Shown one piece after another: positions 1 through 64,000 of a stretch of 64,000 bases of DNA; within the stretch, counting starts at the first letter, position 1, and each line of letters starts with the position of its first letter. Source of the stretch: Candidatus Pacearchaeota archaeon (lineage in GTDB: Archaea > Nanobdellota > Nanobdellia > Pacearchaeales > GW2011-AR1); NCBI GenBank assembly GCA_023139205.1, contig JAGLOA010000003.1:1779-65778 (forward strand). Reading direction: 5' to 3'. A model generated the notes under the pieces. That model was not told where the DNA came from. It ran no database searches and saw only the letters and a list, made by a program, of their open reading frames with translations. The position numbers and the translations under genes were made by a program.

Positions 1-1
1 C

Positions 2-493
2 ACAACAAATCTTTCTGCAAAAACTTTAGCAAAATTAAAAAAAGAAGATTTACCTGCAAAGTTTTTTGCCTTAGGAAAAGTTCTAAGAAATGAAACAGTA
101 GATTGGAGCCATGGATTTGAATTTTATCAAACAGAAGGAATCGTAGTTGATGAAAATGCAAACTTCAGACATTTACTGGGATACTTAAAACAATTCTATA
201 CTAAAATGGGTTTTGAAAAAATAAGATTTGCTCCAGCATATTTTCCCTACACAGAACCTTCAGTAGAAATTCATGTCTGGCACCCTGAAAAAAAAGTCTG
301 GCTTGAATTAGGCGGGGCAGGGATTTTCCGTCCAGAAATATCAATTCCCTTGTTAGGGAAAAAAGTTCCGATATTAGCTTGGGGGCAGGGATTTGACAGG
401 ATAATTATGGACTATTACAAAATAAAAGATTTAAGAGAACTTTACAAAAATGATTTAACTAAATTAAGAAAAATGAAACACTGGATGAAATGA
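2..493 (+). CDS. pheS: phenylalanine--tRNA ligase alpha subunit, C-terminal part (5' end lies outside the window)
   Basis: Reading frame is open from the window edge. Translation has FRNE..VDWSHGFEFYQTEG and GAGIFRPE, the class II aaRS motif 2/3 region of archaeal PheS. Stop at 493. Confidence 0.8.
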   Translation, partial: TTNLSAKTLAKLKKEDLPAKFFALGKVLRNETVDWSHGFEFYQTEGIVVDENANFRHLLGYLKQFYTKMGFEKIRFAPAYFPYTEPSVEIHVWHPEKKVWLELGGAGIFRPEISIPLLGKKVPILAWGQGFDRIIMDYYKIKDLRELYKNDLTKLRKMKHWMK

Positions 494-508
494 AAAATAA
501 AATAAATA

Positions 509-565
509 TGCGATTTTCGTCGGAGGCAATTAAAAAAATCGCCCTTCCGTGTCGAGTGGAAAATA
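509..565. repeat. GC-rich stem-loop element A, copy 1, in the pheS-pheT spacer just upstream of the pheT SD
   Basis: GCGATTTT(510-517) pairs with AAAATCGC(535-542); loop is cgtcggaggcaa. About 80% identical to 7174-7235. Confidence 0.5.
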
Positions 566-590
566 GAAAAAAACCTGGAGGTTGTTTTCA

Positions 591-2237
591 ATGGCAAACA
601 TAAACTTGAACAAAAAACAATTTGAAAAAGAAATAGGAAAATTAAATGAAAAAATGCAAAATAAAATTGCAATGTTTGGGTCTCCTTTAGAAAGTTTTGA
701 CAATGAAAAAATTGAATTAGAAATTTTCCCAGACAGACCAGACTTACTTTCCTATCAGGGATTCAAAAGATCTTTTTTAGCATTCTTAGAAAAAAAACCA
801 GGATTAAAAGAATACAAACTAAATAAACCAAAAAAAGATTACAAAGTAATAATCGACTCTTCTGTAAAAAAAATCCGTCCTTACACTGTTTGTGCAATTG
901 TAAAAAATTTGAAATTTGATGATGAAAAAATAATTGAAATAATTGAAATGCAGGAAAAACTCCACACTACAATTGGACGAAAAAGAAAAAAAGCAGCAAT
1001 TGGAATTTACCCTCTTGAAAAAATAAAACTTCCCATAACTTACAAAGCAATTGAACCAGATAAAATTAAATTTATACCTCTTGAATCAGAAAGAGAAATG
1101 TCAGGACTTCAAATTTTACAAAGACATTCAACCGGAAGAGAATATGCTCATTTACTAGCAGGAAAAGAAAAATTCCCAATATTCTCAGATGCGAATAAAA
1201 ATATCCTAAGTATGCCTCCAATAATAAATTCCCAATTAACAGGAAAAGTAAATGAAAAAACAAAAGATGTTTTTGTAGAATGTTCTGGTTTTGATTTAAA
1301 GGTATTAGAAAAATGCCTGAATATAATTGTAACAAGTCTGGCAGACATGGGAGGAGAAATTTATCAAATGGAATTAAAAGATTCAAAGAAAAAAATAACT
1401 CCTGACTTAACACCAGAAAAAACAAAAATATCTTTAGAAAACACCAACAAATTACTGGGATTAAACCTAACCCTAAAAGAATTACAAAAATTACTAGAAA
1501 AAATGGGACATAATTGCAATAAAAATAATGTAAAAATAGCTCCTTGGAGAACAGATATTTTACATGAAGTTGATTTAATTGAGGATGTCGCAATTGCCTA
1601 TGGTTATGACAAATTTGAACCAGAAATCCCAAAAATAGCAACTATTGGAAAAGAAGATAAAAAAGAATCAATCAAAAGAAAAATCTCAGAAATACTTGCT
1701 GGACTTAAAATGTTAGAAATATCAAACTATCATTTAACAACTAACCAAGACCAATTTACAAAAATGGGAATACCAAAAAAACAAGAAAAAGATTTCATAG
1801 AACTAGAAGAATCTAAAACCAATTATTCAATACTAAGAAAAGACCTGACTCATTATTTAATGAAAATTCTTTCTGGAAACATAGATTCAGAATATCCTCA
1901 ACAAATTTTTGAAACAGGGAAAGTTTTTCAGTTAAATAAAGAGAAAATAAATGAAAAACAAAATCTTGCAGTAGCACTTGCTCCGGGAAATTTTACAGAA
2001 GTAAAACAAATTCTTAAATATTTTTTTAAAATGATTAATTTAGAAATAAAATTAAAAGAACCTGAAAAACCAAGTCCTTGGTTTATTGAAGGAAGAACAG
2101 CAGAAATTATTTTCAAAGATAAGACTTTAGGATTTATAGGAGAAATTCATCCAAGAATATTAAAAAATTGGAGAATAAAAATGCCAGTTGCACTTTTTGA
2201 AATAGAATTAGAAGAAATCTTTAGAGAATTAATTTAA
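591..2237 (+). CDS. pheT: phenylalanine--tRNA ligase beta subunit (archaeal type)
   Basis: 550-aa ORF directly downstream of pheS with B3/4- and B5-like regions. GGAGG at 576-580 sits 10 nt before ATG 591; the track's TTG at 582 is less likely. Confidence 0.8.
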   Translation: MANINLNKKQFEKEIGKLNEKMQNKIAMFGSPLESFDNEKIELEIFPDRPDLLSYQGFKRSFLAFLEKKPGLKEYKLNKPKKDYKVIIDSSVKKIRPYTVCAIVKNLKFDDEKIIEIIEMQEKLHTTIGRKRKKAAIGIYPLEKIKLPITYKAIEPDKIKFIPLESEREMSGLQILQRHSTGREYAHLLAGKEKFPIFSDANKNILSMPPIINSQLTGKVNEKTKDVFVECSGFDLKVLEKCLNIIVTSLADMGGEIYQMELKDSKKKITPDLTPEKTKISLENTNKLLGLNLTLKELQKLLEKMGHNCNKNNVKIAPWRTDILHEVDLIEDVAIAYGYDKFEPEIPKIATIGKEDKKESIKRKISEILAGLKMLEISNYHLTTNQDQFTKMGIPKKQEKDFIELEESKTNYSILRKDLTHYLMKILSGNIDSEYPQQIFETGKVFQLNKEKINEKQNLAVALAPGNFTEVKQILKYFFKMINLEIKLKEPEKPSPWFIEGRTAEIIFKDKTLGFIGEIHPRILKNWRIKMPVALFEIELEEIFRELI

Positions 2238-2355
2238 AAAATTATTATTTTAATTTAAATCTAAATTATATAATTCTTGTATTTCTTCTTCACTCAAAAC
2301 TCTATTCAAAATAATCCTTCCGAAGAATTTCGCAGAATATTCTACGCAGGTTACT

Positions 2356-2853
2356 TCAACCAAAGTAACCTTTTCCATTTACTTCAGATTTATTATCCCA
2401 ATTCTTTTTTATAACTTCAACAATTTTTAATAAATCTTTTTTAATTTCCTGCCAAACTTTATAAGATTCTTTAATAAAATCTATTTCCTTTTTTTCAGAA
2501 AATTCAATATCTAATTCAATTAAATTAACTTCAATTTTTGCTAATTTTTTATAAGCATCTGTTAATTTATTTTTTTCTTCAATTCCAATTGATTTTACAA
2601 TAGAAAAAACAAACATTGGAGAATTAACCGGATGCAAAAGAGCTTCTACAAACCTAAGATAATTTGAAAACTTATCTGCCATAAATCTTCTTATTTCTCT
2701 GATCAAAAAATCTGTTTCAACATCTGCAAGCTTCTCTATCTGAAAATCCTCATTAAATTTCTCAAAATCAGGTAAATTAAATTTTTCCTTGATTTTCCCA
2801 TAACTTTCTTTTAAATTTTCTAAATCTGATTTTTTCTCCATCATAGATTTCAA
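2356..2853 (-). CDS. hypothetical protein
   Basis: 165-aa ORF directly downstream of tRNA-Thr on the same strand; no recognisable motif. Confidence 0.4.
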   Translation of the reverse strand: MKSMMEKKSDLENLKESYGKIKEKFNLPDFEKFNEDFQIEKLADVETDFLIREIRRFMADKFSNYLRFVEALLHPVNSPMFVFSIVKSIGIEEKNKLTDAYKKLAKIEVNLIELDIEFSEKKEIDFIKESYKVWQEIKKDLLKIVEVIKKNWDNKSEVNGKGYFG

Positions 2854-2879
2854 GAATAAGCTTTTATAAATTTAATGCA

Positions 2880-2954
2880 AGCCACTTCTGAGATTCGAAC
2901 TCAGGACCTCTTCATTACCAATGAAGTGCTCTTCCAAAACTGAGCTAAAGTGGC
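2880..2954 (-). tRNA. tRNA-Thr (anticodon GGT)
   Basis: Reverse complement folds as a cloverleaf. GCCACTT/AAGTGGC is a perfect 7-bp acceptor, D arm is GCTC..GAGC, anticodon stem CTTCA/TGAAG with loop TTGGTAA, T arm CTGAG-TTCGAAT-CTCAG. Confidence 0.85.
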
Positions 2955-2996
2955 ACAACATTAATTAAAAAAGATCCTATAAAAAATTATTTATAA

Positions 2997-3278
2997 TTAC
3001 TTTTTAGCAAATTTAAGAACAATAAATATCAAAAGCACAATTAAAAATGCAAATGAAATAAATCCAAAAACCATAGCCAAAAGTAAAAACAAATTCTTAA
3101 GGAGAACTGCACTTAAAAAATTATACAAAACAAAACACACTACAGAAAATATTGCAAATAAAATCAAATTCCTCACAATAAGTTTAATTTTTTTCTTAGT
3201 TGCACGAACTGGTTTTTTCGAAATTTTTCGAACAACTTTCTTCTTAGAATCTTTTTTCACACTCTTTTTCTTAGCCAT
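2997..3278 (-). CDS. small lysine-rich membrane protein (hypothetical)
   Basis: 93 aa with a K-rich N-terminus followed by two hydrophobic helices. Confidence 0.35.
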   Translation of the reverse strand: MAKKKSVKKDSKKKVVRKISKKPVRATKKKIKLIVRNLILFAIFSVVCFVLYNFLSAVLLKNLFLLLAMVFGFISFAFLIVLLIFIVLKFAKK

Positions 3279-3313
3279 TTTATAATATATAATAAAGCAT
3301 ATAGTTTTTAAAT

Positions 3314-3616
3314 TTATCCTGAAGTAACATTTCCTTTCCAGTTCATCTTAATAGCATTCACAGTTATTGATTTTAAATTATTAAAAAAAGAACCGAACCA
3401 AACAAAATAAAGACTAGATGCCTCCTTTAATCCATCAATAGTTCTAAAATTAACTTCTTTTCCTTCAAAAACATAACCAGAAGTTACATAAAGAAATAAT
3501 ATCATAGCAATTAACAAAATAGCAAAAATTTTATGTTTCATCCTCTTTAATTCAACAATAACCCAAATAGCTATAACCAAAGAAGCTACAAGGAGTATCG
3601 CAACACCGATTTCCAT
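3314..3616 (-). CDS. small membrane protein (hypothetical)
   Basis: 100 aa with hydrophobic helices. Confidence 0.35.
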   Translation of the reverse strand: MEIGVAILLVASLVIAIWVIVELKRMKHKIFAILLIAMILFLYVTSGYVFEGKEVNFRTIDGLKEASSLYFVWFGSFFNNLKSITVNAIKMNWKGNVTSG

Positions 3617-3656
3617 AACAATTAAAATAAAAACAAGTATAAAAATATTTCTAATA

Positions 3657-3781
3657 GCCCCACCAGAATTCTCAAAGAAGTTCTCGCCTGTCTTTCAGGT
3701 TCTCGCACCCTTTTTTATGATGTGCTCTTTTTGGATATCGGGGCCTTGGAGGTCATCCCTTGGGAAACCTTGGTTCGAAAA
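3657..3781. repeat. GC-rich mosaic repeat element B, copy 1, abutting the 3' end of tRNA-Gln
   Basis: Modules it shares with the copies at 26930-27037 and 53059-53178: cagaattc, gaagttctcgc(acc), ggggcct(t/c)g(g/a)ag, ggaggtcatccc(t/g)tggga. Confidence 0.5.
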
Positions 3782-3854
3782 TAGCCCTACCAGGATTCGA
3801 ACCTGGGTCACAAGGTTCAGAACCTTGCATACTTGACCACTATACTATGGGGCT
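3782..3854 (-). tRNA. tRNA-Gln (anticodon CTG)
   Basis: Reverse complement is AGCCCCA..TAGGGCT with one C/A acceptor mismatch. Anticodon stem CAAGG/CCTTG with loop TTCTGAA; T arm CCAGG-TTCGAAT-CCTGG. Starts with AGCCCC like archaeal tRNA-Gln. Confidence 0.7.
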
Positions 3855-3975
3855 TGATATTTTTACAAATTAAAACTATTAAAAACTTCCGAATCAATAA
3901 ATTTAAAGAATACTTCTTCTTTAAAAATAAATAGAAGAAAAAGAGATAGGGAAAGTCTCTACTTATTTCAGACAG

Positions 3976-4182
3976 GTGAATGTAGCTGCCATAAAACTTT
4001 CAGATAATTTGAAAGTAGGCGACAAAATACAAATCAAAGGGCATACAACTAAATTAGAACAAGAAGTAAAAAAGATCCAAATAGATAGAAAAGAGGGTAC
4101 AGAAGCAAAAAAAGGTGACCATACAGGAATAAAGGTTTCTGAAAAAGTTCGACCAAATGACAAAGTTTTTCTAGTAGAATAA
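3976..4182 (+). CDS. small beta-barrel protein, possibly EF-Tu domain-2-like (hypothetical)
   Basis: 68-aa ORF starting at GTG; G/K/V-rich strand-like pattern. Confidence 0.3.
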   Translation: MNVAAIKLSDNLKVGDKIQIKGHTTKLEQEVKKIQIDRKEGTEAKKGDHTGIKVSEKVRPNDKVFLVE

Positions 4183-4218
4183 AATTTATAAAAGAATTTC
4201 AACTTATTTTTCTTAAAT

Positions 4219-4379
4219 GCCCCTGTAGTCTAGAGGCCAAGGATGCCACCCTCTCAAATCAGATTAAGAGAAAGAGGTGATTTAGTCTCGGTGAGAGAAA
4301 AAGTCTATGCATCTCAATGCAGCCTTTTCTCTGTATTTGGAGAACGGTGGTGACCCGAGTTCAAATCTCGGCAGGGGCG
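4219..4379 (+). tRNA. intron-containing tRNA, most likely tRNA-Glu (anticodon CTC), with an approximately 88-nt intron after position 37
   Basis: Perfect acceptor GCCCCTG/CAGGGGC and T arm CCGAG-TTCAAAT-CTCGG. Anticodon stem CCACC(4246-4250) pairs with GGTGG(4346-4350) only after removing about 4257-4344; anticodon loop is CTCTCAA. Confidence 0.7.
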
Positions 4380-4576
4380 TTTTACAGATGCATTCGTTAT
4401 TCATACATAAAACAAGAATGTATCTGTCCGATATTCGGACAAATTAGTTTAAACAAAAAAAGGAAGCTTCTAAAAGAAACCATTGGTGTCTTTTAAGTTC
4501 AAATTTTGGAAGGGGCGTTCAACTATAATTTTAAAAAGAGTTTGAGATTTATATTAAAAAAGAGGAATTTTTCAAA

Positions 4577-5134
4577 ATGTCTTGGTTTGAAGTTGAAACA
4601 AAAGTCAAAATAAAAAACATAAAAGATCTAAAAAGAAAAGTAAAAAAAATTGCTAATCTAAAAAAGAAAGAGATAAAAAAAGATAATTATTTTTCTTTAA
4701 CAAAAAAAGAATATCCAATAAAAGCATTTAGAATAAGAACTAACGGAAAAGAACATGTGGTTAATTTCAAAAAATGGGTTAAAAAAGATTGGGACAAAAA
4801 CATTGTTGTTAAAGAAGAATTTGAATTCCAGGTAAAAAATCCAGAAATTTTTTTAGCTTTAATGAAAGACTTAGGTTTTGAACAATGGATTAATAAAACA
4901 AAAAATTCTGAAATTTATTCACACAAAAAATATAAAAAATTAACAATTGAATTAAACAATGTAAAAAAATTAGGAGATTTTATGGAAATAGAATATCTTG
5001 CTAAAAAAAATGAAATAAATAAAGCTAAAAAAATAATAAGAAAAACCTTAAAACAATTAGAAATAAATCCTTCTCAAATAAATAATACTGGCTACACAAA
5101 AATGCTTTGGAAAATAAAAAATGAAAAAAAATAA
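4577..5134 (+). CDS. CYTH-domain protein (class IV adenylate cyclase / triphosphatase-like)
   Basis: N-terminal EVE.K pattern and conserved acidic/basic positions of the CYTH fold; overlaps ackA by 14 nt. Confidence 0.5.
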   Translation: MSWFEVETKVKIKNIKDLKRKVKKIANLKKKEIKKDNYFSLTKKEYPIKAFRIRTNGKEHVVNFKKWVKKDWDKNIVVKEEFEFQVKNPEIFLALMKDLGFEQWINKTKNSEIYSHKKYKKLTIELNNVKKLGDFMEIEYLAKKNEINKAKKIIRKTLKQLEINPSQINNTGYTKMLWKIKNEKK

Positions 5135-6197
5135 GAAAATACTTGTATTTAATGTGGGAAGTTCCAGCATAAAATATAGTTTATTTCATAATCTGAAAAG
5201 AATAAGTTCTGGGAACAAAGAAAGATTAAAAACAAAACACGATTATCAAAAAGCAGTAAAAGAAATACTTGAAAAATTCAAACAAGAAAAAATAAATTTA
5301 ATTGCCCACAGAGTAGTTCATGGAGGGGATTTAAATAAGCCCTCCAAAATAAACAGAGAAATAAAAAATAAAATAAAAGAATTTTCTGAATTTGCACCAT
5401 TGCATAATCCAAAACAATTAATGGTCATAGAATTAATTGACGCCGAAGGTGATCCCTCTGGGAAGAAAAATTCCAAAATTCCTCAATACGCTCTTTTTGA
5501 TACAATGTTTTTCTCAGACCTTCCAGAAGTTTCAAAAACTTACGCAATTCCAAAAGCACTTACAAAAAAATTAAACATAAGAAGATATGGCTTTCATGGA
5601 TTTTCTCATCATTATGTTTCAAAATCATTAAAAGGGAAAACAATCACTTGCCACCTTGGTTCTGGATCAAGTATTTCTGCAATAATTAATGGAAAACCAA
5701 TAGACACAAGCATGGGACTAACTCCTTTAGAAGGTTTAATCATGGGAACTCGCTCAGGAAACATAGATCCTGGATTAATTCTTTATTTAGAGAAAAAAGG
5801 ATATAACACAAATGAGATATTAAATAAAAAATCAGGACTAAAAGGAATTTGCGGACACAATGACTTTAGAGATATATTACAAAAAATGAATAAAGATAAA
5901 AATTGTAAACTTGCTTATAACATGTTCATTTATAGAATAGTAAAAATAATTGGTTCATACATTACAGCAATGAATGGTCTAAACAATCTTGTTTTCACAG
6001 CAGCAATAGGGGAAAATGTTCCAAGATTAAGAAAAGACATTTGTAAACAATTAAGCTTCATGAAATTAAAATTAAACAAAAAGAAAAATCAAAAAAACAA
6101 AGAAATAATTTCTTCAATAAACTCAAAAGTAAAAGTTTTTGTTAAAAAAACTAATGAAGAACAAATGATTGTTGAGGAGGTTTTAAAATGCCTTTAA
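5121..6197 (+). CDS. ackA: acetate kinase
   Basis: Motifs VFNVGSSSIKY, HRVVHGG, APLHNP, RRYGFHGFSH, CHLGSGSSI, DTSMG, GTRSGNIDPG, FTAAIGEN. Confidence 0.85.
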   Translation: MKKNKKILVFNVGSSSIKYSLFHNLKRISSGNKERLKTKHDYQKAVKEILEKFKQEKINLIAHRVVHGGDLNKPSKINREIKNKIKEFSEFAPLHNPKQLMVIELIDAEGDPSGKKNSKIPQYALFDTMFFSDLPEVSKTYAIPKALTKKLNIRRYGFHGFSHHYVSKSLKGKTITCHLGSGSSISAIINGKPIDTSMGLTPLEGLIMGTRSGNIDPGLILYLEKKGYNTNEILNKKSGLKGICGHNDFRDILQKMNKDKNCKLAYNMFIYRIVKIIGSYITAMNGLNNLVFTAAIGENVPRLRKDICKQLSFMKLKLNKKKNQKNKEIISSINSKVKVFVKKTNEEQMIVEEVLKCL

Positions 6198-6763
6198 AAA
6201 TTCCAGTTGAAATATCTGCAAGACACATCCATCTTTCAGAAAGAGATTTTGAAAAATTATTTGGAAAAAACAAAAAACTAACACCAATAAAAAAAATCTC
6301 TCAACCAATGCAATTTGCATCAAAAGAAGTTGTTGAGTTAGTTAACAAGAAAAATAAAATCGAAAATGTAAGAATTCTGGGTCCATTTAGAAAAAAATCT
6401 CAAATTGAAATTTCATTAACAGATGCTTATCATTTAAAATTAAAACCCTTGCCAAAAATAAAATTATCCGGAGATCTAACAGGAACTTGTAAAGTCTTAG
6501 TTAAAGGTCCAAAAACAAATATTAAAATTCCTTGCATAATTGCAAAAAGGCATTTACATGCTTCAGAGGAAGAAGCAAAAAAACTCAAAGTAAAAAACAA
6601 TCAAAAAATTTCCATAAAAGTAAAAAGTGAAAGAGAAATAACTTTTCATAACATAATTACAAGAATTTCAAACAAATACAAACTTGCATTGCATTTTGAC
6701 ACAGATGAAGGAAATGCTGCAGGAATAACAGAAAAAACTTTTGGGGAAATAAAAAAGTATTAA
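6188..6763 (+). CDS. pduL: PduL-type phosphate acetyl/propanoyl-transferase
   Basis: Two PduL repeats, each with an (S/K)xRH(I/L)H(L/A)S motif. GAGGAGG SD at 6174-6180. Overlaps ackA by 10 nt. Confidence 0.7.
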   Translation: MPLKIPVEISARHIHLSERDFEKLFGKNKKLTPIKKISQPMQFASKEVVELVNKKNKIENVRILGPFRKKSQIEISLTDAYHLKLKPLPKIKLSGDLTGTCKVLVKGPKTNIKIPCIIAKRHLHASEEEAKKLKVKNNQKISIKVKSEREITFHNIITRISNKYKLALHFDTDEGNAAGITEKTFGEIKKY

Positions 6764-6795
6764 AAACTCTAAAACCCAGATAGTGGAGTATAAAA

Positions 6796-7077
6796 ATGGA
6801 AAAACCAAAACCCTTAACAAAAAGACAAAAAATAATTGTAAAAACAAAAGCTTCTGCAAAAAAATTAAAAAGAGAAATAAAAAAATCAATAAGTACTGCA
6901 ATTGTTGCTGCATTTGGTTTTTTAATTGCTTTGTCTTGGAGAGATGTAATAAAAGAATACGTTAATAAAATTTCCTCTCTAAGCCCTATTCAGGGGAATC
7001 TAATTAGTGCTGTAATAATAACGATTATTTCTGTAATTGGAATTTTAATTATTACCAAATTTTTATCAGGAGAATGA
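6796..7077 (+). CDS. small membrane protein (hypothetical)
   Basis: 93 aa with a basic N-terminus and two TM helices. Confidence 0.4.
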   Translation: MEKPKPLTKRQKIIVKTKASAKKLKREIKKSISTAIVAAFGFLIALSWRDVIKEYVNKISSLSPIQGNLISAVIITIISVIGILIITKFLSGE

Positions 7078-7817
7078 ACCATAAGAATATTTTTCAGATA
7101 ATGAAAATACTTTCAAAAAAATATATTTTTACTGAAAAAACAACTTTAAATCGCATGCGAAAAAAACACAGCAATGCGACTTTCATCGGAGGCAAAGAAA
7201 AAAAGTCGCCCTTAAGTGCTTCGAGGAAGGAGCGCGAGGAAAATCAAGGGGTTTCCTCGCACGCTTTTAAAATATTGATTTCTTGCTTATTATCATTAAG
7301 AGCAAGAGATGAAAACACAAAAAAGGTTTCAAAAAAATTATTCACAATAGCAGACACCCCAAAAAAGATTTCAGCAATTCCTCTAAAAAAATTAGAAAAA
7401 ATAATCTACAGCTCAGGGCATTATAAGAAAAAAGCAAAAACTCTCAAACACGTTTCAAGTGAACTTATCAAAAAATTCAATTCAAAAGTTCCTGACACAA
7501 AAGAAGAATTACTGAGCATAAAAGGGATTGGACCAAAAACAGCAAACATTGTTTTAGCGTTTGCTTTTAATAAATTAGTTCTGCCAATTGATACTCATTG
7601 TCATAGAATCCCCAACAGACTTGGCTGGGTAAAAACAAAAACAGCTGAAAAAACAGAAAAACAATTAGAAAAAATTCTTGAAAAGAGATATTGGTCAAAC
7701 TTCAATGCAATCTTTGTTCAGTTTGGAAGAGAAATCTGCCAACCAATATCTCCGTGGTGTTCTAAATGTCCCCTTAAAAAATATTGCCCAAAAATTGGAG
7801 TTATTAAAAGAAGATAA
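7074..7817 (+). CDS. nth: endonuclease III (HhH-GPD DNA glycosylase/lyase with a 4Fe-4S loop); true start is probably internal
   Basis: ILISCLLSLRARDENT helix, HhH SIKGIGPKTANIVL, catalytic D in PIDTHCHR, and C-x6-C-x2-C-x5-C at the C-terminus. The N-terminal 60 aa include GC-rich element A copy 2. Confidence 0.8.
   Translation: MNHKNIFQIMKILSKKYIFTEKTTLNRMRKKHSNATFIGGKEKKSPLSASRKEREENQGVSSHAFKILISCLLSLRARDENTKKVSKKLFTIADTPKKISAIPLKKLEKIIYSSGHYKKKAKTLKHVSSELIKKFNSKVPDTKEELLSIKGIGPKTANIVLAFAFNKLVLPIDTHCHRIPNRLGWVKTKTAEKTEKQLEKILEKRYWSNFNAIFVQFGREICQPISPWCSKCPLKKYCPKIGVIKRR
7174..7266. repeat. GC-rich element A, copy 2, with an extra second hairpin, inside the 5' region of the nth ORF
   Basis: GCGACTTT(7176-7183) pairs with AAAGTCGC(7202-7209), compensatory relative to copy 1. 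A second stem GCGAGGAAA/TTTCCTCGC lies at 7234-7260. Confidence 0.5.
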
Positions 7818-7852
7818 CAAACTTTAAAAACCAATTTCTCTAAAATTTAATT

Positions 7853-7969
7853 ATGAAACGGTCATCAAGAAGATGGAAGAAAAAAGGTCAAATGCGTTGG
7901 AAATGGCAGCGTAAAAGACTTAGAAAAGAAAAGCATAAAAGAAAGCTAAGAAAAGCTAGAAGCAAATAA
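7853..7969 (+). CDS. rpl41e: 50S ribosomal protein L41e (absent from the ORF track because it is too short)
   Basis: 38 codons translating to MKRSSRRWKKKGQMRWKWQRKRLRKEKHKRKLRKARSK, the extremely basic RWKKK..MRWKW signature of L41e. Confidence 0.7.
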   Translation: MKRSSRRWKKKGQMRWKWQRKRLRKEKHKRKLRKARSK

Positions 7970-8028
7970 TTCTAAATATATTCCCGCATCAGCATAATCT
8001 TTATTAACCAATTTTCAATAAAATAAAT

Positions 8029-8988
8029 ATGGTGAGCGGAATTTGGACTGAAAAATACAGACCATCTCAATTCTTAGAGATCGTTGGTCAGGATGATATT
8101 ATCAAAAGAGTAAAAGCCCTGACAAACTCTCTAAACATACCTCATTTGCTCTTTGCAGGACCAGCAGGAACAGGAAAATCAACCCTTGCCTTAGTAGTTG
8201 TAAAAGAACTTTTCAAAGAAACCTGGAAAGAAAACTACCTTGAATTAAATGCTTCTGATGAAAGAGGAATTAATGTAGTAAGAGAAAAAGTAAAAAGTTT
8301 TGCAAGGACAAAATCATTAGGAAATGTCCCATTTAAAGTGATTTTTCTGGATGAAGCAGACGCTTTAACACCTGAAGCTCAACAAGCATTAAGAAGAACA
8401 ATGGAAAATTATGCTGCAACATGTAGATTTATTCTTTCCTGCAATTATTCAAGCAAAATAATTGATCCAATTCAATCAAGATGTGCGATTTTTAGATTTA
8501 AACTTCTTGAAAAAATAGATATTGAAAAAATAATCAAAAGAATATCAGAAACTGAAAACCTAACAATCTCACCAGAAGCAGCAGAAATTCTATATGAAGG
8601 AAGTGAAGGAGATTGCAGAAAATGTATTAACATCTTACAATCAACAGCTTCAATTTCTCCTTCAATTACTGAAGATCTTGTTTCAACAATGATCTCCAAC
8701 ACAAGACCAAAAGATATCAAAATTGTATTAGACTATGCATTATCTGGAGATTTTCAGAAATCAAGAGAAAAACTTTTAGATATGATGCTTAGAGAAAGCA
8801 TCTCAGGGCAAGATGTAATTAAAGCAATTCAAAAAGAAGTTTGGAACCTTCCAATTGAACCAGAAATCAAAGTCAAATTAACAGAAAAAACAGGTGAAAC
8901 AGAATTCAGAATAGTTGAAGGCTCTGACCCATTTGTTCAACTACAATCTCTTCTAGCAAGTTTTGTCTTGGCAGGATTAGGAAAATGA
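8029..8988 (+). CDS. rfcS: replication factor C small subunit
   Basis: WTEKYRP start, Walker A GPAGTGKS, Walker B DEAD, SRC motif (QSRCAIF). Confidence 0.9.
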   Translation: MVSGIWTEKYRPSQFLEIVGQDDIIKRVKALTNSLNIPHLLFAGPAGTGKSTLALVVVKELFKETWKENYLELNASDERGINVVREKVKSFARTKSLGNVPFKVIFLDEADALTPEAQQALRRTMENYAATCRFILSCNYSSKIIDPIQSRCAIFRFKLLEKIDIEKIIKRISETENLTISPEAAEILYEGSEGDCRKCINILQSTASISPSITEDLVSTMISNTRPKDIKIVLDYALSGDFQKSREKLLDMMLRESISGQDVIKAIQKEVWNLPIEPEIKVKLTEKTGETEFRIVEGSDPFVQLQSLLASFVLAGLGK

Positions 8989-9054
8989 TGTTAAAAAGTG
9001 CCAAGATTCTTGTGCCCCGAAGGGGTATATTGGCTGGATTAGGGAAGGTGTAAA

Positions 9055-9453
9055 ATGCCCTATACAACCAAAAAAAAATTTGAAGAAAATTATAAAAATT
9101 GTAAAAATTATTTAAAAGAATTAGAATCCATAAAACCAAAGCCTAAAGAAGAATATCCAAATATACCGGATTTTGGATCTTGTTTAAAAGATATTGAAGA
9201 AATGACGTGTAAAATACATATAGATGATAGAAACAATATGATTGAACACCAAAATAAATATCTAAAAAAAGAAATAAAGTGGTGTAAAAAAAATTTAGAA
9301 GATTTAACAAAATCAAAAAAAGAATCTATTTTTGGATTAATCAACTATAAAAAAATACATACTTTAGATTGGGGGAAATTAGATATGAAAGATTTTAGAA
9401 CATATCTTAATGGGAGGGTAAGAATGTATAGTCCTAATCCTATTGAACATTAA
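9055..9453 (+). CDS. hypothetical protein inserted between rfcS and rfcL
   Basis: 132-aa ORF with no motif. Preceded by a degenerate copy of the rfcS 3' end (9030-9047) and a CCCCGAAGGGG hairpin (9015-9025). Confidence 0.4.
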   Translation: MPYTTKKKFEENYKNCKNYLKELESIKPKPKEEYPNIPDFGSCLKDIEEMTCKIHIDDRNNMIEHQNKYLKKEIKWCKKNLEDLTKSKKESIFGLINYKKIHTLDWGKLDMKDFRTYLNGRVRMYSPNPIEH

Positions 9454-9456
9454 AAA

Positions 9457-10737
9457 ATGGATAATGAAAATTTTTCTTATATAACATCAGTAAGAGGCAA
9501 TGAAGAGATGCCAACCTTTAACACCCCAAAGAATGGAGTGTACGAGAGAAATCAAGGGGTTTCCTCGCCTTGGACTGAAAAATACAGACCTAAAAAATTT
9601 GAAGACCTCAAAGGTCAAAATGAAGCAATAAATAAAATAAAAAACTTTATAGAAAACTTTTCTTCTTCTAAGAAAAAAGCATTAATTCTTCATGGTCCTC
9701 CTGGAACAGGGAAAACTACAATAACACATATAATTGCAGAAGAAACAAATTCAGAAATATTTGAATTAAATGCTTCTGACTTAAGAAATAAAAATAAATT
9801 AAAAGAAATTTTAAAACCTGCAATTGAACAAAGATCTTTAATCAAACAAAAAAAAATAATCTTAATAGATGAAGTAGATGGAATCTCAACAGTAGACAGA
9901 GGGGGATTAACAGAACTTGTATCTTTAATAAAATTAAGTTCTTATCCATTAATAATGACTGCAAATGATGCATGGAACAAAAAATTAAGTCCCTTAAGAA
10001 AAACTTCAGAATTAATACAATTAAAAGAAATTGATTATCACACAACCAAAGAAATTCTATTCAGCATCTTAAGAAAAGAAGGGCTTTTCATCGACAATAA
10101 CATAATAACAAACCTCTCAATAAAAGTAAAAGGAGATATAAGAGCTGCAATAAATGATTTACAAACAATCTCCCATACAAAAGATCACTCTTCATTAAAT
10201 CTCGACGAAAGAAACAAGGAAATTGATATTTTCCACGCACTAAGAATGATCTTCAAAGGAAAAGCAACACAAGAAATACTAAAAGTTTTTGATTCAGTAA
10301 ATATGCCAATAGACAAGAAACTTTTATGGATAGAAGAAAATATTCCTTTAGAATATCAGGGAGAAGAATTAGCAAATGCCTGTGAAAGATTAAGCAGAGC
10401 AGATATTTTTAAAGGAAGAATATACAAACAACAATATTGGAGATTTTTAGTTTATGAAAATATACTTTTAAGCTATGGAGTTTCTGCTGCGAAAAAAAGT
10501 GTTAAAACAGGGTTTACAAGTTACAAAAAACCAACAAGAATTTTAAAAATCTGGATGAACAATCAAAAAATAGCTAAAAGAAAAACAATTGCAAAAAAAT
10601 ATTCAAGATATGTCCACATTGGAGAAAAACGTGCATTGCAGGAATTTTTTATAATCAAACAAATCATAAAATCAAATCCAACAATTTCAAAAGAGTTGAA
10701 ACTTAACGAAGAAGAAGTTGAATATTTAGCAAAGTGA
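9457..10737 (+). CDS. rfcL: replication factor C large subunit; start may be ATG 9508
   Basis: WTEKYRPKKF, Walker A GPPGTGKT, Walker B DEVD. The N-terminal extension carries a fragment of repeat element A (9549-9568). Confidence 0.85.
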   Translation: MDNENFSYITSVRGNEEMPTFNTPKNGVYERNQGVSSPWTEKYRPKKFEDLKGQNEAINKIKNFIENFSSSKKKALILHGPPGTGKTTITHIIAEETNSEIFELNASDLRNKNKLKEILKPAIEQRSLIKQKKIILIDEVDGISTVDRGGLTELVSLIKLSSYPLIMTANDAWNKKLSPLRKTSELIQLKEIDYHTTKEILFSILRKEGLFIDNNIITNLSIKVKGDIRAAINDLQTISHTKDHSSLNLDERNKEIDIFHALRMIFKGKATQEILKVFDSVNMPIDKKLLWIEENIPLEYQGEELANACERLSRADIFKGRIYKQQYWRFLVYENILLSYGVSAAKKSVKTGFTSYKKPTRILKIWMNNQKIAKRKTIAKKYSRYVHIGEKRALQEFFIIKQIIKSNPTISKELKLNEEEVEYLAK

Positions 10738-10794
10738 ATTAGACGCAAGAGGATATAGATTATATAAATATTTAAAAAAGAAAAAGAGTAAATT

Positions 10795-11028
10795 ATGGAC
10801 ATGGTAAATTTAGGCGCTAAACAAATTGCTCAAAAAGCAGCAGAATATTTGCAAGAATTAAAGAATGTCTCTGATATTTCTTTGGAGGAAATAGAATTGG
10901 TAGGAGAGGGATATTGGTTGGTCACCTTGAGCTATACTTCTTATAACATATTAGATTCAAAAGAACATTGGAAAGTTTTCAAGATAGATGCTTCTACAGG
11001 GGAAGTTCTCTCTATGAAATCCAAATAA
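10795..11028 (+). CDS. small hypothetical protein, possible antitoxin-like partner
   Basis: 77 aa; its stop lies 1 nt before the next ORF. Confidence 0.3.
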   Translation: MDMVNLGAKQIAQKAAEYLQELKNVSDISLEEIELVGEGYWLVTLSYTSYNILDSKEHWKVFKIDASTGEVLSMKSK

Positions 11029-11029
11029 A

Positions 11030-11566
11030 ATGGGAAAACCATTTACTCTAGATAAACGAATAATTCAAAGATATGCATCAAAAGGTTTAATTTTAGATAC
11101 AAAATTGTTTATCCTTTTTTTAGCTGGAATTTATAATCCCAACTCAATAGGAAAGAATAAACTAACAAAAGAATTTAGCATAGAGGATTGGGAATTAATA
11201 CAAATATTTCTTAAAGCTTCAAATAATAAAATCTTGGTGACTCCCCACATACTCACAGAAAGTTCAAATTTTCTAGAAAGAGATTTAAAAGGAGAATTCC
11301 AAATTTGGTTCAAAAAAATCTCAAAAGAACTAATGAAAATGAAAGAATTTTTGATTGAAAAAAATAAAATATTATCTATCCCAGAAACTCAAAGATTTGG
11401 GATAACAGATATAGGAACAATAATCACCCGTAAAATTTGTGGGGGGCTTATAATAACTAGTGATTCAAACCTAGTGAGAGAATATTCAAAAAAAGGGGTG
11501 CCCATACTAAATTTTAATCATTTAAGAAATATTTACTGGGCAAAGAAAAAAGGGATTTTATCTTAA
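11030..11566 (+). CDS. hypothetical protein, possibly a PIN-like nuclease
   Basis: LILDTKLFILFLAG and TPHILTES resemble the PIN D..T/E pattern; this is weak. Confidence 0.3.
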   Translation: MGKPFTLDKRIIQRYASKGLILDTKLFILFLAGIYNPNSIGKNKLTKEFSIEDWELIQIFLKASNNKILVTPHILTESSNFLERDLKGEFQIWFKKISKELMKMKEFLIEKNKILSIPETQRFGITDIGTIITRKICGGLIITSDSNLVREYSKKGVPILNFNHLRNIYWAKKKGILS

Positions 11567-11705
11567 CTAACACTAAGCTCCAGTATCAGAACCTATTCAT
11601 CCCCATCCAAATCCAGGAGAAGGAGAATCACTTGACAAGCTGTAAACATTAACTCTCTCTTCTTTTTTCATTTTTACCAAACCTAAATCAATAAAAATAA
11701 AAAAC

Positions 11706-12530
11706 TTAATTCAATTCGTCTAAAATTTTTGACAAATCTTCTAATGGTCTATAACCACTTACAAAATACCTACCATTAATCACATTTGCAGGAGTTCCTG
11801 TTGCACCATACTTTTCTGCAACATCTCTGTTCGCACTTAAATCAAGTGCATAGATAGTTATCTCTGGATATTTTTCTTGTGCTTCAACCAAAACCGGATG
11901 GTATTTAGTGCACCATCCACAGCCAGCACCATAAAACGAAATCAAAGTTTTAGGAATTAAATCATAATTTGCAAATTCATTAATTCTCATAGAAGCATCA
12001 TATTCTTCTGATTCTTCAACATCAAAAGATAATATTTTTGATTTAATATCTTCAGGCAATTCATTTTCAAAAACACTCCAATCAACAGATTCTGGTCGTT
12101 GAGTCTGTTGGTCTGATTGAGAAGAATCTTCTTCATTAATTGCTGCTAAAGGAATTAAACTTGAAGTGAAATATTCTCCATCCATTGTAACATAAACTGG
12201 AAAATCTTGTCCTTGAATTGAAAGAGTAACTTTATAAAAACCATTTTCTTCGACCACATTAATTAATTCTGCATTAGCTCCTTGTGCATTTGCAAAATCA
12301 AGAACAGCCTCTCCAGCAACATCTTCTGAAATAACAGAACCAGTTATACCTGAAAAACTTCCAATTACAAAAATAAACGTTATAACTCCTAAAACAATTG
12401 TTGAAAGAATCCACGGATTTTCCCTTAATTTTTTAGTAACAGTATCTTTTTTATCAACAACTTTTTCATTAACACCTTCTGAAATATTTTCATTTTCACT
12501 TTCCATTAAATAAAAATATGAAAAAGTCAT
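11706..12530 (-). CDS. membrane-anchored thioredoxin-fold thiol-disulfide oxidoreductase
   Basis: N-terminal TM helix, CGWC active-site motif, C-terminal GTPANVING thioredoxin fold. Confidence 0.55.
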   Translation of the reverse strand: MTFSYFYLMESENENISEGVNEKVVDKKDTVTKKLRENPWILSTIVLGVITFIFVIGSFSGITGSVISEDVAGEAVLDFANAQGANAELINVVEENGFYKVTLSIQGQDFPVYVTMDGEYFTSSLIPLAAINEEDSSQSDQQTQRPESVDWSVFENELPEDIKSKILSFDVEESEEYDASMRINEFANYDLIPKTLISFYGAGCGWCTKYHPVLVEAQEKYPEITIYALDLSANRDVAEKYGATGTPANVINGRYFVSGYRPLEDLSKILDELN

Positions 12531-12594
12531 TTAAAAACATTTTGGTAAAAAAAATTATCAATAACTATAAAAATATCTTTAATTTTATTTTAAT

Positions 12595-13905
12595 ATGGCA
12601 TATGATATAATAGTCGGAAGAAATGCATCTGACAAAAAAGAGTTGGGAGACAAAGGTCTTGTTTTTATTGGTAAAGGTTATGTAAAAATGGGGCAATACA
12701 CTTCTCTGAGTAATAAAATTTATATGGACATTGCAAGAAGTCATGTTATTCTTGTCGCAGGGAAAAGAGGTTCTGGAAAATCTTACACCCTCGGAGTTGT
12801 TGCAGAAGAACTCTCTAATCTTCCCAAGGAAACAAGCCAAAATATTGCTTCATTAATTTTTGACACAATGGGAATTTATTGGACAATGAAATTCCAAAAT
12901 GAAAAAGATAAAAAATTATTACAGGATTGGGAACTAAAACCAAAGAATCTTCCTGTAAAAATCTTTGTTCCTTTTGGGCATTATGAAAATTATCTTGAAA
13001 AAGGGATTCCTGCAGATGAACAGTTTGCATTAGATGTAACTGAACTCAATCCTGAAGATTGGATTATTACCTTTGGATTAAAATTAACAAACCCCATAGC
13101 TGTTTTAATTGAAAGAACAATTACTAAACTAAAAAAAACAGGAGAATTCAATCTTCAGGAAATAATTTCAAATTTAGAAGCAGATGAAAAAACTTCAAGA
13201 GAAATAAAAAACGCAGCAGTAGGATTATTCGAAGCAGCAAACACTTGGGGAATTTTCGCAAAAAAACAAAAAGAATCAACCCAGGTAAAAGATTTAATTA
13301 ATGCAGGTTCAACTTCAGTTTTAGATTTAAGTGTCTATAGTTCTATTGGAGCATTTAACGTAAGAGCATTAGCAATAAGCTTAATCTCAAGGAAAATTTT
13401 CAACCAAAGAATGGATGCAAGAAAAAAAGAAGAAATCAAATCCATTTCTAAAAATCTTGAATATTCCTCAATACAAGAAAAAAAAGAAACACCTTTAGTC
13501 TGGATGTTCATTGATGAAGCCCACGAGTTCCTTCCTTTAAATTCCAAAACAATTGCAACAGATGCTCTAGTTCAAATTTTAAGAGAAGGAAGACAGCCAG
13601 GAATTTCTTTGGTTTTAGCAACACAACAGCCAGGACAAATACATAGAGACGTAATGACTCAATCAGATATTGTAATCTCACACAGAGTTACTTCCCAGCC
13701 AGACACAGAAGCATTAAACCAAATTATGCAAAGCTATCTGTTAAATAGTATTCAAAAATACATGGACGAACTTCCAACACTAAAAGGTTCTGCAATAATT
13801 CTCGATGACAATTCAGAAAGAATTTATCCTTTAAGAGTAAAACCAAGATTTACTTGGCACGGGGGAGAAGCACCGACTGCAGTGAAAAGAGAAAAGAAAT
13901 TATAA
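12595..13905 (+). CDS. HerA/FtsK-like ATPase (DUF87 family)
   Basis: Walker A GKRGSGKS, Walker B WMFIDEAHEF, QQPGQ region. Confidence 0.6.
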   Translation: MAYDIIVGRNASDKKELGDKGLVFIGKGYVKMGQYTSLSNKIYMDIARSHVILVAGKRGSGKSYTLGVVAEELSNLPKETSQNIASLIFDTMGIYWTMKFQNEKDKKLLQDWELKPKNLPVKIFVPFGHYENYLEKGIPADEQFALDVTELNPEDWIITFGLKLTNPIAVLIERTITKLKKTGEFNLQEIISNLEADEKTSREIKNAAVGLFEAANTWGIFAKKQKESTQVKDLINAGSTSVLDLSVYSSIGAFNVRALAISLISRKIFNQRMDARKKEEIKSISKNLEYSSIQEKKETPLVWMFIDEAHEFLPLNSKTIATDALVQILREGRQPGISLVLATQQPGQIHRDVMTQSDIVISHRVTSQPDTEALNQIMQSYLLNSIQKYMDELPTLKGSAIILDDNSERIYPLRVKPRFTWHGGEAPTAVKREKKL

Positions 13906-13933
13906 ATAGATGTTCCTTCGAGAGGATAATAAT

Positions 13934-14269
13934 TTATTTTCTATTATTTTTTAATTTATCAATTTTTAATGAGAGAATCATCAAACAGAAGAAGATTAAC
14001 GAAATAACAAAACTAACATTCCTTTGAAATTCCAATCTCTTTCTTTCATTTCCACAGATATTTATATCTCTCATATTTAAATAAGCATCTTCTAAATCAT
14101 TGCTATCGAGTTTTAACTCTTGTTTACACACATCATAATCAAATGAGGAATATATTCCTTTATAATTAATAAACATTAATACAGAAATTATAAAAAAGAC
14201 TATCAAAATCCCAGATACCACCAAACCCCTATTTTCTTTAACTATCTTTTTCATTTCTATTAAGATCAT
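13934..14269 (-). CDS. small membrane protein (hypothetical)
   Basis: 111 aa with TM helices. Confidence 0.3.
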   Translation of the reverse strand: MILIEMKKIVKENRGLVVSGILIVFFIISVLMFINYKGIYSSFDYDVCKQELKLDSNDLEDAYLNMRDINICGNERKRLEFQRNVSFVISLIFFCLMILSLKIDKLKNNRK

Positions 14270-14295
14270 AAAAGAAGGATTAGTTTTAAGTTTTT

Positions 14296-15126
14296 CTATA
14301 AAACCTGAAAATCAACCCTTAATCTAATTTTGTAAGGTGCAATTTCACCTGCTGATTTTACATTTAAAATTTTAATTTTCTTTTTGAATTTTTTAGCTTC
14401 TTGTTTTATTTTTTCTACGACTAAATCAATTTTGTCGGTATCACAAAAATCATAATAATAAATTCTTGTATTTTTTTTGCTTAACATAAAAGCTTGTTCA
14501 AGAAAACTATCTCTTAATTGAGGTCTTGGCATTACAATAACATCAAACTTTGCCCCTTGTAAAAATTCTTGAAGAGAATTTTTCGGGGCACACCCTTGGG
14601 TGTCAACACTAGAACCTATTACTCTCTTAATATCTCCAGAAACCAACTCAACTTTATCTTTTAATTTATTTAACTCAATATTTAATTTTGCATATTTGTT
14701 TGCTTCACGATTTAATTCATTTGAAAAAACTCTTTCTGCTTTGGAATTTTTAGCAATAATAATTGAAAAAGGTGCGACACCTGCAAACATCACCAAAACA
14801 TTTTCTCCTTTTTTTATTTTTGAAGCAATTTCTTTTCTCTCATTACTTAATCTAGGAGAAAAATAAGTTGAATCAATATTAAACCTAAAAACACAACCAT
14901 TTTCTTTATACAAAACTTCTTTTGTTTTTTCACCAGCTAAATACTTTGTAGAAATCTTTCTTAATCGACCTTTAATTCTTCCCTGTTTTTCTAAAACAGT
15001 TTTAACTGATTTTTGTTCTTTCAATAATTTTTCAGTAAATCTCTTTTTATCTTTTTGTTTAAACTCTTTAGGAAACCTAACAACTGCTATATTCCCTAAA
15101 ATATCAAAAGCCCGTTGTTTTTTCAT
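14296..15126 (-). CDS. trm5: tRNA (m1G37) methyltransferase, Trm5/Taw2 family
   Basis: FDILGNIAVV..FSPRLSNER pattern with a class I SAM-MTase fold region. Confidence 0.65.
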   Translation of the reverse strand: MKKQRAFDILGNIAVVRFPKEFKQKDKKRFTEKLLKEQKSVKTVLEKQGRIKGRLRKISTKYLAGEKTKEVLYKENGCVFRFNIDSTYFSPRLSNERKEIASKIKKGENVLVMFAGVAPFSIIIAKNSKAERVFSNELNREANKYAKLNIELNKLKDKVELVSGDIKRVIGSSVDTQGCAPKNSLQEFLQGAKFDVIVMPRPQLRDSFLEQAFMLSKKNTRIYYYDFCDTDKIDLVVEKIKQEAKKFKKKIKILNVKSAGEIAPYKIRLRVDFQVL

Positions 15127-15562
15127 AAATCTTTTTAACCTCCTCTAAAAATTCTTCTGAATCTAAAATTGCATTTTCTGCGTCTTCCTTCAAGATATTC
15201 AAATCAAAACCATATAAAATTTCATGTCTATCTTCTCGTAAAATATTAAAAGAATTAATTAAATGTTGAGGGATTTTATCAGAATATTTTTCATTGATAT
15301 AAACATAAGTTGCATAATGACTTTTTTCCTGGATCCCCTCTTTATATAATATGGCTCGTACAGCATGAAACATCGAAGTATAAACAGATAAAACTGAATT
15401 ATTAAAAAATCCAGCACCAAATAATTTCTTCGCTTCCTCCAACTTTGCTTCAGCTATTTTTATACTTGAATTTGCTTTTTCTAAATTAGGAGAAATTTTT
15501 CTCAATATTCTTTTTTTAAAACAATCATTAACATCCATTTTATTCAACAATAGGTTTTTCAC
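15104..15562 (-). CDS. HEPN-domain protein, toxin-like partner of the adjacent MNT
   Basis: REDRHEILYG resembles the HEPN R-x(3-6)-H motif. Overlaps the MNT gene by 23 nt. Confidence 0.6.
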   Translation of the reverse strand: MKNLLLNKMDVNDCFKKRILRKISPNLEKANSSIKIAEAKLEEAKKLFGAGFFNNSVLSVYTSMFHAVRAILYKEGIQEKSHYATYVYINEKYSDKIPQHLINSFNILREDRHEILYGFDLNILKEDAENAILDSEEFLEEVKKIYEKTTGF

Positions 15563-16094
15563 CTACCAAACAAACCCCCTTAGTAATTACTTCCTGATAA
15601 AATGCTTTATTTATTTTTGCTTGTTTTTTCCATTCAAACCAAGAGAAAATATGCGAATTAAGTTCTCTATCAAATTTCTTTTGATACTGAAAAATAATCT
15701 CCCTTATTTTTTTCTTATCTTTTCCAATCACCAATAAATCAATATCACTTTTCTCGTCATCCAACCCTTCTGCAATGCTCCCAAAAATAACAACATAAGA
15801 AACTTTTTTTTCTAATGCTTTGATTATCCCAGAATCTTCTACTTTCTTCAGAGAAAAAATAAGTTTTATATTTCTAAAAACAATTGAATCAAGATTTGCT
15901 TTAAAATATCTTAAATTAGCTTTTCTTTCATCTTTAATCAAATTCTCGTTCAAAAATAAATTCAAAAATCTCTGAGCACTATTCAAACTTATTTTCAATT
16001 TTCTGGAAAATTCTCTCAAATGAATTTCTTCGTAAGGATTTTCAACAAAAAAATTCAACGCTTTAAGTACCAAAAAACTGTATTCTTTTTTCAT
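15540..16094 (-). CDS. minimal nucleotidyltransferase (MNT) with an N-terminal wHTH
   Basis: GSIAEG..SDIDLLV nucleotidyltransferase motif. Confidence 0.7.
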   Translation of the reverse strand: MKKEYSFLVLKALNFFVENPYEEIHLREFSRKLKISLNSAQRFLNLFLNENLIKDERKANLRYFKANLDSIVFRNIKLIFSLKKVEDSGIIKALEKKVSYVVIFGSIAEGLDDEKSDIDLLVIGKDKKKIREIIFQYQKKFDRELNSHIFSWFEWKKQAKINKAFYQEVITKGVCLVGEKPIVE

Positions 16095-16104
16095 ACAATT
16101 GTAT
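16093..16104. promoter_or_regulatory. perfect 12-bp palindrome ATACAATTGTAT at the start of the MNT-HEPN operon, an operator candidate
   Basis: Read directly from the sequence; it overlaps the start codon at 16092-16094. Confidence 0.4.
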
Positions 16105-16178
16105 TATATTTTGACATATTTAAACTTTTCTTTTTAAATAATATAAAACTTTATAAAAACAAATTCCGTACATCAATC

Positions 16179-17372
16179 ATGCAAAAGAGGAATTTAATAA
16201 TTGTTTTAGGATTATCTTTGATTAATTTTGTGAGTGCAGCTAGTTTTTCTTTAGAAAATGTTTTTGATGGAATTGATCCTTCAACAATTACTTTAGGTGC
16301 AGTTTTTATAATTTCATTTGCATTAATTTACTGGGCATTATCAAGGGTGATTAAAGATGGAACAACAGGGGAACCAAACAAAGGAATTGTAGGAGTAACT
16401 TCAATCACAGCCGCTCTTTTTGCAACATGGGGGATAAATACTTTAAATATTGATATAGAAAATTACTTAAAATTAGGATTAATTTTCGTAGCTTCATTTG
16501 TCCCAATAAATTTCATATTATCAAGAGTAATAAAAAACAAAACAACAGGGGAACCAAACAAAGGAATTGCAGGAATGATTTCACTTGCATTAGCCCTAAT
16601 AATTACTTATGGGGTAAATACATTTGATTTTGATATAGAAAATTTATTTTTTGATATGGGACTTCCAACAGACATCTTTACGATTATACTCCCAATAATA
16701 ACAATAATAATAATTATAGCAGGGATAATCTTTGCAATTGTAAAGTTCAAATTTGTGAGAAAGTATTTTCTATTTATCCTTGGAGGATTATTTTTTCTAT
16801 TAAGTTTCATAGTATATGAAGGAAATAGATTGTTCATGATTATTCTTGCAGTTATTTCTGGAGTAATTGGACTTTTTCTGAAGTTTAAAAAAAAAGATAG
16901 TGTAGGGGGAGGAAATTATAATTATAAACAAACACGTGAAGAAAAAAGATATAGACAACAATTAGAAAAAGAGAAATATTATCAACAAAAAGATGTAAAC
17001 AAGAAATTAAAGAGAAATTGGGAACAACAACAAAGAGAAAAACAAATGAAAGCTGTAGGGGAATTTGGAAAGAAATGGGGAGGAAAGATAGGGAAAGGTG
17101 CTGAAACTGTAGGAAAAGGAGTAAAATGGACAGCAAATAAAAGCACAAGACCAATAAGAAAAAGAATAAGAGCTCAAAAGATAGCAAATAGACGAGAAGA
17201 AAGATTAGCAAAAGAACAACCCGGGATTAGTAAATGGCAAAGAGCAAATTATAGAGCGAGATATAAAGAATTAAGAAAGCAATATGATAAAATTGGTAAG
17301 CAAAATCCCAATGATCCAAGATTACCAGGATTAGCACAAGAAGCAAAAAGATTAATTAAATTAATAAGATAA
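16179..17372 (+). CDS. membrane protein with an internal tandem duplication and a K/R/Q-rich tail
   Basis: Signal/TM at the N-terminus. Two ~60-aa repeats LSRVIK(D/N)(G/K)TTGEPNKGI(V/A)G, with DNA repeats at about 16340-16400 and 16520-16590. Start chosen at ATG 16179 rather than the track's 16020. Confidence 0.5.
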   Translation: MQKRNLIIVLGLSLINFVSAASFSLENVFDGIDPSTITLGAVFIISFALIYWALSRVIKDGTTGEPNKGIVGVTSITAALFATWGINTLNIDIENYLKLGLIFVASFVPINFILSRVIKNKTTGEPNKGIAGMISLALALIITYGVNTFDFDIENLFFDMGLPTDIFTIILPIITIIIIIAGIIFAIVKFKFVRKYFLFILGGLFFLLSFIVYEGNRLFMIILAVISGVIGLFLKFKKKDSVGGGNYNYKQTREEKRYRQQLEKEKYYQQKDVNKKLKRNWEQQQREKQMKAVGEFGKKWGGKIGKGAETVGKGVKWTANKSTRPIRKRIRAQKIANRREERLAKEQPGISKWQRANYRARYKELRKQYDKIGKQNPNDPRLPGLAQEAKRLIKLIR

Positions 17373-17374
17373 AA

Positions 17375-18415
17375 CTAAAACCATTTAGTTAATTGATTTT
17401 GCTTTCTTTCCTCAAAAACTTTCCTTAATTTCTCCAATTGCTTATTAACTCTCTCTTCAGAAAAATCATGTTCTTCAACTAAAATTCTCTTTATTTTTTC
17501 CTCGTTAATTTTTTCAAACTCAAAACCAAAACCTTCAACATTTGGCTTATGAAATAATTCAAAAATTTCCTTCCAATCAAATTGATCTTCTTCAGGAAGA
17601 CTATGAATCCTTTCTTTAACTTCTTCAAAAATTAAAACTGGTTGCTTGTACTTTTGCACAAGTTCTAATGCTTTTTTTTGCCCAATCCCTGGGACTCCTT
17701 TTGGATTATAATCTGTTCCAACAAGAATCCCCAGACAAATCAATTGATCTAAATCTATTTCCAAAACATCCAAAACTCTTTCCAAATCAATCAACTCTGG
17801 TTTTACCTCCACCCAACCAGTAAAAGTTTTTCTTCTTCTTGCTAAAGTTAAATTCCTGATTAAATTAGGAGTTCCAAAAAGAAGACTATCATAATCCTGA
17901 CTTGCACTTGCATAAATATCCTCATTAATTTTACAAAGATGTGAAGCCTCTGCCTCTCCTTCTCCAGGAGCCTGAACAATAGGAATTCCCATTGCAATCA
18001 AAAGTTCTTTACTCTCTTTAATCATTTCATCGTCAAGACGAATCAACTGACTCCCATATCTTCTCATTGCAGACAAATCCTCTTTTTGTTTAGCTTCTTC
18101 ATATCTTTCTTTAGCCAAATCTCTTCCTTCCTGCCTTTTTTTATGTGTCTTAGATTTTAATTCAGGTGCCTTGCCATCAAAAACATAAACTAATTTTATT
18201 CCCTCTGAAAGAAGAGAAATATTTCTATAAAAAACTCCAGAAAGATGACTTGTAACCCTTTTCTTATTATCCATTAAAGGAGTTCCATCTACCTGCCTCA
18301 CACTAGAAAGAAACTGATACAAAGTATTAAACGCATCAACACAAAGAGTTTTTCCTTTTAAATCTGAAATTTCAATTTCCTTACGCGGAATAATGTCTTT
18401 AATATTTAATCCCAT
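17375..18415 (-). CDS. fen: flap endonuclease 1
   Basis: XPG N/I domains and a C-terminal PIP box QNQLTKWF. Confidence 0.9.
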   Translation of the reverse strand: MGLNIKDIIPRKEIEISDLKGKTLCVDAFNTLYQFLSSVRQVDGTPLMDNKKRVTSHLSGVFYRNISLLSEGIKLVYVFDGKAPELKSKTHKKRQEGRDLAKERYEEAKQKEDLSAMRRYGSQLIRLDDEMIKESKELLIAMGIPIVQAPGEGEAEASHLCKINEDIYASASQDYDSLLFGTPNLIRNLTLARRRKTFTGWVEVKPELIDLERVLDVLEIDLDQLICLGILVGTDYNPKGVPGIGQKKALELVQKYKQPVLIFEEVKERIHSLPEEDQFDWKEIFELFHKPNVEGFGFEFEKINEEKIKRILVEEHDFSEERVNKQLEKLRKVFEERKQNQLTKWF

Positions 18416-18449
18416 TAAAAAATAAAGTACTAGAAATATAAATAGTTAT

Positions 18450-18857
18450 CTAATCAAAAAGAGATAATTGTGATTCATTAGATAAATTTCTTTTAGGAGT
18501 TTCAACAAGAACTTTATTTCCAAAAGAAGTTACAGAATAAGGTTTCATAAAATAAACAAAATTATTAAACCCATCTTCAAGAGCTTCATTTTCAGCTTGA
18601 GATTTATTATCATAAGGTCCAACAACCTCTCTTATAACACATTTTAAAAAATCATAAGTTCTAGATACTAAAACCCCTCTCCCCGGAACATAATCACCAA
18701 ATTCACAAGAGATAGTTCCTTCCACTTGATTATTCACATTAACTTCTCTCTTAATTTTTTCTGCTAAATCTTCTAAAGAAGTTGGACTATTTGTTCTTTT
18801 AATTTCATTCCTAATCTTATCCAAAGATTTTCTAAATAATTCTCTATCTCCTTCCAT
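18450..18857 (-). CDS. hypothetical protein between fen and polB
   Basis: 135-aa ORF ending QLSLFD, a weak PIP-like sequence. Confidence 0.35.
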   Translation of the reverse strand: MEGDRELFRKSLDKIRNEIKRTNSPTSLEDLAEKIKREVNVNNQVEGTISCEFGDYVPGRGVLVSRTYDFLKCVIREVVGPYDNKSQAENEALEDGFNNFVYFMKPYSVTSFGNKVLVETPKRNLSNESQLSLFD

Positions 18858-18941
18858 AATATAACTACTTTAAAGGGGTATATAAATCTTATTATTTAGA
18901 ATATTCCTAATGTTTAAATAATTAAAATCCTCCTTAAATTA

Positions 18942-21398
18942 ATGAAAACAGACTTCATCCCAATAGACTATGGCTATTTTGATTTCCAGGGAAAAAACTA
19001 CGCAAAAATTATAGGAAGAAATCAAGAAGGAAAAAGAGTTTGCATAATTGATTCTTGCCCTGTTTACTTATGGGCGATATTAAAAGATAATCTAAAACAA
19101 GATAAAATAAACAAGCTAATTAAAGAAATAAAAAAAATAAAACTTGATTTAAAGGGGAGAAAAACAAAAGTAGAAAAAGTAGAATTACATGAAAAAAATT
19201 ATTTAGGCAAAAAAGTAAAAGCAATAAAAATTTTTGCAACAAATTACAAAGACTTACATGATATCACCGATAAATTAGGGATGCCTGAAATAGAAAAAAG
19301 AAGAGGATATGATCTAGGATTTATTTCTCATTACATTATAGAGAGAGAAATTACTCCTTTATGTTGGTATGAAATTGAAGGGGAAATGTTAAATAATTCT
19401 CAAGAATTTGGGGGAATAGACATGGCTCTTGATGTTGATTTTTGCATTAAACTTGAAACATCTAAAAAAATAAAAGAGGAGAAAAAATTCACCCCAAAAA
19501 CACTTGCTTATGATATTGAAACAGATGAATTAAAAATAGGTCAGGGAGAAATTCTCATGGTTTCTTTAGTTTCAGAAAATTTCAAAAAGGTTATAACCTG
19601 GAAAAAATCTAAACAAAAACCCTCTTGGGTGGAATACGTTGAAGATGAAGCAGAACTCTTGGAAAAATTTGTTGAATATGTTAGAGAGATATCCCCAGAT
19701 TTTCTTGTAGGATATTTTTCAGATGGATTTGATTTACCCTATCTAAAAGCAAGAGCAGAAAAACACAATGTAAAACTCTCTCTAGGATTAGACGACAGCC
19801 AGCCAAAATTTACAAGAGGAATAAATTTAAAAGGAAAAATAAACGGAATTGTCCATATAGACCTTTTAAAATTCATTAAAACCGCTTACTCTCAATACAT
19901 GCAATCTGAAACACTTTCATTAAATGAAGTTTCAAAAGAATTTTTAGGAGATACAAAAAAAGATTTTAAATTAAAACATTCTTCAAAAATAGAAGAAAAA
20001 GATTGGGAGAAATATTATGAATACAACTTACATGATTCTGTTTTAACATTAAAATTATTTGAAAAAATGTGGCCAGACCTTTTAGAATTTTCAAAAATAA
20101 TGAAAGAACCAATTTTCGAGGTCTCAAGAAATGGTATGTCAAAAAATGTTGAATCTTATATTCTGCACAACCTAGAAAAATTTAATGAAATACCTGAAAA
20201 AAAACCAGGATATCATGAGATTTCTGAAAGAAAACAAAGAGGAAAATATCAAGGAGCTTTTGTTTTTGAACCTACCCCAGGACTTTATGAAAACATTGCA
20301 ATGTTTGACTTTACAAGCAGTTATGGAAGTGTTATTGTAACTTATAATTTATCTAAATCAACATTTTTAGAAAAAGAAAAAGAAAATTCTTATAACATAG
20401 AAACAGAAGGTAAAAAAATTTATTTCACTAAAAAACAAGGATTCTTCCCTGAAATGTTAAAAGAAATTATAGAAAAAAGAAAAAAATACAAACAAGAATT
20501 AAAACAAAACCCAGATGTAATTAAAAAAGCAAGAAGTAATGCCTTTAAACTTTTAGCAAACGCAGCTTATGGTTATCAGGGTTTTTTCGGTGCAAGATAT
20601 TATTGTGAAGAAGCAGCTGCAGCAACAGCAGCTTTCGCAAGAAAATTAATAAAAGAATCAATAGAAAATATAAACAAAGAAGGATATAAAGTTATATACA
20701 GCGACACTGATTCAATAGCATTTCTTCAAAACAAGAAAACAGAATCACAGGTTTTAAAATTCTTAAAAAAATTAAATTCAGAACTTCCCGGAATAATGGA
20801 GCTTGAATTAGAAGGATTTTTCAAAAGAGGTTTATGGGTTACAACAAGAGCCGGAACATCAGGAGCAAAAAAGAAATACGCACTTTTAGGAAAAGATGAT
20901 AAAATAAAAATAAGGGGATTTGAAACAGTCAGAAGAGACTGGTGTGGATTGGCTAGACAAACACAAAACAGAGTAATAAGACAAATTTTGAAAGACGGAA
21001 ATGAAAAAAAAGCTTTAGAAAATGTTAAAGAAGTAATTAAAAAAATAAAGCAAAGAAAAATAGACAAAGAAGATTTAATTATAAAAACCCAGCTTAAAAA
21101 ACCAATTTCAGAATATAAAGCAATTTCTCCCCATGTAATTGCTGCAAGAAAAATGAAAGAAAAAGAAATTCCTGTAAGCCAGGGAAATTTAATTGAATAT
21201 TATATTGCAGAAACAAAAGATAAAAAGAAATTAGTTAGAGATAAAGTAAAACTCCCTAATGAAAAAGGGGAATACAACATAGATTATTATTTAAACAAAC
21301 AAATTCTTTCAGCAGTAGAAAATATTTTTCAGGTTTTTAATTTAAATATAAAAGAAATAATAGAAGGAAAAAAACAAATGACTTTAGGAGATTTTTGA
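18942..21398 (+). CDS. polB: DNA polymerase B
   Basis: Exo I YDIETD, motif B KLLANAAYGYQGF, motif C YSDTDS, C-terminal QMTLGDF PIP-like end. Confidence 0.9.
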   Translation: MKTDFIPIDYGYFDFQGKNYAKIIGRNQEGKRVCIIDSCPVYLWAILKDNLKQDKINKLIKEIKKIKLDLKGRKTKVEKVELHEKNYLGKKVKAIKIFATNYKDLHDITDKLGMPEIEKRRGYDLGFISHYIIEREITPLCWYEIEGEMLNNSQEFGGIDMALDVDFCIKLETSKKIKEEKKFTPKTLAYDIETDELKIGQGEILMVSLVSENFKKVITWKKSKQKPSWVEYVEDEAELLEKFVEYVREISPDFLVGYFSDGFDLPYLKARAEKHNVKLSLGLDDSQPKFTRGINLKGKINGIVHIDLLKFIKTAYSQYMQSETLSLNEVSKEFLGDTKKDFKLKHSSKIEEKDWEKYYEYNLHDSVLTLKLFEKMWPDLLEFSKIMKEPIFEVSRNGMSKNVESYILHNLEKFNEIPEKKPGYHEISERKQRGKYQGAFVFEPTPGLYENIAMFDFTSSYGSVIVTYNLSKSTFLEKEKENSYNIETEGKKIYFTKKQGFFPEMLKEIIEKRKKYKQELKQNPDVIKKARSNAFKLLANAAYGYQGFFGARYYCEEAAAATAAFARKLIKESIENINKEGYKVIYSDTDSIAFLQNKKTESQVLKFLKKLNSELPGIMELELEGFFKRGLWVTTRAGTSGAKKKYALLGKDDKIKIRGFETVRRDWCGLARQTQNRVIRQILKDGNEKKALENVKEVIKKIKQRKIDKEDLIIKTQLKKPISEYKAISPHVIAARKMKEKEIPVSQGNLIEYYIAETKDKKKLVRDKVKLPNEKGEYNIDYYLNKQILSAVENIFQVFNLNIKEIIEGKKQMTLGDF

Positions 21399-21407
21399 AA
21401 TTTAACT

Positions 21408-21797
21408 TTGGAATTTAATATTAACTTTAAAGTAGTAAAGAAACAAAAGATTTATAAAGAGGAGATTAATTCTATTTTTAAAGAAATTAAAATGAATAAA
21501 AAATATAAAATTGAGTATGACAAACTAAAGAATTGTGGCTCTGGTGCACTTGTTAGAAAGAAAATTTCAGGGGATACTTCCATGGGAAAATATTTAGGAA
21601 TAGTAATTAAAATAGACAAAGAAAATGTTTTAAAAGAATCATATTTTAAAAAAAATAAAGAACTTTCTCCAGAACAAGTAAAAGAAATTTGTTTAGATGC
21701 ATTTAAAACCCATTATAAATGGCTAACAACAAGTGATAAATATGATGTTCCAAATATACCCGGTACTCTTGAATCTTTTATCACTAAAGTAGGATAA
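21408..21797 (+). CDS. hypothetical protein on a small insert bracketed by duplicated polB 3'-end repeats
   Basis: 129-aa ORF that lies between the 21-bp direct repeats at 21376-21396 and 21905-21925. Confidence 0.4.
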   Translation: MEFNINFKVVKKQKIYKEEINSIFKEIKMNKKYKIEYDKLKNCGSGALVRKKISGDTSMGKYLGIVIKIDKENVLKESYFKKNKELSPEQVKEICLDAFKTHYKWLTTSDKYDVPNIPGTLESFITKVG

Positions 21798-21927
21798 AGA
21801 TAAATCTTTTAAGACGCCCAATTTCTTTTTTATTAATTCTCGAATTTTAGTTTAACTATATTTTTGCTCTCTCACTTATTGAACATATCAAATTCTTATA
21901 AAAAAAATGACTTTAGGAGATTTTTAG

Positions 21928-22242
21928 TTATTTAGCAAGAAATTGTAATATGTGAATAGTCATTATTCCGCAACCAATAGCAATTCTTATACTTCTTGTA
22001 AGTTGTTTTTTAATTCCCATATTTTTATGCTCACTTATTCTATAAACTCCTTCTATTATTAAAAAAATTGCAATAGAAAAAGCAAGTAAATCCATAGTTA
22101 TAGGGTCTAAATAACTACAACCACTATTAACCGATTCTTGACCAATCAATTGAACACTCATAACAATAATTATTACAAGTAAACATAAAATTCCAGTAAA
22201 AATTTTTGTTTTAGTAAAACTTGTCATCCTCTTTTTCTTCAT
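21928..22242 (-). CDS. small membrane protein (hypothetical)
   Basis: 104 aa with three hydrophobic helices. Confidence 0.3.
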   Translation of the reverse strand: MKKKRMTSFTKTKIFTGILCLLVIIIVMSVQLIGQESVNSGCSYLDPITMDLLAFSIAIFLIIEGVYRISEHKNMGIKKQLTRSIRIAIGCGIMTIHILQFLAK

Positions 22243-22275
22243 TAATAGAAAAATGACAAACCATTTAAATACGTT

Positions 22276-23169
22276 TTGATAAAAGAAAATATGAATAAAG
22301 AAAAAATAATCAAAGCAGGGAAAATAGCATCAGAAGTTAAAGAATATGCAAAATCAATTATAAAAAAAGATATGCCTCTTTTAGAAATAGCTGAAAAAAT
22401 AGAAGCTAAAATAATTGAATTAGGCGGAAAACCAGCTTTTCCAACAAATCTTTCAATTAATGAAATTGCTGCACATTTTACTCCGTCTTACAATGATGAA
22501 ACTCTTGCTTCAGGACTTTTAAAAATAGATTTGGGAGTTCATGTTGATGGTTGGCTTTCAGATACTGCATTTTCTTTAGACTTAGAAAATAATCAAGAAA
22601 ATCAAAAACTTATAGAAGCATCTGAAAAAGCTTTAGAAAATGCAATAAAAATTTCTAAAAAAAATATTTCCACAAGTGAAGTAGGAAAAACAATCCAAGA
22701 AACAATTGAATCTTATGAATTTGCTCCAATAATTAATCTTTCTGGACATTCAATGGAAGAATATGAATTACATTCTGGAATAACAATTCCAAATATTGAC
22801 GATAAAAAACAAATTTTTCTTCAGGAAGGACTTTATGCAATAGAACCTTTTGCAACATTTGGAAACGGGAAAGTTCATGATGGAAAACCTTCTGGAATTT
22901 ATATGATTATAGATACAAAAAATCCAAGAAGCCAAATTGCAAGAGAAGTTTTAGATTTTGTTTCAGAAGAATATCAAACACTTCCTTTTTGTTCAAGATG
23001 GATTATAAAAAAATTAGGAACAAAAGCATTATTTGGATTAAAACAATTAGAAAACAATGGAAACTTACATCACTTCCCACAACTCATAGAAACATCACAC
23101 TCAAAAGTTGCCCAAACAGAAAACACAATTTTAATTGAAAAAGATAATGCGATTGTGACTACAGAATAA
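22276..23169 (+). CDS. map: methionine aminopeptidase, type 2
   Basis: Pita-bread fold motifs including the DLGVHVDGWLSDTAFS metal ligands. Confidence 0.85.
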   Translation: MIKENMNKEKIIKAGKIASEVKEYAKSIIKKDMPLLEIAEKIEAKIIELGGKPAFPTNLSINEIAAHFTPSYNDETLASGLLKIDLGVHVDGWLSDTAFSLDLENNQENQKLIEASEKALENAIKISKKNISTSEVGKTIQETIESYEFAPIINLSGHSMEEYELHSGITIPNIDDKKQIFLQEGLYAIEPFATFGNGKVHDGKPSGIYMIIDTKNPRSQIAREVLDFVSEEYQTLPFCSRWIIKKLGTKALFGLKQLENNGNLHHFPQLIETSHSKVAQTENTILIEKDNAIVTTE

Positions 23170-23170
23170 A

Positions 23171-24242
23171 TTATTTTTTACTCACTTTTATTTTTCTAAT
23201 ATCTTCAAAAGAACTTAAGAAATTCTCTCCTGCTTTTTTATTAGAAGCCTGGAATTTTAGATTTAATCCAGATTTTGTGTGCAAATCAATTTCTGAATAT
23301 AAAACAACAGGAATCTGATAATTATTGTTAAACCTTTTATCAGGACCTCCACTTTTATTCATATATTTCCAATTATGTCCAACTACTTCTGTATCTTTTG
23401 GAACTCCTTGGTCTTCAATAAATTTTGTTATAAGGGTATTAATCTGTAATTCAGAATAAAGAGCTATACCTACTTTTTTTCCTTGATATATTAAAATCCT
23501 ATCGGGAAAGAAATAATATTGTTTATTATCAATTTTAAAACCATAAGGAATTATATTTGAATCAAAAAAAGGTGGCAATTCTTGGAGAATCTGAAATGAT
23601 TTTCTATTAACCAAATTTGAAGCTCCTGAATTTCTTTTCCAATCATCAGTTAATTGTTGGGTTTCAATTCTCCAAATTTTATCTGTTTTTTTAAATTCTT
23701 CAAATCCATCGTTAATCTTATCAAATGGACTTTTGATTTCTTTATCCAATTCATAAACAATGGTTACTGTTTTTCTTTCCACATCTTTTTTAAATAAATA
23801 AGAGTAGGAAGCGATTGATAGAAGGATCATTATAAAAGTTAACCATCCAGGAGAACCTGCTCCTAAAGCAATAACAAAAATAATTATAGAAGATATTAGG
23901 GAAATGGTGCTATATTTTACTAAAGAATTTTTTTTCAGTAATTTCTGTAAGCAAATTATCTGGTGATGAATTTTGAAAATTCTTTATGTCCGCACTTTCA
24001 ATACGATTTTTTTCAATCTCCTGTTCTGGGATTTCATATTTTGTCTTTTGTTTATAAGACTCAGAAAAACCACCGATTTTTTTTCTGTAATAAAATCCTT
24101 GACGACCTAAATGGATAAAGGTTCCATTTGGTCCAACAGATAATCTTGCACCTTTAATTCCTGTTGAAATCCCAATACCCCTTGTTGAAAAATTGAGTGC
24201 AAAAGGTCCAAATGATTTCCTTCTCCTAATGAAAAAACCCAT
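23171..24242 (-). pseudogene. DUF4236 family protein split by a frameshift at an A8 run; the two ORFs are 23910-24242 (N-terminal domain) and 23171-23830 (TM plus C-terminal domain)
   Basis: N-terminal MGFFIRRRKSFGPFALNFSTRGIGIS matches the DUF4236 signature. The downstream frame stays open upstream of its ATG and encodes a TM helix. The frames differ by 1 nt at the T8/A8 run 23929-23936. Confidence 0.5.
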
Positions 24243-24328
24243 AAAATAAAAGTGAGTTAATTTATATATAAACTTTTTGTAGATTACCTTCTTTCTCTTA
24301 ACCTATAAAAATTCTTAAGCATAACAAC

Positions 24329-26512
24329 CTACTTTCCCTTCTTAACAACTTTCTTCTCAACTTTCTCTTTCTTAATTTCAGGCTCAATTATCTTCCCACT
24401 ACTTTCCAAAGTTTCTTTTAATGCTTTATCAAAATCTTCTTTTGTTATTACCATTTTTAACTTATCTGATTTTTTAGTCTTGTAATATTTTTTAATTGCA
24501 TTTATTCCTGCTTTTCTGCATAAAGATTCTATATCTGCTCCTGTCCAGGAATCTGTTTTATCAACATAATCTAAAATATTCAAAGATTTATCAAGAGGCA
24601 TTGTTCTTGTATGAACCTTAAAAATTTCTTCTCTTGTTTTTTTATCAGGGATTCCAAGTTCAACTATCTCATCAATTCTTCCTGGCCTCAATAAAGCAGG
24701 GTCAATTAAATCTGGTCTGTTTGTCGCAGCAATAACAACAACCTTCTCTAATTCCTCAATTCCATCTAATTCAGTTAATAATTGATTAACAACTTTTTCA
24801 GTAGAATCTGACAAAGAACTTCCACGGGATTTTGAAATAGAATCAAATTCATCAAAAAAGATTATTGAAGGAGCAACCTGCACAGCTTTCTTAAATATCT
24901 CCCTGACATGTTTTTCAGATTCTCCAACCCATTTTGAAATTAATTCAGGACCTTTTACTGAAATAAAATTTGCATTTGCTTCTGTTGCAACAGCCTTGGC
25001 TAAAAGAGTTTTCCCTGTTCCAGGAGCACCAGTTAACAAAACACCCTTAGAAGGTTTGATTCCTGCCTTGACATATAAATCAGGTCTAATCAAAGGTAAC
25101 TCCACCAACTCCCTTAACTTATCCTTAGCTTTTTCCAATCCCCCAACATCACTCCATCTTACATGAGGTTTATTTATCAAAACTTCCCTCATTGCAGAAG
25201 GCTCCACAGTTCTCCCGGCATCAATAAAATTCTCCCTTGAAACTTTTATCTTATCCAAAATCTCAGTTGGAATTTTTTCCTGCATATTTTTAAGTTCTGA
25301 AAAATAAGGCTTTATTGATTTAAGAGCAGCCTCCTTGCATAAAATATCTATATCTGCTCCAGTATACCCAATTGTTCTTCTGGCAATCTCATCAAAATTC
25401 ACATCTTTAGCCAGAGGCATACCTCTTGTATGAATCCTCAAAATCTCTTTCCTCCCTTCCTCACTAGGAGGATTAATTTTTAATTCCCTATCAAATCTTC
25501 CAGGTCTTCTCAAAGCCTCATCAATATCATCAGGTCTGTTTGTTGCAGCCATTACAACCAACTGCCCACGAGATTTCAAACCATCCATTAAAGTCAATAA
25601 TTGAGCAACAATCCTCTTCTCTGTCTGATCTATCCCCTCTCCTCTCTTCGGAGCAATGGAATCAATTTCATCAATAAAAATTATAGAAGGGACGTTTTTT
25701 TCTGCTTTCTCAAATATTTCCCTGATATGTTTTTCACTCTCTCCATAAAACTTAGACATTATTTCTGGTCCTGCTATTGAAAAAAATGCAGCATCTGTTT
25801 CAGTTGCAACAGCCTTAGCTAAAAGAGTTTTCCCTGTTCCAGGAGGACCTGTTAATAAAACTCCTTTTGGAGCCCCAACACCAAGCTTCTGAAATACTTC
25901 TGGATGCTTCATTGGAAGCTCAACCATTTCTCTGATAGACTCTATCTCATTTTTCAATCCTCCAATATCCTCATAAGAAATACCAGTTGAACGCAAATCA
26001 CCTGAATAAACTTCATCAGAAACAATAATTTTTGTTGAAGGAGAAACAACCACATTTCCTTTTGGATTTAGTTTAGAAATAACATAACTCAATTTTGTTC
26101 CAAATACATCAATAACAATAACCTGATTTAAAACAAGAGGTCTGTCTAATAATTTTAAATGAAAATATTCAACAGGGTCGTTGCTGAACCTTACCCCTTC
26201 CTGCAACGGAGAAAGAGTTATTGATTTGGCTTCCTGAAAATCTGTTTTAAAAATCTCTATTTGCTCGCCTATTGAAGCATTTATATTTGAACGCGTAACC
26301 CCATCCAGCCTTATAATTTCTTTTGCTTCATTTTTCTTTAAAGCCCTCATAACCTTAACAACTCCTAAAACTTTTCCTTTAATCGCTATTAAATCCCCAG
26401 AAACCAAATTAAGAGAATCCATAACTTCAGAAGAAATCCTGGCAACACCTTGATCTATATCTTCCTGCATTGATTCTGCAACTTCTAAATTTATTATTTG
26501 TTTTTTAGTCAT
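24329..26512 (-). CDS. cdc48: CDC48/VCP-like AAA+ ATPase (paralog 1)
   Basis: CDC48 N domain followed by two AAA modules with Walker A GPPGTGKT / GAPGTGKT. Confidence 0.9.
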
Positions 26513-26892
26513 TTTCTTTTTTCAAAATAAATCTCCAAAACTCCATTTTTAAAAGTATGATTAACTTTTTTATGATTTACAAAACTAGGAAGTATCTTTT
26601 TAAAATATTCCCCTCTGCTTAATTTCCTTGCAAGATATTCCTGAATATTTTCAAGATTATTTTTCTTGGCAGTTATTTCTATTTCTTTTTTTGTAATATC
26701 AACCTTTATATCTTTTTCAGAATAACCAGGCAATTCAAAAACCAAAAACAATTTATCTTTGGTTTCTATAAAATCAATTATTCTTTCATCATCTTCTCCT
26801 TTAATAATATTCTCCGAGCTATGTAAATTTGATCTTTGACCAAAAAAGTCTCTTACAATATTTTCAAAAGGGTCTTCATCAAAAAAACTCAT
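26509..26892 (-). CDS. hsp20: small heat-shock protein, Hsp20/alpha-crystallin family
   Basis: Alpha-crystallin-like FLVFELPGYSEKDIKVDI region; overlaps cdc48 by 4 nt. Confidence 0.75.
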   Translation of the reverse strand: MSFFDEDPFENIVRDFFGQRSNLHSSENIIKGEDDERIIDFIETKDKLFLVFELPGYSEKDIKVDITKKEIEITAKKNNLENIQEYLARKLSRGEYFKKILPSFVNHKKVNHTFKNGVLEIYFEKRK

Positions 26893-26929
26893 TTTATGCC
26901 CCTAGTAAAAATCTTTTCAGAAGATTTTC

Positions 26930-27037
26930 TCTCAGACCTACTTGGTTCGGGGCCTCGAAGAGGTCTTGTCCCTCCTTGGGATACTCGCACCTTCTTGGTG
27001 TACGCACGAAGTGTGTCCCTTATACACCCAAGGGTGT
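26930..27037. repeat. GC-rich mosaic repeat element B, copy 2, in the hsp20 5' leader/promoter region
   Basis: Shares ttcggggcctcgaagagg, tcgcacct(c/t)cttggtgtac and cccttggg modules with copies 1 and 3. Internal pairs CCCTTGGG/CCCAAGGG and ACACCC/GGGTGT. Confidence 0.5.
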
Positions 27038-27066
27038 AAAAATTTAATTTATTAATTTTTATCATT

Positions 27067-29364
27067 TTATCCTAAATAACTATTCTCCACAGGTATTGCT
27101 GCCTTTGCAGATTTTAAATAATTCTCCTCAATTTTTTTATAAACTTCAATGGTTGATTTATTTACACTTGGCTTAACTTTATTTAAAGCCCCGTCAAAAT
27201 GTTTTTTCTTTACTTGATCTGAATCTATAGATTCCCTTAAAGCCAACATTGCAGCTTCCCTAACCAATGCTTCTAAATCTGCCCCGCTATAACCAATTGT
27301 CTTTTTAGCTAAATCCTTAATTTTAACATCCTTAGCCAAAGGCATATTTTTTGTATGAATCTCCAAAACTTTTAATCTACCTTCTTCTTCAGGAGTATTA
27401 ACTAACAAAATTTTATCAAATCTTCCAGGCCTCAATAAACCTGGGTCCAACATATCTGGTCTGTTTGTCGCTCCAATAACAAGAACATCATGCAAATCCT
27501 CAAGACCATCCATTTCTGCAAGCAACTGATTCAATACTCTCTCAGTAACCTTTGTCCCTGTTTCTGATCCTCTCTTCCCTGCCAAAGAATCAACCTCATC
27601 AAAAAATATAACACAAGGAGAAACTTGTCTTGCTCTCTCAAAAATCTTTCTCATCCCTTCTTCTGATTTACCAACCCACATGCTTAACAAAGAAGGTCCT
27701 TTAACCTGAATAAAATTAGCTTCTGATTCTTTTGCAACAGCCTTAGCCAATAAAGTCTTACCTGTTCCAGGAGGACCATAAAGCAAAATTCCCCTTGAAG
27801 GCCGAATACCCATTCTTGTAAAACTCTCAGGATATTTCATAGGCCATTCCACAGCTTCTTTTAATTCCATTTTAACAGAATTTAATCCTCCAATATCCTC
27901 CCACCCAATATTTGGAGTCTCAACCAAAACTTCCCTCATTGCAGAAGGTCGAACAACTTTCAAAGCATCCATAAAATTTTCTTTTTTAACAATTAACTTT
28001 TCTAAAATCTCATGAGGAATTTGCTCTTCTTCATCTAATTTCATTTGAGGCAGAAACTTCCTTAAAACACTCATAGCAGCCTCCTTGCTCAACGCCTCTA
28101 AATCAGCACCAACAAAACCATGCGTTACAGAAGCAATCTCATCTAATTTAACACCCTTTGTTAAAGGCATACCTCTTGTATGAATTTTTAAAATTGAAAG
28201 TCTTCCTTCTTTACTCGGAACATTAATTTCTACTTCCCGGTCAAATCTTCCAGGTCTTCTTAATGCAGGATCAAGAGCATTAACTCGATTAGTTGCTCCA
28301 ATAACTATAACATTCCCTCTTCCTTTAAGACCATCCATCATCGTTAATAATTGACTAACAACTCTCCTTTCAACTTCCCCTCCCACCTCTTCTCTTTTTG
28401 GAGCAATAGCATCTATTTCATCAATAAAAATTATAGTTGGTGCAGTCTTCTCTGCTTCTTCAAAAATATCTCTAATTTTTTTTTCACTTTCTCCATAAAA
28501 CTTAGACATTATTTCTGGTCCATTAAGCAAAATAAAATTAGCTTCTGATTCATTTGCAACAGCCTTAGCTAAAAGAGTCTTACCTGTTCCAGGAGGACCA
28601 TGCAATAAAACTCCCTTTGGAGGTGCTATTCCCAATTTCTGAAAAATTTCCGGATGCTTCATAGGAATTTCTACCATCTCCCTTATTTTCTTAATCTCTT
28701 CAGAAAGCCCACCAATATCTTCATAATTAATCTCAGGGATTTTTTCATCAGTTATTTCAACAGCTTTAGGATTTAATGTAACTTCTGTATTTTCAGAGAT
28801 ATAACATGGCTGATTTGGATTTGCATTAACAACTAAAAATTTAATTTGAGAAATTCCTCCGCCCAAATTTCCAAAACCCATGTTTTCAAACGCATCGCCA
28901 AATAATCCTCCAAGATCTTCATTAAGTCCCATCTCTGAAAATAAATCTCTTCTTCTTTGTACCCCTCCTAAAACAACAAGGTCTCCTTTTACAAGAGTTC
29001 TTCCTAAAAGCCCTCTCCTTAAACTTTCAGGATCTCCCTGAACCATAATTCCTTTTTGTGCAGGAGCAATCATTATTTTTTTTGCTTCTTTAACCTCTGC
29101 CTTAGAGATTGTAACAACATCTCCAATACCTGTTTTTGCATTTCTTCTTAAAATACCATCAATTCTTATAATTCCTTCACCAACATCAGCAGGATAAGCT
29201 TTATCTGCAATAGCAACTGTTTCCTTCCCACCTTTTATAAGAATAACATCTCCTCTTTTAATCCCTAACTCTCTCATTATTTCACTATCTAATCTAGCAA
29301 TTCCCTTATATGCATCATCCTGCAATGCTTCAACAACTTTTAATTGAATTTCTTTTTTATCCAT
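27067..29364 (-). CDS. cdc48: CDC48/VCP-like AAA+ ATPase (paralog 2)
   Basis: N domain followed by two AAA modules (GPPGTGKT twice). Confidence 0.9.
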
Positions 29365-29367
29365 TTT

Positions 29368-29745
29368 TTATTTTTTTAATTCATGAAAATTTAAAGATAA
29401 TCTTCCCATATCTTCAAAACACAATTTAACCATATTGTCCATAATTTTTTTTTGCTCATTCATAAATGAAACTATTTCCTTTGGGATTGAAACAGCATAA
29501 CTATTTCCTACAAGTCTCATCTTAACTCTAAATTCCTTATTTTTTAAATTTATAAATTTAATGTACTCTTGCTCATCAACAGGGTGAATCAATTTTTCAT
29601 GACATTTTGGACAAATCATGGCTCTAAACAAAAATCCACTTTTAACAATCTTAGCTTTTTGCATTTTAAAATTACATTTCCTGCACAAAATTGTGTTATC
29701 AAATATATCTGACATTTTTAAGGTATATACTTTAAGTATATACAC
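29368..29745 (-). CDS. zinc-ribbon plus AbrB/SpoVT-like swapped-hairpin protein (putative regulator)
   Basis: CRKC..CPKC ribbon followed by RVKMRLVGNSYAVSIPKEIV. Confidence 0.45.
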   Translation of the reverse strand: MYILKVYTLKMSDIFDNTILCRKCNFKMQKAKIVKSGFLFRAMICPKCHEKLIHPVDEQEYIKFINLKNKEFRVKMRLVGNSYAVSIPKEIVSFMNEQKKIMDNMVKLCFEDMGRLSLNFHELKK

Positions 29746-29813
29746 AAAAGATATACTATTTAAATGTTTTGGGAATAAAACATTTTAAAAACAAAAATAT
29801 CCTCTTCTTTAAA

Positions 29814-30452
29814 ATGAAAACTAAAAAAATATTAAATACAACAAAAAAATTTTTAGAAAAGTTTTGGTTTTTATTATGGAAAGATAACAGCTTAAAGGGG
29901 TGGCTTATCTCAATAATTTTCCTTTTTGTCTTAATAAAATTTATTCTCTTTCCTGGTTTAAGTTTAATCACAGGAACTGCCTTGCCTTTAGCAATTGTTG
30001 AATCCTGCAGTATGTATCATGAAGGAGATTTTCTCTCTAACTTTAATAATTGGTGGGAAAAACAAGAAACAAAATATTCTCAGTTTAATTTAGAAAAAAA
30101 TGGATTTGAAAATTTTATATTTAAAAAAGGTTTTAACAAAGGAGACATATTATTTATTATTGAAGCAAAACCAGAAAAACTAAAAATAGGAGACGTAATA
30201 ATCTTTAATGCAGATAAAAAAAATCCAATAATTCACAGAATAATAAAAATTGAAAATCAAGACGGAGAATACATTTTTTCAACAATCGGGGACAATAATA
30301 ATGGACAATTAAGTTTAGAAAAAAATATCAAAGAAGACCAGTTAGTAGGAAAAGCTATTTTCAAAATTGCTCCTTTAATAGGCTGGGCAAAATTAATCTT
30401 TTACGAAAACTTAAGACCTACCTCAGAAAGAGGTTTATGCGAACAAAACTAA
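29814..30452 (+). CDS. signal peptidase I (archaeal Sec11-type)
   Basis: TM helix, SCSMYH putative catalytic Ser region, IHRII, GDNN box. Start at ATG 29814 inside the track ORF 29769. Confidence 0.55.
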   Translation: MKTKKILNTTKKFLEKFWFLLWKDNSLKGWLISIIFLFVLIKFILFPGLSLITGTALPLAIVESCSMYHEGDFLSNFNNWWEKQETKYSQFNLEKNGFENFIFKKGFNKGDILFIIEAKPEKLKIGDVIIFNADKKNPIIHRIIKIENQDGEYIFSTIGDNNNGQLSLEKNIKEDQLVGKAIFKIAPLIGWAKLIFYENLRPTSERGLCEQN

Positions 30453-30552
30453 AACAAAAACTTTTTAAAGAAAACTAATTAAAAATTAAGATGGAATTTT
30501 GTCTAACAATAACCAAACTTGTTGATACAGAATTAGTAAGGGGGAATCTATA

Positions 30553-30861
30553 ATGGAATTCTGTCCTAAATGCGGTGCAGTGCTTATTCAAAAAAGAAAA
30601 AATGCTGGATGCCCAAGATGTAATTATTCTGCAAAAGGAAAAGCAAAAATAATTGCTTCTGAAAAAATAGAAGAAAAAAAAGAAATAGAAGTAATTTCAA
30701 ACAAAGATTCTCAAGTTCTACCTATAGTTGGAGAAGAATGCAAGAAATGTGGAAATAAAGAAGCTTATTTCTGGACAGTTCAAACTCGTTCAGGAGATGA
30801 AGCAGAAACAAAATTCTTCAAGTGTACAAAATGTGAATTTACTTGGCGTGAATATAGGTAA
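30553..30861 (+). CDS. tfs: transcription factor S / RNAP subunit M-like
   Basis: N-terminal CPKCG..CPRC ribbon plus C-terminal TFIIS-type CKKCG..RSGDE..CTKC with the acidic loop. Confidence 0.75.
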   Translation: MEFCPKCGAVLIQKRKNAGCPRCNYSAKGKAKIIASEKIEEKKEIEVISNKDSQVLPIVGEECKKCGNKEAYFWTVQTRSGDEAETKFFKCTKCEFTWREYR

Positions 30862-30994
30862 TTAATTCTTAGCAGACAACATCTTTTTAAATCAAAAGTT
30901 ATTTACTGAATTACGGCTCCGTAGCTTCCCAAGGAGGGATGATCTGCTTTGCAGACCTCAGCCTTTTAAGTTACTTCGCAGTCGCCCCAAAAAT

Positions 30995-31069
30995 GGCTCC
31001 GTAGCTCAGCTTGGTCAGAGCACCAGACTCTTAATCTGGGTGTCGAGGGTTCAAATCCCTTCGGGGCCA
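30995..31069 (+). tRNA. tRNA-Lys (anticodon CTT)
   Basis: Acceptor GGCTCCG/CGGGGCC, anticodon stem CCAGA/TCTGG with loop CTCTTAA, T arm GAGGG-TTCAAAT-CCCTT, discriminator A. Confidence 0.85.
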
Positions 31070-31139
31070 TTTCTAATTTTGGTAAAATGGTAAGAAAATT
31101 ATTAGTAAAGTTTAAAGGGATTAAATTATTCTATTATTT

Positions 31140-31658
31140 ATGAAGAAAAGAAATCCTAAAAGCGAAGGAGAAGAATTAATCGGAGAGTTTTTTACAGAGA
31201 ACGACATCAAATTTGAAGAAGAAAAAGAGATACTTAATCTTAAAGGAGATAAATTTCAAAAAAGAGTGGCGGATTTTTATCTACCTAAATACAAAGTTTA
31301 TGTAGAATTCTTTGGCCAATGGAATGTTAGTGATTTCCATAAAAATAGATATAAAAATAAAAAGTATGTCTATAAAGAAAATAATGTTTCTTGTATCTAT
31401 CTCTATCCAGATAATTTGGGAATACTCAATTTCATTTTTAAAAGGAGATTAAAAGATGTTTTAAGAAGTCATAAAAACAGAAAAAAAGAATTGTATAAAT
31501 TCTATTTTGACAACTTTTTAGAAAAATCTGGGATATCAATCTTGATAATATTCATATTAATTTTTGCTGTTGGTAATTTTTGGGCGTATGTTGGTTCAGG
31601 AGTTTTATTCTTAGGGACAGTGTATGAATTTTTTATTAAAGAAATTTTAAAAAATTAA
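31140..31658 (+). CDS. hypothetical protein with a C-terminal TM
   Basis: 172-aa ORF. Confidence 0.35.
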   Translation: MKKRNPKSEGEELIGEFFTENDIKFEEEKEILNLKGDKFQKRVADFYLPKYKVYVEFFGQWNVSDFHKNRYKNKKYVYKENNVSCIYLYPDNLGILNFIFKRRLKDVLRSHKNRKKELYKFYFDNFLEKSGISILIIFILIFAVGNFWAYVGSGVLFLGTVYEFFIKEILKN

Positions 31659-31910
31659 AAAAACACCCAGAGCCACCCCCCTTCCCAACCTTTTCAAATT
31701 CCTAGCAAGAATTGCTCTTTGCTCAATTTTTCTAGTCACCAAAATTCTCTTCTTTCCTTTTGAAGTTGGATTTTTTATTGTCTGCCCAGCTTTTGCATTT
31801 ATAATCACATCAAGAAGTCTTAAAGGAATTTTCTCTTCTTTAGGAATTTCCAAATCATAATGAAGTTTTCCAAGTCTGTGGATTGCTCTTTGAATCCATT
31901 TCTTTACCAT
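31647..31910 (-). CDS. small basic protein (hypothetical; possibly a ribosomal or RNA-binding protein)
   Basis: 87 aa, K/R-rich. Confidence 0.3.
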   Translation of the reverse strand: MVKKWIQRAIHRLGKLHYDLEIPKEEKIPLRLLDVIINAKAGQTIKNPTSKGKKRILVTRKIEQRAILARNLKRLGRGVALGVFLIF

Positions 31911-31939
31911 AACACAAAATAGATATTAGAATATATAAA

Positions 31940-32443
31940 TTATTTTTTTCTGGATGGGGATTGAATTTTTCCCCTAATAGTTTTTATGTTCTTTTGCCAA
32001 TCTTCCTTAGACATAATGTGCTTTGGTTCTTTATTGGAAAGAACATCCAAAGGAGAATACTTTTCATTCTCAGCTCTTAAAAAAAAGTGAAAGTGAATAT
32101 GGGGCATATGTTGGTTTGCTGATTCACCATTATTATTAATAAGATTAAACCCATCAAATTCTCCGTTGTCAATAAATTCCATTGATATTTTTTTTATCAT
32201 ATCTCTAATCTCTAGAACTTCTTCATCATTAAGATCTCCTATAAAATCAACATGACGATTAGTTATAATCATGAGGTGTCCAAAACTTAGTGGACTACGT
32301 GGGTAAATCATTAAAGCATACTTACCCTTAAGAATAAGTTGCTGATCTAATTCTTCTTTTTCACAAAACGAACATTTTCTATTTTCCATATTTTCTCCGG
32401 ATAATTTCCAAAATGAATTTGGAACCACGTTCCCCTTTGTCAT
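31940..32443 (-). CDS. HIT-family hydrolase
   Basis: Histidine triad HMPHIHFHF. Confidence 0.8.
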   Translation of the reverse strand: MTKGNVVPNSFWKLSGENMENRKCSFCEKEELDQQLILKGKYALMIYPRSPLSFGHLMIITNRHVDFIGDLNDEEVLEIRDMIKKISMEFIDNGEFDGFNLINNNGESANQHMPHIHFHFFLRAENEKYSPLDVLSNKEPKHIMSKEDWQKNIKTIRGKIQSPSRKK

Positions 32444-32563
32444 TAATATAATAATCTTCTCCAGATAATTTTCTAATACACCAACCTTTTCAAATTCCTA
32501 ACAATTTTACGCAATGCTAACTACTATAAAACCAGTCTTATTCAGGGCGATGATAAATTAGAA

Positions 32564-32851
32564 TCATCTAATTAGTCTTTGTATATTCTCGATAGCATCT
32601 GCAACTTCTCTACCTTTCTTGGTAAGTTGTATAATTTTTATTCGCCCCTTTTTTTCAAATACAACTAACTTCAAGATTTCTAAGGTTTGCAAAATCTTCA
32701 CTGCATGGCTGTAAGTACAATCTACTTCCTTAGCCAAAAGACTACCATACCTCATCCTTGTATTCTTTTTCAGAGAAACCAACATAAGAGCCGGCTTTCT
32801 TCTAAAAAAGACATCAAAATTGTCTTTCATTTGAAAACGTTCATCATCCAA
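32564..32851 (-). CDS. winged-helix transcriptional regulator
   Basis: wHTH pattern in a 95-aa protein. Confidence 0.45.
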   Translation of the reverse strand: MDDERFQMKDNFDVFFRRKPALMLVSLKKNTRMRYGSLLAKEVDCTYSHAVKILQTLEILKLVVFEKKGRIKIIQLTKKGREVADAIENIQRLIR

Positions 32852-33033
32852 TTAAAGCAAGATTCCCAGATTCAACCGAGAGTATTTCTTTCATTTAATA
32901 TGCATGATTTAACCTATATATTCCAGACAGTATATCCCTTATAAATCTTTTGATAACCTCGACGTTACCCCCAATCAATAAGGAATTTTCACGATTTCAC
33001 AAAGTTTATTAACAAAAAACTTATTTTTATTTC

Positions 33034-33645
33034 ATGAAAAAGAAATCAAAAATTTTAGCAATTGGAGATCTTCACGGAGACACAGGTCTGGTAAAAAAAT
33101 TAGCTAAAAAAGCAAAAGATGAAAATGTGGATTTAGTCATATTAACAGGGGACCTGACATTCGCAGAACAATCTACAAAAAATCTAATTGGTCCGTTTAT
33201 AAAAGAAAAAAAACAAGTTCTGTTAATTCCAGGAAACCATGAATCTGTAGCAACAATAGATTTTCTAGCAGAAATGTATCCAAACACAAAAAACATTCAT
33301 GGATATTCTTTCAAAAAAGGAGGCATAGGAATTTTCGGGGCAGGAGGAGCAAACATGGGGATAAACACTGTGAGAGATTCAGAAATTTTTGATTTATTAA
33401 AAAAAGGTCATGAAAAAATTAAAGATTTAAAGAAAAAAATAATGGTAACCCACATGCATCCTAAAGGAAGTAAAGCAGAATTCTCAGGATTTGAAGGAAG
33501 CAGAGCAATAAAAAAAGCAATAAAAGAATTTCACCCAGACATTGCAATTTGCTCGCACATTCACGAAGCTTCAGGAATAGAAGAACAAATGGGGAAAACA
33601 AAAGTAATTAATGTCAGCAGAAAAGAAAAGATTTTTGAGATCTAA
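33034..33645 (+). CDS. metallophosphoesterase (calcineurin-like)
   Basis: GDLHGD, GDLT, GNHE, HMHP motifs. Confidence 0.75.
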   Translation: MKKKSKILAIGDLHGDTGLVKKLAKKAKDENVDLVILTGDLTFAEQSTKNLIGPFIKEKKQVLLIPGNHESVATIDFLAEMYPNTKNIHGYSFKKGGIGIFGAGGANMGINTVRDSEIFDLLKKGHEKIKDLKKKIMVTHMHPKGSKAEFSGFEGSRAIKKAIKEFHPDIAICSHIHEASGIEEQMGKTKVINVSRKEKIFEI

Positions 33646-33711
33646 AATTGGAATAAAAAAAGTACATCAAAAAGGAAGTTCATTTGAAGTATTTCTTCTC
33701 GGGAAAAAGCT

Positions 33712-34107
33712 TTATTCTTCAGAAATTTTTTCTGTTCCACAGTAAATTTCTTCAACATTAAGAATTATTCCTGATTTTGGAGATATTACCAGACTTGATC
33801 TTTTATCTTCAATCCACTCAACAGTATCCTTAAATATCTTATCATCTCTATGAAATTCAGTGGTGCCTTTAATTTGATAAGATTTTTTATTTTCTTTATC
33901 TAATACAACAAAAGAGATTCTAGGATTTTCAAGTAAGTTTTCTAAGGTTTTAGAAAATTTATTATTTGCAATTAAAATTTGTTTATCATTATACACTTTA
34001 AGAAATTTCAGATAGATAATGTTTGGAATACCCTCTTTTGTTGAAGTTGACAAGATATGCAATTCTTGCTTATTAATTATTTCTTGTATGTATTTTGGAA
34101 TTTTCAT
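33712..34107 (-). CDS. PNPOx-like FMN-binding split-barrel protein
   Basis: Pattern of a pyridoxamine-5'-phosphate-oxidase-like fold; this is weak. Confidence 0.4.
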   Translation of the reverse strand: MKIPKYIQEIINKQELHILSTSTKEGIPNIIYLKFLKVYNDKQILIANNKFSKTLENLLENPRISFVVLDKENKKSYQIKGTTEFHRDDKIFKDTVEWIEDKRSSLVISPKSGIILNVEEIYCGTEKISEE

Positions 34108-34289
34108 AATAAAATAAAAGATTAAGTTACTTATTTAAAACTTTTGCTTAAATTAAATTGCTAAAGCCTTTTTCTCGATTTCATATAACAACTTTTAATC
34201 AAACTCTTCATTCAAAACATCTAAATTTTCTGAGATTAATCTAAAAATTTATAAAAGAACCTTAATCTTAATTTAACAAGGTAAATAAC

Positions 34290-34811
34290 ATGAGTCTATT
34301 GAAAAAATTATTCGAAAAGAATCCAAAAATTGATTTCTCCCAATCAATCTTTTTTGTTAGACAATTTAGACAGAAGAATTATGACAGAGAAATTGATGAA
34401 GGAATGTCATCTGGAATGAAAAGGTATGCAACATTGGATGTGACAAAGCTCTCTAAAAAACAAGCTAGACAAGTTATTGGAGAATTAATAGAAGAAGTAC
34501 AAGATTTTAGTTTATGTAAACTTGTTCAATTAGCAGGTTTTACTAAAAAAGATAAACGTTATTTAATCTTAAGTGGAGAATCTCATATATTCTATGAGAA
34601 ATCTACAAAGGATGTAATTTTAAACAGGATGAAAAGTACTACAAAAGAATTACCAGTTGAATATCTAAAAGCACATGTAACGCCACTCATTCAAGGAGAA
34701 TTGTATAAACCAACTAATTTAGGTCCATACGGAAGTACTGGAAATCCTTGTTTAGGAATTTCACAACATCCTGATGCACAAAAACTAAGAGAAAAAGGGA
34801 TAATAAAATAA
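34290..34811 (+). CDS. hypothetical protein on the repeat-flanked insert
   Basis: 173-aa ORF. Confidence 0.35.
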   Translation: MSLLKKLFEKNPKIDFSQSIFFVRQFRQKNYDREIDEGMSSGMKRYATLDVTKLSKKQARQVIGELIEEVQDFSLCKLVQLAGFTKKDKRYLILSGESHIFYEKSTKDVILNRMKSTTKELPVEYLKAHVTPLIQGELYKPTNLGPYGSTGNPCLGISQHPDAQKLREKGIIK

Positions 34812-35158
34812 TTTACACCAGTCCATTATATTTTTCTTCTATTTATCTTCATTTTAACAAAACCCCAATTCTAAATCAGGCATAATAAATTTTATCAAAT
34901 TTAGTCCAGAAAATAATTAATGTCAGCAGAAAAGAAAAGATTTTTGAGATCTAATACAAAAATTTTGGATTCATAATACCCTTAGCTTTTATATTAAACT
35001 TTTTTATCAACTCTTGACTAACCCCTTTCTTAGAAAGGTACTTTGATATTTTCTCAAGAGAATTCACTTCTTCTCTAATCGGTCCACTTCCTTTACCTGA
35101 AGTAAATCTAACTTCCAAAAAAGTTGAATTTCTTAGGAGATAATTAAACACACAAAAA

Positions 35159-35872
35159 CTATTTTGATTTAGGTCCAATTTCTTCTAATCTTTTTTTATT
35201 CTTAATATATCTCAATGCAATTTTTTCAAGACCTTTTTCAGAATGAATGTCTTTTATTCCATCAAATAATAATTTTGCCCCTTCTAAAACAGGATACAAA
35301 TTTGGGTTATTTTTTACATAATTTGGGATTACTTTTTGAGGAGATATTTCTGTATCTTGTATTAATTGATGTATTCTTTGAATAAAAAAGCCCATCTGAC
35401 TTTCCCTTTCTTCAGGAGTTTTTGAAGGCATATAATGTGAGATAAATTCATGAGATTGATATGCTGGGAAAAAATGCATCCCTCCAAAATTATCATTTGG
35501 TGCACCATAAGGGCTTCTAATATCTGTTCTTAACCCAATAACAAATTTTCCCATTAATTTTGCGTAAGAACTTTCAACAACAACACCTTCATCAAGAGGT
35601 TCATCAAAATTCGCTAATACAACATCACTTTTCGGGATAAAAACCCCCATGTCAAGAAAATAAATTACATTTTGAACTGCAGAACTAATTTGGTCTTGCT
35701 GAAGCTTCCCAGAAAGGGCATTTGTTAAATTTCCAAATTCAAATCCATCTCTTTGCGGGAAATTTGTTTTATAACCAAATCTTTCTAAACCTTCAACTAA
35801 TTGAGAATTAAAATGAGTCTCTCTCCCATTGAATAATGCTGCTGCAGGATAAATTATTATTCTGTCTTTCAT
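35159..35872 (-). CDS. nucleoside 2-deoxyribosyltransferase-like protein
   Basis: DEGVVVESSYAKLMGKFVIG resembles the NDT/YtoQ active-site region. Confidence 0.5.
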   Translation of the reverse strand: MKDRIIIYPAAALFNGRETHFNSQLVEGLERFGYKTNFPQRDGFEFGNLTNALSGKLQQDQISSAVQNVIYFLDMGVFIPKSDVVLANFDEPLDEGVVVESSYAKLMGKFVIGLRTDIRSPYGAPNDNFGGMHFFPAYQSHEFISHYMPSKTPEERESQMGFFIQRIHQLIQDTEISPQKVIPNYVKNNPNLYPVLEGAKLLFDGIKDIHSEKGLEKIALRYIKNKKRLEEIGPKSK

Positions 35873-36036
35873 TTTATTCAGAAAATTATGTTTTATTATA
35901 AATTTACTTGTGTTTGTGTGCTATAATTTTGGAGAAGCAAAAAAATTAATTTTTTATTTAATTTAACAACTTTTAATCAAACTTCTTTCTTAAACTATTC
36001 AAAAAATTATAAAAACCCTTCTTCTTCTCAATAATC

Positions 36037-38451
36037 ATGGCAAAAAAACCAAAAAAATTCAGAGAAGAAAAAATAGCTGAAAATTATTTTCCAGTTGATA
36101 CAAGTGATTTAAAATATACAACTGAAAAACAAGTAAAAGAATTTACCCCAAATCCAGAAGAAATCTTAAAAAAATCCACAGAAAAAAAAGTCTTAAATTC
36201 TCAACCTAAAGAAGAAATAACAAAAGGGGCAGTTGAAAAAGTTTACAAAAAACCAAGCAGAAGTTCTTTAGAAAAAGTAGAAAAAAGAACTTACAAAAAA
36301 AGAAAATCAAGAAAAACAAATAAAATAGAATATTCTCCCCCAAAGATTAAATTGAAAAAATCAGGTTATGAATTAATAATCACAGAAAAACCTCAGGCTG
36401 CATTAAAAATAGCTAATGCTCTTGGAAAAGCTGTCCAAAAAACAAATGCCAAAGTTCCATATTATGAGGTTGACAGAAATAAAGAAAAAATAATTGTCGC
36501 TTGTGCAGTAGGGCATTTATTTACATTAAAACAAAACACACCCAGTTCAGTATTCCCAACTTTTGACATAAGCTGGATTCCAAATTATCTTGCAAGAAAA
36601 AAAGATTTCACAAAAAGATATTATGATACTTTATTAAAATTAGCAAAAGGTGCTGGAAGTTTAACAGTAGCAACAGATTTTGATGTTGAAGGAGAAGTTA
36701 TTGGATTAAATGTTGTGAGATTTATCTGTAATCAAAAAGATGCAAACAGAATGAAATTTTCAACTTTAACAGAAAAAGAACTAAATAAAGCATATGAAAA
36801 TAAATTAAAAAAGATTGTATGGGGACAGGCAATTGCAGGAGAAACACGGCATTATTTAGATTGGTTTTACGGAATAAACTTATCAAAAGCTTTAATGAAT
36901 GCAATAAAAACAACAGGGAAATTCAGAATAATGTCTATTGGAAGAGTGCAGGGTCCAGCATTAAATATGATTGTAAAAAAAGAAAGAGAAATCCAAAAAT
37001 TTGAATCTGTTCCTTACTGGCAAATCTTCATAACAGTAAAAAATTCTCATATTCTAGAATTAAAGCATAATAAAGACATCTTAGGCCCTGAAAGGGTCAT
37101 GAACGGAATTGATAAGTTAGAAAAATTTGAAAATCTAGACGGAAAAACCGCTCAGGCAAAAACAAAAAAAACAGAGCAAATTTTACCTCCTCATCCTCCA
37201 TTTAATTTAACTACTCTTCAAATAGAAGCATACAAATTCCACGGAATAACTCCTTCAAAAACATTGAGAGCAGCACAATCACTTTATCTCGCAGGATTAA
37301 TCTCATATCCAAGAACTTCTTCTCAAAAATTACCAAAAGAAATAAACTACAAAGAAATTTTAGATAAATTAAAAATAAGATATAAAGTCAGCAAATTAAT
37401 AACTAAAAAAGAACCAATTGAAGGGAAAAAATCAGATCCTGCACATCCTTCAATTTATCCTACAGGAAACAAACAAATATTATCTGGAGACGAAGAAAAA
37501 ATCTATAATTTAGTTGTGAAAAGGTTTCTTTCTCTTTTTTGCGATGATGCAATTATTGATAAAAAAACAATTACTGCAACAATTGATAATTTAATATTTA
37601 GTACAAGAGGTTCTGCAGTAAGAAAAAAAGCATGGATGGAAATCTATCCAAGTAAATTAAAAGAAAATCAAATTCCAGATTTAGAAGGAGAAGTAAAAAT
37701 TATAAAAACAAAAATAGAAGAAAAAGAAACCCAACCCCCTAAAAGATATTCTCCAGCTTCTATACTTTCTGAACTTGAAAAAAGAAATCTTGGAACAAAA
37801 GCAACAAGGTCCTCAATATTAGAAACATTATATGATAGAGGGTACATAAGAGACCAAAGTGTAAAAGCAACCCCTCTAGGAATGGCTTTAATTGAAAGTT
37901 TAGAAAAACATTCTCCAATAATTATTGATGAATCATTAACAAGAAGTTTTGAGGCTTCAATGGATTCTATTAAAGAAGCTAAAAAAGATTTCGAGAAAAA
38001 AGAAGAAAAAATAATTTCAAAGGCAAAAAAAGCAATAACAGATATTGCGAAAGACTTTAAAAAAAATGAAAAAGAAATTGGGAAAGAACTTCTAAAAGCA
38101 AATGTAGAATTTAGAGAACAGCAAAAAATAGAGAATAAATTAATACAATGTCCTGTTTGTAAAAAAGGAAACTTAGCGATAACTTACTCTAAAAAAACAA
38201 GGAGATTTTTTATTGCATGTGATGCTTATCCAAATTGTAAAACAACTTTTTCTCTTCCTCCAAACGGGCAGATTAAAAAAACAGAAAAAATTTGTGAAGA
38301 ATGTAATTATCCGATGTTAATGAGATTAATGAAAGGCAGAAGACCTTGGATTTTTTGTTGGAATCCAAAATGCCCTACAAACGCAGAATGGGCGAACAAG
38401 TCTGCGAAATATAATCCCGAAGGTAAATCAGAAAAATCTGAGCAGGCTTGA
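36037..38451 (+). CDS. topA: DNA topoisomerase I (type IA) with an N-terminal K-rich extension and C-terminal zinc ribbons
   Basis: Toprim ELIITEKP..DFDVEGE, catalytic region SYPRTSS, C-terminal C4 ribbons CPVC..C..C and CEEC..C..C. Confidence 0.85.
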   Translation: MAKKPKKFREEKIAENYFPVDTSDLKYTTEKQVKEFTPNPEEILKKSTEKKVLNSQPKEEITKGAVEKVYKKPSRSSLEKVEKRTYKKRKSRKTNKIEYSPPKIKLKKSGYELIITEKPQAALKIANALGKAVQKTNAKVPYYEVDRNKEKIIVACAVGHLFTLKQNTPSSVFPTFDISWIPNYLARKKDFTKRYYDTLLKLAKGAGSLTVATDFDVEGEVIGLNVVRFICNQKDANRMKFSTLTEKELNKAYENKLKKIVWGQAIAGETRHYLDWFYGINLSKALMNAIKTTGKFRIMSIGRVQGPALNMIVKKEREIQKFESVPYWQIFITVKNSHILELKHNKDILGPERVMNGIDKLEKFENLDGKTAQAKTKKTEQILPPHPPFNLTTLQIEAYKFHGITPSKTLRAAQSLYLAGLISYPRTSSQKLPKEINYKEILDKLKIRYKVSKLITKKEPIEGKKSDPAHPSIYPTGNKQILSGDEEKIYNLVVKRFLSLFCDDAIIDKKTITATIDNLIFSTRGSAVRKKAWMEIYPSKLKENQIPDLEGEVKIIKTKIEEKETQPPKRYSPASILSELEKRNLGTKATRSSILETLYDRGYIRDQSVKATPLGMALIESLEKHSPIIIDESLTRSFEASMDSIKEAKKDFEKKEEKIISKAKKAITDIAKDFKKNEKEIGKELLKANVEFREQQKIENKLIQCPVCKKGNLAITYSKKTRRFFIACDAYPNCKTTFSLPPNGQIKKTEKICEECNYPMLMRLMKGRRPWIFCWNPKCPTNAEWANKSAKYNPEGKSEKSEQA

Positions 38452-38487
38452 GAGTAAAAAGAGGGAAGAAAAATCTGATTTAAAAAT

Positions 38488-39111
38488 TCACTTTCTTTTT
38501 CTTTTAATTCTCACATGCGGACCATCTCTTCTTCTAAATTTTAAATTCTTTCCTAAAAACAAAAGCATAAAAGTTCCTATTAAAGAAAGCACCCCACTAA
38601 CTACAAAAAGAGGAGAAAAACCAAAACTATCTACAACAAAACCAGCTATAAAACTAGCACCAGCCAGACCAAATCCAACTAATGAAATTTCAATCCCCCA
38701 TTCAAAATTTTCATGACAATGATCAAGATGTCTTGAAAAAAACCCATACCAGGGAGTAAATGCAAAAGCGCCAGCTAAACCAATTAAAAACTGAATCCCA
38801 TAAACATGAATTGGCAGTCTGGCAAACAAATAAAGAAAATAAGCCAGACTAAAAATAAAAAACCCTATCACCATTGAATAAAAATCATCAAGCTCACCTT
38901 TTTTCTTATCTAAAAAATAAGCAATAGGAACACGGAAAGTTGACTTCGTTAACCAAAGAATCGCCATTGCAATTCCAACAACTTTCGCATTTCCCCCTTC
39001 AATTGACTGAACTAAAAAAATAGCAAAAACCGGATTAATAAATCCCATAGCAGTATTAAATAATAAATCAGCTCCAATTAAATTTCTAATCACCTTATTT
39101 ACATTAACCAT
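38488..39111 (-). CDS. MFS-type transporter, half-size (6 TM), possibly truncated
   Basis: Hydrophobicity pattern only. Confidence 0.4.
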   Translation of the reverse strand: MVNVNKVIRNLIGADLLFNTAMGFINPVFAIFLVQSIEGGNAKVVGIAMAILWLTKSTFRVPIAYFLDKKKGELDDFYSMVIGFFIFSLAYFLYLFARLPIHVYGIQFLIGLAGAFAFTPWYGFFSRHLDHCHENFEWGIEISLVGFGLAGASFIAGFVVDSFGFSPLFVVSGVLSLIGTFMLLFLGKNLKFRRRDGPHVRIKRKRK

Positions 39112-39146
39112 AAATCATTCTGGGAAAAAACATTTATTAATCTTAT

Positions 39147-40394
39147 CTAAAACCATTCAACTAAATTCTTCTGAGTCTTAATTTGATTTAATAATTTACT
39201 TTTTTTAATAATTTCAGAACAATCAAAATTATATTTTATTTTTCCAATTTTCTTAGCACTTTCAATAAGCTCTTCTCTACTATTAAAAATCATTTTCTTT
39301 TCTAAAGCTTTTCTTACAGATTCACGAACAACCCAAACACCTAACGAAGCCCAATAAGAAGGAGTTTCAATCCTAATTACCAAAACACTTGCTTGTTTTT
39401 TTATTGATTCCAAATATTCTAAAATTGGGAGCCGTGTAGCATAATAACCTCCTGCAGTAGCAAAAGCATAATTTTTTCTTCCAAAATAATTTTCAGAATC
39501 TGTTGACGCTTTAAGCTCTAAAGAAGGATTCCATGAACTTCCAGGAAGATATAACTCAAAAAGTTCATAACTCCAAACATTTGGGAAAAGCATTATCAAA
39601 TAACAATTACCCATAAACTCTTCAAAAAACAATTCATAATTCTCAATCCATTTATAATCTCTAATTTTTTCCAAAAGATTTCTTGCCAAAATATCATCAG
39701 TTGCAGTAATACTCCAACGAGTCGGAACAAATTTTTTATTTTTCTTTAAACCCAAAACACCAACACTCAAAATCTTGCTCAAAGTATATTCATTAAAATT
39801 ATTTTTATATAACAACCCAACACCCTCTGAAGCCTTAATTTCATCATTCATAACATTCTCAACTTTTTGATGAATTTTCACATTGCTTGTAATCTTCGCC
39901 TTTTTTAATCCAGCCCTCATTCCATGAGGAGCCAAAACTCGGTCTTTATTTTTATCAAACCTCATTTTATTTTTCAATTCAATTTCAATATCCACTGGTT
40001 TACAGGCAATTGCAATTTCCTGAGAAATCTGAACAAACTTTTTATTTAATCTGGAATCAGTAACTTTACTCTGAAACCTGGAATTCAATAAACTACTTCT
40101 TAATTTAATTACATCATTAATCTGAAAATTATTCTCTGCCCAATATTTAGCATCATCATAAACCCAGGCATTTTCTTCTTTTTCCAAAGGAGACAAAATA
40201 CCAATATTCACTAAAGGATATTTTAATTTAGAGCCAATAAAAACACTTGGAGGAGAAATACTCTCAAACTTTGAAACACTTTTCAAATCTTTATATTTAA
40301 AATTAGTATCAGCTACTTTCCTAACTATCTCAAACTTAATATTTTCAGACATACAAAATAAAATAATAAGAAGTTTATATTTTTTTATAAACAA
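39147..40394 (-). CDS. Nre-family PCNA-associated DNA repair protein
   Basis: TRWSITATDD motif and a C-terminal PIP box QKNLVEWF. Confidence 0.5.
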   Translation of the reverse strand: MFIKKYKLLIILFCMSENIKFEIVRKVADTNFKYKDLKSVSKFESISPPSVFIGSKLKYPLVNIGILSPLEKEENAWVYDDAKYWAENNFQINDVIKLRSSLLNSRFQSKVTDSRLNKKFVQISQEIAIACKPVDIEIELKNKMRFDKNKDRVLAPHGMRAGLKKAKITSNVKIHQKVENVMNDEIKASEGVGLLYKNNFNEYTLSKILSVGVLGLKKNKKFVPTRWSITATDDILARNLLEKIRDYKWIENYELFFEEFMGNCYLIMLFPNVWSYELFELYLPGSSWNPSLELKASTDSENYFGRKNYAFATAGGYYATRLPILEYLESIKKQASVLVIRIETPSYWASLGVWVVRESVRKALEKKMIFNSREELIESAKKIGKIKYNFDCSEIIKKSKLLNQIKTQKNLVEWF

Positions 40395-40423
40395 AACAAA
40401 TATTTAAAAAGAAAAATCAAATT

Positions 40424-40786
40424 TTACTGATCACTATGGGTTAAAAAATTAGGATCTCCAACAATCTTACGCTTATGAATTCCAAAACTTTCTCTACTCA
40501 AAGCATTAAACCTATCCAAATCTTCCCAATCCATATTACAAATAGAAAATTTTCTTACAACATAACTATTTTTTTCAGGAATAAACTTAAGTTTTGTTAA
40601 TCTTTGATAACTTTCAAGATTTGCATCAATTATTTTATTAACTTTTTTCCTATATTTCTTTTCAAGAGAAATTTTATTATAAACCCTACTTTGCAAATAT
40701 TCTTTAGTAAAACTAAAACCAATATTATTCAATAAGTTATCAAATTCTTTTTCAACAACTTCATTTAATCTTCTTAATCTCATCAT
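40424..40786 (-). CDS. hypothetical protein
   Basis: 120-aa ORF overlapping the upstream ORF by 4 nt. Confidence 0.3.
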   Translation of the reverse strand: MMRLRRLNEVVEKEFDNLLNNIGFSFTKEYLQSRVYNKISLEKKYRKKVNKIIDANLESYQRLTKLKFIPEKNSYVVRKFSICNMDWEDLDRFNALSRESFGIHKRKIVGDPNFLTHSDQ

Positions 40787-41298
40787 GTCCTTAGCTTTAA
40801 CCTATTCCCATAAATTTCATATTTTAATTGCCTTTTTCGTGCAAGATAAATATTCATAGGTTCATGATTTCCCCCGAAAAGTAAGCCATTTTTATTAGAA
40901 ATCTCTTTACTAGCATCACTCAAAGGATTATAAATTGAATCAAATACAAGATACCATTCTTTACCTTTTTTAGTAGAACAAAAATAATCTCTTGCTACTT
41001 TTTTAAAAGAATCATCTTCAATCAAACAATTTAAATTCTTTATGGAAGAACAATATTTCTGGCTTGTTTTTTCAAGTTTATTAATTTCATCAGAAGAATG
41101 AAAACCCATTTCAATCAAATCTTTTTTTTGTTCTTCAGATAAATAACATTCAACTGCTTTGCCTGGAAAAATCTTCCTTAGTTTTTTAACATTCCCAGAA
41201 GAAATTTTAAGATGTCTCGAAATTATTTTATTCTCTTTTCTTTCATTTAAATAAGATTTATCTTTCTTCTTTGTTGGATTAATAAAAGATACACTCAT
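40783..41298 (-). CDS. hypothetical protein
   Basis: 171-aa ORF. Confidence 0.3.
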   Translation of the reverse strand: MSVSFINPTKKKDKSYLNERKENKIISRHLKISSGNVKKLRKIFPGKAVECYLSEEQKKDLIEMGFHSSDEINKLEKTSQKYCSSIKNLNCLIEDDSFKKVARDYFCSTKKGKEWYLVFDSIYNPLSDASKEISNKNGLLFGGNHEPMNIYLARKRQLKYEIYGNRLKLRT

Positions 41299-41384
41299 AA
41301 TAAATAAAATCTACCACAATTCTTAAAGATTGTTGTAATTTTTACCATATAAATCTTTAAAAAAAGCTTCTTATTAAAAAAATA

Positions 41385-41717
41385 ATGAAAACATTAAAAA
41401 TAGAAGGCTATGAACAAATATCTGAGAGCCAATACAACGACCTTCCAGAAAATGAAAGATTAAAAACTCTCAAAGATAATGAAACTGAAATTTATTATTT
41501 CAGGGAAACAGGAAAATTAGAAGAAGATTTAATGGACTTTGAAAATGAAAAAATGGCTATTAAAATTCATGGAGATGGACTTAAAATAATTAATAAAACA
41601 AAAAAAGACTTATTTTTAGGTTATAAAAACAATTTCGGATTCCTTGTTAAAGCTATTGAAAAAGCGAAAGTATTTGCAGAAAAATATCAAAAGGGGCTAA
41701 GAGAAAAATTAAAATAA
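41385..41717 (+). CDS. hypothetical protein
   Basis: 110-aa ORF. Confidence 0.3.
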   Translation: MKTLKIEGYEQISESQYNDLPENERLKTLKDNETEIYYFRETGKLEEDLMDFENEKMAIKIHGDGLKIINKTKKDLFLGYKNNFGFLVKAIEKAKVFAEKYQKGLREKLK

Positions 41718-41836
41718 ACCACAACAAGGAAATAAATTCTCTTCTTTCAAAAAAATCAGAAAAAGAATTAATAGAATATATAAAAAAATCAGAAGATGAA
41801 TTAATAAAAGAACTAAAAAAAGAGAGTAAAAAAATT

Positions 41837-42328
41837 ATGCCAAAAAATAAACAATCAAGATTAAAAGATATCTTTGAAGAATCAATAAAAGAACATTGTA
41901 AAAAACCCTCTTCTGAACCAAAATCTTATGAAGAATTAATAAAACCTATTTATGGGGTTGTTAAAGATATTAAAGGATATAATTACAATCCTTTTAATGA
42001 AACAAGATTTGGGGAGAAATCTAATATTCATAACTCTGGTTATAGAGCAACTTTAGAAATTATGCTTGAAAATGATTCTTTAACAAAAAAATTAATCTTC
42101 AATGGAGGAAATTGCCAGATTGGGGAAGGAGACAAAATTAAAGCCTATGTATTTGCAGGAGAAACAAGAATAATAGGAATCTCGAACTTCAAACATAGTA
42201 ATTATAAAAAAGAAATTTTTATACCAAGAAAACTTGATAAAGAAGAAATTGCACTTTATATTGAAAAAATAAAAGAGGGTAAAGCAAAAGAAACATATTA
42301 TAGTGTAAACTACTCTCCAAAAAAATAA
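41837..42328 (+). CDS. hypothetical protein
   Basis: 163-aa ORF. Confidence 0.3.
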   Translation: MPKNKQSRLKDIFEESIKEHCKKPSSEPKSYEELIKPIYGVVKDIKGYNYNPFNETRFGEKSNIHNSGYRATLEIMLENDSLTKKLIFNGGNCQIGEGDKIKAYVFAGETRIIGISNFKHSNYKKEIFIPRKLDKEEIALYIEKIKEGKAKETYYSVNYSPKK

Positions 42329-42330
42329 TT

Positions 42331-43059
42331 CTAAATCCAACGCTTTTTGAAAACACCTTCATTCTTAATTTCAAAACTCATTTCTTTTTGAGGCAAACTC
42401 CTGTGCTTTAACAAAACAGCTTTTCTCTTCCCTCGATTATTTTTTAACTCAATAATACATTTACTCCAATACTTAAACAAATCTCCTCCAACAATATTTG
42501 TAGATTTCTCAACACCATTTTTCAAATCTCTCTCAGATAAAAACTCTGTATAAACCTGATTAGTAATCAAAATAGGGATTTGTTTTTTTCTGGAAATTTC
42601 TGCAAGTATCCTCATTTGCCTGGCAATTTCTCTATTTACTTCCTGAATTTTTGCTTTCTCTTTTTCTTTAACTGCCTCTCCCAACTCCAACCTATAAAGC
42701 ATAGCCATTCCATCAATAACAATCAAACTAACATGACCAGACCTTATTTTATTTAATAATTTCAAAAAAGATTTTTTCTGCTCATCAAAATTTGTAGGTT
42801 CTAATAAAAAAATATTCTCTAAAACTTTTTCATAATCTTCTCCGACAATTTGTTTAACCCTCTCTACAGAAAACCCCCCTTCTGTATCAATAAAAATAAT
42901 TTTATTCTCTTTTTTTGCCTGACTGCAACAAGCTAAAACACTCAAATTAGTTTTTCCACTTCCAGGAGACCCGGCAATCATTGTTATAATTCCTTTCTCA
43001 TATCCTCCATCCAGCCACTTATTCAAATCAAAACTACCTGTTGAAATTTTATTTACCAT
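42331..43059 (-). CDS. radB: RadB/KaiC-like RecA-superfamily ATPase
   Basis: Walker A GSPGSGKT and Walker B LIVIDG. Confidence 0.7.
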   Translation of the reverse strand: MVNKISTGSFDLNKWLDGGYEKGIITMIAGSPGSGKTNLSVLACCSQAKKENKIIFIDTEGGFSVERVKQIVGEDYEKVLENIFLLEPTNFDEQKKSFLKLLNKIRSGHVSLIVIDGMAMLYRLELGEAVKEKEKAKIQEVNREIARQMRILAEISRKKQIPILITNQVYTEFLSERDLKNGVEKSTNIVGGDLFKYWSKCIIELKNNRGKRKAVLLKHRSLPQKEMSFEIKNEGVFKKRWI

Positions 43060-43433
43060 AAATATCCTTCTTCTCTGAGAGAAATTATTATTTTTTCAGT
43101 TATCTCTGAAAGAAGATATTTATCAAAATTCTTAACAAATTCAGCCTTTTTTATTTCAGAGGGGGGTTTTCCTAGATTTCCATTTAATTTTCCAAAATAA
43201 ATCCTTGCTTCTAAATAAGATTTACTATGTGGGGTCATACCCGTGAAAGAATTATAATAATTACCGATAAAAACCTTTGTTCCTGAAAGCTCCTCTTTAA
43301 ATTCCCTGTGCAAACAATCTATATCAGACTCTTCTCCTTCAGGTTTTCCCCCTGGAAGAATCCATATTTTTCTTTTTTTAACTAATAAAATTCCTTCATC
43401 ATTAATTACTGCCAAATTAATTGCTTTTCTCAT
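43053..43433 (-). CDS. NUDIX hydrolase
   Basis: Nudix box GGKPEGEESDIDCLHREFKEELSG. Confidence 0.7.
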   Translation of the reverse strand: MRKAINLAVINDEGILLVKKRKIWILPGGKPEGEESDIDCLHREFKEELSGTKVFIGNYYNSFTGMTPHSKSYLEARIYFGKLNGNLGKPPSEIKKAEFVKNFDKYLLSEITEKIIISLREEGYLW

Positions 43434-43472
43434 ATTAAAATAAACTTTTTAGAATTAATAAGTATTATTATA

Positions 43473-43736
43473 TTACTTCAAATTCTTAAAATCAGATTCC
43501 AAATTATCTAACTCTTTTGTTATAGAACTAATAGCATCATTTATTGCTTTTTTTGCTGTCTTGCCTTTTGTTTTTACTAAAAGAATTGGTTTTTCAGTAG
43601 GATGTTTTCTTTTCCATGCTGCAAATGTAACTGAAGAATCCTTATTAAGATAAACCTTAAGAATCTCTACAATTGTCAAACTTTCAAATTCAACTTCAAT
43701 TTCATCTTTTGAATTTTTAAGAATATTAAGTTCCAT
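43473..43736 (-). CDS. rpoL: DNA-directed RNA polymerase subunit L
   Basis: RpoL/Rpb11-like 87-aa protein with TFAAWKRKHP. Confidence 0.6.
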   Translation of the reverse strand: MELNILKNSKDEIEVEFESLTIVEILKVYLNKDSSVTFAAWKRKHPTEKPILLVKTKGKTAKKAINDAISSITKELDNLESDFKNLK

Positions 43737-43758
43737 AATAAAAAATCTCTAACTCTAT

Positions 43759-44166
43759 TTATAAAACTTCTGTTTTTTCAATTAAAGTCGCCAAATCTTT
43801 TTCCAAATCTTTCTCCAGTTTTATAATCCCTTCTTCATTTGAAACTATTTTATTTACTAAAAAATCGGGTATATCTACAGCTCCAAAATATTCAACATCT
43901 TCTACTCTTCTTTTTGAAATAACTTCTTCACCTTCTTTTATTGCCCAATCTCCTATTGAAAAAAAATCAAATCTTTTTTCTTTATCAAAACCATAACCTA
44001 ATAACGCTTTTCCCTCAAAATAAAGTCTATTTTGCTTATTTTTCAATCCAGGAACAAAGGCGAGATCTCCCTCACTTACCAAAATAGAATATTTATGAAC
44101 TTTCATCTTTTCCCTCTTCCTCAAAATCTTCTCTAAAAAATTCATCTGATTTTTTGAATATTTCAT
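43759..44166 (-). CDS. hypothetical protein
   Basis: 135-aa ORF. Confidence 0.3.
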   Translation of the reverse strand: MKYSKNQMNFLEKILRKREKMKVHKYSILVSEGDLAFVPGLKNKQNRLYFEGKALLGYGFDKEKRFDFFSIGDWAIKEGEEVISKRRVEDVEYFGAVDIPDFLVNKIVSNEEGIIKLEKDLEKDLATLIEKTEVL

Positions 44167-44875
44167 TCTCTTTTTTTTCTTTCATTTCCTTTAAATCAGA
44201 AATAGTCAGCATTTTAGCATTTACTGGATTAAAACCAAGTCCTTCTTCAAAATCTTTTTTAACAGGTTCAACTTGCTCTTCAAACGAGGAAGTTTGCTTC
44301 TGCTCCTTAAAAATCCTGATTCCTAAATAATTTTCTAATTTTCCAATAATTCTAAATCCATTTTTAGGGATAACCCCTCTTTCAAGAACATTAATAGCCC
44401 CAACAGGCTCTAAAATGTTTTCTGCCAAATCTTCAGCAGTCAAATGCTTCATTCTCCTCGCTCTCATAATAACCCAATGAAAATTATGAATCAAATCAGA
44501 AGTGTCCTGAGAAACCTCCTGCAAATTAAAATTTTCATCTACAACTTTCTTTAATTCACAATCTTGTTTACCCAAATATTCCTTTTTCTTCTCTAAAGCA
44601 AGATCTCTTTCATACTCCTCCATATTAATCCCAGAAAGCTTAACAAGCCTGTCATAAATTACAGACCTTTTTGGTTGTCTAGAAGGATTTAAATTAGAAA
44701 CAATCTCTCTCATTTTCTCTTCTTCCTTTTCTTTAGCTGGACGTTGTTTTAAAAAAGGGTAACCCTCCTCCAAAGCACATTCTTTACAAATCCTGACAAT
44801 TCCTTCTTTAGAAATCACTTCAAATAACTTCCTCTCCTTCCCAGAAACCCCGCATTTAAAACACTCTTCAAACAT
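44093..44875 (-). CDS. zinc-ribbon plus HTH (MBF1/XRE-like) protein
   Basis: CFKCG..C..C at the N-terminus and an HTH-like segment TAEDLAENILEPVGAINVLERG. Confidence 0.4.
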   Translation of the reverse strand: MFEECFKCGVSGKERKLFEVISKEGIVRICKECALEEGYPFLKQRPAKEKEEEKMREIVSNLNPSRQPKRSVIYDRLVKLSGINMEEYERDLALEKKKEYLGKQDCELKKVVDENFNLQEVSQDTSDLIHNFHWVIMRARRMKHLTAEDLAENILEPVGAINVLERGVIPKNGFRIIGKLENYLGIRIFKEQKQTSSFEEQVEPVKKDFEEGLGFNPVNAKMLTISDLKEMKEKKENEIFKKSDEFFREDFEEEGKDESS

Positions 44876-44925
44876 AAATAAGAAAACCCCTAATCTTTTT
44901 TAACTATTTGTATAATACAAAAATA

Positions 44926-45579
44926 TCAATTCAAATGCTTCTCAATATCCTCAATAGTCTCTAAATCAGTTATTTTAACAGATTCGTCAATTAAAATAGT
45001 TGGAAATTCTTTTACATTATATTTATCCAAAAGCAGATTAATTGAAGAAATCTCATTATCTGCTGCGATAGGGATCAGCATGATCTTGTTTCCCTTTTCT
45101 TCTTTTAATTCAGATAACAATTTTGAGAAAAATCTCTGCTTAGATTTTTGTTCAATTGACGGACCATCATACTTATAAAAATAAACAAGATTATGGTAGT
45201 CAGAATTACACTTTTCTTTTATCCTGATACTATTAATCCAAAATAAAGTTCTCAAAAGATCATACCTCTTATGTTGAAAAATTATTCCCTGATTAATTTT
45301 ATTTGCATCTTCATATCTTTGAATAAGTAAAGCCTCTTCAAAAATTTTATCTGCAAATTTTATATTTTCCTCAACTAAAATATCACAATCAAAATCAATA
45401 ATTTCTAATGCATCTTTTTGTATTCTTTGATCAAGAAGCTCCATTTCAGCTTCTAAATACAATTTATTCACCTTATCGATTCTTGAAGATTCAAGCATAT
45501 AACCCATAAAAATCCCAATATTAAAAACAACAAAAGTTAATATTAATGCATATAAAAAAAAATATTTCTGGTTAACCAT
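44926..45579 (-). CDS. membrane-anchored hypothetical protein
   Basis: N-terminal TM helix; 217 aa. Confidence 0.35.
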   Translation of the reverse strand: MVNQKYFFLYALILTFVVFNIGIFMGYMLESSRIDKVNKLYLEAEMELLDQRIQKDALEIIDFDCDILVEENIKFADKIFEEALLIQRYEDANKINQGIIFQHKRYDLLRTLFWINSIRIKEKCNSDYHNLVYFYKYDGPSIEQKSKQRFFSKLLSELKEEKGNKIMLIPIAADNEISSINLLLDKYNVKEFPTILIDESVKITDLETIEDIEKHLN

Positions 45580-45580
45580 T

Positions 45581-46804
45581 TTATCTCCACTGATAGTTTC
45601 TTTTAATAAATTTGTATATTGCAGTTATCAAAATAGGAGCATACATTATAAGATAAACAAATGAGTAAAAAAGAAGATTAAAAATATTCTGCTTCTTCAG
45701 TATTTTTTCTTTCATAATAGATAAAACTAAAATAGTGAAAGTAAATCCAAGGATAAATAAAATAAGTCCCAAATAATTAAGAAAGCTGGGAGTAATATAA
45801 AGGTCATTCATGGTTATAAGAGGGGTTCCTATTTGAATAGAATATTTAGCGAAAATATAATCTCCCAAAATTCTGGTTGTAATTAAATAAACAAATAAAC
45901 TCAGCCCAAGCAATCCTAAAAACAATTGAATCACAAAAAAAGGCAATATAAAAAGACCGAGCATACCTTTTCTTAAAAAAGACTTTTTATATTTTGAAAT
46001 ACATTGCAATCCCCCAACAGTCCATCTTATTCTTTGCTTATACCAAGGTTTAACTTTGTCTGGGACAATTGTCGTTGCATTAGTAGACAAACACATTCTT
46101 ACTTTATAACCTGCATGAATCAAATGCCACGCAATTTCAATATCCTCAGTCATATTTGTTGTATCAAAACCGCCAATTTCTTTTAATAAAGATTTTCTGT
46201 ACATCGCCAAAGGCCCAGGAGTAACATAAATTCCATCAACATAACCAAGAAGTTTTCTTGTAAAAGCAATTACATTATATTCAATTACCTGCAACTTCTC
46301 AAAAAATTTATTTCTGTTTCTCGGAACAAAAACACAAGTAGCAGCCCCAACTTTCTCATCATCAAAAAAACCAACCAATTTCTTAAAAGAATCTTTAGCA
46401 GGATAACTATCTGCATCCACCACAACCACCAATTCCCCTTTAGCCATTTCAACTCCCTGATTCAAAGAATCTCCTTTTCCAGAATTTTTTTTATTCACCA
46501 ACTTCAACTTAGGATATTTTTTCAACAAACTTTCAACAATTTTTTGAGTATCGTCTGTAGAACCATCATTTAAAACAATTAACTCTCTTATAGGGTATTC
46601 TATGTCAAAAACAGCTTCAATTGTACCCTTAATAGTGCTCTCCTCATTAAATGCAGGAACCAAAACAGAAATAGAATATTCTTTTTTAGTTTTTGGAAAA
46701 TCCCATAATCTCTTTTTGTTCCAAATAAATAATAATAAAAATAAAAAAAGAAAATAAATCGAAAGAAACATAAATCCAAGATAGATTATTGAAAGAATTT
46801 CCAT
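45581..46804 (-). CDS. processive family-2 glycosyltransferase (membrane; synthase-like)
   Basis: DGSTDDT, DAD, and QRIRW (QxxRW) motifs plus multiple TM helices. Confidence 0.7.
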   Translation of the reverse strand: MEILSIIYLGFMFLSIYFLFLFLLLFIWNKKRLWDFPKTKKEYSISVLVPAFNEESTIKGTIEAVFDIEYPIRELIVLNDGSTDDTQKIVESLLKKYPKLKLVNKKNSGKGDSLNQGVEMAKGELVVVVDADSYPAKDSFKKLVGFFDDEKVGAATCVFVPRNRNKFFEKLQVIEYNVIAFTRKLLGYVDGIYVTPGPLAMYRKSLLKEIGGFDTTNMTEDIEIAWHLIHAGYKVRMCLSTNATTIVPDKVKPWYKQRIRWTVGGLQCISKYKKSFLRKGMLGLFILPFFVIQLFLGLLGLSLFVYLITTRILGDYIFAKYSIQIGTPLITMNDLYITPSFLNYLGLILFILGFTFTILVLSIMKEKILKKQNIFNLLFYSFVYLIMYAPILITAIYKFIKRNYQWR

Positions 46805-46805
46805 A

Positions 46806-47357
46806 TCATTCTTCAGTTGATTCTTCTTTTAAAGATTCTTGTCTTTTAAGATCAGAATCACTAACATTAAAATAATCATAAAAATCATTGCTCAAAGTAA
46901 TCTCATAAGTATGCCCAATCTTTTTTTTCTTAATTAAACCTAAATCAGTAAATTTTTTTATGTGATCATAAGATTTATTCCCTCGAATTTGAACAATTAC
47001 AGATTGATTAATTGGCTGCTTAAATGCAATTATCGCTAAAGTTTCCTGCTCTGCTTTTGAAAACTCTGCAGAACCTGTAGCTAATTTATTTATTATTTCA
47101 AAATATTCCTGCCTAACATCCATTTTCCACAAATCATTTTTTTTAACAATCTCAATTGCTGAATCTTGTTTTTCATATTTATCTTTAAGTTCCTCAATTA
47201 ATTCCGGGATAATAATTGGATTTAAATCAGAAAGAGAAATCAATTCCTGCATAGACAAAAATCTCCCAGAAACAAAAAAAACAGCTTCAAGTTTCTTTAA
47301 ATCCTCTTTTCTCCTAGAATTATCAATCTCATCAATAGTACTGCTCATTGGTTCCAT
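46806..47357 (-). CDS. scpB: segregation and condensation protein B
   Basis: Tandem wHTH ScpB pattern: ITLSNDFYDYF, AIIAFKQPI. Confidence 0.6.
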   Translation of the reverse strand: MEPMSSTIDEIDNSRRKEDLKKLEAVFFVSGRFLSMQELISLSDLNPIIIPELIEELKDKYEKQDSAIEIVKKNDLWKMDVRQEYFEIINKLATGSAEFSKAEQETLAIIAFKQPINQSVIVQIRGNKSYDHIKKFTDLGLIKKKKIGHTYEITLSNDFYDYFNVSDSDLKRQESLKEESTEE

Positions 47358-47447
47358 AACTTAACAAAAGAAATGATGTTTAAAAGTATTTTTGATTAGT
47401 TAATTCATCACAACAATTTTTATAAAGTTTAGAGATACATTTTTAAT

Positions 47448-47660
47448 ATGATTAATGAAGAATATTTTAAAGAAAAGATAGACAAAGAACATATATCTCC
47501 GGAAGATATTTTAAATTCATATAATCCTTTAACAAAAGAGATGATTGAAAAAGGAAAAATTTGGAACCATGTTTGGGGACAAACTGATTGGGGACAAGAA
47601 TCTTGGGGACGAGAATGGGGCAAGGATTGGGGAAAAGAAACTTGGAATCAAGCTAGCTAA
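47448..47660 (+). CDS. candidate RiPP precursor peptide with C-terminal tandem W-G-x-x repeats
   Basis: 70 aa; the C-terminal 30 aa are VWGQTD WGQES WGRE WGKD WGKET WNQAS, from imperfect 12-15-bp DNA repeats. The stop is 1 nt before the next gene. Confidence 0.45.
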   Translation: MINEEYFKEKIDKEHISPEDILNSYNPLTKEMIEKGKIWNHVWGQTDWGQESWGREWGKDWGKETWNQAS

Positions 47661-47661
47661 A

Positions 47662-48363
47662 ATGTCTGTTTTAAACTATTCTCTAGGGAAAAACAAAAAA
47701 ATCTTATTCTTTGGGGTTAATCACAGTAATTCTGATTTTTTACAAATAAAGAATTTAAAAGATAATCTTGTAAAATTTAATCCAGATCTTATTTTAATTG
47801 AAGGGGGATTTGAAAGAGCAAATTTTGAAACTGAAAAAGAATCAATATCTCAGGGGGAATTGGGATTTGCATCTTATTTTTCAAAGAGAAATAATTTTGA
47901 ACTTCTCGGAAATGACCCTCCTGAAAAAGATTCGATAAACTTTCTAAATTCTATTTATGGGGGAAATTTTTCTTTTTTGTATTTTGTTTTGAGAAATTTT
48001 TCTTATTTCATCTCAATTAAAAAGATTTCTTCAGATGAAAAAGGGTTGCTTTTTGCTATAGAAGACTTTGTAAATACTTTTAATGAAGATATTCCTCTTT
48101 TCTCAATTCAAAAATTTAAAGAATTTTTCTTTACAATATTCAAAAAGCCATTTTCTTTTAAAGAGAATTATTCCTCATACGCTTCTTCCCTATCTCAAAA
48201 CAAAAAAATGAAGCAGGCCACAAAAAGACTAAGTCTTTTTAGAGATTTTTATATGTTTAACAAAATATTAAATTCCCTTAAAGAAAAAGATAGAATTTTT
48301 ATAATTAAGGGAGAAAGTCATTTAGAAATATTTAAAAGATATTTTAAAGATTTTTTTGAGTAA
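47662..48363 (+). CDS. TraB/GumN-family protein
   Basis: ILFFGVNHSNSD..PDLILIEGGFER near the N-terminus and IFIIKGESHLE near the C-terminus, which match the TraB family pattern. Confidence 0.4.
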   Translation: MSVLNYSLGKNKKILFFGVNHSNSDFLQIKNLKDNLVKFNPDLILIEGGFERANFETEKESISQGELGFASYFSKRNNFELLGNDPPEKDSINFLNSIYGGNFSFLYFVLRNFSYFISIKKISSDEKGLLFAIEDFVNTFNEDIPLFSIQKFKEFFFTIFKKPFSFKENYSSYASSLSQNKKMKQATKRLSLFRDFYMFNKILNSLKEKDRIFIIKGESHLEIFKRYFKDFFE

Positions 48364-49609
48364 AAAAATGATATTTCAATTAGAAACATTTGAAGACGAA
48401 ATAAAATTCATTGCAGATAAAGATACTGGTAAATGGGTTCTTGGAAGAGACATAACACAAGAAGTTATTAAAAAAATTTCAAATCCATTTTTAGAAAAAA
48501 TTCCTAAACGTGTTGGCAAAATTGTTTTAAATATGGGAAGAGAATGCAATCTTGACTGCACTTATTGTTTAGTAGGAAATTTAAAAGAACAAACTTTAAA
48601 ACTAAATATGAAAGTTGGAAAAAAAGTTCTAGAAGCAGTTTCTGAGATGGATCTACATGAAAGAAATATAGTATTTCATGGGAGTGAACCTATGATGAAT
48701 TATAAAGTTATTAAGAAATTACTAAGGTTTAATAAAGATAAATTAAGAAACAAGATTTCTTTTTCCATACAATCAAATGGGACTCTTTTTACAAAAGAAA
48801 ATTTAAGATTATTAGAATCTTATCGTGTGGGAATTGGAATTAGTTTGGATGGTAAAGAAGAACATCAAAACAAACAAAGACCCTACAAAAAAGGAATGTC
48901 CTCTTATAAAAAAGTTATTAAAAATATGGAGATGGTAAAAAATTTTCAAGGAAATATCTCTACTATAACTGTTGTTACTAAAAATAATGTTTCTGATTTA
49001 GTTAAAATTACTAAATCTTATGAAAATCAAGGAATAGAATCTGTCTTATTTGCACCTGTCAGTCCAACAAAAAATTTTCAAGACATCCCAAATCAAAAAA
49101 TTCTTACACAAAACATACAAGAGGTTATAGATAAATACATAAAAAACACAGAAAAAGGTGTTTCCACCTTAAAGATTAGAAATTTAAGGGATTATTTAAG
49201 AATATTTTTTAGAGAAAAAACAACTTCAAACTGCTTACAATGCGGATCTGGAACATCTCAACCAATTTTAGCAATTGATTCTGATGGAACTATTTATCCC
49301 TGTGATTTTTTTTGGGGAAATGAAGAATATAAAATCGGAAATATTTTTAAAATGAGCCTTAAAGAAGCCTTAATTTCAGAGAAAAATATGAGATGTTTTA
49401 GAAATGTTAACGAAATTCCTACATGTGGGGATGCTTGCAATTGGAAACGCTTTTGTGGAGGAGGATGTCCTGGAAGCAATGTTTCATCAGATAGAGGATT
49501 AAATGAAAATTCTCATTATTGCCAATATAACAAAAAAATGTTTGAATATATAGCTAAAAAAATTCCCTTGTTGCACACAAAAGGATTAATTGGGAAGCTT
49601 ATTGAATAG
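48356..49609 (+). CDS. radical SAM enzyme with a C-terminal SPASM domain
   Basis: CNLDCTYC (CX3CX2C) and FHGSEP; C-terminal CLQCGSG..PCDFF..CGDACNW..CGGGCPG. Confidence 0.85.
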   Translation: MSKKMIFQLETFEDEIKFIADKDTGKWVLGRDITQEVIKKISNPFLEKIPKRVGKIVLNMGRECNLDCTYCLVGNLKEQTLKLNMKVGKKVLEAVSEMDLHERNIVFHGSEPMMNYKVIKKLLRFNKDKLRNKISFSIQSNGTLFTKENLRLLESYRVGIGISLDGKEEHQNKQRPYKKGMSSYKKVIKNMEMVKNFQGNISTITVVTKNNVSDLVKITKSYENQGIESVLFAPVSPTKNFQDIPNQKILTQNIQEVIDKYIKNTEKGVSTLKIRNLRDYLRIFFREKTTSNCLQCGSGTSQPILAIDSDGTIYPCDFFWGNEEYKIGNIFKMSLKEALISEKNMRCFRNVNEIPTCGDACNWKRFCGGGCPGSNVSSDRGLNENSHYCQYNKKMFEYIAKKIPLLHTKGLIGKLIE

Positions 49610-49716
49610 TTCTCTCCAAAACATAAGTTCTAAATAAATCTCAAACAATTTTAATAAATAAATTTCTAAACTTTATACAACAAGATTTAAAAATCGTTCT
49701 TTCTTTAAGAATATTA

Positions 49717-50289
49717 ATGAAAAAGAAAAAAAGAGGGATAACAATAAAATTAGTTTTTTCTAACAGATGGCTTTATACTTTTATTGTAATTGGAATTTTA
49801 GCGATAATTGGTGTTGGTGTTTACGCATTAACAGCAGGAGAGACTCCAGACCCAGGACATAATATCCAAAATATTGGTCCTCCAAGTGATTGTGTTAATG
49901 GACAAGTTTTGCAATTTATTGATGGAGCTTGGGGATGTGTGAATTTACCTGGAGGAGAGACTATTCTAAAAACAAAAATAGTAGAAATAGGTAATTGGGA
50001 TATGAATGCTAATAGCTATGTGATGGTAGCTCATGGCTTAGGTAGCAATTATAAAAAAATAAGAGATATACGAGTTATGATTCGCAGAGATGATAATTTA
50101 GGTCATTTTTTACTTGATAAATTTCAAGATGCAACTGATCCTGTTTTAATTATGGGAGGAGTTTATTCAATAACTAGTGTAAATATTGTTATACAAAGAC
50201 GAACTGATGGTCATTTTGATCGTGATACTTTTGAGGTTATGGGCGATGATGGAAACAGAGGTTGGATATACATAGTTTATGAAGAATAA
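49717..50289 (+). CDS. hypothetical secreted/membrane-anchored protein
   Basis: N-terminal TM; 190 aa. Confidence 0.35.
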   Translation: MKKKKRGITIKLVFSNRWLYTFIVIGILAIIGVGVYALTAGETPDPGHNIQNIGPPSDCVNGQVLQFIDGAWGCVNLPGGETILKTKIVEIGNWDMNANSYVMVAHGLGSNYKKIRDIRVMIRRDDNLGHFLLDKFQDATDPVLIMGGVYSITSVNIVIQRRTDGHFDRDTFEVMGDDGNRGWIYIVYEE

Positions 50290-50298
50290 AACTAAATC

Positions 50299-50907
50299 TT
50301 AAATCTCAGCATCTGTCCAAAAATCATATATCTTAAATTTGACTTTTTTTTCATTAAAATAATCTTTAATTTTCTTTACACTTTCCAATGGAATAAGTAT
50401 GGCACTTTTTCCTAATTTAATTCCGTTCAATTGTTGAACCAATCCAAGGTAATTTTGTTTATTTAATTTAAACCCAAATAATTTTCTAAACACTCCTATT
50501 CTTTTTTTATCAGGCTTTATATTTTCAAAAACAAAAACAGAATAAGAATAATTTTTTTCTGCATTTGCTCTATATTTTCCATAAAGCAAAATTCCAGTAT
50601 TTATTATTGCTCTTTTCAAATCTTTCCACTCTTCACTCTCAATATCCCCCGCAATAATTGAAAACTCATTTTTCACCCCTTTCAACCTCCATTTCTTAGC
50701 ATTTTCAGTTTTATAAAATTCTTCTTGCAAAACCTGTATCTTTTTATTCTTTTTTTTATCAATATCTACAAATAAATCTATATCTGAATCAGAATCAAAA
50801 TCTCCCCTTGCAACAGAACCATAAAGAATAATCTTTCTTATGTCTATCTTTCGCACTAAAAAACCTGCAAATTCCATAGCATAAGAAATAAGATTATTTC
50901 TTTTCAT
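50299..50907 (-). CDS. nucleotidyltransferase (MNT) domain protein
   Basis: GSVARGDFDSDSDIDLFV motif. Confidence 0.65.
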   Translation of the reverse strand: MKRNNLISYAMEFAGFLVRKIDIRKIILYGSVARGDFDSDSDIDLFVDIDKKKNKKIQVLQEEFYKTENAKKWRLKGVKNEFSIIAGDIESEEWKDLKRAIINTGILLYGKYRANAEKNYSYSVFVFENIKPDKKRIGVFRKLFGFKLNKQNYLGLVQQLNGIKLGKSAILIPLESVKKIKDYFNEKKVKFKIYDFWTDAEI

Positions 50908-51298
50908 TTTTTAATCCCTCATTTATAATTTTTCTTAATTCCTGAAAATTCCTTAATACATTCTCTATTCTGAATTTTGGTTTTCTTGAACCATAACACA
51001 AAGCAATTCTTTCAAGCTCTATTTCTTTCATAAAAGAAAGAATTTTATTCTTTAAAGGAAAATCAAAAGGAAGTTTCTTATTAATTAAATTTTTATTTTT
51101 AAAAATTCTATGGTCAAACTGATCTCCAGATCCCTCTATTAAATGAAGTTTATGTAAAAATAAAGAAAACAATTCAACAGAACCTTGCGAAACATTAAAA
51201 CCAATATTTCTCTGATTTTTTATAACTCCCTCATCTATTGCCCGATTAATATTTTCAAGATGTTCTTTAAATGCTTCTTCATGTTGTTCAATTTTCAT
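50894..51298 (-). CDS. putative HEPN-like partner of the MNT (antitoxin/toxin pair 2)
   Basis: Alpha-helical 134-aa protein overlapping the MNT gene by 14 nt; no clear R-x4-6-H motif. Confidence 0.4.
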   Translation of the reverse strand: MKIEQHEEAFKEHLENINRAIDEGVIKNQRNIGFNVSQGSVELFSLFLHKLHLIEGSGDQFDHRIFKNKNLINKKLPFDFPLKNKILSFMKEIELERIALCYGSRKPKFRIENVLRNFQELRKIINEGLKNEKK

Positions 51299-51300
51299 TG

Positions 51301-51391
51301 TTACAAATGTAATTATTTTTTATTACAAATGTAATTAACTATTTAAGTCTTTTTATATTACAAAAGTAACAATTTTTTATTACAAATGTAA
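51301..51391. promoter_or_regulatory. four copies of the inverted-repeat operator-like motif TTACAAATGTAA upstream of toxin-antitoxin pair 2
   Basis: Copies at 51301-51312, 51323-51334, 51358-51369 (one mismatch) and 51380-51391. Confidence 0.5.
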
Positions 51392-52480
51392 CTAAACCTT
51401 AAATCTCAAAATAGCGCCAATCCCTCCAAGATTCTTGAATTGCTCTCCTTCCTCTGTTTCAGTGGAAATAATCTCAAAATCTGAACCCATATCTCCAGCT
51501 ATTTTTTTTAATTCTTTTGCAATCTTTTTATCAATCTCTTTAGATAAAAACAACATATCTACTGCACCATATTCCAAAGCTTTCTTAGTATCCTCCTCTT
51601 TCAATGTAGCTAAATAAGGTTTCTCCCCTAAAGTTTCAAAAAACCTTTCCAAAACTTTTTTCTCATGAATAATTTCCTGACCTGCTAAAATGTCTTGAGA
51701 TTTTATAACAAGTTCTTTTAAACCAGATTCATCAGAATCCCCAATATCAATTTTTCCAATAAATTTTTCTCTTAATTTTGTAGCTAAGTATTCTCCATCA
51801 ATAAACTCATCTTTTGTTGGAATAGGCCCTCCAATTAAAATTCCTTTAAGTTTTGTCATCTCAAAAAAAATAGTTTTCATTTCATCTGCAATCCTTTTAT
51901 AAAAATCTTTAGTTAATCCTTCGGTAATTCTATGGAATCTTTGGGCACTCTGACCCCCGGCCCTAACCTTACTTGGAACACCAGAAGTCATTTTTTGCAA
52001 AACTTCTATTCTTTTTCCTTCTAATAATCCAATAGTTGCTTCTTTCCTGTCCATTACAAGAAGCCCAAAAACTTCATCAACTTCAAGCATTGTTTTTAAT
52101 GGTTCTAAAACAAATTCCTTGTCACACCTATATAATCTTGTCTTTAAAGGCATAGGAGGTTCAATATCCCATAATTGCAAATCCTGTTGACCATCTACCA
52201 GAGAAACATTTCCGCAAAATAAAGCAAGACCATTTTCAGGAGTTTTCTTCAAAGTTTTTAAATGCCTTACAATCTTCTCTAATGCCTCAGTAACATTCTT
52301 TCTCGTAGAAGTAGACTTAATATTTTTAGAAGTAGATTTTTCAGCTTCAAGCTGTCTCTGAACAGAATTAACATCATAACCCTCAGAAATATAAACAGAA
52401 ATAAGTTCAGTATGTTTCCCTTTATATTCTTCAAGTTCTTCTAAAAGTTCTTCTAATTCAAATTTTGTTAATACTGTCAT
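51392..52480 (-). CDS. prf1: peptide chain release factor aRF1
   Basis: NIKS and GGQ motifs. Confidence 0.8.
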   Translation of the reverse strand: MTVLTKFELEELLEELEEYKGKHTELISVYISEGYDVNSVQRQLEAEKSTSKNIKSTSTRKNVTEALEKIVRHLKTLKKTPENGLALFCGNVSLVDGQQDLQLWDIEPPMPLKTRLYRCDKEFVLEPLKTMLEVDEVFGLLVMDRKEATIGLLEGKRIEVLQKMTSGVPSKVRAGGQSAQRFHRITEGLTKDFYKRIADEMKTIFFEMTKLKGILIGGPIPTKDEFIDGEYLATKLREKFIGKIDIGDSDESGLKELVIKSQDILAGQEIIHEKKVLERFFETLGEKPYLATLKEEDTKKALEYGAVDMLFLSKEIDKKIAKELKKIAGDMGSDFEIISTETEEGEQFKNLGGIGAILRFKV

Positions 52481-54939
52481 TCTAAAAACCCCACCTTAAA
52501 TTGTTTCCCTTCTTTAATTTCTTTTGCATTTGTAACATTTTTCAAATCATCTAACATCTCTTTCAAATCCCCATAATTTGTTTTATTAATTGTTAAAATG
52601 CATTCTGCATTCATAGATTTTTGATTCTTTGTTTTTTCTTGTCTAACATTAGATAAAACTTCATAAAATAAACTTAAATCTTTATTTGAATCTTCAAACT
52701 TTCCAGTTCTTGGCCAAGAACTAATATGAATTGACTTGTCCTTTTCAATTTTCTTAAAATGTTCTTGATAAATTTCTTCTGTAACAAAAGGCATAATTGG
52801 GGCAATCATTTTTAAAATAGCTAAAAGAGATTTATACAAAGTATATTGTGCAGAAAGTTTCTTATCCCCTTCTCCCTGATAAACTCTTTTCTTTACAATC
52901 TCCAAATAATTATCGCAAAAATCATTCCAAAAAAAACTCTCAATCTCTTGCTTTACTTTTGAATATTCATATTTTTCAAAATTCTTTCCAGCTTCATTTA
53001 CAACATAATCTAATTTGTTTAAAAACAATTCATCCAACTTTTCCAACTTCTTTTGTTTTGCCCCAGAATTCAGTGTTTTGGGGCTTCGGAGAAGTTCTCG
53101 CACCTCCTTGGTGTACACCGAGGCCTCCCTCTTCGGGAGGTCATCCCGTGGGAAGCGGTGCGACCCATCCCATCCCTCTAAATTCATAAAAACAAATCTA
53201 GATGCATTCATTAATTTAGTTATCATTTTTTTTCCTGTAACTAAATCTTTTTCCTGATAATCTAAATCATTTCCTAACTTAGAACTTGCGGCAGCAAACC
53301 TCAAAGCATCTGCACCATACTCTTCCATAATTTTAATTGGGTCAAGAACATTTCCTTTTGACTTTGACATTTTCTCTCCGCCAAGCGTAACAAAACCAGA
53401 AATCACAATATCTTTCCAGGGAATTTCTTTTTCATGCAAATAAGATTTAACAATTGTATAAAATGCCCAAGTTCGAATTATATCATGTGCCTGTGGACGA
53501 AAAGAAAAAGGTAAACCAATCCTCCCTTTTGCCTGTGCTAATTCTGCAGCAATCTGAGGAGTCATAGAAGAGGTAGCCCATGTATCTAAAACCATTTTTT
53601 CAGGCTCAGCAATTTTATGACACTTAGGACATTTTTTTTCAACTTGCAAAGGATCAACAGGGAGCTCATTTTCAGAAGGCAAAATAATTTCCCCGCAAGA
53701 ACATTCCCAAACAGGAATAGGAATTCCAAAATGCCTGTTCCTTGAAATACTCCAATCCCATTCTAAACCATTAACCCAATTATCATATCTCTTATGCATA
53801 AATTCAGGATACCAATTTATCTTATTTCCCTGAGCAATTAATTTATCTTTTTTGTCTAAAATTTTAATAAACCATTGCTCTGTCGGCAAGAATTCAATTC
53901 CAGTTCCACATTTATCATGACAATTCAAAACATGACTAATTTCTTTTTTCTCTTTAATCAAACCCTCTTTTTTCAAATCTTCTAAAATCTTTTTTCTTGC
54001 GTCTTTAATTTTCAAACCCTTATACTTTCCAATATTCAAAGTCCCATCTTTTTCTAAAACAATTTTTGGATTAAGACCATGACGATTAATTGCATCCACA
54101 TCAAATCTATCTCCATAACTGCAAATCATTAAGACACCAGTCCCTTTATCAATTTCAGCAGATTTATCTTCAAGAATAGGAACTTCTTGATTAAACAAAG
54201 GAACTTTTGCTTTTTTTCCGACGAGAGTTTTATATCTCTTATCCAGAGGATTAACAAAAACTGCAACACAAGCCCCCAATAATTCAGGACGGGTTGTAGC
54301 AACCAATAAATCTTTTTTGTTGCATTTAAACTTCAAAGTTGAAAACAAACTCGTCTCTTCTTTATCTTCCAATTCTGCCTGAGCAATAGAAGTTTGGCAT
54401 TCAGGACACCACAAAGTTGGAAACTCTTTTTTATAAGCTTCTTTTTTCTTAACTAAATCAATAAAAGATTTCTGAGAAACTTTTTGTGAATGTTTATCAA
54501 TTGTCGAATAATAAATATCATAATCTGAAGAAATTCCTAAATCCCTAAAATCTTTAATGCAGATTGGAGTAACTTTTTTAAGAGTTTTCAAACACAATGC
54601 AATAAATTTAGAACGACCCATATCCTTGCTTTTAACTTTGTTTTCCTTTTCAATAAATCTCTCTGTAGGCAAACCATTATCATCTGTTCCAAAAGGATAA
54701 AAAATATTCTTCCCTTTCATTCTCATAAATCTAATTATAAAATCCTGCTGCGAATAACTAAAAGCATGCCCAATATGCATTCTCCCAGAAATATACGGCG
54801 GAGGAGTATCTACGCTAAAAATCTCTTCTTTCCTCTTTGCATCAAACTTGTAAATCCCTTGGTTTTCCCAGAATTTTCTCCATTTTTCTTCAATACCCTT
54901 AAAATCAAATTTAGACTTTGCCATGAGGAAAATACCCAC
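52477..54939 (-). CDS. valS: valine--tRNA ligase (class I aaRS), containing an in-frame GC-rich insertion
   Basis: HIGH-like PPPYISGRMHIGHA, KMSKS, WNDFCDNYLE. Roughly 40 extra residues, encoded by repeat copy B3, follow NASRFVFMNLEG. Confidence 0.75.
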   Translation of the reverse strand: MGIFLMAKSKFDFKGIEEKWRKFWENQGIYKFDAKRKEEIFSVDTPPPYISGRMHIGHAFSYSQQDFIIRFMRMKGKNIFYPFGTDDNGLPTERFIEKENKVKSKDMGRSKFIALCLKTLKKVTPICIKDFRDLGISSDYDIYYSTIDKHSQKVSQKSFIDLVKKKEAYKKEFPTLWCPECQTSIAQAELEDKEETSLFSTLKFKCNKKDLLVATTRPELLGACVAVFVNPLDKRYKTLVGKKAKVPLFNQEVPILEDKSAEIDKGTGVLMICSYGDRFDVDAINRHGLNPKIVLEKDGTLNIGKYKGLKIKDARKKILEDLKKEGLIKEKKEISHVLNCHDKCGTGIEFLPTEQWFIKILDKKDKLIAQGNKINWYPEFMHKRYDNWVNGLEWDWSISRNRHFGIPIPVWECSCGEIILPSENELPVDPLQVEKKCPKCHKIAEPEKMVLDTWATSSMTPQIAAELAQAKGRIGLPFSFRPQAHDIIRTWAFYTIVKSYLHEKEIPWKDIVISGFVTLGGEKMSKSKGNVLDPIKIMEEYGADALRFAAASSKLGNDLDYQEKDLVTGKKMITKLMNASRFVFMNLEGWDGSHRFPRDDLPKREASVYTKEVRELLRSPKTLNSGAKQKKLEKLDELFLNKLDYVVNEAGKNFEKYEYSKVKQEIESFFWNDFCDNYLEIVKKRVYQGEGDKKLSAQYTLYKSLLAILKMIAPIMPFVTEEIYQEHFKKIEKDKSIHISSWPRTGKFEDSNKDLSLFYEVLSNVRQEKTKNQKSMNAECILTINKTNYGDLKEMLDDLKNVTNAKEIKEGKQFKVGFLE
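53059..53178. repeat. GC-rich mosaic repeat element B, copy 3, in-frame inside valS
   Basis: ccccagaattcag...ggggcttcggagaagttctcgcacctccttggtgtac...gggaggtcatcccgtgggaag. Confidence 0.5.
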
Positions 54940-54975
54940 AACAACTTTTAAAAACTATCCTTTTCTACCTTAAAT

Positions 54976-55134
54976 ATGGCAGACAGCAATGTAAACATGC
55001 CCTCAGGATTTGGAGGGTTAATGAGATTTAAAGAAGAATATGCAAGTATTTTCAATCTAAAACCAACACACATAATCTTATTTGTAATTTTAATAGTAAT
55101 CTTTAGATTTTCTTTAGAATTCTTTATAAAATAA
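54976..55134 (+). CDS. secG: preprotein translocase subunit SecG/Sec61beta (not in the ORF track)
   Basis: 52 aa: MADSNVNMPSGFGGLMRFKEEYASIFNLKPTHIILFVILIVIFRFSLEFFIK, with an (S/G)GL(M/I)R(F/Y) motif and a C-terminal TM. Confidence 0.55.
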   Translation: MADSNVNMPSGFGGLMRFKEEYASIFNLKPTHIILFVILIVIFRFSLEFFIK

Positions 55135-55135
55135 A

Positions 55136-55465
55136 ATGTTTCCAGGATTAAACCCAAAAAAAATGCAGGCAGTAATGAAACAGATGGGAATAGCCCAGGA
55201 AGAAATTTCTGCTTCAAGAGTTATAATTGAAAAAACAGATAATTCTAAGATAATTATTGAATCCCCTTCTGTAACAAAAATAAAAATGCAGGGGCAGGAG
55301 ACTTTTCAGATTGCAGGAGAAATTTCAGAAGAATCAGGGGAAATTGGAATTTCAGAAGAAGATGTTCAAACTGTAATGGAAAAAACAGGAAAATCAGAGG
55401 AAGAAGCAAAAGAGGCTTTAGAAAAAACAGGTGATTTAGCGGAGGCAATTCTTGAGTTAAGTTAA
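55136..55465 (+). CDS. nac: nascent polypeptide-associated complex protein
   Basis: NAC domain plus a C-terminal UBA-like EEEAKEALEKTGDLAEAIL. Confidence 0.8.
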   Translation: MFPGLNPKKMQAVMKQMGIAQEEISASRVIIEKTDNSKIIIESPSVTKIKMQGQETFQIAGEISEESGEIGISEEDVQTVMEKTGKSEEEAKEALEKTGDLAEAILELS

Positions 55466-55573
55466 TAAGGATTCTATAAAGTTTGATTAAAAGTTGTTAT
55501 ATCTAATTTAGAATTCTAGAGAAAAGAATGAAATCAAAAGCTTTATATACTACTACATAGTTACAATTATAAA

Positions 55574-56032
55574 ATGGATTTAGAGAAACAACAAGGATTA
55601 GGGGAGAATTATGCTCAAGCAAAAAAGGGGCTCTCATTTATAAAATTTGGAGCTGATGTTGTTAAAGTTGGTGCAGGTTTTTATGTTGGTTTTATGGATG
55701 GACAGGGAACACCAGTTAATCCTTCAACAAGATATACTTTTCTTGCTACACCTTCTGTTTTAAGTGCGGTATTCTCTACTACTTCTAATTATGTATTCCA
55801 AAAAATGCTGAAATATTCTTTAAAAAATCATCCATCTATTTTTGAAAAAAATATTAGGGAATATGAATGTGAAAATAATGAAAAAGAAGAAATTCAAAAA
55901 GCCCTGAAAAAAATAGCTCATCACAACTTCATGCCAGAGATATTTAAGAAATCTGCTAAAGATACTGGAATTACAACAATTAAAACAGGAGTTGGTTATG
56001 CTGTCGGTTATGGTTTAGCTAAATTAATTTAA
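55574..56032 (+). CDS. hypothetical protein
   Basis: 152-aa ORF. Confidence 0.35.
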   Translation: MDLEKQQGLGENYAQAKKGLSFIKFGADVVKVGAGFYVGFMDGQGTPVNPSTRYTFLATPSVLSAVFSTTSNYVFQKMLKYSLKNHPSIFEKNIREYECENNEKEEIQKALKKIAHHNFMPEIFKKSAKDTGITTIKTGVGYAVGYGLAKLI

Positions 56033-56217
56033 TTACTTTTATCTTTTATTCTTTTAATTAATTGAACTTCACACTTAAAGACACAGACTTCTGACTTTGA
56101 ATTTTTCGGCTTGGCAAACATTGCACCAAATTTTAGCTCTAACAAAAAAAACCACAATAATCTACATTTTTCTTCTATCACCAACAAATATAATAATTCC
56201 AAATACCTTTATTTTAC

Positions 56218-56682
56218 ATGGAAAAATTCCTAGAATCTATCCAAGAAGCTGAAAAAATAATTAAAAATGTTGACCATATGATTTACATAACTTTTCCTTT
56301 GATTAAAGAAAAAAAACTTTTATTAAAAATACTTCTGGAAACAAAAATCGCAATTGCCAACTGCATCAACTCAATACTCCAGTATGAATATATCTACAAA
56401 AGAATTACTTTATACAAAAGTGCAAAAACTAATTTTATGACATTCATCCAAAAATGTTCCCAAAAATATGAAATAACAAAACAAGAAATTAAACTAATTT
56501 TAGAGTTATTTGACATTATTGAAAAACATAAACACAGCCCAATAGAATTTATAAAAAATGAAAAAATTATAATTCTCTCAGAAAACTTAAATCCAAAAAT
56601 CATCACAATTGAAAAAATCAAAGAATTTCTCTTATTATCTAAAAGCATCCTAACAAAGACCAAAAAAAGAATCTTAAGATAA
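56218..56682 (+). CDS. hypothetical protein (paralog of 56746-57186)
   Basis: 154 aa with a similar length and helix pattern to its neighbour. Confidence 0.35.
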   Translation: MEKFLESIQEAEKIIKNVDHMIYITFPLIKEKKLLLKILLETKIAIANCINSILQYEYIYKRITLYKSAKTNFMTFIQKCSQKYEITKQEIKLILELFDIIEKHKHSPIEFIKNEKIIILSENLNPKIITIEKIKEFLLLSKSILTKTKKRILR

Positions 56683-56745
56683 ATATAAAAAGCCTTTAAT
56701 CTTAATAGATTATACTTCTAATTTTAAAAATTAAAGGAGAATTCA

Positions 56746-57186
56746 ATGGAAGAAATAATTCAGGAAAAAATAAGTGCAGATCATCTTTTATATGTTAGCC
56801 TTAAATATACAAAAACTTGTGATGTAATAACAAATCTTCTCTTAAGATGGAGTAAGATGATTGAAACAAGTATAGAAGGTATTTTAGAACATGCAAAAAA
56901 GAAAAAAAAGATTTCTTTAATTTCTTCAAATCCTATTGGAAAAATAGAACAAATAAGGAAACTTTTCAAAAAAGATAAAGAATTTCTAAAAGTAATTGAT
57001 ATGTATGAGATGTTCAGAAAAATTAGAGAACTAAGAACAGAAAGAAGTGGGGAGTTTAGAAAAAATGTAAACTTAAAAGTTTTTTACAGAGGAAAAGAAA
57101 TAAACATAAATTTAGAACAATTAAAAATTTACGCAGAAGTACTGGAAAAGTTTATAAGTACTACAAAGCAATTTCTTCTATCTTAA
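56746..57186 (+). CDS. hypothetical protein (paralog of 56218-56682)
   Basis: 146 aa. Confidence 0.35.
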   Translation: MEEIIQEKISADHLLYVSLKYTKTCDVITNLLLRWSKMIETSIEGILEHAKKKKKISLISSNPIGKIEQIRKLFKKDKEFLKVIDMYEMFRKIRELRTERSGEFRKNVNLKVFYRGKEININLEQLKIYAEVLEKFISTTKQFLLS

Positions 57187-57212
57187 AATAAAATTTAAGA
57201 TTAATTTTCAAA

Positions 57213-57986
57213 ATGCAAAAAGTAATTGTTATTACATCTGGGAAAGGAGGGGTTGGAAAAACAACTACAGCAATAAATCTAGGTGCAGCTATAAATTATT
57301 TTGGAAAAGAAGTCTTAATAATTGATGGAAACTTATCTACACCAAATATTGGAATCCATTTAAACTCTCCTGAAGTCCCTGTAAATTTAAATCATGTACT
57401 TCTAAAAAAAGCAGATGTATTTGAAGCTGTTTATGAACATGAATCTGGGATGAAAATCATGCCGTCTTCTTTATCAATAAAAGAATTAAAAAATATAAAA
57501 CCAGAAAAAATCAAAGATTTTAAAGAAGACTTCAAAAAAATTTCAGAATATGTTATAATAGATAGTGCTGCAGGGTTAGGAGCTGAAGCAAGTGCAGTTA
57601 TTGAAGCAGCAGATGAATTAATAGTCGTAACAAATCCAGAAATTCCTGCAATTACAGATGCATTAAAAGCAATAAAAGTAGCAGAAGAAATGAAAAAACC
57701 AGTTATAGGAGTTATTATGACCAAGGTAAGGAAAAACAAAATTGAAATGCAGCCAGAAACAGTAAAAGAAATGTTAGAAACACAGATTTTGGGAATGGTC
57801 CCTGAAGATATTGCAATTCAAAAATCCTTAAATCTTAAAGATGCTGTTATCCATACTTACCCAAAAAGCAAAGCATCAAGAGCCTACAAAGAAATAGCAG
57901 CAAAACTATTAGAAATAGAATATGATTCAAACCAAGACAAAGAAAATATTTTTGAAAAAATTGGAAGAATTTTTAGAGAAGATTAA
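57213..57986 (+). CDS. minD: MinD/ParA-family ATPase
   Basis: Deviant Walker A GKGGVGKTTT. Confidence 0.8.
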   Translation: MQKVIVITSGKGGVGKTTTAINLGAAINYFGKEVLIIDGNLSTPNIGIHLNSPEVPVNLNHVLLKKADVFEAVYEHESGMKIMPSSLSIKELKNIKPEKIKDFKEDFKKISEYVIIDSAAGLGAEASAVIEAADELIVVTNPEIPAITDALKAIKVAEEMKKPVIGVIMTKVRKNKIEMQPETVKEMLETQILGMVPEDIAIQKSLNLKDAVIHTYPKSKASRAYKEIAAKLLEIEYDSNQDKENIFEKIGRIFRED

Positions 57987-58125
57987 TTCTCAAGAAATTA
58001 GGATTTAAGGTTAAATTTAAAAATAAAGGAATATAGGTATATAAAAGGAAAAGATTTATTATAGTAAAAGACAATAAAATTAATAAAACAATCCCCCTCT
58101 AATTTTATGGAGGTAAAACAGTTTA

Positions 58126-58365
58126 ATGGAAATTAGTAACTTAACTTTTGATGATGAATCGAAAAAAGAGGTTTTAGATTTGTTTGAAAAAACTATTGAT
58201 CAAGAAGGATTTATAGTTGAAAAAGAAGATATGACCCAAAGAGTTTTAACAACAAAAGGTGAAGAAATTCTTTTTGAAGAATGGGGGGGCGTAGTTAAAG
58301 GCTCAGAATCTTTCATCAAATCAGATACTTTTTCTCTAATTGAACTTGCAAAAAAATTAAATTGA
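58126..58365 (+). CDS. hypothetical protein
   Basis: 79 aa; overlaps the next ORF by 4 nt. Confidence 0.3.
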   Translation: MEISNLTFDDESKKEVLDLFEKTIDQEGFIVEKEDMTQRVLTTKGEEILFEEWGGVVKGSESFIKSDTFSLIELAKKLN

Positions 58366-59177
58366 TTTTTTTAGATAAATTAAAAACCATATTTGAAGGT
58401 AAATTTGGAGATATCTTAAGTAATAATAAATTTTCATTGTTTCATTTTTCAAAAAATGTTAATGAACCACTAGAAGTAAAAAATGAAAATACCTTAAAAA
58501 TAGATTTAACTAAATTAAACGAGGAAGAAAAAGAATTATTCAAAAAAGAAATAAGAAACATTACAATCCAAAAAGAAGGAGATGCATTTTTAATAAATAA
58601 AACTATTAGAAAAACACAAAAAATAAAAAAAAATCTCCCAAAAGACGCAGATGAACTTTTATTAAAATTTTATAGAAATAAAATTTCTCCTGAAATGTAT
58701 AAGGCGTTGGAAGCATCACTTATAGTTCGTAACGCTTTCATAAATAATGAAGATATAACTGAATTAAAAAAAGATATAAGAAACAAATATCCAACTTTTG
58801 GGAATAATCTTTGCAATCTAACAACAAGAAACTATTTTGACGATCACTTCAAAGAATTGTATCTTAAGATGTTGGAGGAGGAAGATTTTAATATTAGAGT
58901 TTATCAAAAGAAAATTGAATATATTGTAAAATCTTTACCTTATATAGCCTTTATTGCAAAAGATAAGACCTATGATGAATTAAGCGGTGAAGTTATGTTT
59001 AAACTTGCTAAACTAAAAATGTATGGGACTGGGAAATTGATCTTACATGGACTTGGGAAAGGAAACGTAGAAACTACATTAAAAATATTAGAAGAATATA
59101 GAAATGATAAAGATACATGTATTGATATAGAAATTAATCCAAAAAGAACGATAATAACTGCAACATTAATGTTTTAA
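58362..59177 (+). CDS. hypothetical protein
   Basis: 271-aa ORF. Confidence 0.3.
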   Translation: MIFLDKLKTIFEGKFGDILSNNKFSLFHFSKNVNEPLEVKNENTLKIDLTKLNEEEKELFKKEIRNITIQKEGDAFLINKTIRKTQKIKKNLPKDADELLLKFYRNKISPEMYKALEASLIVRNAFINNEDITELKKDIRNKYPTFGNNLCNLTTRNYFDDHFKELYLKMLEEEDFNIRVYQKKIEYIVKSLPYIAFIAKDKTYDELSGEVMFKLAKLKMYGTGKLILHGLGKGNVETTLKILEEYRNDKDTCIDIEINPKRTIITATLMF

Positions 59178-59179
59178 AT

Positions 59180-59509
59180 TTAACTAACCCTACTCCCAAC
59201 TTCTATATCTTTATCAGGTTCTACTAATCTCACTTTTCCTTTATTACAAGCAGCTAAAACCATTCCCTGACTTTCAACTCCTCTTAATTTTCTAGAAGCA
59301 AGATTTGCAATTAAAACAATTTTCTTTCCTTCAAGATCTTCCTTAGAATAATGTTGTTTTATTCCAGCACAAACAATTCGTTTTTCTTCTCCTAAATCAA
59401 TTACAAGTTTGTAAAGTTTATCAGCTCCTTCTATTTCTTCAACTTCCAAGATTTCTCCTACAACTAAATCAAGTTTTTCCCAATCTTCAAAATTAATTAT
59501 ATTTTTCAT
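59180..59509 (-). CDS. tRNA-binding protein (Trbp111/EMAP-like domain, as at the MetRS C-terminus)
   Basis: KLDLVVGEILEVE..GIKQHYSKEDLEGKKIVLIANL pattern. Confidence 0.65.
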   Translation of the reverse strand: MKNIINFEDWEKLDLVVGEILEVEEIEGADKLYKLVIDLGEEKRIVCAGIKQHYSKEDLEGKKIVLIANLASRKLRGVESQGMVLAACNKGKVRLVEPDKDIEVGSRVS

Positions 59510-59532
59510 TTTATTTTCTTAAAATTTAGAGT

Positions 59533-60342
59533 TTAAATATTTTTTTCACAATATTGATTTAAATAACAATCATTACATTTAGGATTTATGGGTTTGCACC
59601 ATTTTCTTCCAATTTCCCAACAAGAAAAATCAAATATTCCTGGATATTCTGGATTTAATTCTTTAGCACTATAAATTAAAATTTCGTTTGTTGACTTCTT
59701 AGGAATAAAACCTATTCTCTCAAAAACTTTTTTTACTTGCATATCTGGAGAAATATCAATTCCATTATAATCGCTCATTGAAATTTTAAAACTTCTTGCT
59801 AAAATATTTGCACTCATAGTTGCTATTTTAATACCAACCCCACGAAACTCTAAAAATCTTCTAACTAAAAGATTACTACTTAGATTCCCTTTCCAGATAT
59901 TTGAAGCATCATCATTATATTTTTCATGTATCTTTTGGATGGCTAAATAAAAATTTATAGCCATTTGTTCATTAAAACGATGCAATTTTTTTTCTTGAAA
60001 AATTCTTTTACAATTTTCTTCACTTAATAAAAGAAGTTTCTGAAATTCAAAAGTTCCGATTTCTTTTGAAAATAAATAAGGAATAACCCATGCTTTTTCT
60101 GCTTTAATTTGTCTATCCATAACACAAGCAAGAACATAAGCATGAGGATTTTTTTCAAGATCATTCAATAAAATATCTGCTTCTTTATTTCCAGAAAATT
60201 CTATAAATTTTTTAGGAGCATTCATTAATTCCTCGCCTCTTTTTAATAAAATTTCTCTTATTTTTTCTTTATCTGCTTCAAGATTTTTAGGTTTAATCTT
60301 TGGCAAAATAATTTTTCCTTCTTTATCAAATTGCAAACTCAT
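59533..60342 (-). CDS. HhH-GPD-like DNA glycosylase with a C-terminal Fe-S loop
   Basis: HhH-like RGVGIKIATMSANIL and C-x6-C-x2-C-x5-C (CKPINPKCNDCYLNQYC). Confidence 0.5.
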   Translation of the reverse strand: MSLQFDKEGKIILPKIKPKNLEADKEKIREILLKRGEELMNAPKKFIEFSGNKEADILLNDLEKNPHAYVLACVMDRQIKAEKAWVIPYLFSKEIGTFEFQKLLLLSEENCKRIFQEKKLHRFNEQMAINFYLAIQKIHEKYNDDASNIWKGNLSSNLLVRRFLEFRGVGIKIATMSANILARSFKISMSDYNGIDISPDMQVKKVFERIGFIPKKSTNEILIYSAKELNPEYPGIFDFSCWEIGRKWCKPINPKCNDCYLNQYCEKNI

Positions 60343-60343
60343 T

Positions 60344-60574
60344 TTATAATCCTTTTTTTAATCCTTTTTTTAATCCTTTTTTTAAACCAGAACTTTTTAA
60401 TCCTTCCTTTAATCCGTCTTCCAACCCAAAATCAATTTTCTTAAACAAAATCTCTTGCTTTTTAATGTTTTTTGCACTAAATTGTTTTGTAATTTTCTCA
60501 CTAGACTCTGGGATAAAAGGCCAAAGTAATTCAGCAATTTTCAAAATACTTTCCTTCGTTGGGCTTACCCACAA
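60344..60574 (-). pseudogene. metG: truncated methionyl-tRNA synthetase remnant (C-terminal anticodon-binding end plus a (K/G)GLK repeat tail), probably cut by the adjacent IS insertion
   Basis: 76-aa ORF with ILKIAELLWPFIPESSEKI like the MetRS anticodon-domain end. No catalytic domain lies upstream; an IS starts about 30 bp away. Confidence 0.35.
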
Positions 60575-60733
60575 CTTGCTATGATTAAGTTGTTGATTCT
60601 TAGCATCAAAGAATCAACCTTTTTCTTATCGAATTTTTTAAAAATTAACGCAATCATTTATGAATAACTACAAGAAATTATTCTGCCCGAAAAGTCTGGC
60701 ATAAAAAATAGCATTACCGAGAACCCTTAATTC

Positions 60734-61930
60734 TTAGGTTTTTTTAGTCTTTCTCGTAGATGCTAACTTTTCTTTAAGTTCAGCTTTTCGGTTAATATAC
60801 TCTTCCATACATTCTTTAAAATCAACATTAATTTTTCTTTCAAATATTTCAGCAATAAGACGGCAAATATTGTTGCAAATAAATTTCATCAGTAGTTCAT
60901 TTGTTTGACTAACAAAATTTTTACAACGTAAGAACTCACCAAACTTACGCTTGTTTATAGAGAAAGCTGCTTCAACTTGAGGTCTTTGTCTATACTGATA
61001 ATAAAATTCCTCTTTATGATTTTTAAAATAATCAAAAGCAATTTTCCATATATCTGGAGATTTTTCTTGAGGATTTGCATTTTTCTTAAACGGAATTATT
61101 GGAATTGCTCCTAATTTTTCAATTATCTGAAGTGTTCTATAGGAGCTATAAGCTTTATCTCCAGAAATCATTCTTGGTTCTGAGTTATAAAACAATTGCC
61201 CTAAGAGTTCAGGAACTTGTTTATCGTCAGAATAGTTTCCAGGCGTAATAACGCAAGAATAAACAGCATGGGTAACAGTTCCAACAGCTATATGTGCTTT
61301 AAGATAATTTCTTTTTAGGTTATGTAGTTCTTTTCCATCTACTCCTTTTTTGAATCTGACCCTCATCCATCTTTCATATTGATAACTTCCAAATCCTGAA
61401 GAGTCCATTGCAATCATATCACTATCAATAAATTTTAATGGTATTGCAGTTATGTGTAATATTCTTAAAAGTAAATCTTTAGTTCCCTCACAATTTAGAA
61501 AATCATTAAGAGTGTTCACGCCAGGCGACTTAAAAATAAACCCCAAATTTTCAAATAATTTTAAGTCAGAGTTTAAAACTCTTCCAGATGTATTTGTATA
61601 AAGTTTTAACCCTAAAGAAAAAATTAAATCTGAGAGTTTAGCTTTTGGTCTTCCTCCAGATGATTCTGTTTCTCCTTCATCAAAAATTTCTGCTAATTCA
61701 GAAAGAAGTATCCAAAACATTCTTTTTTCATTTGTTAAAGCTAAATGAACAAGACGGTGATTTGTGGATTTATGTGTAGATAAACATGTCTGAACAACTT
61801 CAGGTTTTTCTGTTTTGAAAGATGCTTCTCTTTTTTCTCTTTTTGCTATTTCATCAGAAAGTTTGTATTTCTTTACATATTTTCCATCGCTTTCTACTAC
61901 AATTTTTTCTCCTCTATATATTTTTGCCAT
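60734..61930 (-). CDS. DDE transposase (IS4/IS5 family, DDE_Tnp_1-like)
   Basis: DSSGF ... SGDKAYSS ... YRQRPQVEAAFSINKRKFG (D, D, E/K-R signature). Confidence 0.8.
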   Translation of the reverse strand: MAKIYRGEKIVVESDGKYVKKYKLSDEIAKREKREASFKTEKPEVVQTCLSTHKSTNHRLVHLALTNEKRMFWILLSELAEIFDEGETESSGGRPKAKLSDLIFSLGLKLYTNTSGRVLNSDLKLFENLGFIFKSPGVNTLNDFLNCEGTKDLLLRILHITAIPLKFIDSDMIAMDSSGFGSYQYERWMRVRFKKGVDGKELHNLKRNYLKAHIAVGTVTHAVYSCVITPGNYSDDKQVPELLGQLFYNSEPRMISGDKAYSSYRTLQIIEKLGAIPIIPFKKNANPQEKSPDIWKIAFDYFKNHKEEFYYQYRQRPQVEAAFSINKRKFGEFLRCKNFVSQTNELLMKFICNNICRLIAEIFERKINVDFKECMEEYINRKAELKEKLASTRKTKKT

Positions 61931-61931
61931 T

Positions 61932-62069
61932 TTATTTTTCCTCCCTTGTTTCTAAAAGACGATTGATTATTTCGTCGTAGCTTTCTCTTTTGCAAAGTTT
62001 TAACTTTACAAGCTTAGCTACAGTTATTTTATTCATCCATATCATTGTTTTGTGTTTTGGTAATGTCAT
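61932..62069 (-). CDS. small ORF upstream of the transposase (possible accessory/regulatory protein)
   Basis: 45 aa, MTLPKHKTMIWMNKITVAKLVKLKLCKRESYDEIINRLLETREEK, directly abutting the transposase start. Confidence 0.3.
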   Translation of the reverse strand: MTLPKHKTMIWMNKITVAKLVKLKLCKRESYDEIINRLLETREEK

Positions 62070-62373
62070 TTTGTTTTTCTCCTATTTTATTGGAGTATAG
62101 TGGCTCTCCCCATAAAAGAGCCATTGTTTTTTAGATAATCCCATAACTTATCCTGTAAGTTAATCCCATAAATTAACTTGTCGTCGGTAATTAGTCCCAT
62201 AATCTAATTTCCTTGCTTATACATCCATTGTATACTGTATCTATAACATACAGAGTATTTAAACTTTACTATTTTTTATAATTCGGTGGTATGGCGTATC
62301 TATTATAATCCGTAAGATTTATAAATGCTAAATACCATAGATATATAATAATAAATATATACAAAGACAAAAA

Positions 62374-62634
62374 ATGGCAAAAAAAGAGGATAAACCAAGA
62401 TTTGAAGAAGCAAGAGAACTATTCTCTAATGAGAAGAAAGAAAGAGTGATAGAAAAAGATGTTTTTCAAGATAAATTTACAGGACAAATTTCTTTAAGAC
62501 TACCGAAGGACATCTGTCTTTCAAAAAGAATAAATAAAAATTCTAAATTTGGGATAATAATAAATCCAAAAAAGGAAACATGGGACGAATTAAAAGAAGA
62601 AGACCTCATCATCAGGTTAATAAAAAAGAAATAA
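62374..62634 (+). CDS. hypothetical protein
   Basis: 86 aa; its stop overlaps the next start (ATAATGG). Confidence 0.35.
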   Translation: MAKKEDKPRFEEARELFSNEKKERVIEKDVFQDKFTGQISLRLPKDICLSKRINKNSKFGIIINPKKETWDELKEEDLIIRLIKKK

Positions 62635-62888
62635 TGGTAAAAAGAAAACTACTTAACAAAGTCGAGAAGCTGATTTTAAACACACTATTCAAGGAAGACA
62701 TTCCTTTGACACCCAATGCTCTTGCAACGATAACTGGACTTGCTTATGTTACTGCAAAAAAATATCTTATTCAAATGACTAAAGAAGGTCTTTTAGTTGA
62801 AGCTGAAAAGAAAAAAGCTATGAAAAAAGAAAAAGGAAAACGAGGCGAAAGTAGGAAATATATGATTAATACAGATATATGGTGTTGA
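62634..62888 (+). CDS. winged-helix transcriptional regulator
   Basis: LTPNALATITGLAYVTAKKYLIQMTKEGLL wHTH; start at the internal ATG of track ORF 62580. Confidence 0.4.
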   Translation: MVKRKLLNKVEKLILNTLFKEDIPLTPNALATITGLAYVTAKKYLIQMTKEGLLVEAEKKKAMKKEKGKRGESRKYMINTDIWC

Positions 62889-63092
62889 TAAAATGAAAAA
62901 TAGTTATGAAAAAATGGCTGGAGAAAATAGATAAAAATGAAAAGGAAAAATTTACTCTTAATTATAAATGTCAAAAAAGCATACAGATAAACTTACATGA
63001 ACTCATCTTTCTCATCTTACTTGTTTCGGCTACTAATTTTATTGTAGGGTTAGTTACCTAAATTATAAAAACAAGGATTTCATAGTTTAATT

Positions 63093-64000
63093 ATGGGATT
63101 TAAGTTGATTATAAGTAAATATGGATTAGCAATAGTATTAGCTTTCATTTCTGCGATGACGGGTTGCTTATCTTTTTTCCCAAATTTAATAAGAAATGAA
63201 ATACTAAAATACTTATTACCATTATTTTTTCTTTTAGGTTTTATATTAGAAATTATAAGAATAGTTGCAACTGAAAACAAGCCTGTAGATATTTCATTAG
63301 AGAGTAAGGAAGAGTTAAGAGAATCTATTAAACAAGATACACAAAAAACTGTCAAGACTTATTCAGATAATGTTAAACGAAAAGTTGAAAAATTTAATAA
63401 AGAAAAATTAAGTCGTTATGATTCCACAGAACTTTTAGTAAATCTTGTTAAAAATAATTATGTTTCGATTAAGGAAGTTGAAAAGATACTGCCAAATGAG
63501 CAATTTATCTCTGTATTTTGCTATCCCACTGGAGGTCCAACAATTCCAAAAGATGCTCGTTTAAGCAGGTTATACCCTCAATTATTCTCTGATTTAGGCT
63601 TTGTTAGGCTTGGGGCGAACTTCTTTATAATTCCCGAAAGAAATCTTCTTCCAAAAGAACTAAGAGGAATTGATGTTCTAACAAATCATATCAAAGAAGG
63701 AATTATTATTTATTCAAATGAAGAATGGAAAAATAATCTTACCAAGATAAATTCTACGGGACATAAAATTATGTATCGGAACTGGAAAGATAAAGAGAAC
63801 CCTCTAAAATATGACTTCTTAGTCTATAAAATTAATATGACTGATCTTAAACATGTTTTCATTAAAGAAAGTTCTTTTACTAATGATTTTTTAAAAGAAC
63901 TTGCCTCAGTTGCAGATATAAGAGCAATAAGATTAAATGAAGTAGATAAAGCAAACATAAAAGATTTTATCCTAAAATCAAGTCTTAACATTCTCATATT
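63093..64000 (+). CDS. hypothetical membrane-anchored protein, 3' end outside the window
   Basis: No stop from ATG 63093 to the window end; N-terminal TM helices. Confidence 0.4.
   Translation, partial: MGFKLIISKYGLAIVLAFISAMTGCLSFFPNLIRNEILKYLLPLFFLLGFILEIIRIVATENKPVDISLESKEELRESIKQDTQKTVKTYSDNVKRKVEKFNKEKLSRYDSTELLVNLVKNNYVSIKEVEKILPNEQFISVFCYPTGGPTIPKDARLSRLYPQLFSDLGFVRLGANFFIIPERNLLPKELRGIDVLTNHIKEGIIIYSNEEWKNNLTKINSTGHKIMYRNWKDKENPLKYDFLVYKINMTDLKHVFIKESSFTNDFLKELASVADIRAIRLNEVDKANIKDFILKSSLNILI

Follow-up and report, generated by a model that had tools for sequence, protein, structure and literature searches.

A displaced, non-coding copy of the last 41 nt of the core metallophosphoesterase gene, MPE, is present downstream of the functional gene end in a Candidatus Pacearchaeota archaeon (DPANN), and comparable displaced gene ends recur in related loci. 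Our analysis suggests that this 41-bp repeat is a scar of recombination and not the footprint of a mobile-element integrase. It lies in the gap between MPE and the topoisomerase gene TopA, which is a flexible-island hotspot where accessory genes accumulate. The whole stretch of DNA that was analysed, 64,000 nt in length, is referred to as the window.

A duplicated gene end and its cargo

MPE (33034..33645, plus strand) encodes a 203-aa Metallophos protein (Pfam Metallophos, E = 1.3e-17) and is a conserved core gene that forms the left anchor of the hotspot. It has 4779 homologues; close orthologues are 76–87% identical, and the C-terminus, VINVSRKEKIFEI, is nearly invariant among orthologues. 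The window contains exactly two copies of the 41-mer TAATTAATGTCAGCAGAAAAGAAAAGATTTTTGAGATCTAA, copy 1 at 33605..33645 and copy 2 at 34914..34954, both on the plus strand and with 0 mismatches, and exact search thereby confirmed the identity reported in an earlier note on this DNA. Further copies, for which that note had proposed a search, were found neither in the window, with up to 3 mismatches allowed, nor in IMG/VR, where the core of the 41-mer has no match, and 100 dinucleotide-preserving shuffles returned 0 matches. Copy 1 is the functional 3´ end of MPE and comprises 2 nt of a Val codon, 12 codons and the TAA stop, so that the earlier count of 13 final codons and a stop is in essence correct. 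Leftward, 4 more nt can be aligned with one mismatch, and the resulting 45-nt repeat is 98% identical (33601..33645 and 34910..34954), the single difference between the copies being at position -42 (G/A). Copy 2 is non-coding and represents a relic of the same gene end in a displaced position. In the 102-nt spacer that precedes it (34812..34913), no MPE-like sequence was seen besides AAA, a 3-nt microhomology before the 41-mer that is uninformative in a genome of 29% G+C. The right end of the spacer, …CCAGAAAA, would be the illegitimate joint to the resident MPE end.

The two copies enclose 1268 bp of cargo (33646..34913) with two ORFs on opposite strands and no recombinase, an arrangement that Pfam scanning upheld as first described. 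The first cargo gene (33712..34107, minus strand) encodes a 131-aa PNPOx-like FMN-binding protein (Pfam PNPOx_N, E = 5.9e-18; NCBIfam PPOX-class matches fall below the cut-off). The second, h173 (34290..34811, plus strand), encodes an uncharacterised protein of 173 aa that has no match in Pfam, NCBIfam or PADLOC. In a tblastn search with both proteins, no match was obtained in 160 related loci. The divergent intergenic region between the genes (34108..34289) contains a 19-nt motif at 34186..34204, of which the window holds three exact copies where 0.21 are expected; the others are at 35964..35982, upstream of TopA, and at 55481..55499 on the minus strand. Alignment of this intergenic region with that between NDT and TopA is weak and was equalled or beaten by 1 of 500 shuffles. 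The GC and GC3 of the cargo are inside the range of the genome, a match in composition that we count toward a related donor.

The 23 homologues of h173 occur in unrelated contexts, and the region from -42 to +2 of the gene has 79% nucleotide identity with L099–L101. By these sequence comparisons, h173 behaves as a single-gene unit. Its AlphaFold model has a pLDDT of 83.5; the best PDB match, eIF4E (TM 0.46, E = 3e-3), is below a convincing level, and we assign no function from the fold. A defence role for the window genes finds no match in PADLOC. In the related locus L078, the nucleotidyltransferase of a HEPN/nucleotidyltransferase pair matches candidate-defence models of the same resource. 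A viral or plasmid origin was considered and rejected, the 41-mer core and relatives of h173 and PNPOx all being absent from IMG/VR, and the gap was found to hold no tRNA or ncRNA that might have served as a target, neither here nor in the 14 related loci that were scanned.

To the right of copy 2, the small ORF h66 (34951..35151, minus strand; present in both the ORF list and the gene calls, without Pfam match) overlaps the repeat by the 4 nt of its stop end. It is followed by a gene for a nucleoside 2-deoxyribosyltransferase-like protein of 237 aa (NDT; 35159..35872, minus strand; Pfam Nuc_deoxyrib_tr, E = 2.5e-8), which is outside the repeats. The core promoter and leader of TopA (35986..36036, plus strand) are identical at 44 of 51 positions to the last 13 nt of MPE plus the 38-nt spacer of the compact locus L107; in compact relatives, the TopA promoter and leader sequence comes directly after the MPE stop codon. 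TopA itself (36037..38451, plus strand; Pfam Toprim, Topoisom_bac and Zn_ribbon_Top1) is the conserved right border of the hotspot and follows MPE in almost every related locus.

The MPE–TopA hotspot

The order wHTH-MPE-[gap]-TopA-...-Nre is conserved across 160 related loci. The MPE–TopA gap ranges from about 23 bp to 4.5 kb; it is shorter than 100 bp in 19 of 74 genome loci, with a compact spacing of about 40 bp, and the longer gaps contain unrelated genes. ORFs of at least 180 aa in the gaps fall into 37 families, mostly singletons. None of the four gap genes of the window (PNPOx, h173, h66 and NDT) recurs in the 160 related loci, and the whole 2.4 kb MPE–TopA interval of the window is lineage-specific. 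Unrelated sets of genes at the same position between two core genes, together with genomes in which the position is empty, identify the gap as an insertion hotspot. An empty arrangement, for which the earlier note had proposed to search related genomes, exists at the level of species, as MPE followed by TopA after about 40 bp. The note's view that the repeats bracket the whole insertion does not hold, since h66 and NDT, which lie beyond copy 2, are no less confined to this lineage.

Displaced gene ends in relatives

A displaced second MPE end was found in 10 of about 150 loci (the window and nine others). These relics are 17–87 nt long, every one of them reaches the stop codon, and they span the range from perfect (the window; L078, 87 nt) to diverged or truncated. 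When the last 60 nt of MPE were used, a second downstream copy was present in 7 of 153 loci with scores above all 465 controls, and the peptide-plus-stop motif [KR][IV][FI]E[IV]* was found 10 times in 107 kb of gap sequence versus 0 times in 1.88 Mb of control. The repeat spacing is 1309 bp in the window and 1510 bp in L078, where the copies differ in the stop codon (TGA vs TAA).

Several relics have an informative context. In L103, a 78-nt stretch that repeats the TopA promoter and first 12 codons at 82% identity is fused to the relic, with the joint within a shared purine-rich stretch. In L174, the relic stands between two diverged homologues of one gene, and in L137 further cargo begins right after the stop codon of the relic. 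The relics of L071, L163, L180 and L103 differ from the resident gene end at synonymous sites and stop codons, which indicates that they are derived from another allele.

The phenomenon is not specific to MPE. The 3´ end of NreA, beside another variable gap, has relics in 3 of 58 loci, and L043 and L045 contain displaced C-terminal fragments. At TFIIS and wHTH, which also border a variable region, relics were found in 0 of 88 and 0 of 131 loci, respectively. The process thus differs between genes, and this unevenness could also mean target specificity.

Three further likenesses in the window were set aside. A possible third relic upstream of TopA (35986..35998) matches at just 9 of 13 nt and is too short. 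The likeness to an Nre tail at 38472..38498 (23 of 27) has a score of 34 against a control maximum of 32, near the best control. The right flank of copy 2 does not resemble the ancestral sequence after the stop codon more closely than that of copy 1 does (5.3 vs 5.1 of 14).

Assembly evidence

Same-species contigs were found by exact-protein look-up for MPE, PNPOx, h173, h66 and NDT (n = 21). The junction from MPE through the 41-mer to the PNPOx side was recovered in five independent contigs or assemblies (L001–L005), and that from the spacer through the 41-mer to h66 in L001, L009, L015, L016 and L185. Four Logan contigs assembled at k = 31 (L007, L008, L010 and L017) end 30 nt into the repeat, as expected of a true 41-bp repeat. 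One contig, L009, represents a strain variant with a different gene to the left of h173 and a diverging right side; it has the same joint of spacer and copy 2 as the window, and a longer, diverging version of h66. The h66 of the window is probably the C-terminal remnant of this longer gene. A search for longer contigs of the variant with its HAD fragment, a query that is approximate in the first 9 residues, returned no homologue.

An assembly artefact, in the form of a chimeric join between strain variants or of a repeat collapsed or expanded in metagenome assembly, is very improbable. Strain heterogeneity is present, as L009 demonstrates, several contigs stop near h173, and two NCBI MAG contigs share exactly 141 nt inside h173, the mark of a MEGAHIT branch at k = 141. 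However, ENA, NCBI and Logan data from several samples assembled both junctions independently and always in the same pairing, and a repeat of 41 bp is far below both the read length and k = 141. The left flank of copy 2, the h173 spacer, is unchanged under either phasing of the strains, so the bracketed structure holds.

The contigs were also searched for junctions of an unoccupied or excised state. The empty junction would read …ACAAAAG-41mer-TACAAAAAT… and the circle junction …CCAGAAAA-41mer-AATTGGAAT…, or, as synthetic junctions, GGGGAAAACAAAAG+41mer+TACAAAAATTTTGG for the empty site and TTTAGTCCAGAAAA+41mer+AATTGGAATAAAAA for the circle. Both are absent from the 21 same-species contigs, which contain the integrated pairing only; as these are contigs and not reads, the test is a weak one.

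Origin of the repeat

The explanation that we favour, with a confidence somewhat better than even, is displacement of the gene's 3´ end by recombination that is anchored in homology on one side and illegitimate on the other. A closely related strain would have supplied DNA of this same locus, in which PNPOx, h173 and a further ~100 nt lay behind an MPE end, and this DNA would have recombined into the resident chromosome. The first joint would have been homologous, within the conserved MPE gene, and the second illegitimate, at the AAA microhomology 41–45 nt before the resident stop codon. The incoming MPE end, arriving together with the cargo, would have become the functional copy 1, and the last 41 nt of the resident gene would have been displaced 1.3 kb downstream to become the non-coding copy 2, still joined to an older islet (h66 and NDT) and TopA. 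Such a process would amount to homology-facilitated illegitimate recombination (HFIR) or, equivalently, to unequal exchange between two versions of the locus. We infer the order of these events, the donor and the positions of the joints in the window from the arrangement of the sequence.

Support comes from the relatives, in which the chimera of L103, the stacked alleles of L174 and the relics from other alleles in L071, L163 and L180 fit homology-anchored illegitimate recombination better than an att site. The earlier note had proposed a site-specific, att-like insertion; insertion at the 3´ end of MPE, with an intact end as copy 1 and a displaced duplicate as copy 2, is retained from that proposal, but the relatives carry signatures of recombination between one version of the locus and another. 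Some observations count against 3´-end displacement. In the window itself such a direct signature is missing, since neither TopA nor MPE can be recognised in the sequence to the left of copy 2; we considered whether the TopA promoter or 5´ end is repeated before copy 2, as in L103, and the spacer has no significant similarity to it. The microhomology at the joint is just 3 nt, in A-rich surroundings. The lack of relics at TFIIS and wHTH, the right flank of copy 2, which is no nearer than that of copy 1 to the ancestral sequence, and the confinement of experimental proof of HFIR to bacteria also weigh against it. Neither the donor arrangement nor the arrangement before insertion (MPE-41mer-h66) is found in any contig. 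Finally, all relics contain at least the last 17 nt of MPE, as the fixed core of an att site would.

Such a shared end would also be expected of site-specific integration. Here a tyrosine or serine integrase, lost in the meantime or encoded at another place, would have used the 41-mer as attL and attR of a small, CIME-like non-autonomous cassette and the MPE end as the attB of an "additive" island, at which cassettes are inserted in succession. We regard this as unlikely. Perfect direct repeats that restore the 3´ end of a gene, different cassettes in each lineage at one hotspot, and extra cargo directly behind the relic stop codon of L137 are all as such an enzyme would leave them, the presence of relics at MPE and NreA and not at TFIIS or wHTH could reflect its target specificity, and additive islands with partial tRNA repeats are well known (PMC4898812). 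However, the search for the enzyme, which the earlier note had supposed to be lost or to act in trans, gave no recombinase between the repeats, among the 29 window ORFs scanned, or among 30 families of cargo ORFs drawn from the hotspot in relatives (about 94 cargo-bearing loci); the only transposase is a DDE enzyme 26 kb away. The repeat length is variable (17–87 nt), and neither the TopA-5´::MPE-3´ chimera of L103 nor the stacked alleles of L174 is a product of att x att recombination. The putative site also lacks constraint at the nucleotide level: the last 14 codons of MPE have a synonymous-site value of 0.93 vs 0.91–0.94 elsewhere, and we rejected the idea that the gene end is constrained because it serves as an att site or belongs to the upstream part of the TopA promoter. 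To this may be added the lack of an excised or empty form among the contigs and of the 41-mer core and cargo proteins in IMG/VR.

Another site-specific possibility, which we consider distinctly unlikely, is a capture system of Pacearchaeota that has escaped recognition. It would insert small promoter-carrying gene units immediately behind the stop codon of particular core genes, MPE and NreA, with the last ~20 nt as att site and a recombinase encoded elsewhere or belonging to an as yet unrecognised family, and would leave arrays of displaced gene ends.

The repeat could also have arisen by a Campbell-type event, in which a small circle from the MPE–TopA islet of another strain, carrying an MPE end, was integrated by a single homologous crossover within the 41–45 bp of identity. 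A single crossover with a circle yields exactly this geometry, the TopA-5´::MPE-3´ junction of L103 is what is expected of a circle excised between the MPE end and the TopA start, and the spacings in the window and L078 are small and alike. On the other hand, 41 bp is very short for homologous recombination of the RadA type, and the circle junction is in no contig. We hold this to be improbable as well, although present data do not distinguish it from 3´-end displacement: both consist of one illegitimate and one homologous event and need no dedicated enzyme.

Integron-like cassette capture, which the earlier note had offered as an alternative and in which the 41-mer would be a site of the attC/attI type, could point to small promoter-bearing or single-gene units, to h173 moving as a gene-sized block and to an array-like order of cassettes behind a fixed point, but it fails, and is scarcely conceivable, on a repeat that lacks attC-like structure (as DNA, the two repeat regions fold no better than shuffled sequence, z = +1.5, +0.4 and +0.9, and the 41-mer and its surroundings contain no imperfect palindrome), on a neighbourhood without IntI-type integrase or Phage_integrase match, on a cargo of two divergent genes in place of one promoterless ORF, and on relics that copy the end of the upstream gene and not a cassette-borne site.

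The genomes of DPANN archaea are tiny and contain few mobile elements that can be recognised, and little is understood of how accessory genes are acquired. If 3´-end displacement is the correct explanation, ordinary recombination, and not integrases or transposons, feeds at least part of their flexible genome. The scars found at this locus and among about 150 relatives are of different ages and would most simply result from recombination with DNA of related strains. The relic, that is, the last codons and stop of a core gene in the gap downstream, could be used as a marker to count such events across MAGs. The scar in the window is itself neutral, comprising two accessory genes of unknown role, and its direct biological consequence is small.

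Comparison with known systems

CIMEs, such as those related to ICESt1 of Streptococcus thermophilus, are cis-mobilisable elements flanked by att sites and devoid of an integrase. Like the structure in the window, they consist of a short, recombinase-free cargo between direct repeats of a protein-coding gene's 3´ end. They differ in their origin from related ICEs, which also mobilise them and for which the integrase is known and the att core is fixed, whereas neither a parent nor a fixed core is evident here.

Tycheposon-like cargo islands are comparable islands made by integrases. Additive flexible islands have been described at tRNA and tmRNA genes (López-Pérez & Rodriguez-Valera, PMC4898812). 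Both resemble the MPE–TopA gap in their conserved hotspot, in cassettes that vary between strains, and in partial repeats of the target 3´ end that mark additions. In these islands, however, site-specific integrases are usually found in or beside the cargo and the targets are mostly tRNA genes, whereas in the present hotspot 30 cargo families yielded no integrase, and it is a protein-coding gene whose end is the target.

A parallel in outcome is the C-terminal or 3´-end displacement in Rhs, CDI and T6SS effector-immunity loci (Jackson et al., 2009; Kirchberger et al., 2017, PMC5361080). There too, a new 3´ end and downstream genes are placed behind a conserved 5´ part, the old end is orphaned downstream, repeated events build arrays, and no integrase is involved. 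HFIR is the proposed mechanism, and the same model has been put forward for the T6SS arrays of V. cholerae and for C-terminal displacement in Rhs (PMC5361080). The difference is in what is exchanged: variable toxin domains with immunity genes, and selection on the new toxin, in those loci, but an invariant, non-functional gene end of 17–87 nt with an unrelated accessory payload in the hotspot described here.

HFIR itself has been described in Acinetobacter, Streptococcus pneumoniae, Pseudomonas stutzeri and E. coli (de Vries & Wackernagel, 2002; Prudhomme et al., 2002; Meier & Wackernagel, 2003; all cited in PMC5361080) and is also covered in PMC3240628. In HFIR, as proposed here, homology to a conserved gene anchors the incoming DNA on one side, the opposite side is joined at a microhomology of a few bases, and foreign genes are gained without a dedicated recombinase. 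It is rarer than replacement by double homologous recombination, with which the numbers in the present loci agree (relics in ~7% vs cargo in ~60%). Experimental proof is confined to bacteria, whereas the DPANN case is deduced from sequence, and the joint in the window would lie upstream of the resident stop codon and thus produce a duplication in place of the more usual deletion. The event is of a known kind, newly seen in DPANN archaea.

Results

The 41-bp sequence TAATTAATGTCAGCAGAAAAGAAAAGATTTTTGAGATCTAA is found at 33605–33645 (copy 1) and 34914–34954 (copy 2) with zero mismatches, and identity stretches to 45 nt if one mismatch is allowed. This agrees with the earlier note, and the search for further copies that it called for gave none in the window at ≤3 mismatches (0 in 100 shuffles). 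Copy 1 is the 3´ end of MPE, a calcineurin-type metallophosphoesterase gene (33034–33645; 203 aa), and no MPE-like sequence lies left of copy 2. As also described before, the copies enclose two ORFs on opposite strands and no recombinase: a PNPOx-like gene (33712–34107, minus strand) and h173, an uncharacterised ORF of 173 aa (34290–34811, plus strand), separated from copy 2 by a 102-nt spacer. The stop of the small ORF h66 (34951–35151, minus strand) overlaps the last 4 nt of copy 2, and is followed by NDT, a nucleoside-deoxyribosyltransferase-like gene (35159–35872), and the topoisomerase gene TopA (36037–38451).

Exact-protein look-ups recovered the same arrangement from several samples, in assemblies of ENA, NCBI and Logan. 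Among same-species contigs, the MPE–41-mer–PNPOx junction is present in L001–L005 and the spacer–41-mer–h66 junction in L001, L009, L015, L016 and L185; Logan k=31 contigs end 30 nt inside the repeat, as expected of a genuine 41-bp repeat. The repeat with its junctions is not an assembly artefact. None of the contigs from these look-ups has an empty-site or circle junction, and neither a donor nor a pre-insertion arrangement turned up. Strain heterogeneity is present: in the co-occurring variant L009 (ERZ23498485 scaffold_432223, 1–1162, compared with window 34283–35095), a HAD-like hydrolase gene stands directly left of h173, identity to the window begins 7 nt before the ATG, and divergence sets in inside h66, of which L009 carries a longer version. 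This suggests that h66 of the window is a truncated remnant. The spacer–41-mer junction is common to both variants, and the overlap between the two MAG contigs, located in h173, is exactly 141 nt.

With 42 nt upstream (34248–34813), h173 has 79% DNA identity to a copy in L099–L101, from another MAG of the same study, where it lies behind a Na+/H+ exchanger gene (L099, about 4958–5524); it is therefore a gene-sized unit common to unrelated contexts. Its AlphaFold model is confident (pLDDT 83.5), and among solved structures it best matches eIF4E cap-binding proteins, at weak scores (TM 0.46, E = 3e-3). Its family is small (~23 members), and the few members with a source name are labelled Pacearchaeota or Woesearchaeota.

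MPE has thousands of homologues, and close orthologues are nearly all 203 aa, ending VINVSRKEKIFEI. We compared 160 loci, 80 of species-representative genomes and 80 of metagenomic origin. Their conserved gene order reads CDC48, signal peptidase, TFIIS, variable region, wHTH, MPE, gap, TopA, variable region, NreA. The MPE–TopA gap is <100 bp in 19/74 genome loci, with the TopA TATA box ~10 nt past the MPE stop; at the species level, the empty site that the earlier note proposed to look for thus exists. In the remaining loci, a gap of 0.1–4.5 kb is filled with unrelated genes, including radical SAM enzymes, AAA_28 ATPases, methyltransferases, a serpin, DHODH, D-Ala-D-Ala ligase, peptidases and a 1308-aa protein; homologues of the window's four gap genes occur in none of the 160 loci. 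The window TopA promoter (35986–36036) has 44/51 identity to the MPE end plus 38-nt spacer of the relative L107. Given this match and the compact state in relatives, the whole 2.4 kb from 33645 to about 35986 is inserted relative to that state. The repeats do bracket inserted cargo, but only its left half.

Displaced copies of the MPE end (relics) recur. When the last 60 nt of MPE were aligned to the 5 kb downstream, seven loci outscored all 465 controls (control maximum 37): L078 (116), L103 (95), the window (85), L174 (69), L143 (46), L149 (43) and L137 (41). At the peptide level, [KR][IV][FI]E[IV] followed by a stop matched 10 times in gap sequence (106.6 kb, forward strand) and 0 times in control sequence (1.88 Mb). 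Relics are 17–87 nt long, lie 31–1450 nt behind the gene, and all reach the stop codon. In L078, a perfect 87-nt repeat flanks a HEPN/nucleotidyltransferase pair, the gene ending in TGA and the relic in TAA; L143 and L137 have a common 24-nt relic behind a 35-nt insert, with more cargo beyond it in L137. G+C-rich stretches in otherwise A+T-rich gaps (L078 4262–4335; L051 2240–2545) adjoin MPE-end-like sequences, among them two '...TTTGAGAGATAA' copies in L051. Rfam gives no match for these stretches at E ≤ 0.5; unknown structured RNAs or older relics are possible explanations.

The same test on NreA, a DNA-repair gene bordering the TopA–Nre variable gap, was positive in 3/58 loci (L072, L022, L045; copies of 36–46 nt), and displaced C-terminal fragments of 55–63 aa are present in L043 and L045. 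TFIIS (0/88), wHTH (0/131), signal peptidase (0/83) and CDC48 (0/34) gave none. Relics are therefore neither unique to MPE nor uniform. The relic-free TFIIS–wHTH interval (window 30994–32851) is a second variable region, with tRNA-Lys, two unknown ORFs and a HIT-family gene in the window and often a tRNA in relatives too.

The closest relative, L103 (MPE 86% identical), has its relic preceded by a 78-nt stretch that duplicates its own TopA 5´ region, promoter plus first 12 codons (82% identity; score 77 vs control maximum 39). The fusion creates a chimeric mini-ORF, MPKKPKKFKGEEIGKTKVINVSRKAKIFEI* (2052–2183), which could be expressed from the duplicated promoter, and the joint falls in a purine-rich stretch common to the TopA codons for KEEKI and MPE IEE(K/D)I. 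This structure, MPE–cargo1–[TopA5´::MPE3´]–cargo2–TopA, amounts to two locus versions placed head to tail via a single illegitimate joint. L174 carries, behind its copy 1 and its copy 2, genes that are diverged homologues of one another. In L071, L163, L180 and L103, relic and resident gene end show synonymous differences and have different stop codons, and these relics therefore come from another allele. Such signatures point to recombination between homologous loci of different genomes, not att × att exchange; no such direct signature of one locus against another is seen in the window itself.

The 41-mer has no structure, the gaps of the window and of 14 related loci contain no tRNA or other Rfam RNA, IMG/VR has nothing related, and synonymous sites are under no added constraint in the last 14 MPE codons. 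The recombinase search that had been recommended found none among 29 window ORFs, where a DDE_Tnp_1 transposase (IS4/IS5-type; 60734–61951, minus strand; E = 4e-20) is the sole recognisable mobile-element gene, and no integrase or transposase among 30 representative cargo ORFs of relatives. A 12-nt tandem repeat (TTTTTTAATCC-like, 4 copies; 60342–60415) adjoins this transposase. Three exact copies of a 19-nt motif, TAACAACTTTTAATCAAAC, are present (0.21 expected), in the cargo divergent promoter region (34186–34204), upstream of TopA (35964–35982) and after a NAC-like gene (55481–55499, minus strand), embedded in similar 35–95-nt intergenic stretches; the motif is seen only in same-species contigs and may represent a dispersed element, regulatory or repetitive. 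A fourth tRNA (4219–4379, plus strand; Rfam match, 161 nt, 44.6 bits), missed by ARAGORN, is probably an intron-containing archaeal tRNA.

Discussion

We favour, with moderate confidence, 3´-end displacement by homology-facilitated illegitimate recombination, or by an unequal exchange equivalent to it, as the most likely mechanism. The incoming DNA would stem from the corresponding locus in a near-identical strain and bring along an MPE end, PNPOx, h173 and ~100 nt more. It would recombine with the resident chromosome through a homologous first joint inside MPE and an illegitimate second joint 41–45 nt before the resident stop, at an AAA microhomology that is trivial in an A-rich genome; the resident gene end would thereby become the relic at 34914–34954. 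Perfect repeat identity implies a recent, within-population event, and cargo composition is compatible with a related donor. The diverged and truncated relics of relatives form the age series expected under displacement. Most hotspot turnover is without relics, which would follow if replacement usually proceeded by double homology via MPE and TopA. The flank right of copy 2 is no more like ancestral post-stop sequence than that of copy 1, so the right-hand flank gives displacement no support.

The att-like insertion first proposed is partly supported: its insertion and end duplication stand, and its site specificity is made unlikely by the homologous-locus signatures of relatives. A trans-acting integrase for which the MPE end serves as attB, on the pattern of an additive island (PMC4898812) or CIME-like element, is unlikely: neither the 29 window ORFs nor the 30 cargo ORFs include an integrase, and L103, L174 and the allele signatures do not fit att × att exchange. 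Integration of a small circle by the Campbell mechanism is closely akin to the favoured displacement and seems quite improbable. An assembly artefact is effectively excluded by the recurrence of both junctions in ENA, NCBI and Logan assemblies, and integron-like cassette capture, the earlier note's other suggestion, is likewise effectively excluded, as the 41-mer is unstructured.

In conclusion, what lies at this conserved insertion hotspot is most likely a neutral scar of recombination. It provides evidence on how these reduced genomes gain genes and a marker usable in searches. Events of this kind are already known, and homology-facilitated illegitimate recombination is also treated elsewhere (PMC3240628); in DPANN archaea they are apparently undescribed, as literature searches naming these archaea gave no such account. 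The likeness is to the T6SS effector–immunity arrays of V. cholerae and to Rhs loci, for which 3´-end displacement has been proposed (PMC5361080).

Follow-up and report, generated by a model that had tools for sequence, protein, structure and literature searches.

A predicted three-gene RiPP operon with a Trp-repeat precursor, a TraB/TIKI-fold protein and a radical SAM/SPASM enzyme in a DPANN archaeon

The described systems closest to the locus studied here include the triceptides, which are defined by the motif Ω1-X2-X3 (PMC12912966) and are represented by the 3-CyFE enzymes XyeB, GrrM/OscB, FxsB, PauB, ChlB and MicB. Aro-Xaa-Asn is the motif of the strained cyclophane RiPPs (PMC9062424), and the ether-forming motifs of daropeptides have the arrangement Ω-X-Ω (PMC12912966). 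In the streptococcal WgkA/B/C (tryglysin) and Xenorhabdus WprA/B/C systems, WgkB and WprB link the Trp of a W-G-K or W-P-R motif to its Lys or Arg, and the three crosslink repeats of WprA are each modified independently (PMC11851443). For archaea, rSAM-modified RiPPs have been predicted in bulk genome-mining surveys, with none characterised (PMC12144867). Our literature searches on rSAM RiPPs of DPANN, Pacearchaeota or Woesearchaeota and on Trp-rich archaeal precursors returned generic surveys only, and a link of TraB proteins to an rSAM RiPP operon was not described in the literature searched.

Here, we analysed an operon in a 64 kb stretch of DNA (the window). The assignment of its host to the DPANN archaea, made in an earlier note on the same sequence, is confirmed by an identical protein deposited as Candidatus Pacearchaeota archaeon. 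As in triceptide loci, an rSAM/SPASM maturase is encoded beside a precursor with leader and core, the core consists of several Ω1-X2-X3 units with a polar X3, often Asn, and several units per precursor are predicted to be modified by one enzyme. In contrast to the triceptides, the hosts are DPANN archaea rather than bacteria, the tandem units number up to seven, the partner is a TraB/TIKI-fold protein instead of the usual proteases, and the cyclophane product is a prediction. Although ChlB is a structural neighbour, the enzyme of the window belongs to no curated 3-CyFE family and scores higher on the PapB and anSME models. With the Wgk and Wpr systems the locus shares a three-residue Trp-x-basic motif; however, the window family does not conserve Gly at X2 or Lys at X3, and neither the separate RRE/chaperone of those systems (WgkC, WprC) nor the quorum-sensing (shp/rgg) regulators of the streptococcal ones are present here. 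Furthermore, WprB possesses a twitch domain and not a full SPASM domain, whereas eight SPASM cysteines are conserved in the enzyme described here.

Operon layout and the Trp-repeat precursor

The features of the operon, in window coordinates, are the following.

47417..47426, + strand: TATA-box-like element TTTTTATAAA, read from the sequence, with its centre ~26 nt upstream of the peptide ATG
47448..47660, + strand: precursor peptide gene, 70 aa, in NCBI under the name hypothetical protein KAJ87_01500
47496..47513, + strand: leader motif S17-P-E-D-I-L22, from alignment, presumed maturase recognition element
47562..47657, + strand: core region W39-S70 with the predicted modification sites, from composition and family position statistics
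47662..48363, + strand: TraB/TIKI-fold protein, 233 aa, predicted hydrolase and candidate leader peptidase
48368..49609, + strand: radical SAM/SPASM peptide maturase, 413 aa, from domain and family scores and an AF2 model (417 aa with the alternative TTG at 48356)
48368..48520, + strand: N-terminal extension of ~50 aa, presumed leader-binding module, from AF2 secondary structure and invariant residues
48545..48568, + strand: CX3CX2C motif (C64, C68, C71; CNLDCTYC), the radical SAM [4Fe-4S] site within the Pfam Radical_SAM match
49232..49522, + strand: SPASM region with the invariant cysteines C293, C296, C316, C357, C361, C367, C371 and C389

The stop codon of the peptide gene (47658-47660) and the next ATG (47662) are separated by 1 nt, as had been read before. 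In contrast, the 8-nt overlap and the length of 417 aa claimed for the third gene hold only with a TTG start at 48356, while the NCBI model of the enzyme (P0001, 413 aa) starts at the ATG at 48368, 4 nt past the stop of the middle gene. Judged from archaeal promoters in general, the TATA-box-like element would act as the promoter and, given its position, the operon transcript would be leaderless or nearly so. The ScpB gene and the GT2 glycosyltransferase gene do lie divergently upstream. A downstream ORF of 190 aa (49717-50289) was left out of the operon, as it belongs to no family and lacks conservation beside the enzyme elsewhere.

The ORF at 47448-47660 (+) translates to MINEEYFKEKIDKEHISPEDILNSYNPLTKEMIEKGKIWNHVWGQTDWGQESWGREWGKDWGKETWNQAS, and its frame is the only one open from ATG to stop. 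The earlier description of a 70-aa ORF ending in W-G repeats is accurate, since the last 32 residues contain seven Trp and five WG dipeptides. Trp accounts for 0.92% of the residues encoded by the window's 34 long ORFs, a background at which at least seven Trp in 32 aa has a P of ~1.5e-8. Elsewhere in the 64 kb, at least five Trp per 32 aa are reached by a single six-frame stop-free stretch, which lies out of frame within the GT2 gene. The core contains seven Ω-x-X3 units (WNH, WGQ, WGQ, WGR, WGK, WGK and WNQ; written with their spacers, WNHV/WGQTD/WGQES/WGRE/WGKD/WGKET/WNQAS), with one or two acidic or polar residues between them. The unit WG(K/Q/R/E) that had been proposed for this peptide was replaced by W-x-X3, with X3 being Q/R/K/N/H/D, as this fits better and the Gly is not conserved family-wide; likewise WGK, which occurs twice in the window precursor next to one WGR and two WGQ, is not conserved in the wider family.

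At the DNA level, the GC-rich codons reported for the repeats are real, with 47.8% GC in the core DNA (47568-47657) against 29% in the window and 23% in the leader part, whereas the reported 12-15-bp tandem repeats were recovered only as one 15-bp array of 1.9 copies in Tandem Repeats Finder (47588-47616, score 51). The first 9-12 nt of the five WG units share 73-80% identity, so the repeat is plainer at the protein than at the DNA level. The minus-strand PQ-repeat ORF (47429-47623), which the earlier note had listed as the competing reading, was rejected, because in 17/17 homologous loci stops interrupt all antisense frames but never the sense frame.

The maturase and its precursors across genomes

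The CX3CX2C motif and the Cys-rich SPASM region noticed before are both supported by domain matches (Radical_SAM PF04055, 65.4 bits with a cut-off of 29.5; SPASM PF13186, 35.7 bits with a cut-off of 21.5). C64, C68 and C71 are invariant in 40 family members, and the SPASM cysteines follow the pattern CX2C...GX4C...CX3CX5CX3C...C. Judged from this pattern, the eight invariant cysteines would suffice for two auxiliary [4Fe-4S] clusters with Cys as the sole ligand. In the AF2 model of the enzyme (pLDDT 93.7), the N-terminal extension consists of three β-strands and one short helix, and it contains the invariant residues G25 and W27 (TGKWVL). Such an extension of ~50 aa is missing in anSME, whose alignment begins at residue 58 of the enzyme. 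An N-terminal RRE had been suspected in this region; the ~50-aa module of three strands and a helix is present, but its sequence signal is not, as neither PqqD/RRE nor any other Pfam family was matched at E <= 10 in the extensions of eight members. The operon contains no stand-alone RRE gene, and the extension is presumed to be the leader-binding module.

All top NCBIfam matches of the enzyme are peptide- or protein-maturing SPASM enzymes, each below its cut-off, namely PapB (180 bits, cut-off 340), anSME TIGR03942 (164, 349) and CbpB (162, 375). The cyclophane-synthase models YhhB NF041707 (128.5, 445) and AmcB NF041718 (120.1, 425) and the further 3-CyFE models GrrM/OscB TIGR04261 (103, 310), FxsB TIGR04269 (92.6, 370) and XyeB TIGR04496 (83.3, 450) were also scored. 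No member of the enzyme family reaches an NCBIfam cut-off, and the other members likewise stand outside the recognised 3-CyFE families. Since the enzyme is no closer to the curated cyclophane synthases than to PapB or anSME, homology gives no prediction of its chemistry.

By structure and sequence, its neighbours are CteB, anSME, ChlB, TigE and SuiB, with a Foldseek E of 1.7e-18 to the multiple-cyclophane synthase ChlB. The best solved-structure match by sequence is anSME (profile E 5e-53), whereas SuiB gives 1.7e-6; the precedent of streptococcal rSAM enzymes invoked earlier is therefore not one of close kinship, because enzymes of the StrB/SuiB type are only remotely related; for WgkB, the comparison was made through the related streptococcal SuiB. 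The highest sequence and structure similarity is to PapB-type ranthipeptide maturases, CteB (SCIFF) and anSME, which have the same overall build of rSAM and SPASM domains and carry two auxiliary clusters, and abstraction of hydrogen from a side-chain carbon of a polar residue is predicted here likewise. However, these enzymes need Cys (thioether) or Cys/Ser in a sulfatase motif, the Trp-rich cores are free of Cys, and the scores of the window enzyme on such family models are about half of the cut-offs. A viperin-like defence enzyme was also considered and rejected, because the PADLOC pVip matches (55 bits) span the generic rSAM core alone and the operon has no defence context.

About 50 close homologues of the enzyme were found at 33-61% identity, after which similarity falls sharply. 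Their hosts are Pacearchaeota, Nanoarchaeota, Woesearchaeota, Phycisphaerae and Bacteroidota, and all loci compared come from metagenome assemblies. A comparison of neighbourhoods, as the earlier note had suggested, showed a small same-strand ORF upstream of the enzyme in 27/27 distinct loci, this being the number with enough upstream DNA and including every clade-A locus for which such DNA exists. What adjoins the homologues is thus not sulfatases but small ORFs with a common leader motif, of consensus [ST]-P-x-[DE]-[IL]-[LVFM], and a hypervariable, aromatic-rich, Cys-free core. A leader HMM of 20 positions, trained on 10 loci and run on 32,041 six-frame ORFs in 1.19 Mb, returned 13 held-out precursors as the top non-training matches, solely at the position upstream of the enzyme, and gave no match below E = 1 in the control set of ~120 loci of distant rSAM enzymes.

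The Trp-rich frame is intact, without stops in any relative, and the core classes track monophyletic clades of the enzyme tree. The number of repeats or modules differs between loci. L163, the closest relative for which upstream DNA exists (58% identity of the enzyme), retains WGKDWGKD, that is, WGKD twice, the module FNNWSNWGNGPTDPG is present in one or two copies depending on the locus, and F replaces W in two precursors (L093 and P0270). Type 2 cores of a sister clade consist of Y-x-A-G-P-P-P repeats with Ala at X3 and fit the Ω-x-polar rule less well, and one related clade-B locus has a Cys-rich core. Combined, the enzyme and its precursors form an uncharacterised and previously uncurated, yet recurrent family, which may equal one of the unnamed 'Aro-Xaa-Asn' SSN clusters (PMC9062424).

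Core positions and the middle protein

Position statistics were calculated for 17 Trp-rich cores, the window included, with 407 residues and 96 aromatic positions. Of the residues at +2 after an aromatic, 96% are N/D/K/Q/R/H/E and 50% are N; at +1, 79% are G/N/S/P, at +3, 54% are aromatic and at -1, 76% are polar. The tightest constraint is therefore found at +2 and not at -1 or +3. From this pattern, a crosslink from the aromatic residue to X3 of the W-x-X3 units appears somewhat more probable than other outcomes taken together. Thioether chemistry of the ranthipeptide or sactipeptide kind was rejected for these cores because they contain no Cys (0/407 residues in 17 precursors).

The naming of the 233-aa middle protein as TraB/GumN-like stands at the level of the fold, which is an α/β TIKI fold with a parallel β-sheet core, but not at the level of Pfam, where PF01963 was not matched and the sole match was DUF5694 (24.5 bits, cut-off 27.5). 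Eleven of 50 relatives match PF01963 (TraB_PrgY_gumN) weakly, with a best value of 1.3e-5. An exhaustive HMMER search with this protein gave 1078 matches, and a word-indexed search gave 4 proteins. Among 50 diverse relatives, H21 (G18-x-x-H21), E47 and G217-x-x-H220 are invariant or nearly so, while a second Glu (E58/E60) is invariant in the close clade only, and the Glu found two residues before the first His in RRSP is missing. Compared with the TIKI/TraB/PrgY/GumN superfamily (EreA, ChaN, HopBA1, RRSP), the protein is very divergent, below the Pfam gathering thresholds, short and soluble, without a signal peptide, TM segment or other membrane anchor. The TIKI superfamily includes proven endopeptidases with a 2His/2Glu site (PMC6254334), and Tiki/TraB proteins were earlier proposed as leader peptidases in graspetide loci (PMC8939145). 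By analogy, the middle protein may be the leader peptidase, a role to which we give slightly less than even odds.

Proposed pathway, alternatives and meaning

Comparative genomics supports the three-gene RiPP operon put forward in the earlier note, and we regard this assignment as highly probable, while the crosslink itself is something that we infer. In the pathway that we propose, which we hold as a whole at a probability of about 0.6, the three genes encode a precursor, a TraB/TIKI-fold hydrolase and an rSAM/SPASM maturase. The 70-aa precursor would bind the maturase through its leader motif HISPEDIL, probably at the N-terminal β-sheet module. The CX3CX2C cluster would then cleave SAM, and the resulting 5'-deoxyadenosyl radical would take an sp3 hydrogen, most likely from Cβ, of X3 (Q/R/K/H/N) in each W-x-X3 unit. 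The carbon radical on X3 would add to the indole two residues upstream, with the two SPASM auxiliary clusters accepting the electron. In this way, up to seven tandem W-x-X3 units would each be turned into a small cyclophane (-2 Da), after which the TraB/TIKI-fold protein would cut off the leader and the product may be exported. The absence of a transporter or immunity gene from the operon and its vicinity speaks against this pathway, as do the lack of an RRE signal in the sequence, the poorer fit of the sister-clade cores, and the missing RRSP-type Glu and patchy occurrence of the TraB-like protein.

The enzyme might instead perform other chemistry on the Trp-rich core of a RiPP. It could carry out a double annulation of Trp and Lys as WgkB does, connect successive units by Trp-Trp or ether bonds, close larger rings between W and the residue that precedes the next W, or modify the polar residues without crosslinking them. 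Its similarity is spread evenly over many SPASM chemistries, the window units lie four to five residues apart and not three, with conserved acidic residues between, and the polar character of the -1 position (76%) means that the partner residue could precede the Trp. Moreover, WgkB forms two bonds within W-G-K and WprB reacts at Cγ, not Cβ (PMC11851443). The strongest constraint nevertheless falls on +2 (96% polar) rather than -1 or +3, and the Ω-X-Ω arrangement expected for daropeptide-like ethers is nearly absent (aromatic spacing of 2 in 1/80), and we consider such chemistry unlikely overall. A different role can also be imagined for the middle protein, as a factor of self-protection or signal control rather than a leader peptidase, with the peptide being a cell-cell signal. 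In enterococci, PrgY/TraB proteins limit endogenous pheromone. The TraB fold, the weak PF01963 matches of relatives, the lack of the gene in some Trp-rich loci (L001/L082, L085 and L091) and one homologue that stands away from any rSAM gene (L168/L169) are consistent with such a role. Unlike PrgY, however, the protein has neither a membrane anchor nor a signal peptide; its gene is packed between precursor and maturase with gaps of 1 and 4 nt and lies between the two in 19 loci. Its His/Glu/His residues of catalytic type are conserved, and no receptor or regulator gene is found near the operon. We consider this role quite improbable.

The small ORF could also encode the precursor of a peptide-derived redox cofactor, such as PqqA with PqqE, MftA with MftC or the Trp-derived quinones, and not a secreted product. 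PqqE- and MftC-type enzymes are SPASM rSAM enzymes that act on small peptides, PqqE (6c8v) is among the structural matches of the enzyme, and the operon contains no transporter. Precursors of cofactors, however, keep their reacting residues strictly conserved, whereas the cores here vary strongly from relative to relative in sequence, length and number of repeats; no conserved partner oxidoreductase lies in the neighbourhood, and a cofactor would hardly call for seven units in tandem. The chance of this is very small. Smaller still is the chance that the enzyme matures a protein substrate in the manner of anSME, or is a housekeeping SPASM enzyme of another kind, with the Trp-rich ORF beside it being incidental or non-coding. 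While anSME is the best match in sequence among solved structures, the TIGR03942 score is under half of its cut-off, the ~50-aa extension is foreign to anSME, no sulfatase gene occurs in the window flanks or the related loci, and the small ORF, open in the sense frame alone, keeps its position, strand and leader motif across ~27 loci; together these largely refute it.

DPANN genomes are tiny, and three genes devoted to one peptide pathway represent a notable investment for them. The family offers many natural precursor variants (Trp/Phe-x-Asn triplets, WGK repeats and, in bacterial cousins, PPY repeats), which lend themselves to asking how a SPASM enzyme that stands apart from the known cyclophane-synthase families chooses its chemistry. 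It also gives the poorly understood prokaryotic TraB/TIKI proteins a concrete, testable function, and multi-stapled Trp peptides are attractive as scaffolds for peptide engineering. Tentatively, and with the odds rather against it, the locus could be the founding member of a DPANN-centred class of poly-cyclophane RiPPs, in which a SPASM enzyme of separate lineage staples up to seven W-x-(Q/R/K/N) units and a soluble TIKI/TraB-fold protein acts as leader protease. If true, DPANN archaea would have their first defined natural product pathway and a prokaryotic TraB-like protein its first biochemical role in RiPP maturation, and the product might serve in the interactions of symbiont and host, or with competitors, that these cells of reduced genome depend on.

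Organization of the operon and its surroundings

The operon consists of three genes on the plus strand, which are listed here together with the adjacent features in window coordinates.

45581-46804, minus strand: GT2 glycosyltransferase with several C-terminal transmembrane-like segments
~26 nt upstream of the peptide ATG: TTTTTATAAA element
47448-47660, plus strand: precursor peptide ORF, 70 aa, MINEEYFKEKIDKEHISPEDILNSYNPLTKEMIEKGKIWNHVWGQTDWGQESWGREWGKDWGKETWNQAS
47662-48363, plus strand: 233-aa middle ORF, its ATG 1 nt past the precursor stop
48368-49609, plus strand: 413-aa radical SAM (rSAM)/SPASM gene, its ATG (NCBI model) 4 nt past the middle-gene stop
49717-50289, plus strand: 190-aa ORF, hydrophobic segment at its N terminus
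50299-50907, minus strand: nucleotidyltransferase (Pfam Polbeta/NTP_transf_2; PADLOC candidate PDC-S09)
50894-51298, minus strand: 134-aa ORF without a family, overlapping the nucleotidyltransferase by 14 nt

The C-terminal 32 residues of the precursor are composed of seven Trp-led units (WNHV, WGQTD, WGQES, WGRE, WGKD, WGKET and WNQAS), which include the five WG units recognized in the earlier note. Since Trp makes up 0.92% of the residues in the 34 long ORFs of the window, seven Trp per 32 residues are improbable (binomial probability ~1.5e-8). Besides the precursor, only one stop-free stretch in the six frames of the 64 kb contains at least five Trp per 32 residues, and it lies off-frame inside the GT2 gene. 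The core DNA has a GC content of 47.8% versus 29% for the window, in line with the GC-rich repeat region described before. However, the proposed tandem DNA repeats are modest: Tandem Repeats Finder detected one 15-bp array with only 1.9 copies, and the first 9-12 nt of the five WG units show 73-80% identity.

The 1-nt spacing between the precursor stop and the middle gene agrees with the earlier note, while the rSAM gene has two candidate start codons. The 417-aa enzyme with an 8-nt overlap, as originally read, results from the alternative TTG at 48356, whereas the NCBI start gives the shorter protein and a gap. The TTTTTATAAA element is compatible with an archaeal promoter that would give a leaderless tricistronic mRNA. 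Candidatus Pacearchaeota archaeon is the deposited source of proteins identical to the rSAM enzyme and the peptide, consistent with the DPANN host.

ScpB and the GT2 glycosyltransferase are encoded upstream and divergently, as noted previously. The latter shows a weak Chitin_synth_2 match (22 bits, under the cut-off) and, judged from its sequence, is consistent with a processive polysaccharide synthase; a 217-aa ORF without a family (44926-45579) adjoins scpB together with this gene. Downstream, a 107-nt AT-rich spacer lies between the rSAM gene and the 190-aa ORF, which matches no Pfam, NCBIfam or PADLOC family and is not kept beside the enzyme at other loci. It is followed by the nucleotidyltransferase, aRF1 and a class I aminoacyl-tRNA synthetase. 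The nucleotidyltransferase and the overlapping 134-aa ORF, 700 nt downstream of the operon, resemble a toxin-antitoxin or defence module of the MNT/HEPN type. No gene for a transporter, an immunity function or a regulator is linked to the operon.

The enzyme family and its leader-bearing small ORFs

The window enzyme contains Radical_SAM (65 bits) and SPASM (35.7 bits) Pfam domains, and an alignment of 40 family members showed no variation at the CX3CX2C cysteines or at eight more in the SPASM region, which substantiates the motifs read initially. These eight suffice for full ligation of two auxiliary clusters. Although 73 SPASM families of NCBIfam were matched, none passed its cut-off; the best scores against cut-offs were 180/340 for PapB, 164/349 for anSME and 162/375 for CbpB, and the curated cyclophane synthases scored lower (YhhB 128, AmcB 120, GrrM/OscB 103, FxsB 93 and XyeB 83 bits). 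The pattern is alike in archaeal and bacterial relatives. The AF2 model (pLDDT 93.7) matched the structures of CteB, anSME, the multiple-cyclophane synthase ChlB, TigE and SuiB, while sequence profiles ranked anSME before CteB and ChlB. Compared with anSME, the enzyme carries ~50 additional N-terminal residues, forming three strands and a short helix and including the invariant G25 and W27. This region had been put forward as a putative RRE, but it gave no PqqD/RRE sequence signal.

A search of 5.8 billion proteins returned ~50 close relatives (33-61% identity, E < 1e-50), beyond which similarity drops steeply, to generic SPASM enzymes that are at most 29% identical. Flanking DNA of the relatives was taken from genomes, metagenomes and exact-protein look-up. 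In clade A, the close family of the window enzyme, all 27 distinct loci with enough upstream DNA contain a small same-strand ORF ahead of the enzyme or the middle gene, so that the expected adjacency to short ORFs was observed. Common to all of these ORFs is the leader motif [ST]-P-x-[DE]-[IL]-[LVFM] (SPEDIL in the window), with an aromatic-rich C-terminal core starting 10-25 residues after it. A 20-position leader HMM trained on ten loci was searched against 32,041 six-frame ORFs of 1.19 Mb, including ~120 control loci of distant rSAM enzymes. Each of its 13 best non-training matches fell on the ORF in the predicted place, and the control loci yielded nothing below E = 1. At each of the 17 Trp-rich loci, the sense frame alone is uninterrupted, with stops in all antisense frames, which settles the question of a minus-strand reading in favour of the Trp-rich frame. 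NCBIfam release 20 and Pfam contain no entry for the enzyme family or the precursor family.

The precursors fall into core classes, each monophyletic on the enzyme tree; types 1 to 3 are listed here, and the more distant clade B is described below.

Type 1: Trp-rich; DPANN archaea, usually with the middle gene
Type 2: PEFQH then (Y-x-AGPPP)n; Phycisphaerae and a bin labelled Patescibacteria (loci L003, L086-L090, L095, L096, L166)
Type 3: GFSKEVPF..SPPY.xFP(W/F)..F; Draconibacterium and archaeon BMS3Abin17 (L004, L005)

The repeat number also differs between relatives, as the earlier note had proposed to examine. The window enzyme groups with those of L161-L163, and the L163 precursor (...INWFQDDFTKEWGKDWGKDMWRRTI; enzyme 58% identical) retains the WGK(D) unit in a different copy number. 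Elsewhere in the family, the module FNNWSNWGNGPTDPG occurs in one or two copies. Some precursors carry two copies of the core module (E/Q)(R/Q)FNNWSNWGNGPTDP(G/A) and others a single one (L014:1012-1245 and P0261 versus L094, P0266 and P0269), indicating whole-module duplication within the precursor gene. Type 2 cores contain 3-4 copies of Y-x-A-G-P-P-P. In L003 (~3430-4560, Phycisphaerales MAG), a CRISPR-like repeat array, reading VAPFTGAWIET or SLPSRERGLK depending on frame, lies directly 5' of the type 2 precursor and rSAM gene. At L170:1985-3220, the rSAM gene of an otherwise intact precursor/TraB-like/rSAM operon is called as 260- and 131-aa pieces, which reflects gene decay through a frameshift or else faulty assembly.

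In the more distant sister clade B (32-35% identity; L006, L007, L097-L109, L122, L123, L149), the enzyme gene is preceded by genes for another rSAM protein of ~420 aa and for a protein of ~232 aa (MQFKIIT...) that is unrelated. In this clade, L110:1454-1693 encodes a Cys-rich peptide (...LSPRDLFDAFLNDSYKTTCCHGNGTCHSCYSNCDMPG) bearing the clade A leader motif, which suggests that one leader-recognition system is common to different chemistries.

Core pattern and possible role of the TraB-like protein

Among 96 aromatic positions in 17 type 1 cores, residue +2 is N/D/K/Q/R/H/E in 96% (Asn in 50%), residue +1 is G/N/S/P in 79%, and residue +3 is again aromatic in 54%, three being the commonest aromatic spacing. 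Phe may replace Trp (FNNFGNFGNGP in L093, FSNFGNFGNGP in P0270). At the level of sequence, this is the Omega1-X2-X3 format of three-residue cyclophane RiPPs, which defines triceptides (PMC12912966); Aro-Xaa-Asn is cited for strained cyclophane RiPPs (PMC9062424), and rSAM enzymes form Trp-Lys/Arg linkages at W-G-K (WgkB) and at three repeated W-P-R motifs (WprB) (PMC11851443). Thioether chemistry was excluded for type 1 cores because they contain no Cys. Given this format and the absence of Cys, the most economical reading would be hydrogen abstraction at X3, two residues after the aromatic Omega1, followed by a C-C bond to the indole, one per unit, whereby the window peptide would gain up to seven small rings. 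The Ala at X3 of type 2 cores and the Cys-rich L110 core show that the wider family is chemically heterogeneous.

The middle proteins belong to the TIKI superfamily, which holds proven endopeptidases with a 2His/2Glu site (PMC6254334). An exhaustive HMMER search found 1078 relatives, with G18-x-x-H21, E47, R194, D195 and G217-x-x-H220 invariant or nearly so. The TraB assignment stands at the superfamily level; 11 of 50 sampled relatives matched PF01963 TraB_PrgY_gumN weakly, and the window protein itself hit DUF5694 alone, sub-threshold. At 19 loci a homologous gene separates the precursor gene from the maturase gene, with a Trp-rich core wherever visible; homologues are missing from three Trp-rich loci (L001/L082, L085, L091) and from operons with type 2 and type 3 cores. 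Tiki/TraB proteins have been proposed as leader peptidases at graspetide loci (PMC8939145), and leader removal is tentatively the likeliest role here, at slightly below even odds. The main alternative is a PrgY-like protective or signal-control role. The TraB-like P0109 (34% identical to the window protein; L168:3501-4199 / L169:1269-1967, GCA_964596705.1) stands alone beside ThiS and SET-domain genes, with no adjacent rSAM or Trp-rich ORF on a contig that ends 350 nt downstream, leaving its context incomplete.

Relation to known systems

The operon would work like the triceptide, WGK and WPR-type rSAM RiPP pathways, but membership tests placed the window enzyme outside each of these enzyme families, outside PapB and anSME, and within no recognised cyclophane-synthase family. 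A leader-guided SPASM maturase working on repeated aromatic motifs is known; the enzyme clade, the precursor family and the partner protein are new, and the host group is unusual. In the literature searched, archaeal rSAM RiPPs appear as bulk antiSMASH predictions without characterisation (PMC12144867). The original observation is confirmed, and the interpretation of the locus as a RiPP operon is supported to the extent that sequence analysis allows. RiPP specialists will find no conceptual surprise in it. The family, from DPANN archaea, is new, clearly bounded and amenable to experiments, and it comes with a rich series of natural substrates.

Follow-up and report, generated by a model that had tools for sequence, protein, structure and literature searches.

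Selfish repeats within protein-coding genes were described in Rickettsia as rickettsial palindromic elements (RPEs) (Ogata et al. 2000 Science 290:347, as summarized in PMC10969869). As portrayed there, RPEs share with the element described here a short length (approx. 100–150 bp), dispersed occurrence, in-frame position within unrelated housekeeping ORFs, the addition of a peptide that does not destroy the protein, orthologues without the insert, a conserved reading frame, additional intergenic copies and the lack of an identified transposase. Our element lies in the valyl-tRNA synthetase gene (valS) on contig JAGLOA010000003.1 of a Candidatus Pacearchaeota archaeon, of which we analysed a stretch of 64 000 nt (hereafter the window). 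The host is thus a DPANN archaeon rather than an alphaproteobacterium; the element is strongly GC-rich in a genome of 29% GC; it consists of several hairpins in separable 30–33-nt modules, with no single long palindrome, whereas an RPE is one long palindrome; the copies found in a single genome have diverged strongly; and the same valS loop has been hit twice and the equivalent cysS loop once. By functional class the element may be called RPE-like, by analogy; the host being archaeal, membership of Rickettsia RPE-1 to RPE-10 is not claimed, nor would a relationship in sequence be expected. An RPE-like family of this kind has apparently not been described previously in DPANN archaea.

Miniature inverted-repeat elements (MITEs) occur in the archaea Sulfolobus, Halobacterium and Haloquadratum and, like the DPANN element, are small, non-coding, non-autonomous, multicopy and structured, with in-frame fusions possible (PMC10969869). 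The DPANN element differs in having neither terminal inverted repeats (TIRs) nor a clear target-site duplication (TSD) and, in the window searched, no parent IS with matching ends. PATEs derived from IS200/IS605 and REP/RAYT systems are characterized by the lack of TIRs and TSDs, by (sub)terminal hairpins, by strand and orientation bias and by insertion beside a short specific motif. In its hairpins, its lack of TIRs and of clear TSDs, its orientation bias and a possible AAAGGN^AAR target (3–4 sites) the DPANN element is similar, although no gene for TnpA(Y1), RAYT or TnpB was detected among 60 ORFs of the window; a link to these systems could be put forward as a hypothesis only. Yeast mitochondrial GC clusters and the ‘byp’ elements of Magnusiomyces are likewise short GC-rich hairpin mobile elements of AT-rich genomes, some of them within coding genes, and are polymorphic for presence or absence. 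The DPANN element shares their short length, GC-richness, hairpins, AT-rich host genome, occasional coding location and presence or absence among relatives, but the likeness implies no homology: those elements are organellar and eukaryotic, and a byp disrupts the reading frame and has to be skipped during translation, whereas the DPANN element keeps the frame and needs no bypass.

A GC-rich block within the valS reading frame

The product of the window's valS gene (table 1) is 100% identical to the NCBI protein P0001 (valine--tRNA ligase, Candidatus Pacearchaeota archaeon), which starts five codons later and has 815 aa. It matches 1GAX with an E-value of 3e-95, and Pfam places tRNA-synt_1 at residues 20–560 and Anticodon_1 at 636–780. 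The first-pass annotation had drawn attention to a GC-rich block at 53059–53178, and both the sequence and its translation are as it described: the block is in-frame and stop-free, with the ORF reading ...NASRFVFMNLEGWDGSHRFPRDDLPKREASVYTKEVRELLRSPKTLNSGAKQKKLEKLDELFLNKLDY... across the insert region. At 61% GC, compared to 31% for the remaining valS gene and 29% for the whole window, it is the strongest GC island of the window, with a maximum GC fraction of 0.68 over 60 nt.

Table 1. Positions of the valS gene, the parts of its insert and the related copies in the window.
Feature	Position	Strand	Remarks
valS (valyl-tRNA synthetase), host gene	52477..54939	−	820-aa ORF, GTG start, intact
Net insertion, 34 codons, H594–A627, HRFPRDDLPKREASVYTKEVRELLRSPKTLNSGA	53059..53160 (102 nt)	−	from orthologue alignment and empty-site DNA in L001, L002 and L061; 60% GC
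GC-rich 5' flank, gene sense GGGATGGGATGGGTCG	53161..53176 (16 nt)	−	no added length; ancestral codons replaced
33-nt module TTCCCACGGGATGACCTCCCGAAGAGGGAGGCC, hairpin CCUCCC-GAAGA-GGGAGG	53122..53154	−	in the long cysS allele, not in the short one
30-nt module ACCAAGGAGGTGCGAGAACTTCTCCGAAGC	53083..53112	−	not in the cysS copies; partly common to copies A and B (GGTGCGAGAAC; GTACACCAAGRAGGTGCGAG)
Hairpin module at the 3' terminus, CCCAAAACACTGAATTCTGGGGCA, stem GCCCC...GGGGC	53059..53082	−	conserved 3' terminus in the valS, cysS and helicase copies as well as in A and B
Copy A, intergenic	3651..3780	−	directly 3' of tRNA-Gln (3782–3854, minus), co-oriented; has GGAGGTCATCCCTTGGGAA, GTTCTCGCACC and the GAATTCTGGTGGGGC end
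Copy B, intergenic	26896..27037	−	flanked by CDC48 (stop at 27067) and Hsp20 (start at 26892), co-oriented with both
Copy D	30927..30994	+	directly 5' of tRNA-Lys (30994–31070, plus), co-oriented; TTCCCAAGGAGGGATGA-hairpin-CCTC and GCCCCAAAA

An alignment with orthologues, which the annotation had recommended, confirmed the empty site. The spacer between the NASRFVFMN and LDxxFL motifs is 48 aa long in the window and 14–15 aa in about 80 of the 85 scorable Pacearchaeota ValRS orthologues (79 of 85 counted). In the closest relatives, P0002 (81% identity) and P0003 (78%), the site is empty in both protein and DNA, where it reads GGT AAG ^ AAG CCG. The alignment with T. thermophilus ValRS is interrupted at the same point, and the insert peptide is missing in approximately 118 of 120 close ValRS sequences and in most CysRS. 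An equally long segment of similar sequence was not seen at this site in any of these orthologues. The annotation had also proposed that some 40 residues were added; the insertion itself is borne out, but its size is not, the net gain being 34 aa, or 102 nt. Its boundary is ambiguous by about 3 nt (53062–53163 fits equally well) and, because the flanking codons have also changed, neither the ends of the insert nor a target duplication can be placed exactly. On the 5' side the ancestral E/G-Y-K-G-K has become G-W-D-G-S, and two nearly invariant residues flanking the insert are altered (Tyr to Trp and Pro to Gln). A flank similar to that of valS, GGTGATGGCG, precedes the copy in the helicase tail of contig L028 (see below), and the GC-rich 5' flank probably belongs to the inserted DNA. 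The closest orthologues are empty, and the element is also present elsewhere in this genome and in further DPANN genomes, at sites that are not orthologous, which upholds the proposal of an in-frame insertion of a mobile or structured element into valS; as judged from these sequence comparisons, the block is an insertion of a repeated, hairpin-rich element.

The same valS loop has been hit recurrently. In the valS gene of L003, from an unrelated lineage, 24 nt of the element (TCCCCAAGGGATGAC...TCTGG) remain at the site where the insert of the window lies. The nearest relatives of L003 and of the window have an empty valS site in both sets, and in a neighbour-joining tree the common ancestor of the two ValRS proteins spans all 120 sequences; the L003 remnant is a second hit. 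The L001 and L002 loci of close relatives (33 kb) hold no copies of the element family, and their GC islands are tRNA or coding sequence.

Relatives of the element in the window and in other DPANN contigs

The block had been designated a repeat copy, which is correct in the sense of a modular relative and incorrect in the sense of a full-length copy. The window copies have 11–20-nt near-exact blocks in common with the valS insert (blastn-short E 0.002–0.008), and full-length similarity is absent. No second exact or near-exact copy of the 116-nt block lies within three mismatches in the window, and a generic repeat finder run on the window did not report the family. With nhmmer, copy A matches the valS insert at E 0.35 and copy B at E 0.027; copy B and the insert have CTCGCACCTTCTTGGTGTAC in common (19/20), and copy B shares a 48-nt block with L008 and L028 (E 2e-5). 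Copy D, which is assigned to the family by short motifs only and falls below nhmmer significance, has on either side a perfect direct repeat of 12 nt that corresponds to positions 1–12 of the tRNA (30915–30926 and 30995–31006). The core of the 33-nt module recurs in copies A and D, in the L003 remnant and in L008/L028, while the order of modules differs among copies. These shared blocks indicate that the copies within the window, though weakly alike, form a dispersed modular family. A further GC island, inside nth (7175–7270), was considered for the family and rejected, as its similarity is not significant; it belongs to a second family.

Strong homologues were detected in three other contigs, L031, L008 and L028 (nhmmer E 1e-10). 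We scanned 185,579 species genomes and the JGI metagenomes for the 19-mer GGAGGTCATCCCNTGGGAA: the matches were mostly chance ones in high-GC bacteria, with real ones only in these three contigs, so that by the exact 19-mer the family is rare in public data. In L031 the element sits in cysS, in the loop equivalent to the valS site, in the same frame and with the same peptide (HRFPRDDLPKREASVY), in the context ...NLKREHRFPRDDLPKREASVYAKTLNAGRKVN... An allelic series is available for cysS, from empty (L058, 83% identity) through 39 nt (L059 and L060) to 72 nt (L031), and the ORF is intact with the insert in L031, L059 and L060. In-frame copies also sit in the C-terminal tail of a DEAD-box helicase, as in L028, where the host ORF is otherwise intact; they use a frame other than that of valS and cysS, one that this variant leaves open. 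The element core of the window is identical to that of L028 at 43 of 47 nt, compared to 62–69% identity for syntenic host proteins, and the insertion sites are non-orthologous; on this measure the element is far better conserved than the host genes. A viral origin was also considered and rejected, as three element modules gave 0 matches in IMG/VR.

The GC-rich block might instead be a small structured RNA gene, or a cis-antisense RNA, transcribed from the plus strand opposite to valS, with the protein insertion as a by-product. Consistent with this, the plus strand folds markedly better than shuffled sequences (z −4.4 for 161 nt, whereas the sense strand of valS gives −1.4), and for five of six copies the antisense direction is the somewhat better folder. 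A compensatory change, CACCG/CGGTG versus CGCCG/CGGCG, is seen in one stem. That pair fits a DNA hairpin equally well, however, and the z-scores of the other copies are modest (−1.2 to −3.2; full range +0.4 to −3.2), with some hairpins degenerate. The variable order of the modules also argues against an RNA gene, as does Rfam, where the element had nothing at gathering thresholds and only chance matches at E-values up to 10. We consider this explanation very unlikely.

In an archaeal genome rich in AT, a GC-rich island is usually a structural RNA gene, and some copies of the element touch tRNA genes and carry tRNA-end-like sequence. These observations would also suit a lineage-specific expansion of the ValRS loop, whether by local duplication or slippage or through a fragment of a GC-rich housekeeping RNA gene captured as repair filler. 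Yet there is no local duplication, Rfam revealed no similarity to rRNA, RNase P or SRP, and homologous copies are present in unrelated genes on three other contigs. Furthermore, other genomes are essentially devoid of the 19-nt core, which therefore does not belong to a conserved RNA gene. The chance that the insert arose in this way is slight in the extreme.

Probable translation of the insert

The coding inserts of valS (102 and 24 nt) and cysS (72 and 39 nt), like the helicase-tail copies, are all stop-free and have lengths that are multiples of three. For the element in valS and cysS, just one of the three gene-sense frames is open, and this is the frame used; the other two contain stops. 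The first-pass annotation had left two fates for the insert, a tolerated and translated loop of the RPE type or removal by bulge-helix-bulge (BHB) splicing, and these observations favour the former: going by the frame and length statistics of a handful of events, the insert is probably translated rather than removed.

Archaeal BHB introns do occur in mRNA, as in cbf5 of Crenarchaeota. In the case of valS, the tRNA splicing endonuclease would excise the element from the pre-mRNA and the exons would be ligated, giving a mature ValRS without the 34 residues. An intron-containing tRNA (intron approx. 90 nt) at 4219–4379 indicates that the organism uses this endonuclease and, as in cbf5, an intervening sequence lies in sense orientation in an archaeal coding gene. 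The element forms hairpins and is rich in GC, tRNA genes lie immediately beside two of its copies, and all copies are co-oriented with their host or neighbouring genes, as RNA-level elements would be. However, an hBHBh' scan of the valS sense strand, which took up the annotation's suggestion of a motif search at the boundaries, yielded no credible motif, hBHBh' or relaxed HBh', with cut sites bracketing the insert: the candidates are either internal or consist of A/U helices of 2 bp, and excision at the best of the GC-rich ones, itself internal, would take out 71 nt and cause a frameshift. A spliced element would have no need of the constraint on length and frame that the coding inserts display, as if translated, and in-frame derivatives of 39 and 24 nt persist in intact genes without most of the structure. 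Splicing is accordingly a highly improbable fate for the insert.

All three antisense frames are open, yet every coding copy is found in one orientation, so random insertion followed by selection against stops is insufficient as an account. The orientation bias hints at an RNA-level or strand-specific component.

Within ValRS, the insert (residues 594–627) falls between two helices, after tRNA-synt_1 and just N-terminal of Anticodon_1. An AF2 model, poor as a whole (mean pLDDT 60), shows it as a low-confidence coil and short helix (insert pLDDT <50) between two long helices, and the predicted structure supports placement in a surface loop only roughly. We also considered an intein, which was rejected: the insert has 34 aa where at least approximately 130 aa, with splicing blocks A, B, F and G and a nucleophile at both junctions, are needed, and the Cys/Ser-...-His-Asn-Cys/Ser/Thr architecture is missing.

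The insert might also have been co-opted: an additional basic loop leading into the anticodon-binding domain of the class-I synthetases ValRS and CysRS could add a function, such as tRNA or partner binding, and be selected as protein. The peptide has a net positive charge, the valS site has been hit recurrently, and two paralogous synthetases from different organisms carry a near-identical peptide, in the same frame, in structurally equivalent loops. With only one gene-sense frame open, on the other hand, the peptide shared by valS and cysS is explained without invoking function. The scarcity of the peptide among close ValRS and CysRS sequences counts against co-option, as do the decay of the element by deletions and the different reading frame of the helicase copies. 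In addition, an exhaustive HMMER search of 1.84 billion representative proteins retrieved no family with the insert peptide, the only match being an unrelated eukaryotic repeat protein; a word-index peptide search for other host proteins had given no candidate, the query probably being too short. Selection for a new function thus seems unlikely.

Insertion, probable mobility and implications

Taking the evidence together, we think it probable that a short GC-rich, hairpin-forming, non-autonomous repeat from a modular family was inserted into valS as DNA and is translated as a tolerated 34-residue loop. An element of approximately 100–120 nt, from a family scattered in this Pacearchaeota genome and its relatives, would have entered an A-rich stretch coding for the loop ...NLE-x-Y-K-G^K-K-P-K-K-LE..., which connects the anticodon-binding helical bundle with the helix immediately preceding it. 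As the insert is in the sole stop-free sense frame and is a multiple of three in length, the mRNA would simply be read through, giving a ValRS with a 34-residue surface loop that is probably flexible and tolerated by the enzyme. Decay would have followed by in-frame internal deletions, from 72 to 39 nt in cysS and down to the 24-nt remnant in L003 valS. The loop itself is presumably neutral or tolerated.

The distribution of copies leads us to infer that the element is or was mobile, by means of some trans-acting activity; mobility is inferred rather than shown because no TIRs, clear target duplication or partner enzyme were found. The ends, CACCGC... and ...GGGGCA/GGGCGT, do not form an inverted repeat. 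No target duplication is apparent between the filled and empty cysS alleles, while the valS sites may have a 3-nt GGN repeat. AAAGGT or AAAGGA precedes three insertions, making AAAGGN^AAR a candidate target on 3–4 sites only. The sole transposase of the window (DDE_Tnp_1, 60737–61930) was considered as a partner and rejected: its AT-rich flanks are unrelated to the element, with no shared ends. A so far undescribed mobilization mechanism is suggested by the bias in orientation, by the tRNA-end-like termini and by the lack of both TIRs and clear TSDs. A more specific proposal, which we regard as rather doubtful, is that of a new archaeal mobile element, a modular GC-rich hairpin cassette without TIRs or TSDs that inserts in one orientation relative to transcription, which would home repeatedly to the A-rich AAAGGN^AAR loop site leading into the anticodon-binding domain in class-I synthetase genes and to positions beside tRNA genes, and spread between DPANN lineages by a strand-specific or RNA-templated route, possibly via its tRNA-end-like 3' terminus.

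For annotation, it follows that GC-rich in-frame blocks need not be assembly errors or true lineage-specific domains. The cysS series (empty, 39 and 72 nt) and the two independent valS hits amount to a natural experiment, in which loops of class-I synthetases tolerate 8–34 extra residues. If confirmed, the insertion would extend selfish DNA within coding genes, best known from Rickettsia, to the tiny AT-rich genomes of DPANN archaea, where it would reach even essential enzymes of translation.

The GC-rich block within valS

The window is archaeal, with a base composition of 29% GC, and its valS gene (table) encodes a product that matches T. thermophilus ValRS (1GAX, E 3e-95), with the Pfam domains tRNA-synt_1 at 20-560 and Anticodon_1 at 636-780. 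The database protein P0001 ('valine--tRNA ligase', Candidatus Pacearchaeota archaeon), present on four contigs including ENA ERZ23498528, is 100% identical to it, and the gene order aRF1-valS-NAC is also kept in relatives. One block of the gene has 61% GC against 31% in the remainder; the sequence and peptide quoted for it in the first-pass annotation proved correct when re-read from the window and its translation.

Features of the window and their positions
Feature	Position	Strand	Remark
valS	52477-54939	-	complete valyl-tRNA synthetase ORF
aRF1	51392-52480		neighbour of valS
NAC	55136-55465		neighbour of valS
GC-rich block in valS	53059-53178		strongest GC island of whole window
Net gain in valS	53059-53160		34 codons
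Additional GC-rich nucleotides	53161-53176		16 nt, overwriting ancestral codons
Copy A	3651-3780		common to valS element: GGAGGTCATCCCKTGGGAA, GTTCTCGCACC, end GAATTCTGG(T)GGGGC
Copy A end	3653-3671		AATAGCCCCACCAGAATTC
tRNA-Gln 3' end + 3 flanking bases	3780-3798		AATAGCCCTACCAGGATTC, adjacent to copy A
Copy B	26896-27037		common to valS element: CTCGCACCTYCTTGGTGTAC
CDC48 stop-Hsp20 start spacer	26893-27066		occupied by copy B
Copy D	30927-30994	opposite	common to valS element: TTCCCAAGG-GGGATGA-hairpin-CCTC and GCCCCAAAA
Direct repeat	30915-30926, 30995-31006		GGCTCCGTAGCT, flanks copy D
tRNA gene	4219-4379	+	intron of ~90 nt
Second family, copy in nth	7161-7275	+	in-frame, N-terminal part; ORF 7074-7817
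Second family, copy in RFC large subunit	9491-9569	+	in-frame, N-terminus; ORF 9457-10737
Second family, pheS-pheT copy	507-559	+	intergenic
G-rich stretch	47561-47649	+	start of ORF 47545-48360
DDE_Tnp_1	60737-61930	-	IS4/IS5-type DDE gene, 398 aa

Comparison with relatives identifies this block as an insertion. For the top 120 relatives of ValRS, all DPANN and 65-81% identical, the distance from anchor NAS[KR]F[VI]xMN to anchor [ILVM]DxxF[LI] was measured (alignment A1); this spacer has 14-15 residues in 79 of the 85 scorable sequences, versus 48 in the window. Both closest valS relatives have an empty site at the DNA level, reading AAT TTA GAA GAA TAT AAA GGT AAG AAG CCG AAG AAA TTA GAA in one of them (L001), where the window has AAT TTA GAG GGA TGG GAT GGG TCG [102 nt] AAA CAA AAG AAG TTG GAA. 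Together these give the net gain listed in the table, so the in-frame insertion proposed in the first-pass annotation stands, but at 34 codons rather than about 40 residues. Two nearly invariant flanking residues are altered (Tyr to Trp and Pro to Gln), and the 1GAX alignment is interrupted at the same point (query 595/636, chain 601/607). In an AF2 model built from a 22-sequence alignment, the insert (P0001 residues 589-622) is flanked by helices 538-580 and 629-650 and modelled as low-confidence coil with a short helix. The model as a whole is poor (mean pLDDT 60); the predicted placement would suit a loop bordering Anticodon_1 on its N-terminal side.

The same position carries a 24-nt insert in a second valS gene (L003, encoding P0049), which keeps TCCCCAAGGGATGAC and TCTGG. 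Among the neighbours of P0001, P0049 comes only at rank 23. The site is empty in the nearest relatives of either protein (78% and 86%), and the common ancestor of the two spans all 120 sequences in a neighbour-joining tree. This pattern requires two independent insertions or, alternatively, many precise losses.

A dispersed element family

Near-exact blocks in common with three other GC islands of the window, copies A, B and D, mark the valS element as a member of a dispersed, modular family, with weak full-length likeness among the window copies (nhmmer E 0.027 and 0.35). The 19-mer GGAGGTCATCCCNTGGGAA, scanned over 185,579 species genomes and JGI metagenomes, matched mostly by chance in high-GC bacteria, with extended homology (nhmmer E 1e-10) in three low-GC DPANN contigs (L008, L028 and L031). 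A core of such rarity cannot be part of a conserved RNA gene, and a search of Rfam gave no match. The modules were not found in viral contigs.

L031 has the element within a gene for cysteinyl-tRNA synthetase (CysRS; 486 aa), in the same orientation and frame as in valS and with an almost equal peptide (...NLKREHRFPRDDLPKREASVYAKTLNAGRKVN...). Close CysRS relatives form an allelic series at this site. L058 (83% identity to the L031 protein) is empty (AAA AAA GGA ^ AAA GTA), L059 (88%) and L060 carry a 39-nt insert (CACCGC TCGGTG...GAATTCTGGGCGT), and L031 itself (100%) has 72 nt, the 39-nt form with CACCGC and TCGGTG separated by a 33-nt module, TTCCCACGGGATGACCTCCCGAAGAGGGAGGCC. A further 30-nt module added to the 72-nt form gives the valS element. 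In both synthetases the insert is preceded by a Gly codon and occupies a loop past the helix that comes before the anticodon-binding helical bundle.

L028 and its deletion variant L008 carry two or three further copies where a DEAD-box helicase has its RG-rich C-terminal tail; these are in-frame, but in another frame than in valS and cysS, one that is open in these copies. This tail, from a related Nanoarchaeota MAG, is largely made of element copies (L028 3959-5164, minus strand; L008 4130-4571), with some 270 nt between repeated TPNYGMKGQSN-coding units deleted in one assembly relative to the other. Low-complexity tail sequence may have the element as one of its sources.

Probable translation, hairpins and proposed mobility

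The first-pass annotation had offered two fates for the insert, a tolerated peptide or removal by bulge-helix-bulge splicing. Of these, translation across the insert has the best support, because the insert lengths (102, 72, 39 and 24 nt) are all multiples of three, the only stop-free frame of the three in gene sense is exactly the one used in valS and cysS, and intact genes still contain small in-frame derivatives from which most of the structure has gone. Splicing is further disfavoured by a dedicated hBHBh' scan of the valS sense strand, which found no motif bracketing the insert; its matches were trivial A/U helices, and excision at the one internal candidate would delete 71 nt, causing a frameshift.

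The L008/L028 organism is related to that of the window, with conserved synteny (PheT 66-69% identical, a neighbouring ORF 62%), and the element core is identical at 43 of 47 nt between the two, at non-orthologous sites. Conservation so far above that of host genes fits propagation, or exchange, from conserved source copies. A compensatory change in one stem (CACCG/CGGTG vs CGCCG/CGGCG) and a different hairpin at the same position in copy D suggest that the hairpins, whether of DNA or of RNA, are important for the element. Every copy within a coding sequence (valS twice, cysS, helicase) points the same way as its host gene, and the three intergenic copies of the window the same way as the adjacent genes. 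All three antisense frames are open, and the antisense strand folds better in five of six copies (z of -4.4 vs -1.4 in sense for valS). Selection against strong mRNA structure, strand-specific insertion or an RNA-level step would each fit this bias.

No terminal inverted repeats were found in the element, nor a target duplication between filled and empty cysS alleles. The sole transposase among the 60 window ORFs, DDE_Tnp_1, was rejected as a partner; its flanks show neither recognisable terminal inverted repeats nor any likeness to the GC-rich elements. Copy D (68 nt), directly 5' of an intact tRNA-Lys(CTT) gene, is flanked by a 12-nt direct repeat without mismatches, identical to positions 1-12 of that tRNA and suggestive of either a target duplication or a partial duplication of the tRNA that rescued the gene. 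The end of copy A matches 17 of 19 bases at the adjacent tRNA-Gln 3' end, and its terminus also ends the valS and cysS copies, so that the 3' end of the family is similar to the T-arm and acceptor 3' strand of a tRNA. Copy B takes up the entire CDC48-Hsp20 spacer and, ending 4-5 nt ahead of the ATG, would give the small heat-shock gene a GC-rich structured 5' leader, for which a thermosensor-like role is conceivable.

Other GC islands and known systems

Three more GC-rich repeats in the window form a second family of their own (nhmmer E 2e-5 and 3e-5; one exact block of 20 nt), unrelated to that of valS; all are co-oriented with their genes. The endonuclease III ORF (nth) has about 33 residues more than solved EndoIII ahead of the HhH-GPD core, and its copy encodes EREENQGVSS, resembled by ERNQGVSS in the RFC copy. 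With this second family, the genome would have two or more families of in-frame mini-elements. The G-rich stretch, unrelated to the valS element, encodes repeated W-G-Q/D/K units (TGGGGACAA...TGGGGACGA...), and the intron of the tRNA gene (Rfam 44.6 bits, missed by ARAGORN) has no similarity to the repeat family.

Literature searches found no published equivalents in DPANN or Pacearchaeota, and the archaeal MITEs named in PMC10969869 are only those of Sulfolobus, Halobacterium, Haloquadratum and a few others. Rickettsia palindromic elements, short repeats that lie in-frame in housekeeping genes and add a tolerated peptide (reviewed in PMC10969869), are alike in function. The valS family differs from them in that its host is an archaeon, it is built of GC-rich modules, copies within a single genome resemble each other little, and one loop recurs as the insertion site in two paralogous synthetases. 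The phenomenon of in-frame selfish repeats is itself well documented; the valS family is a rare one in public data.
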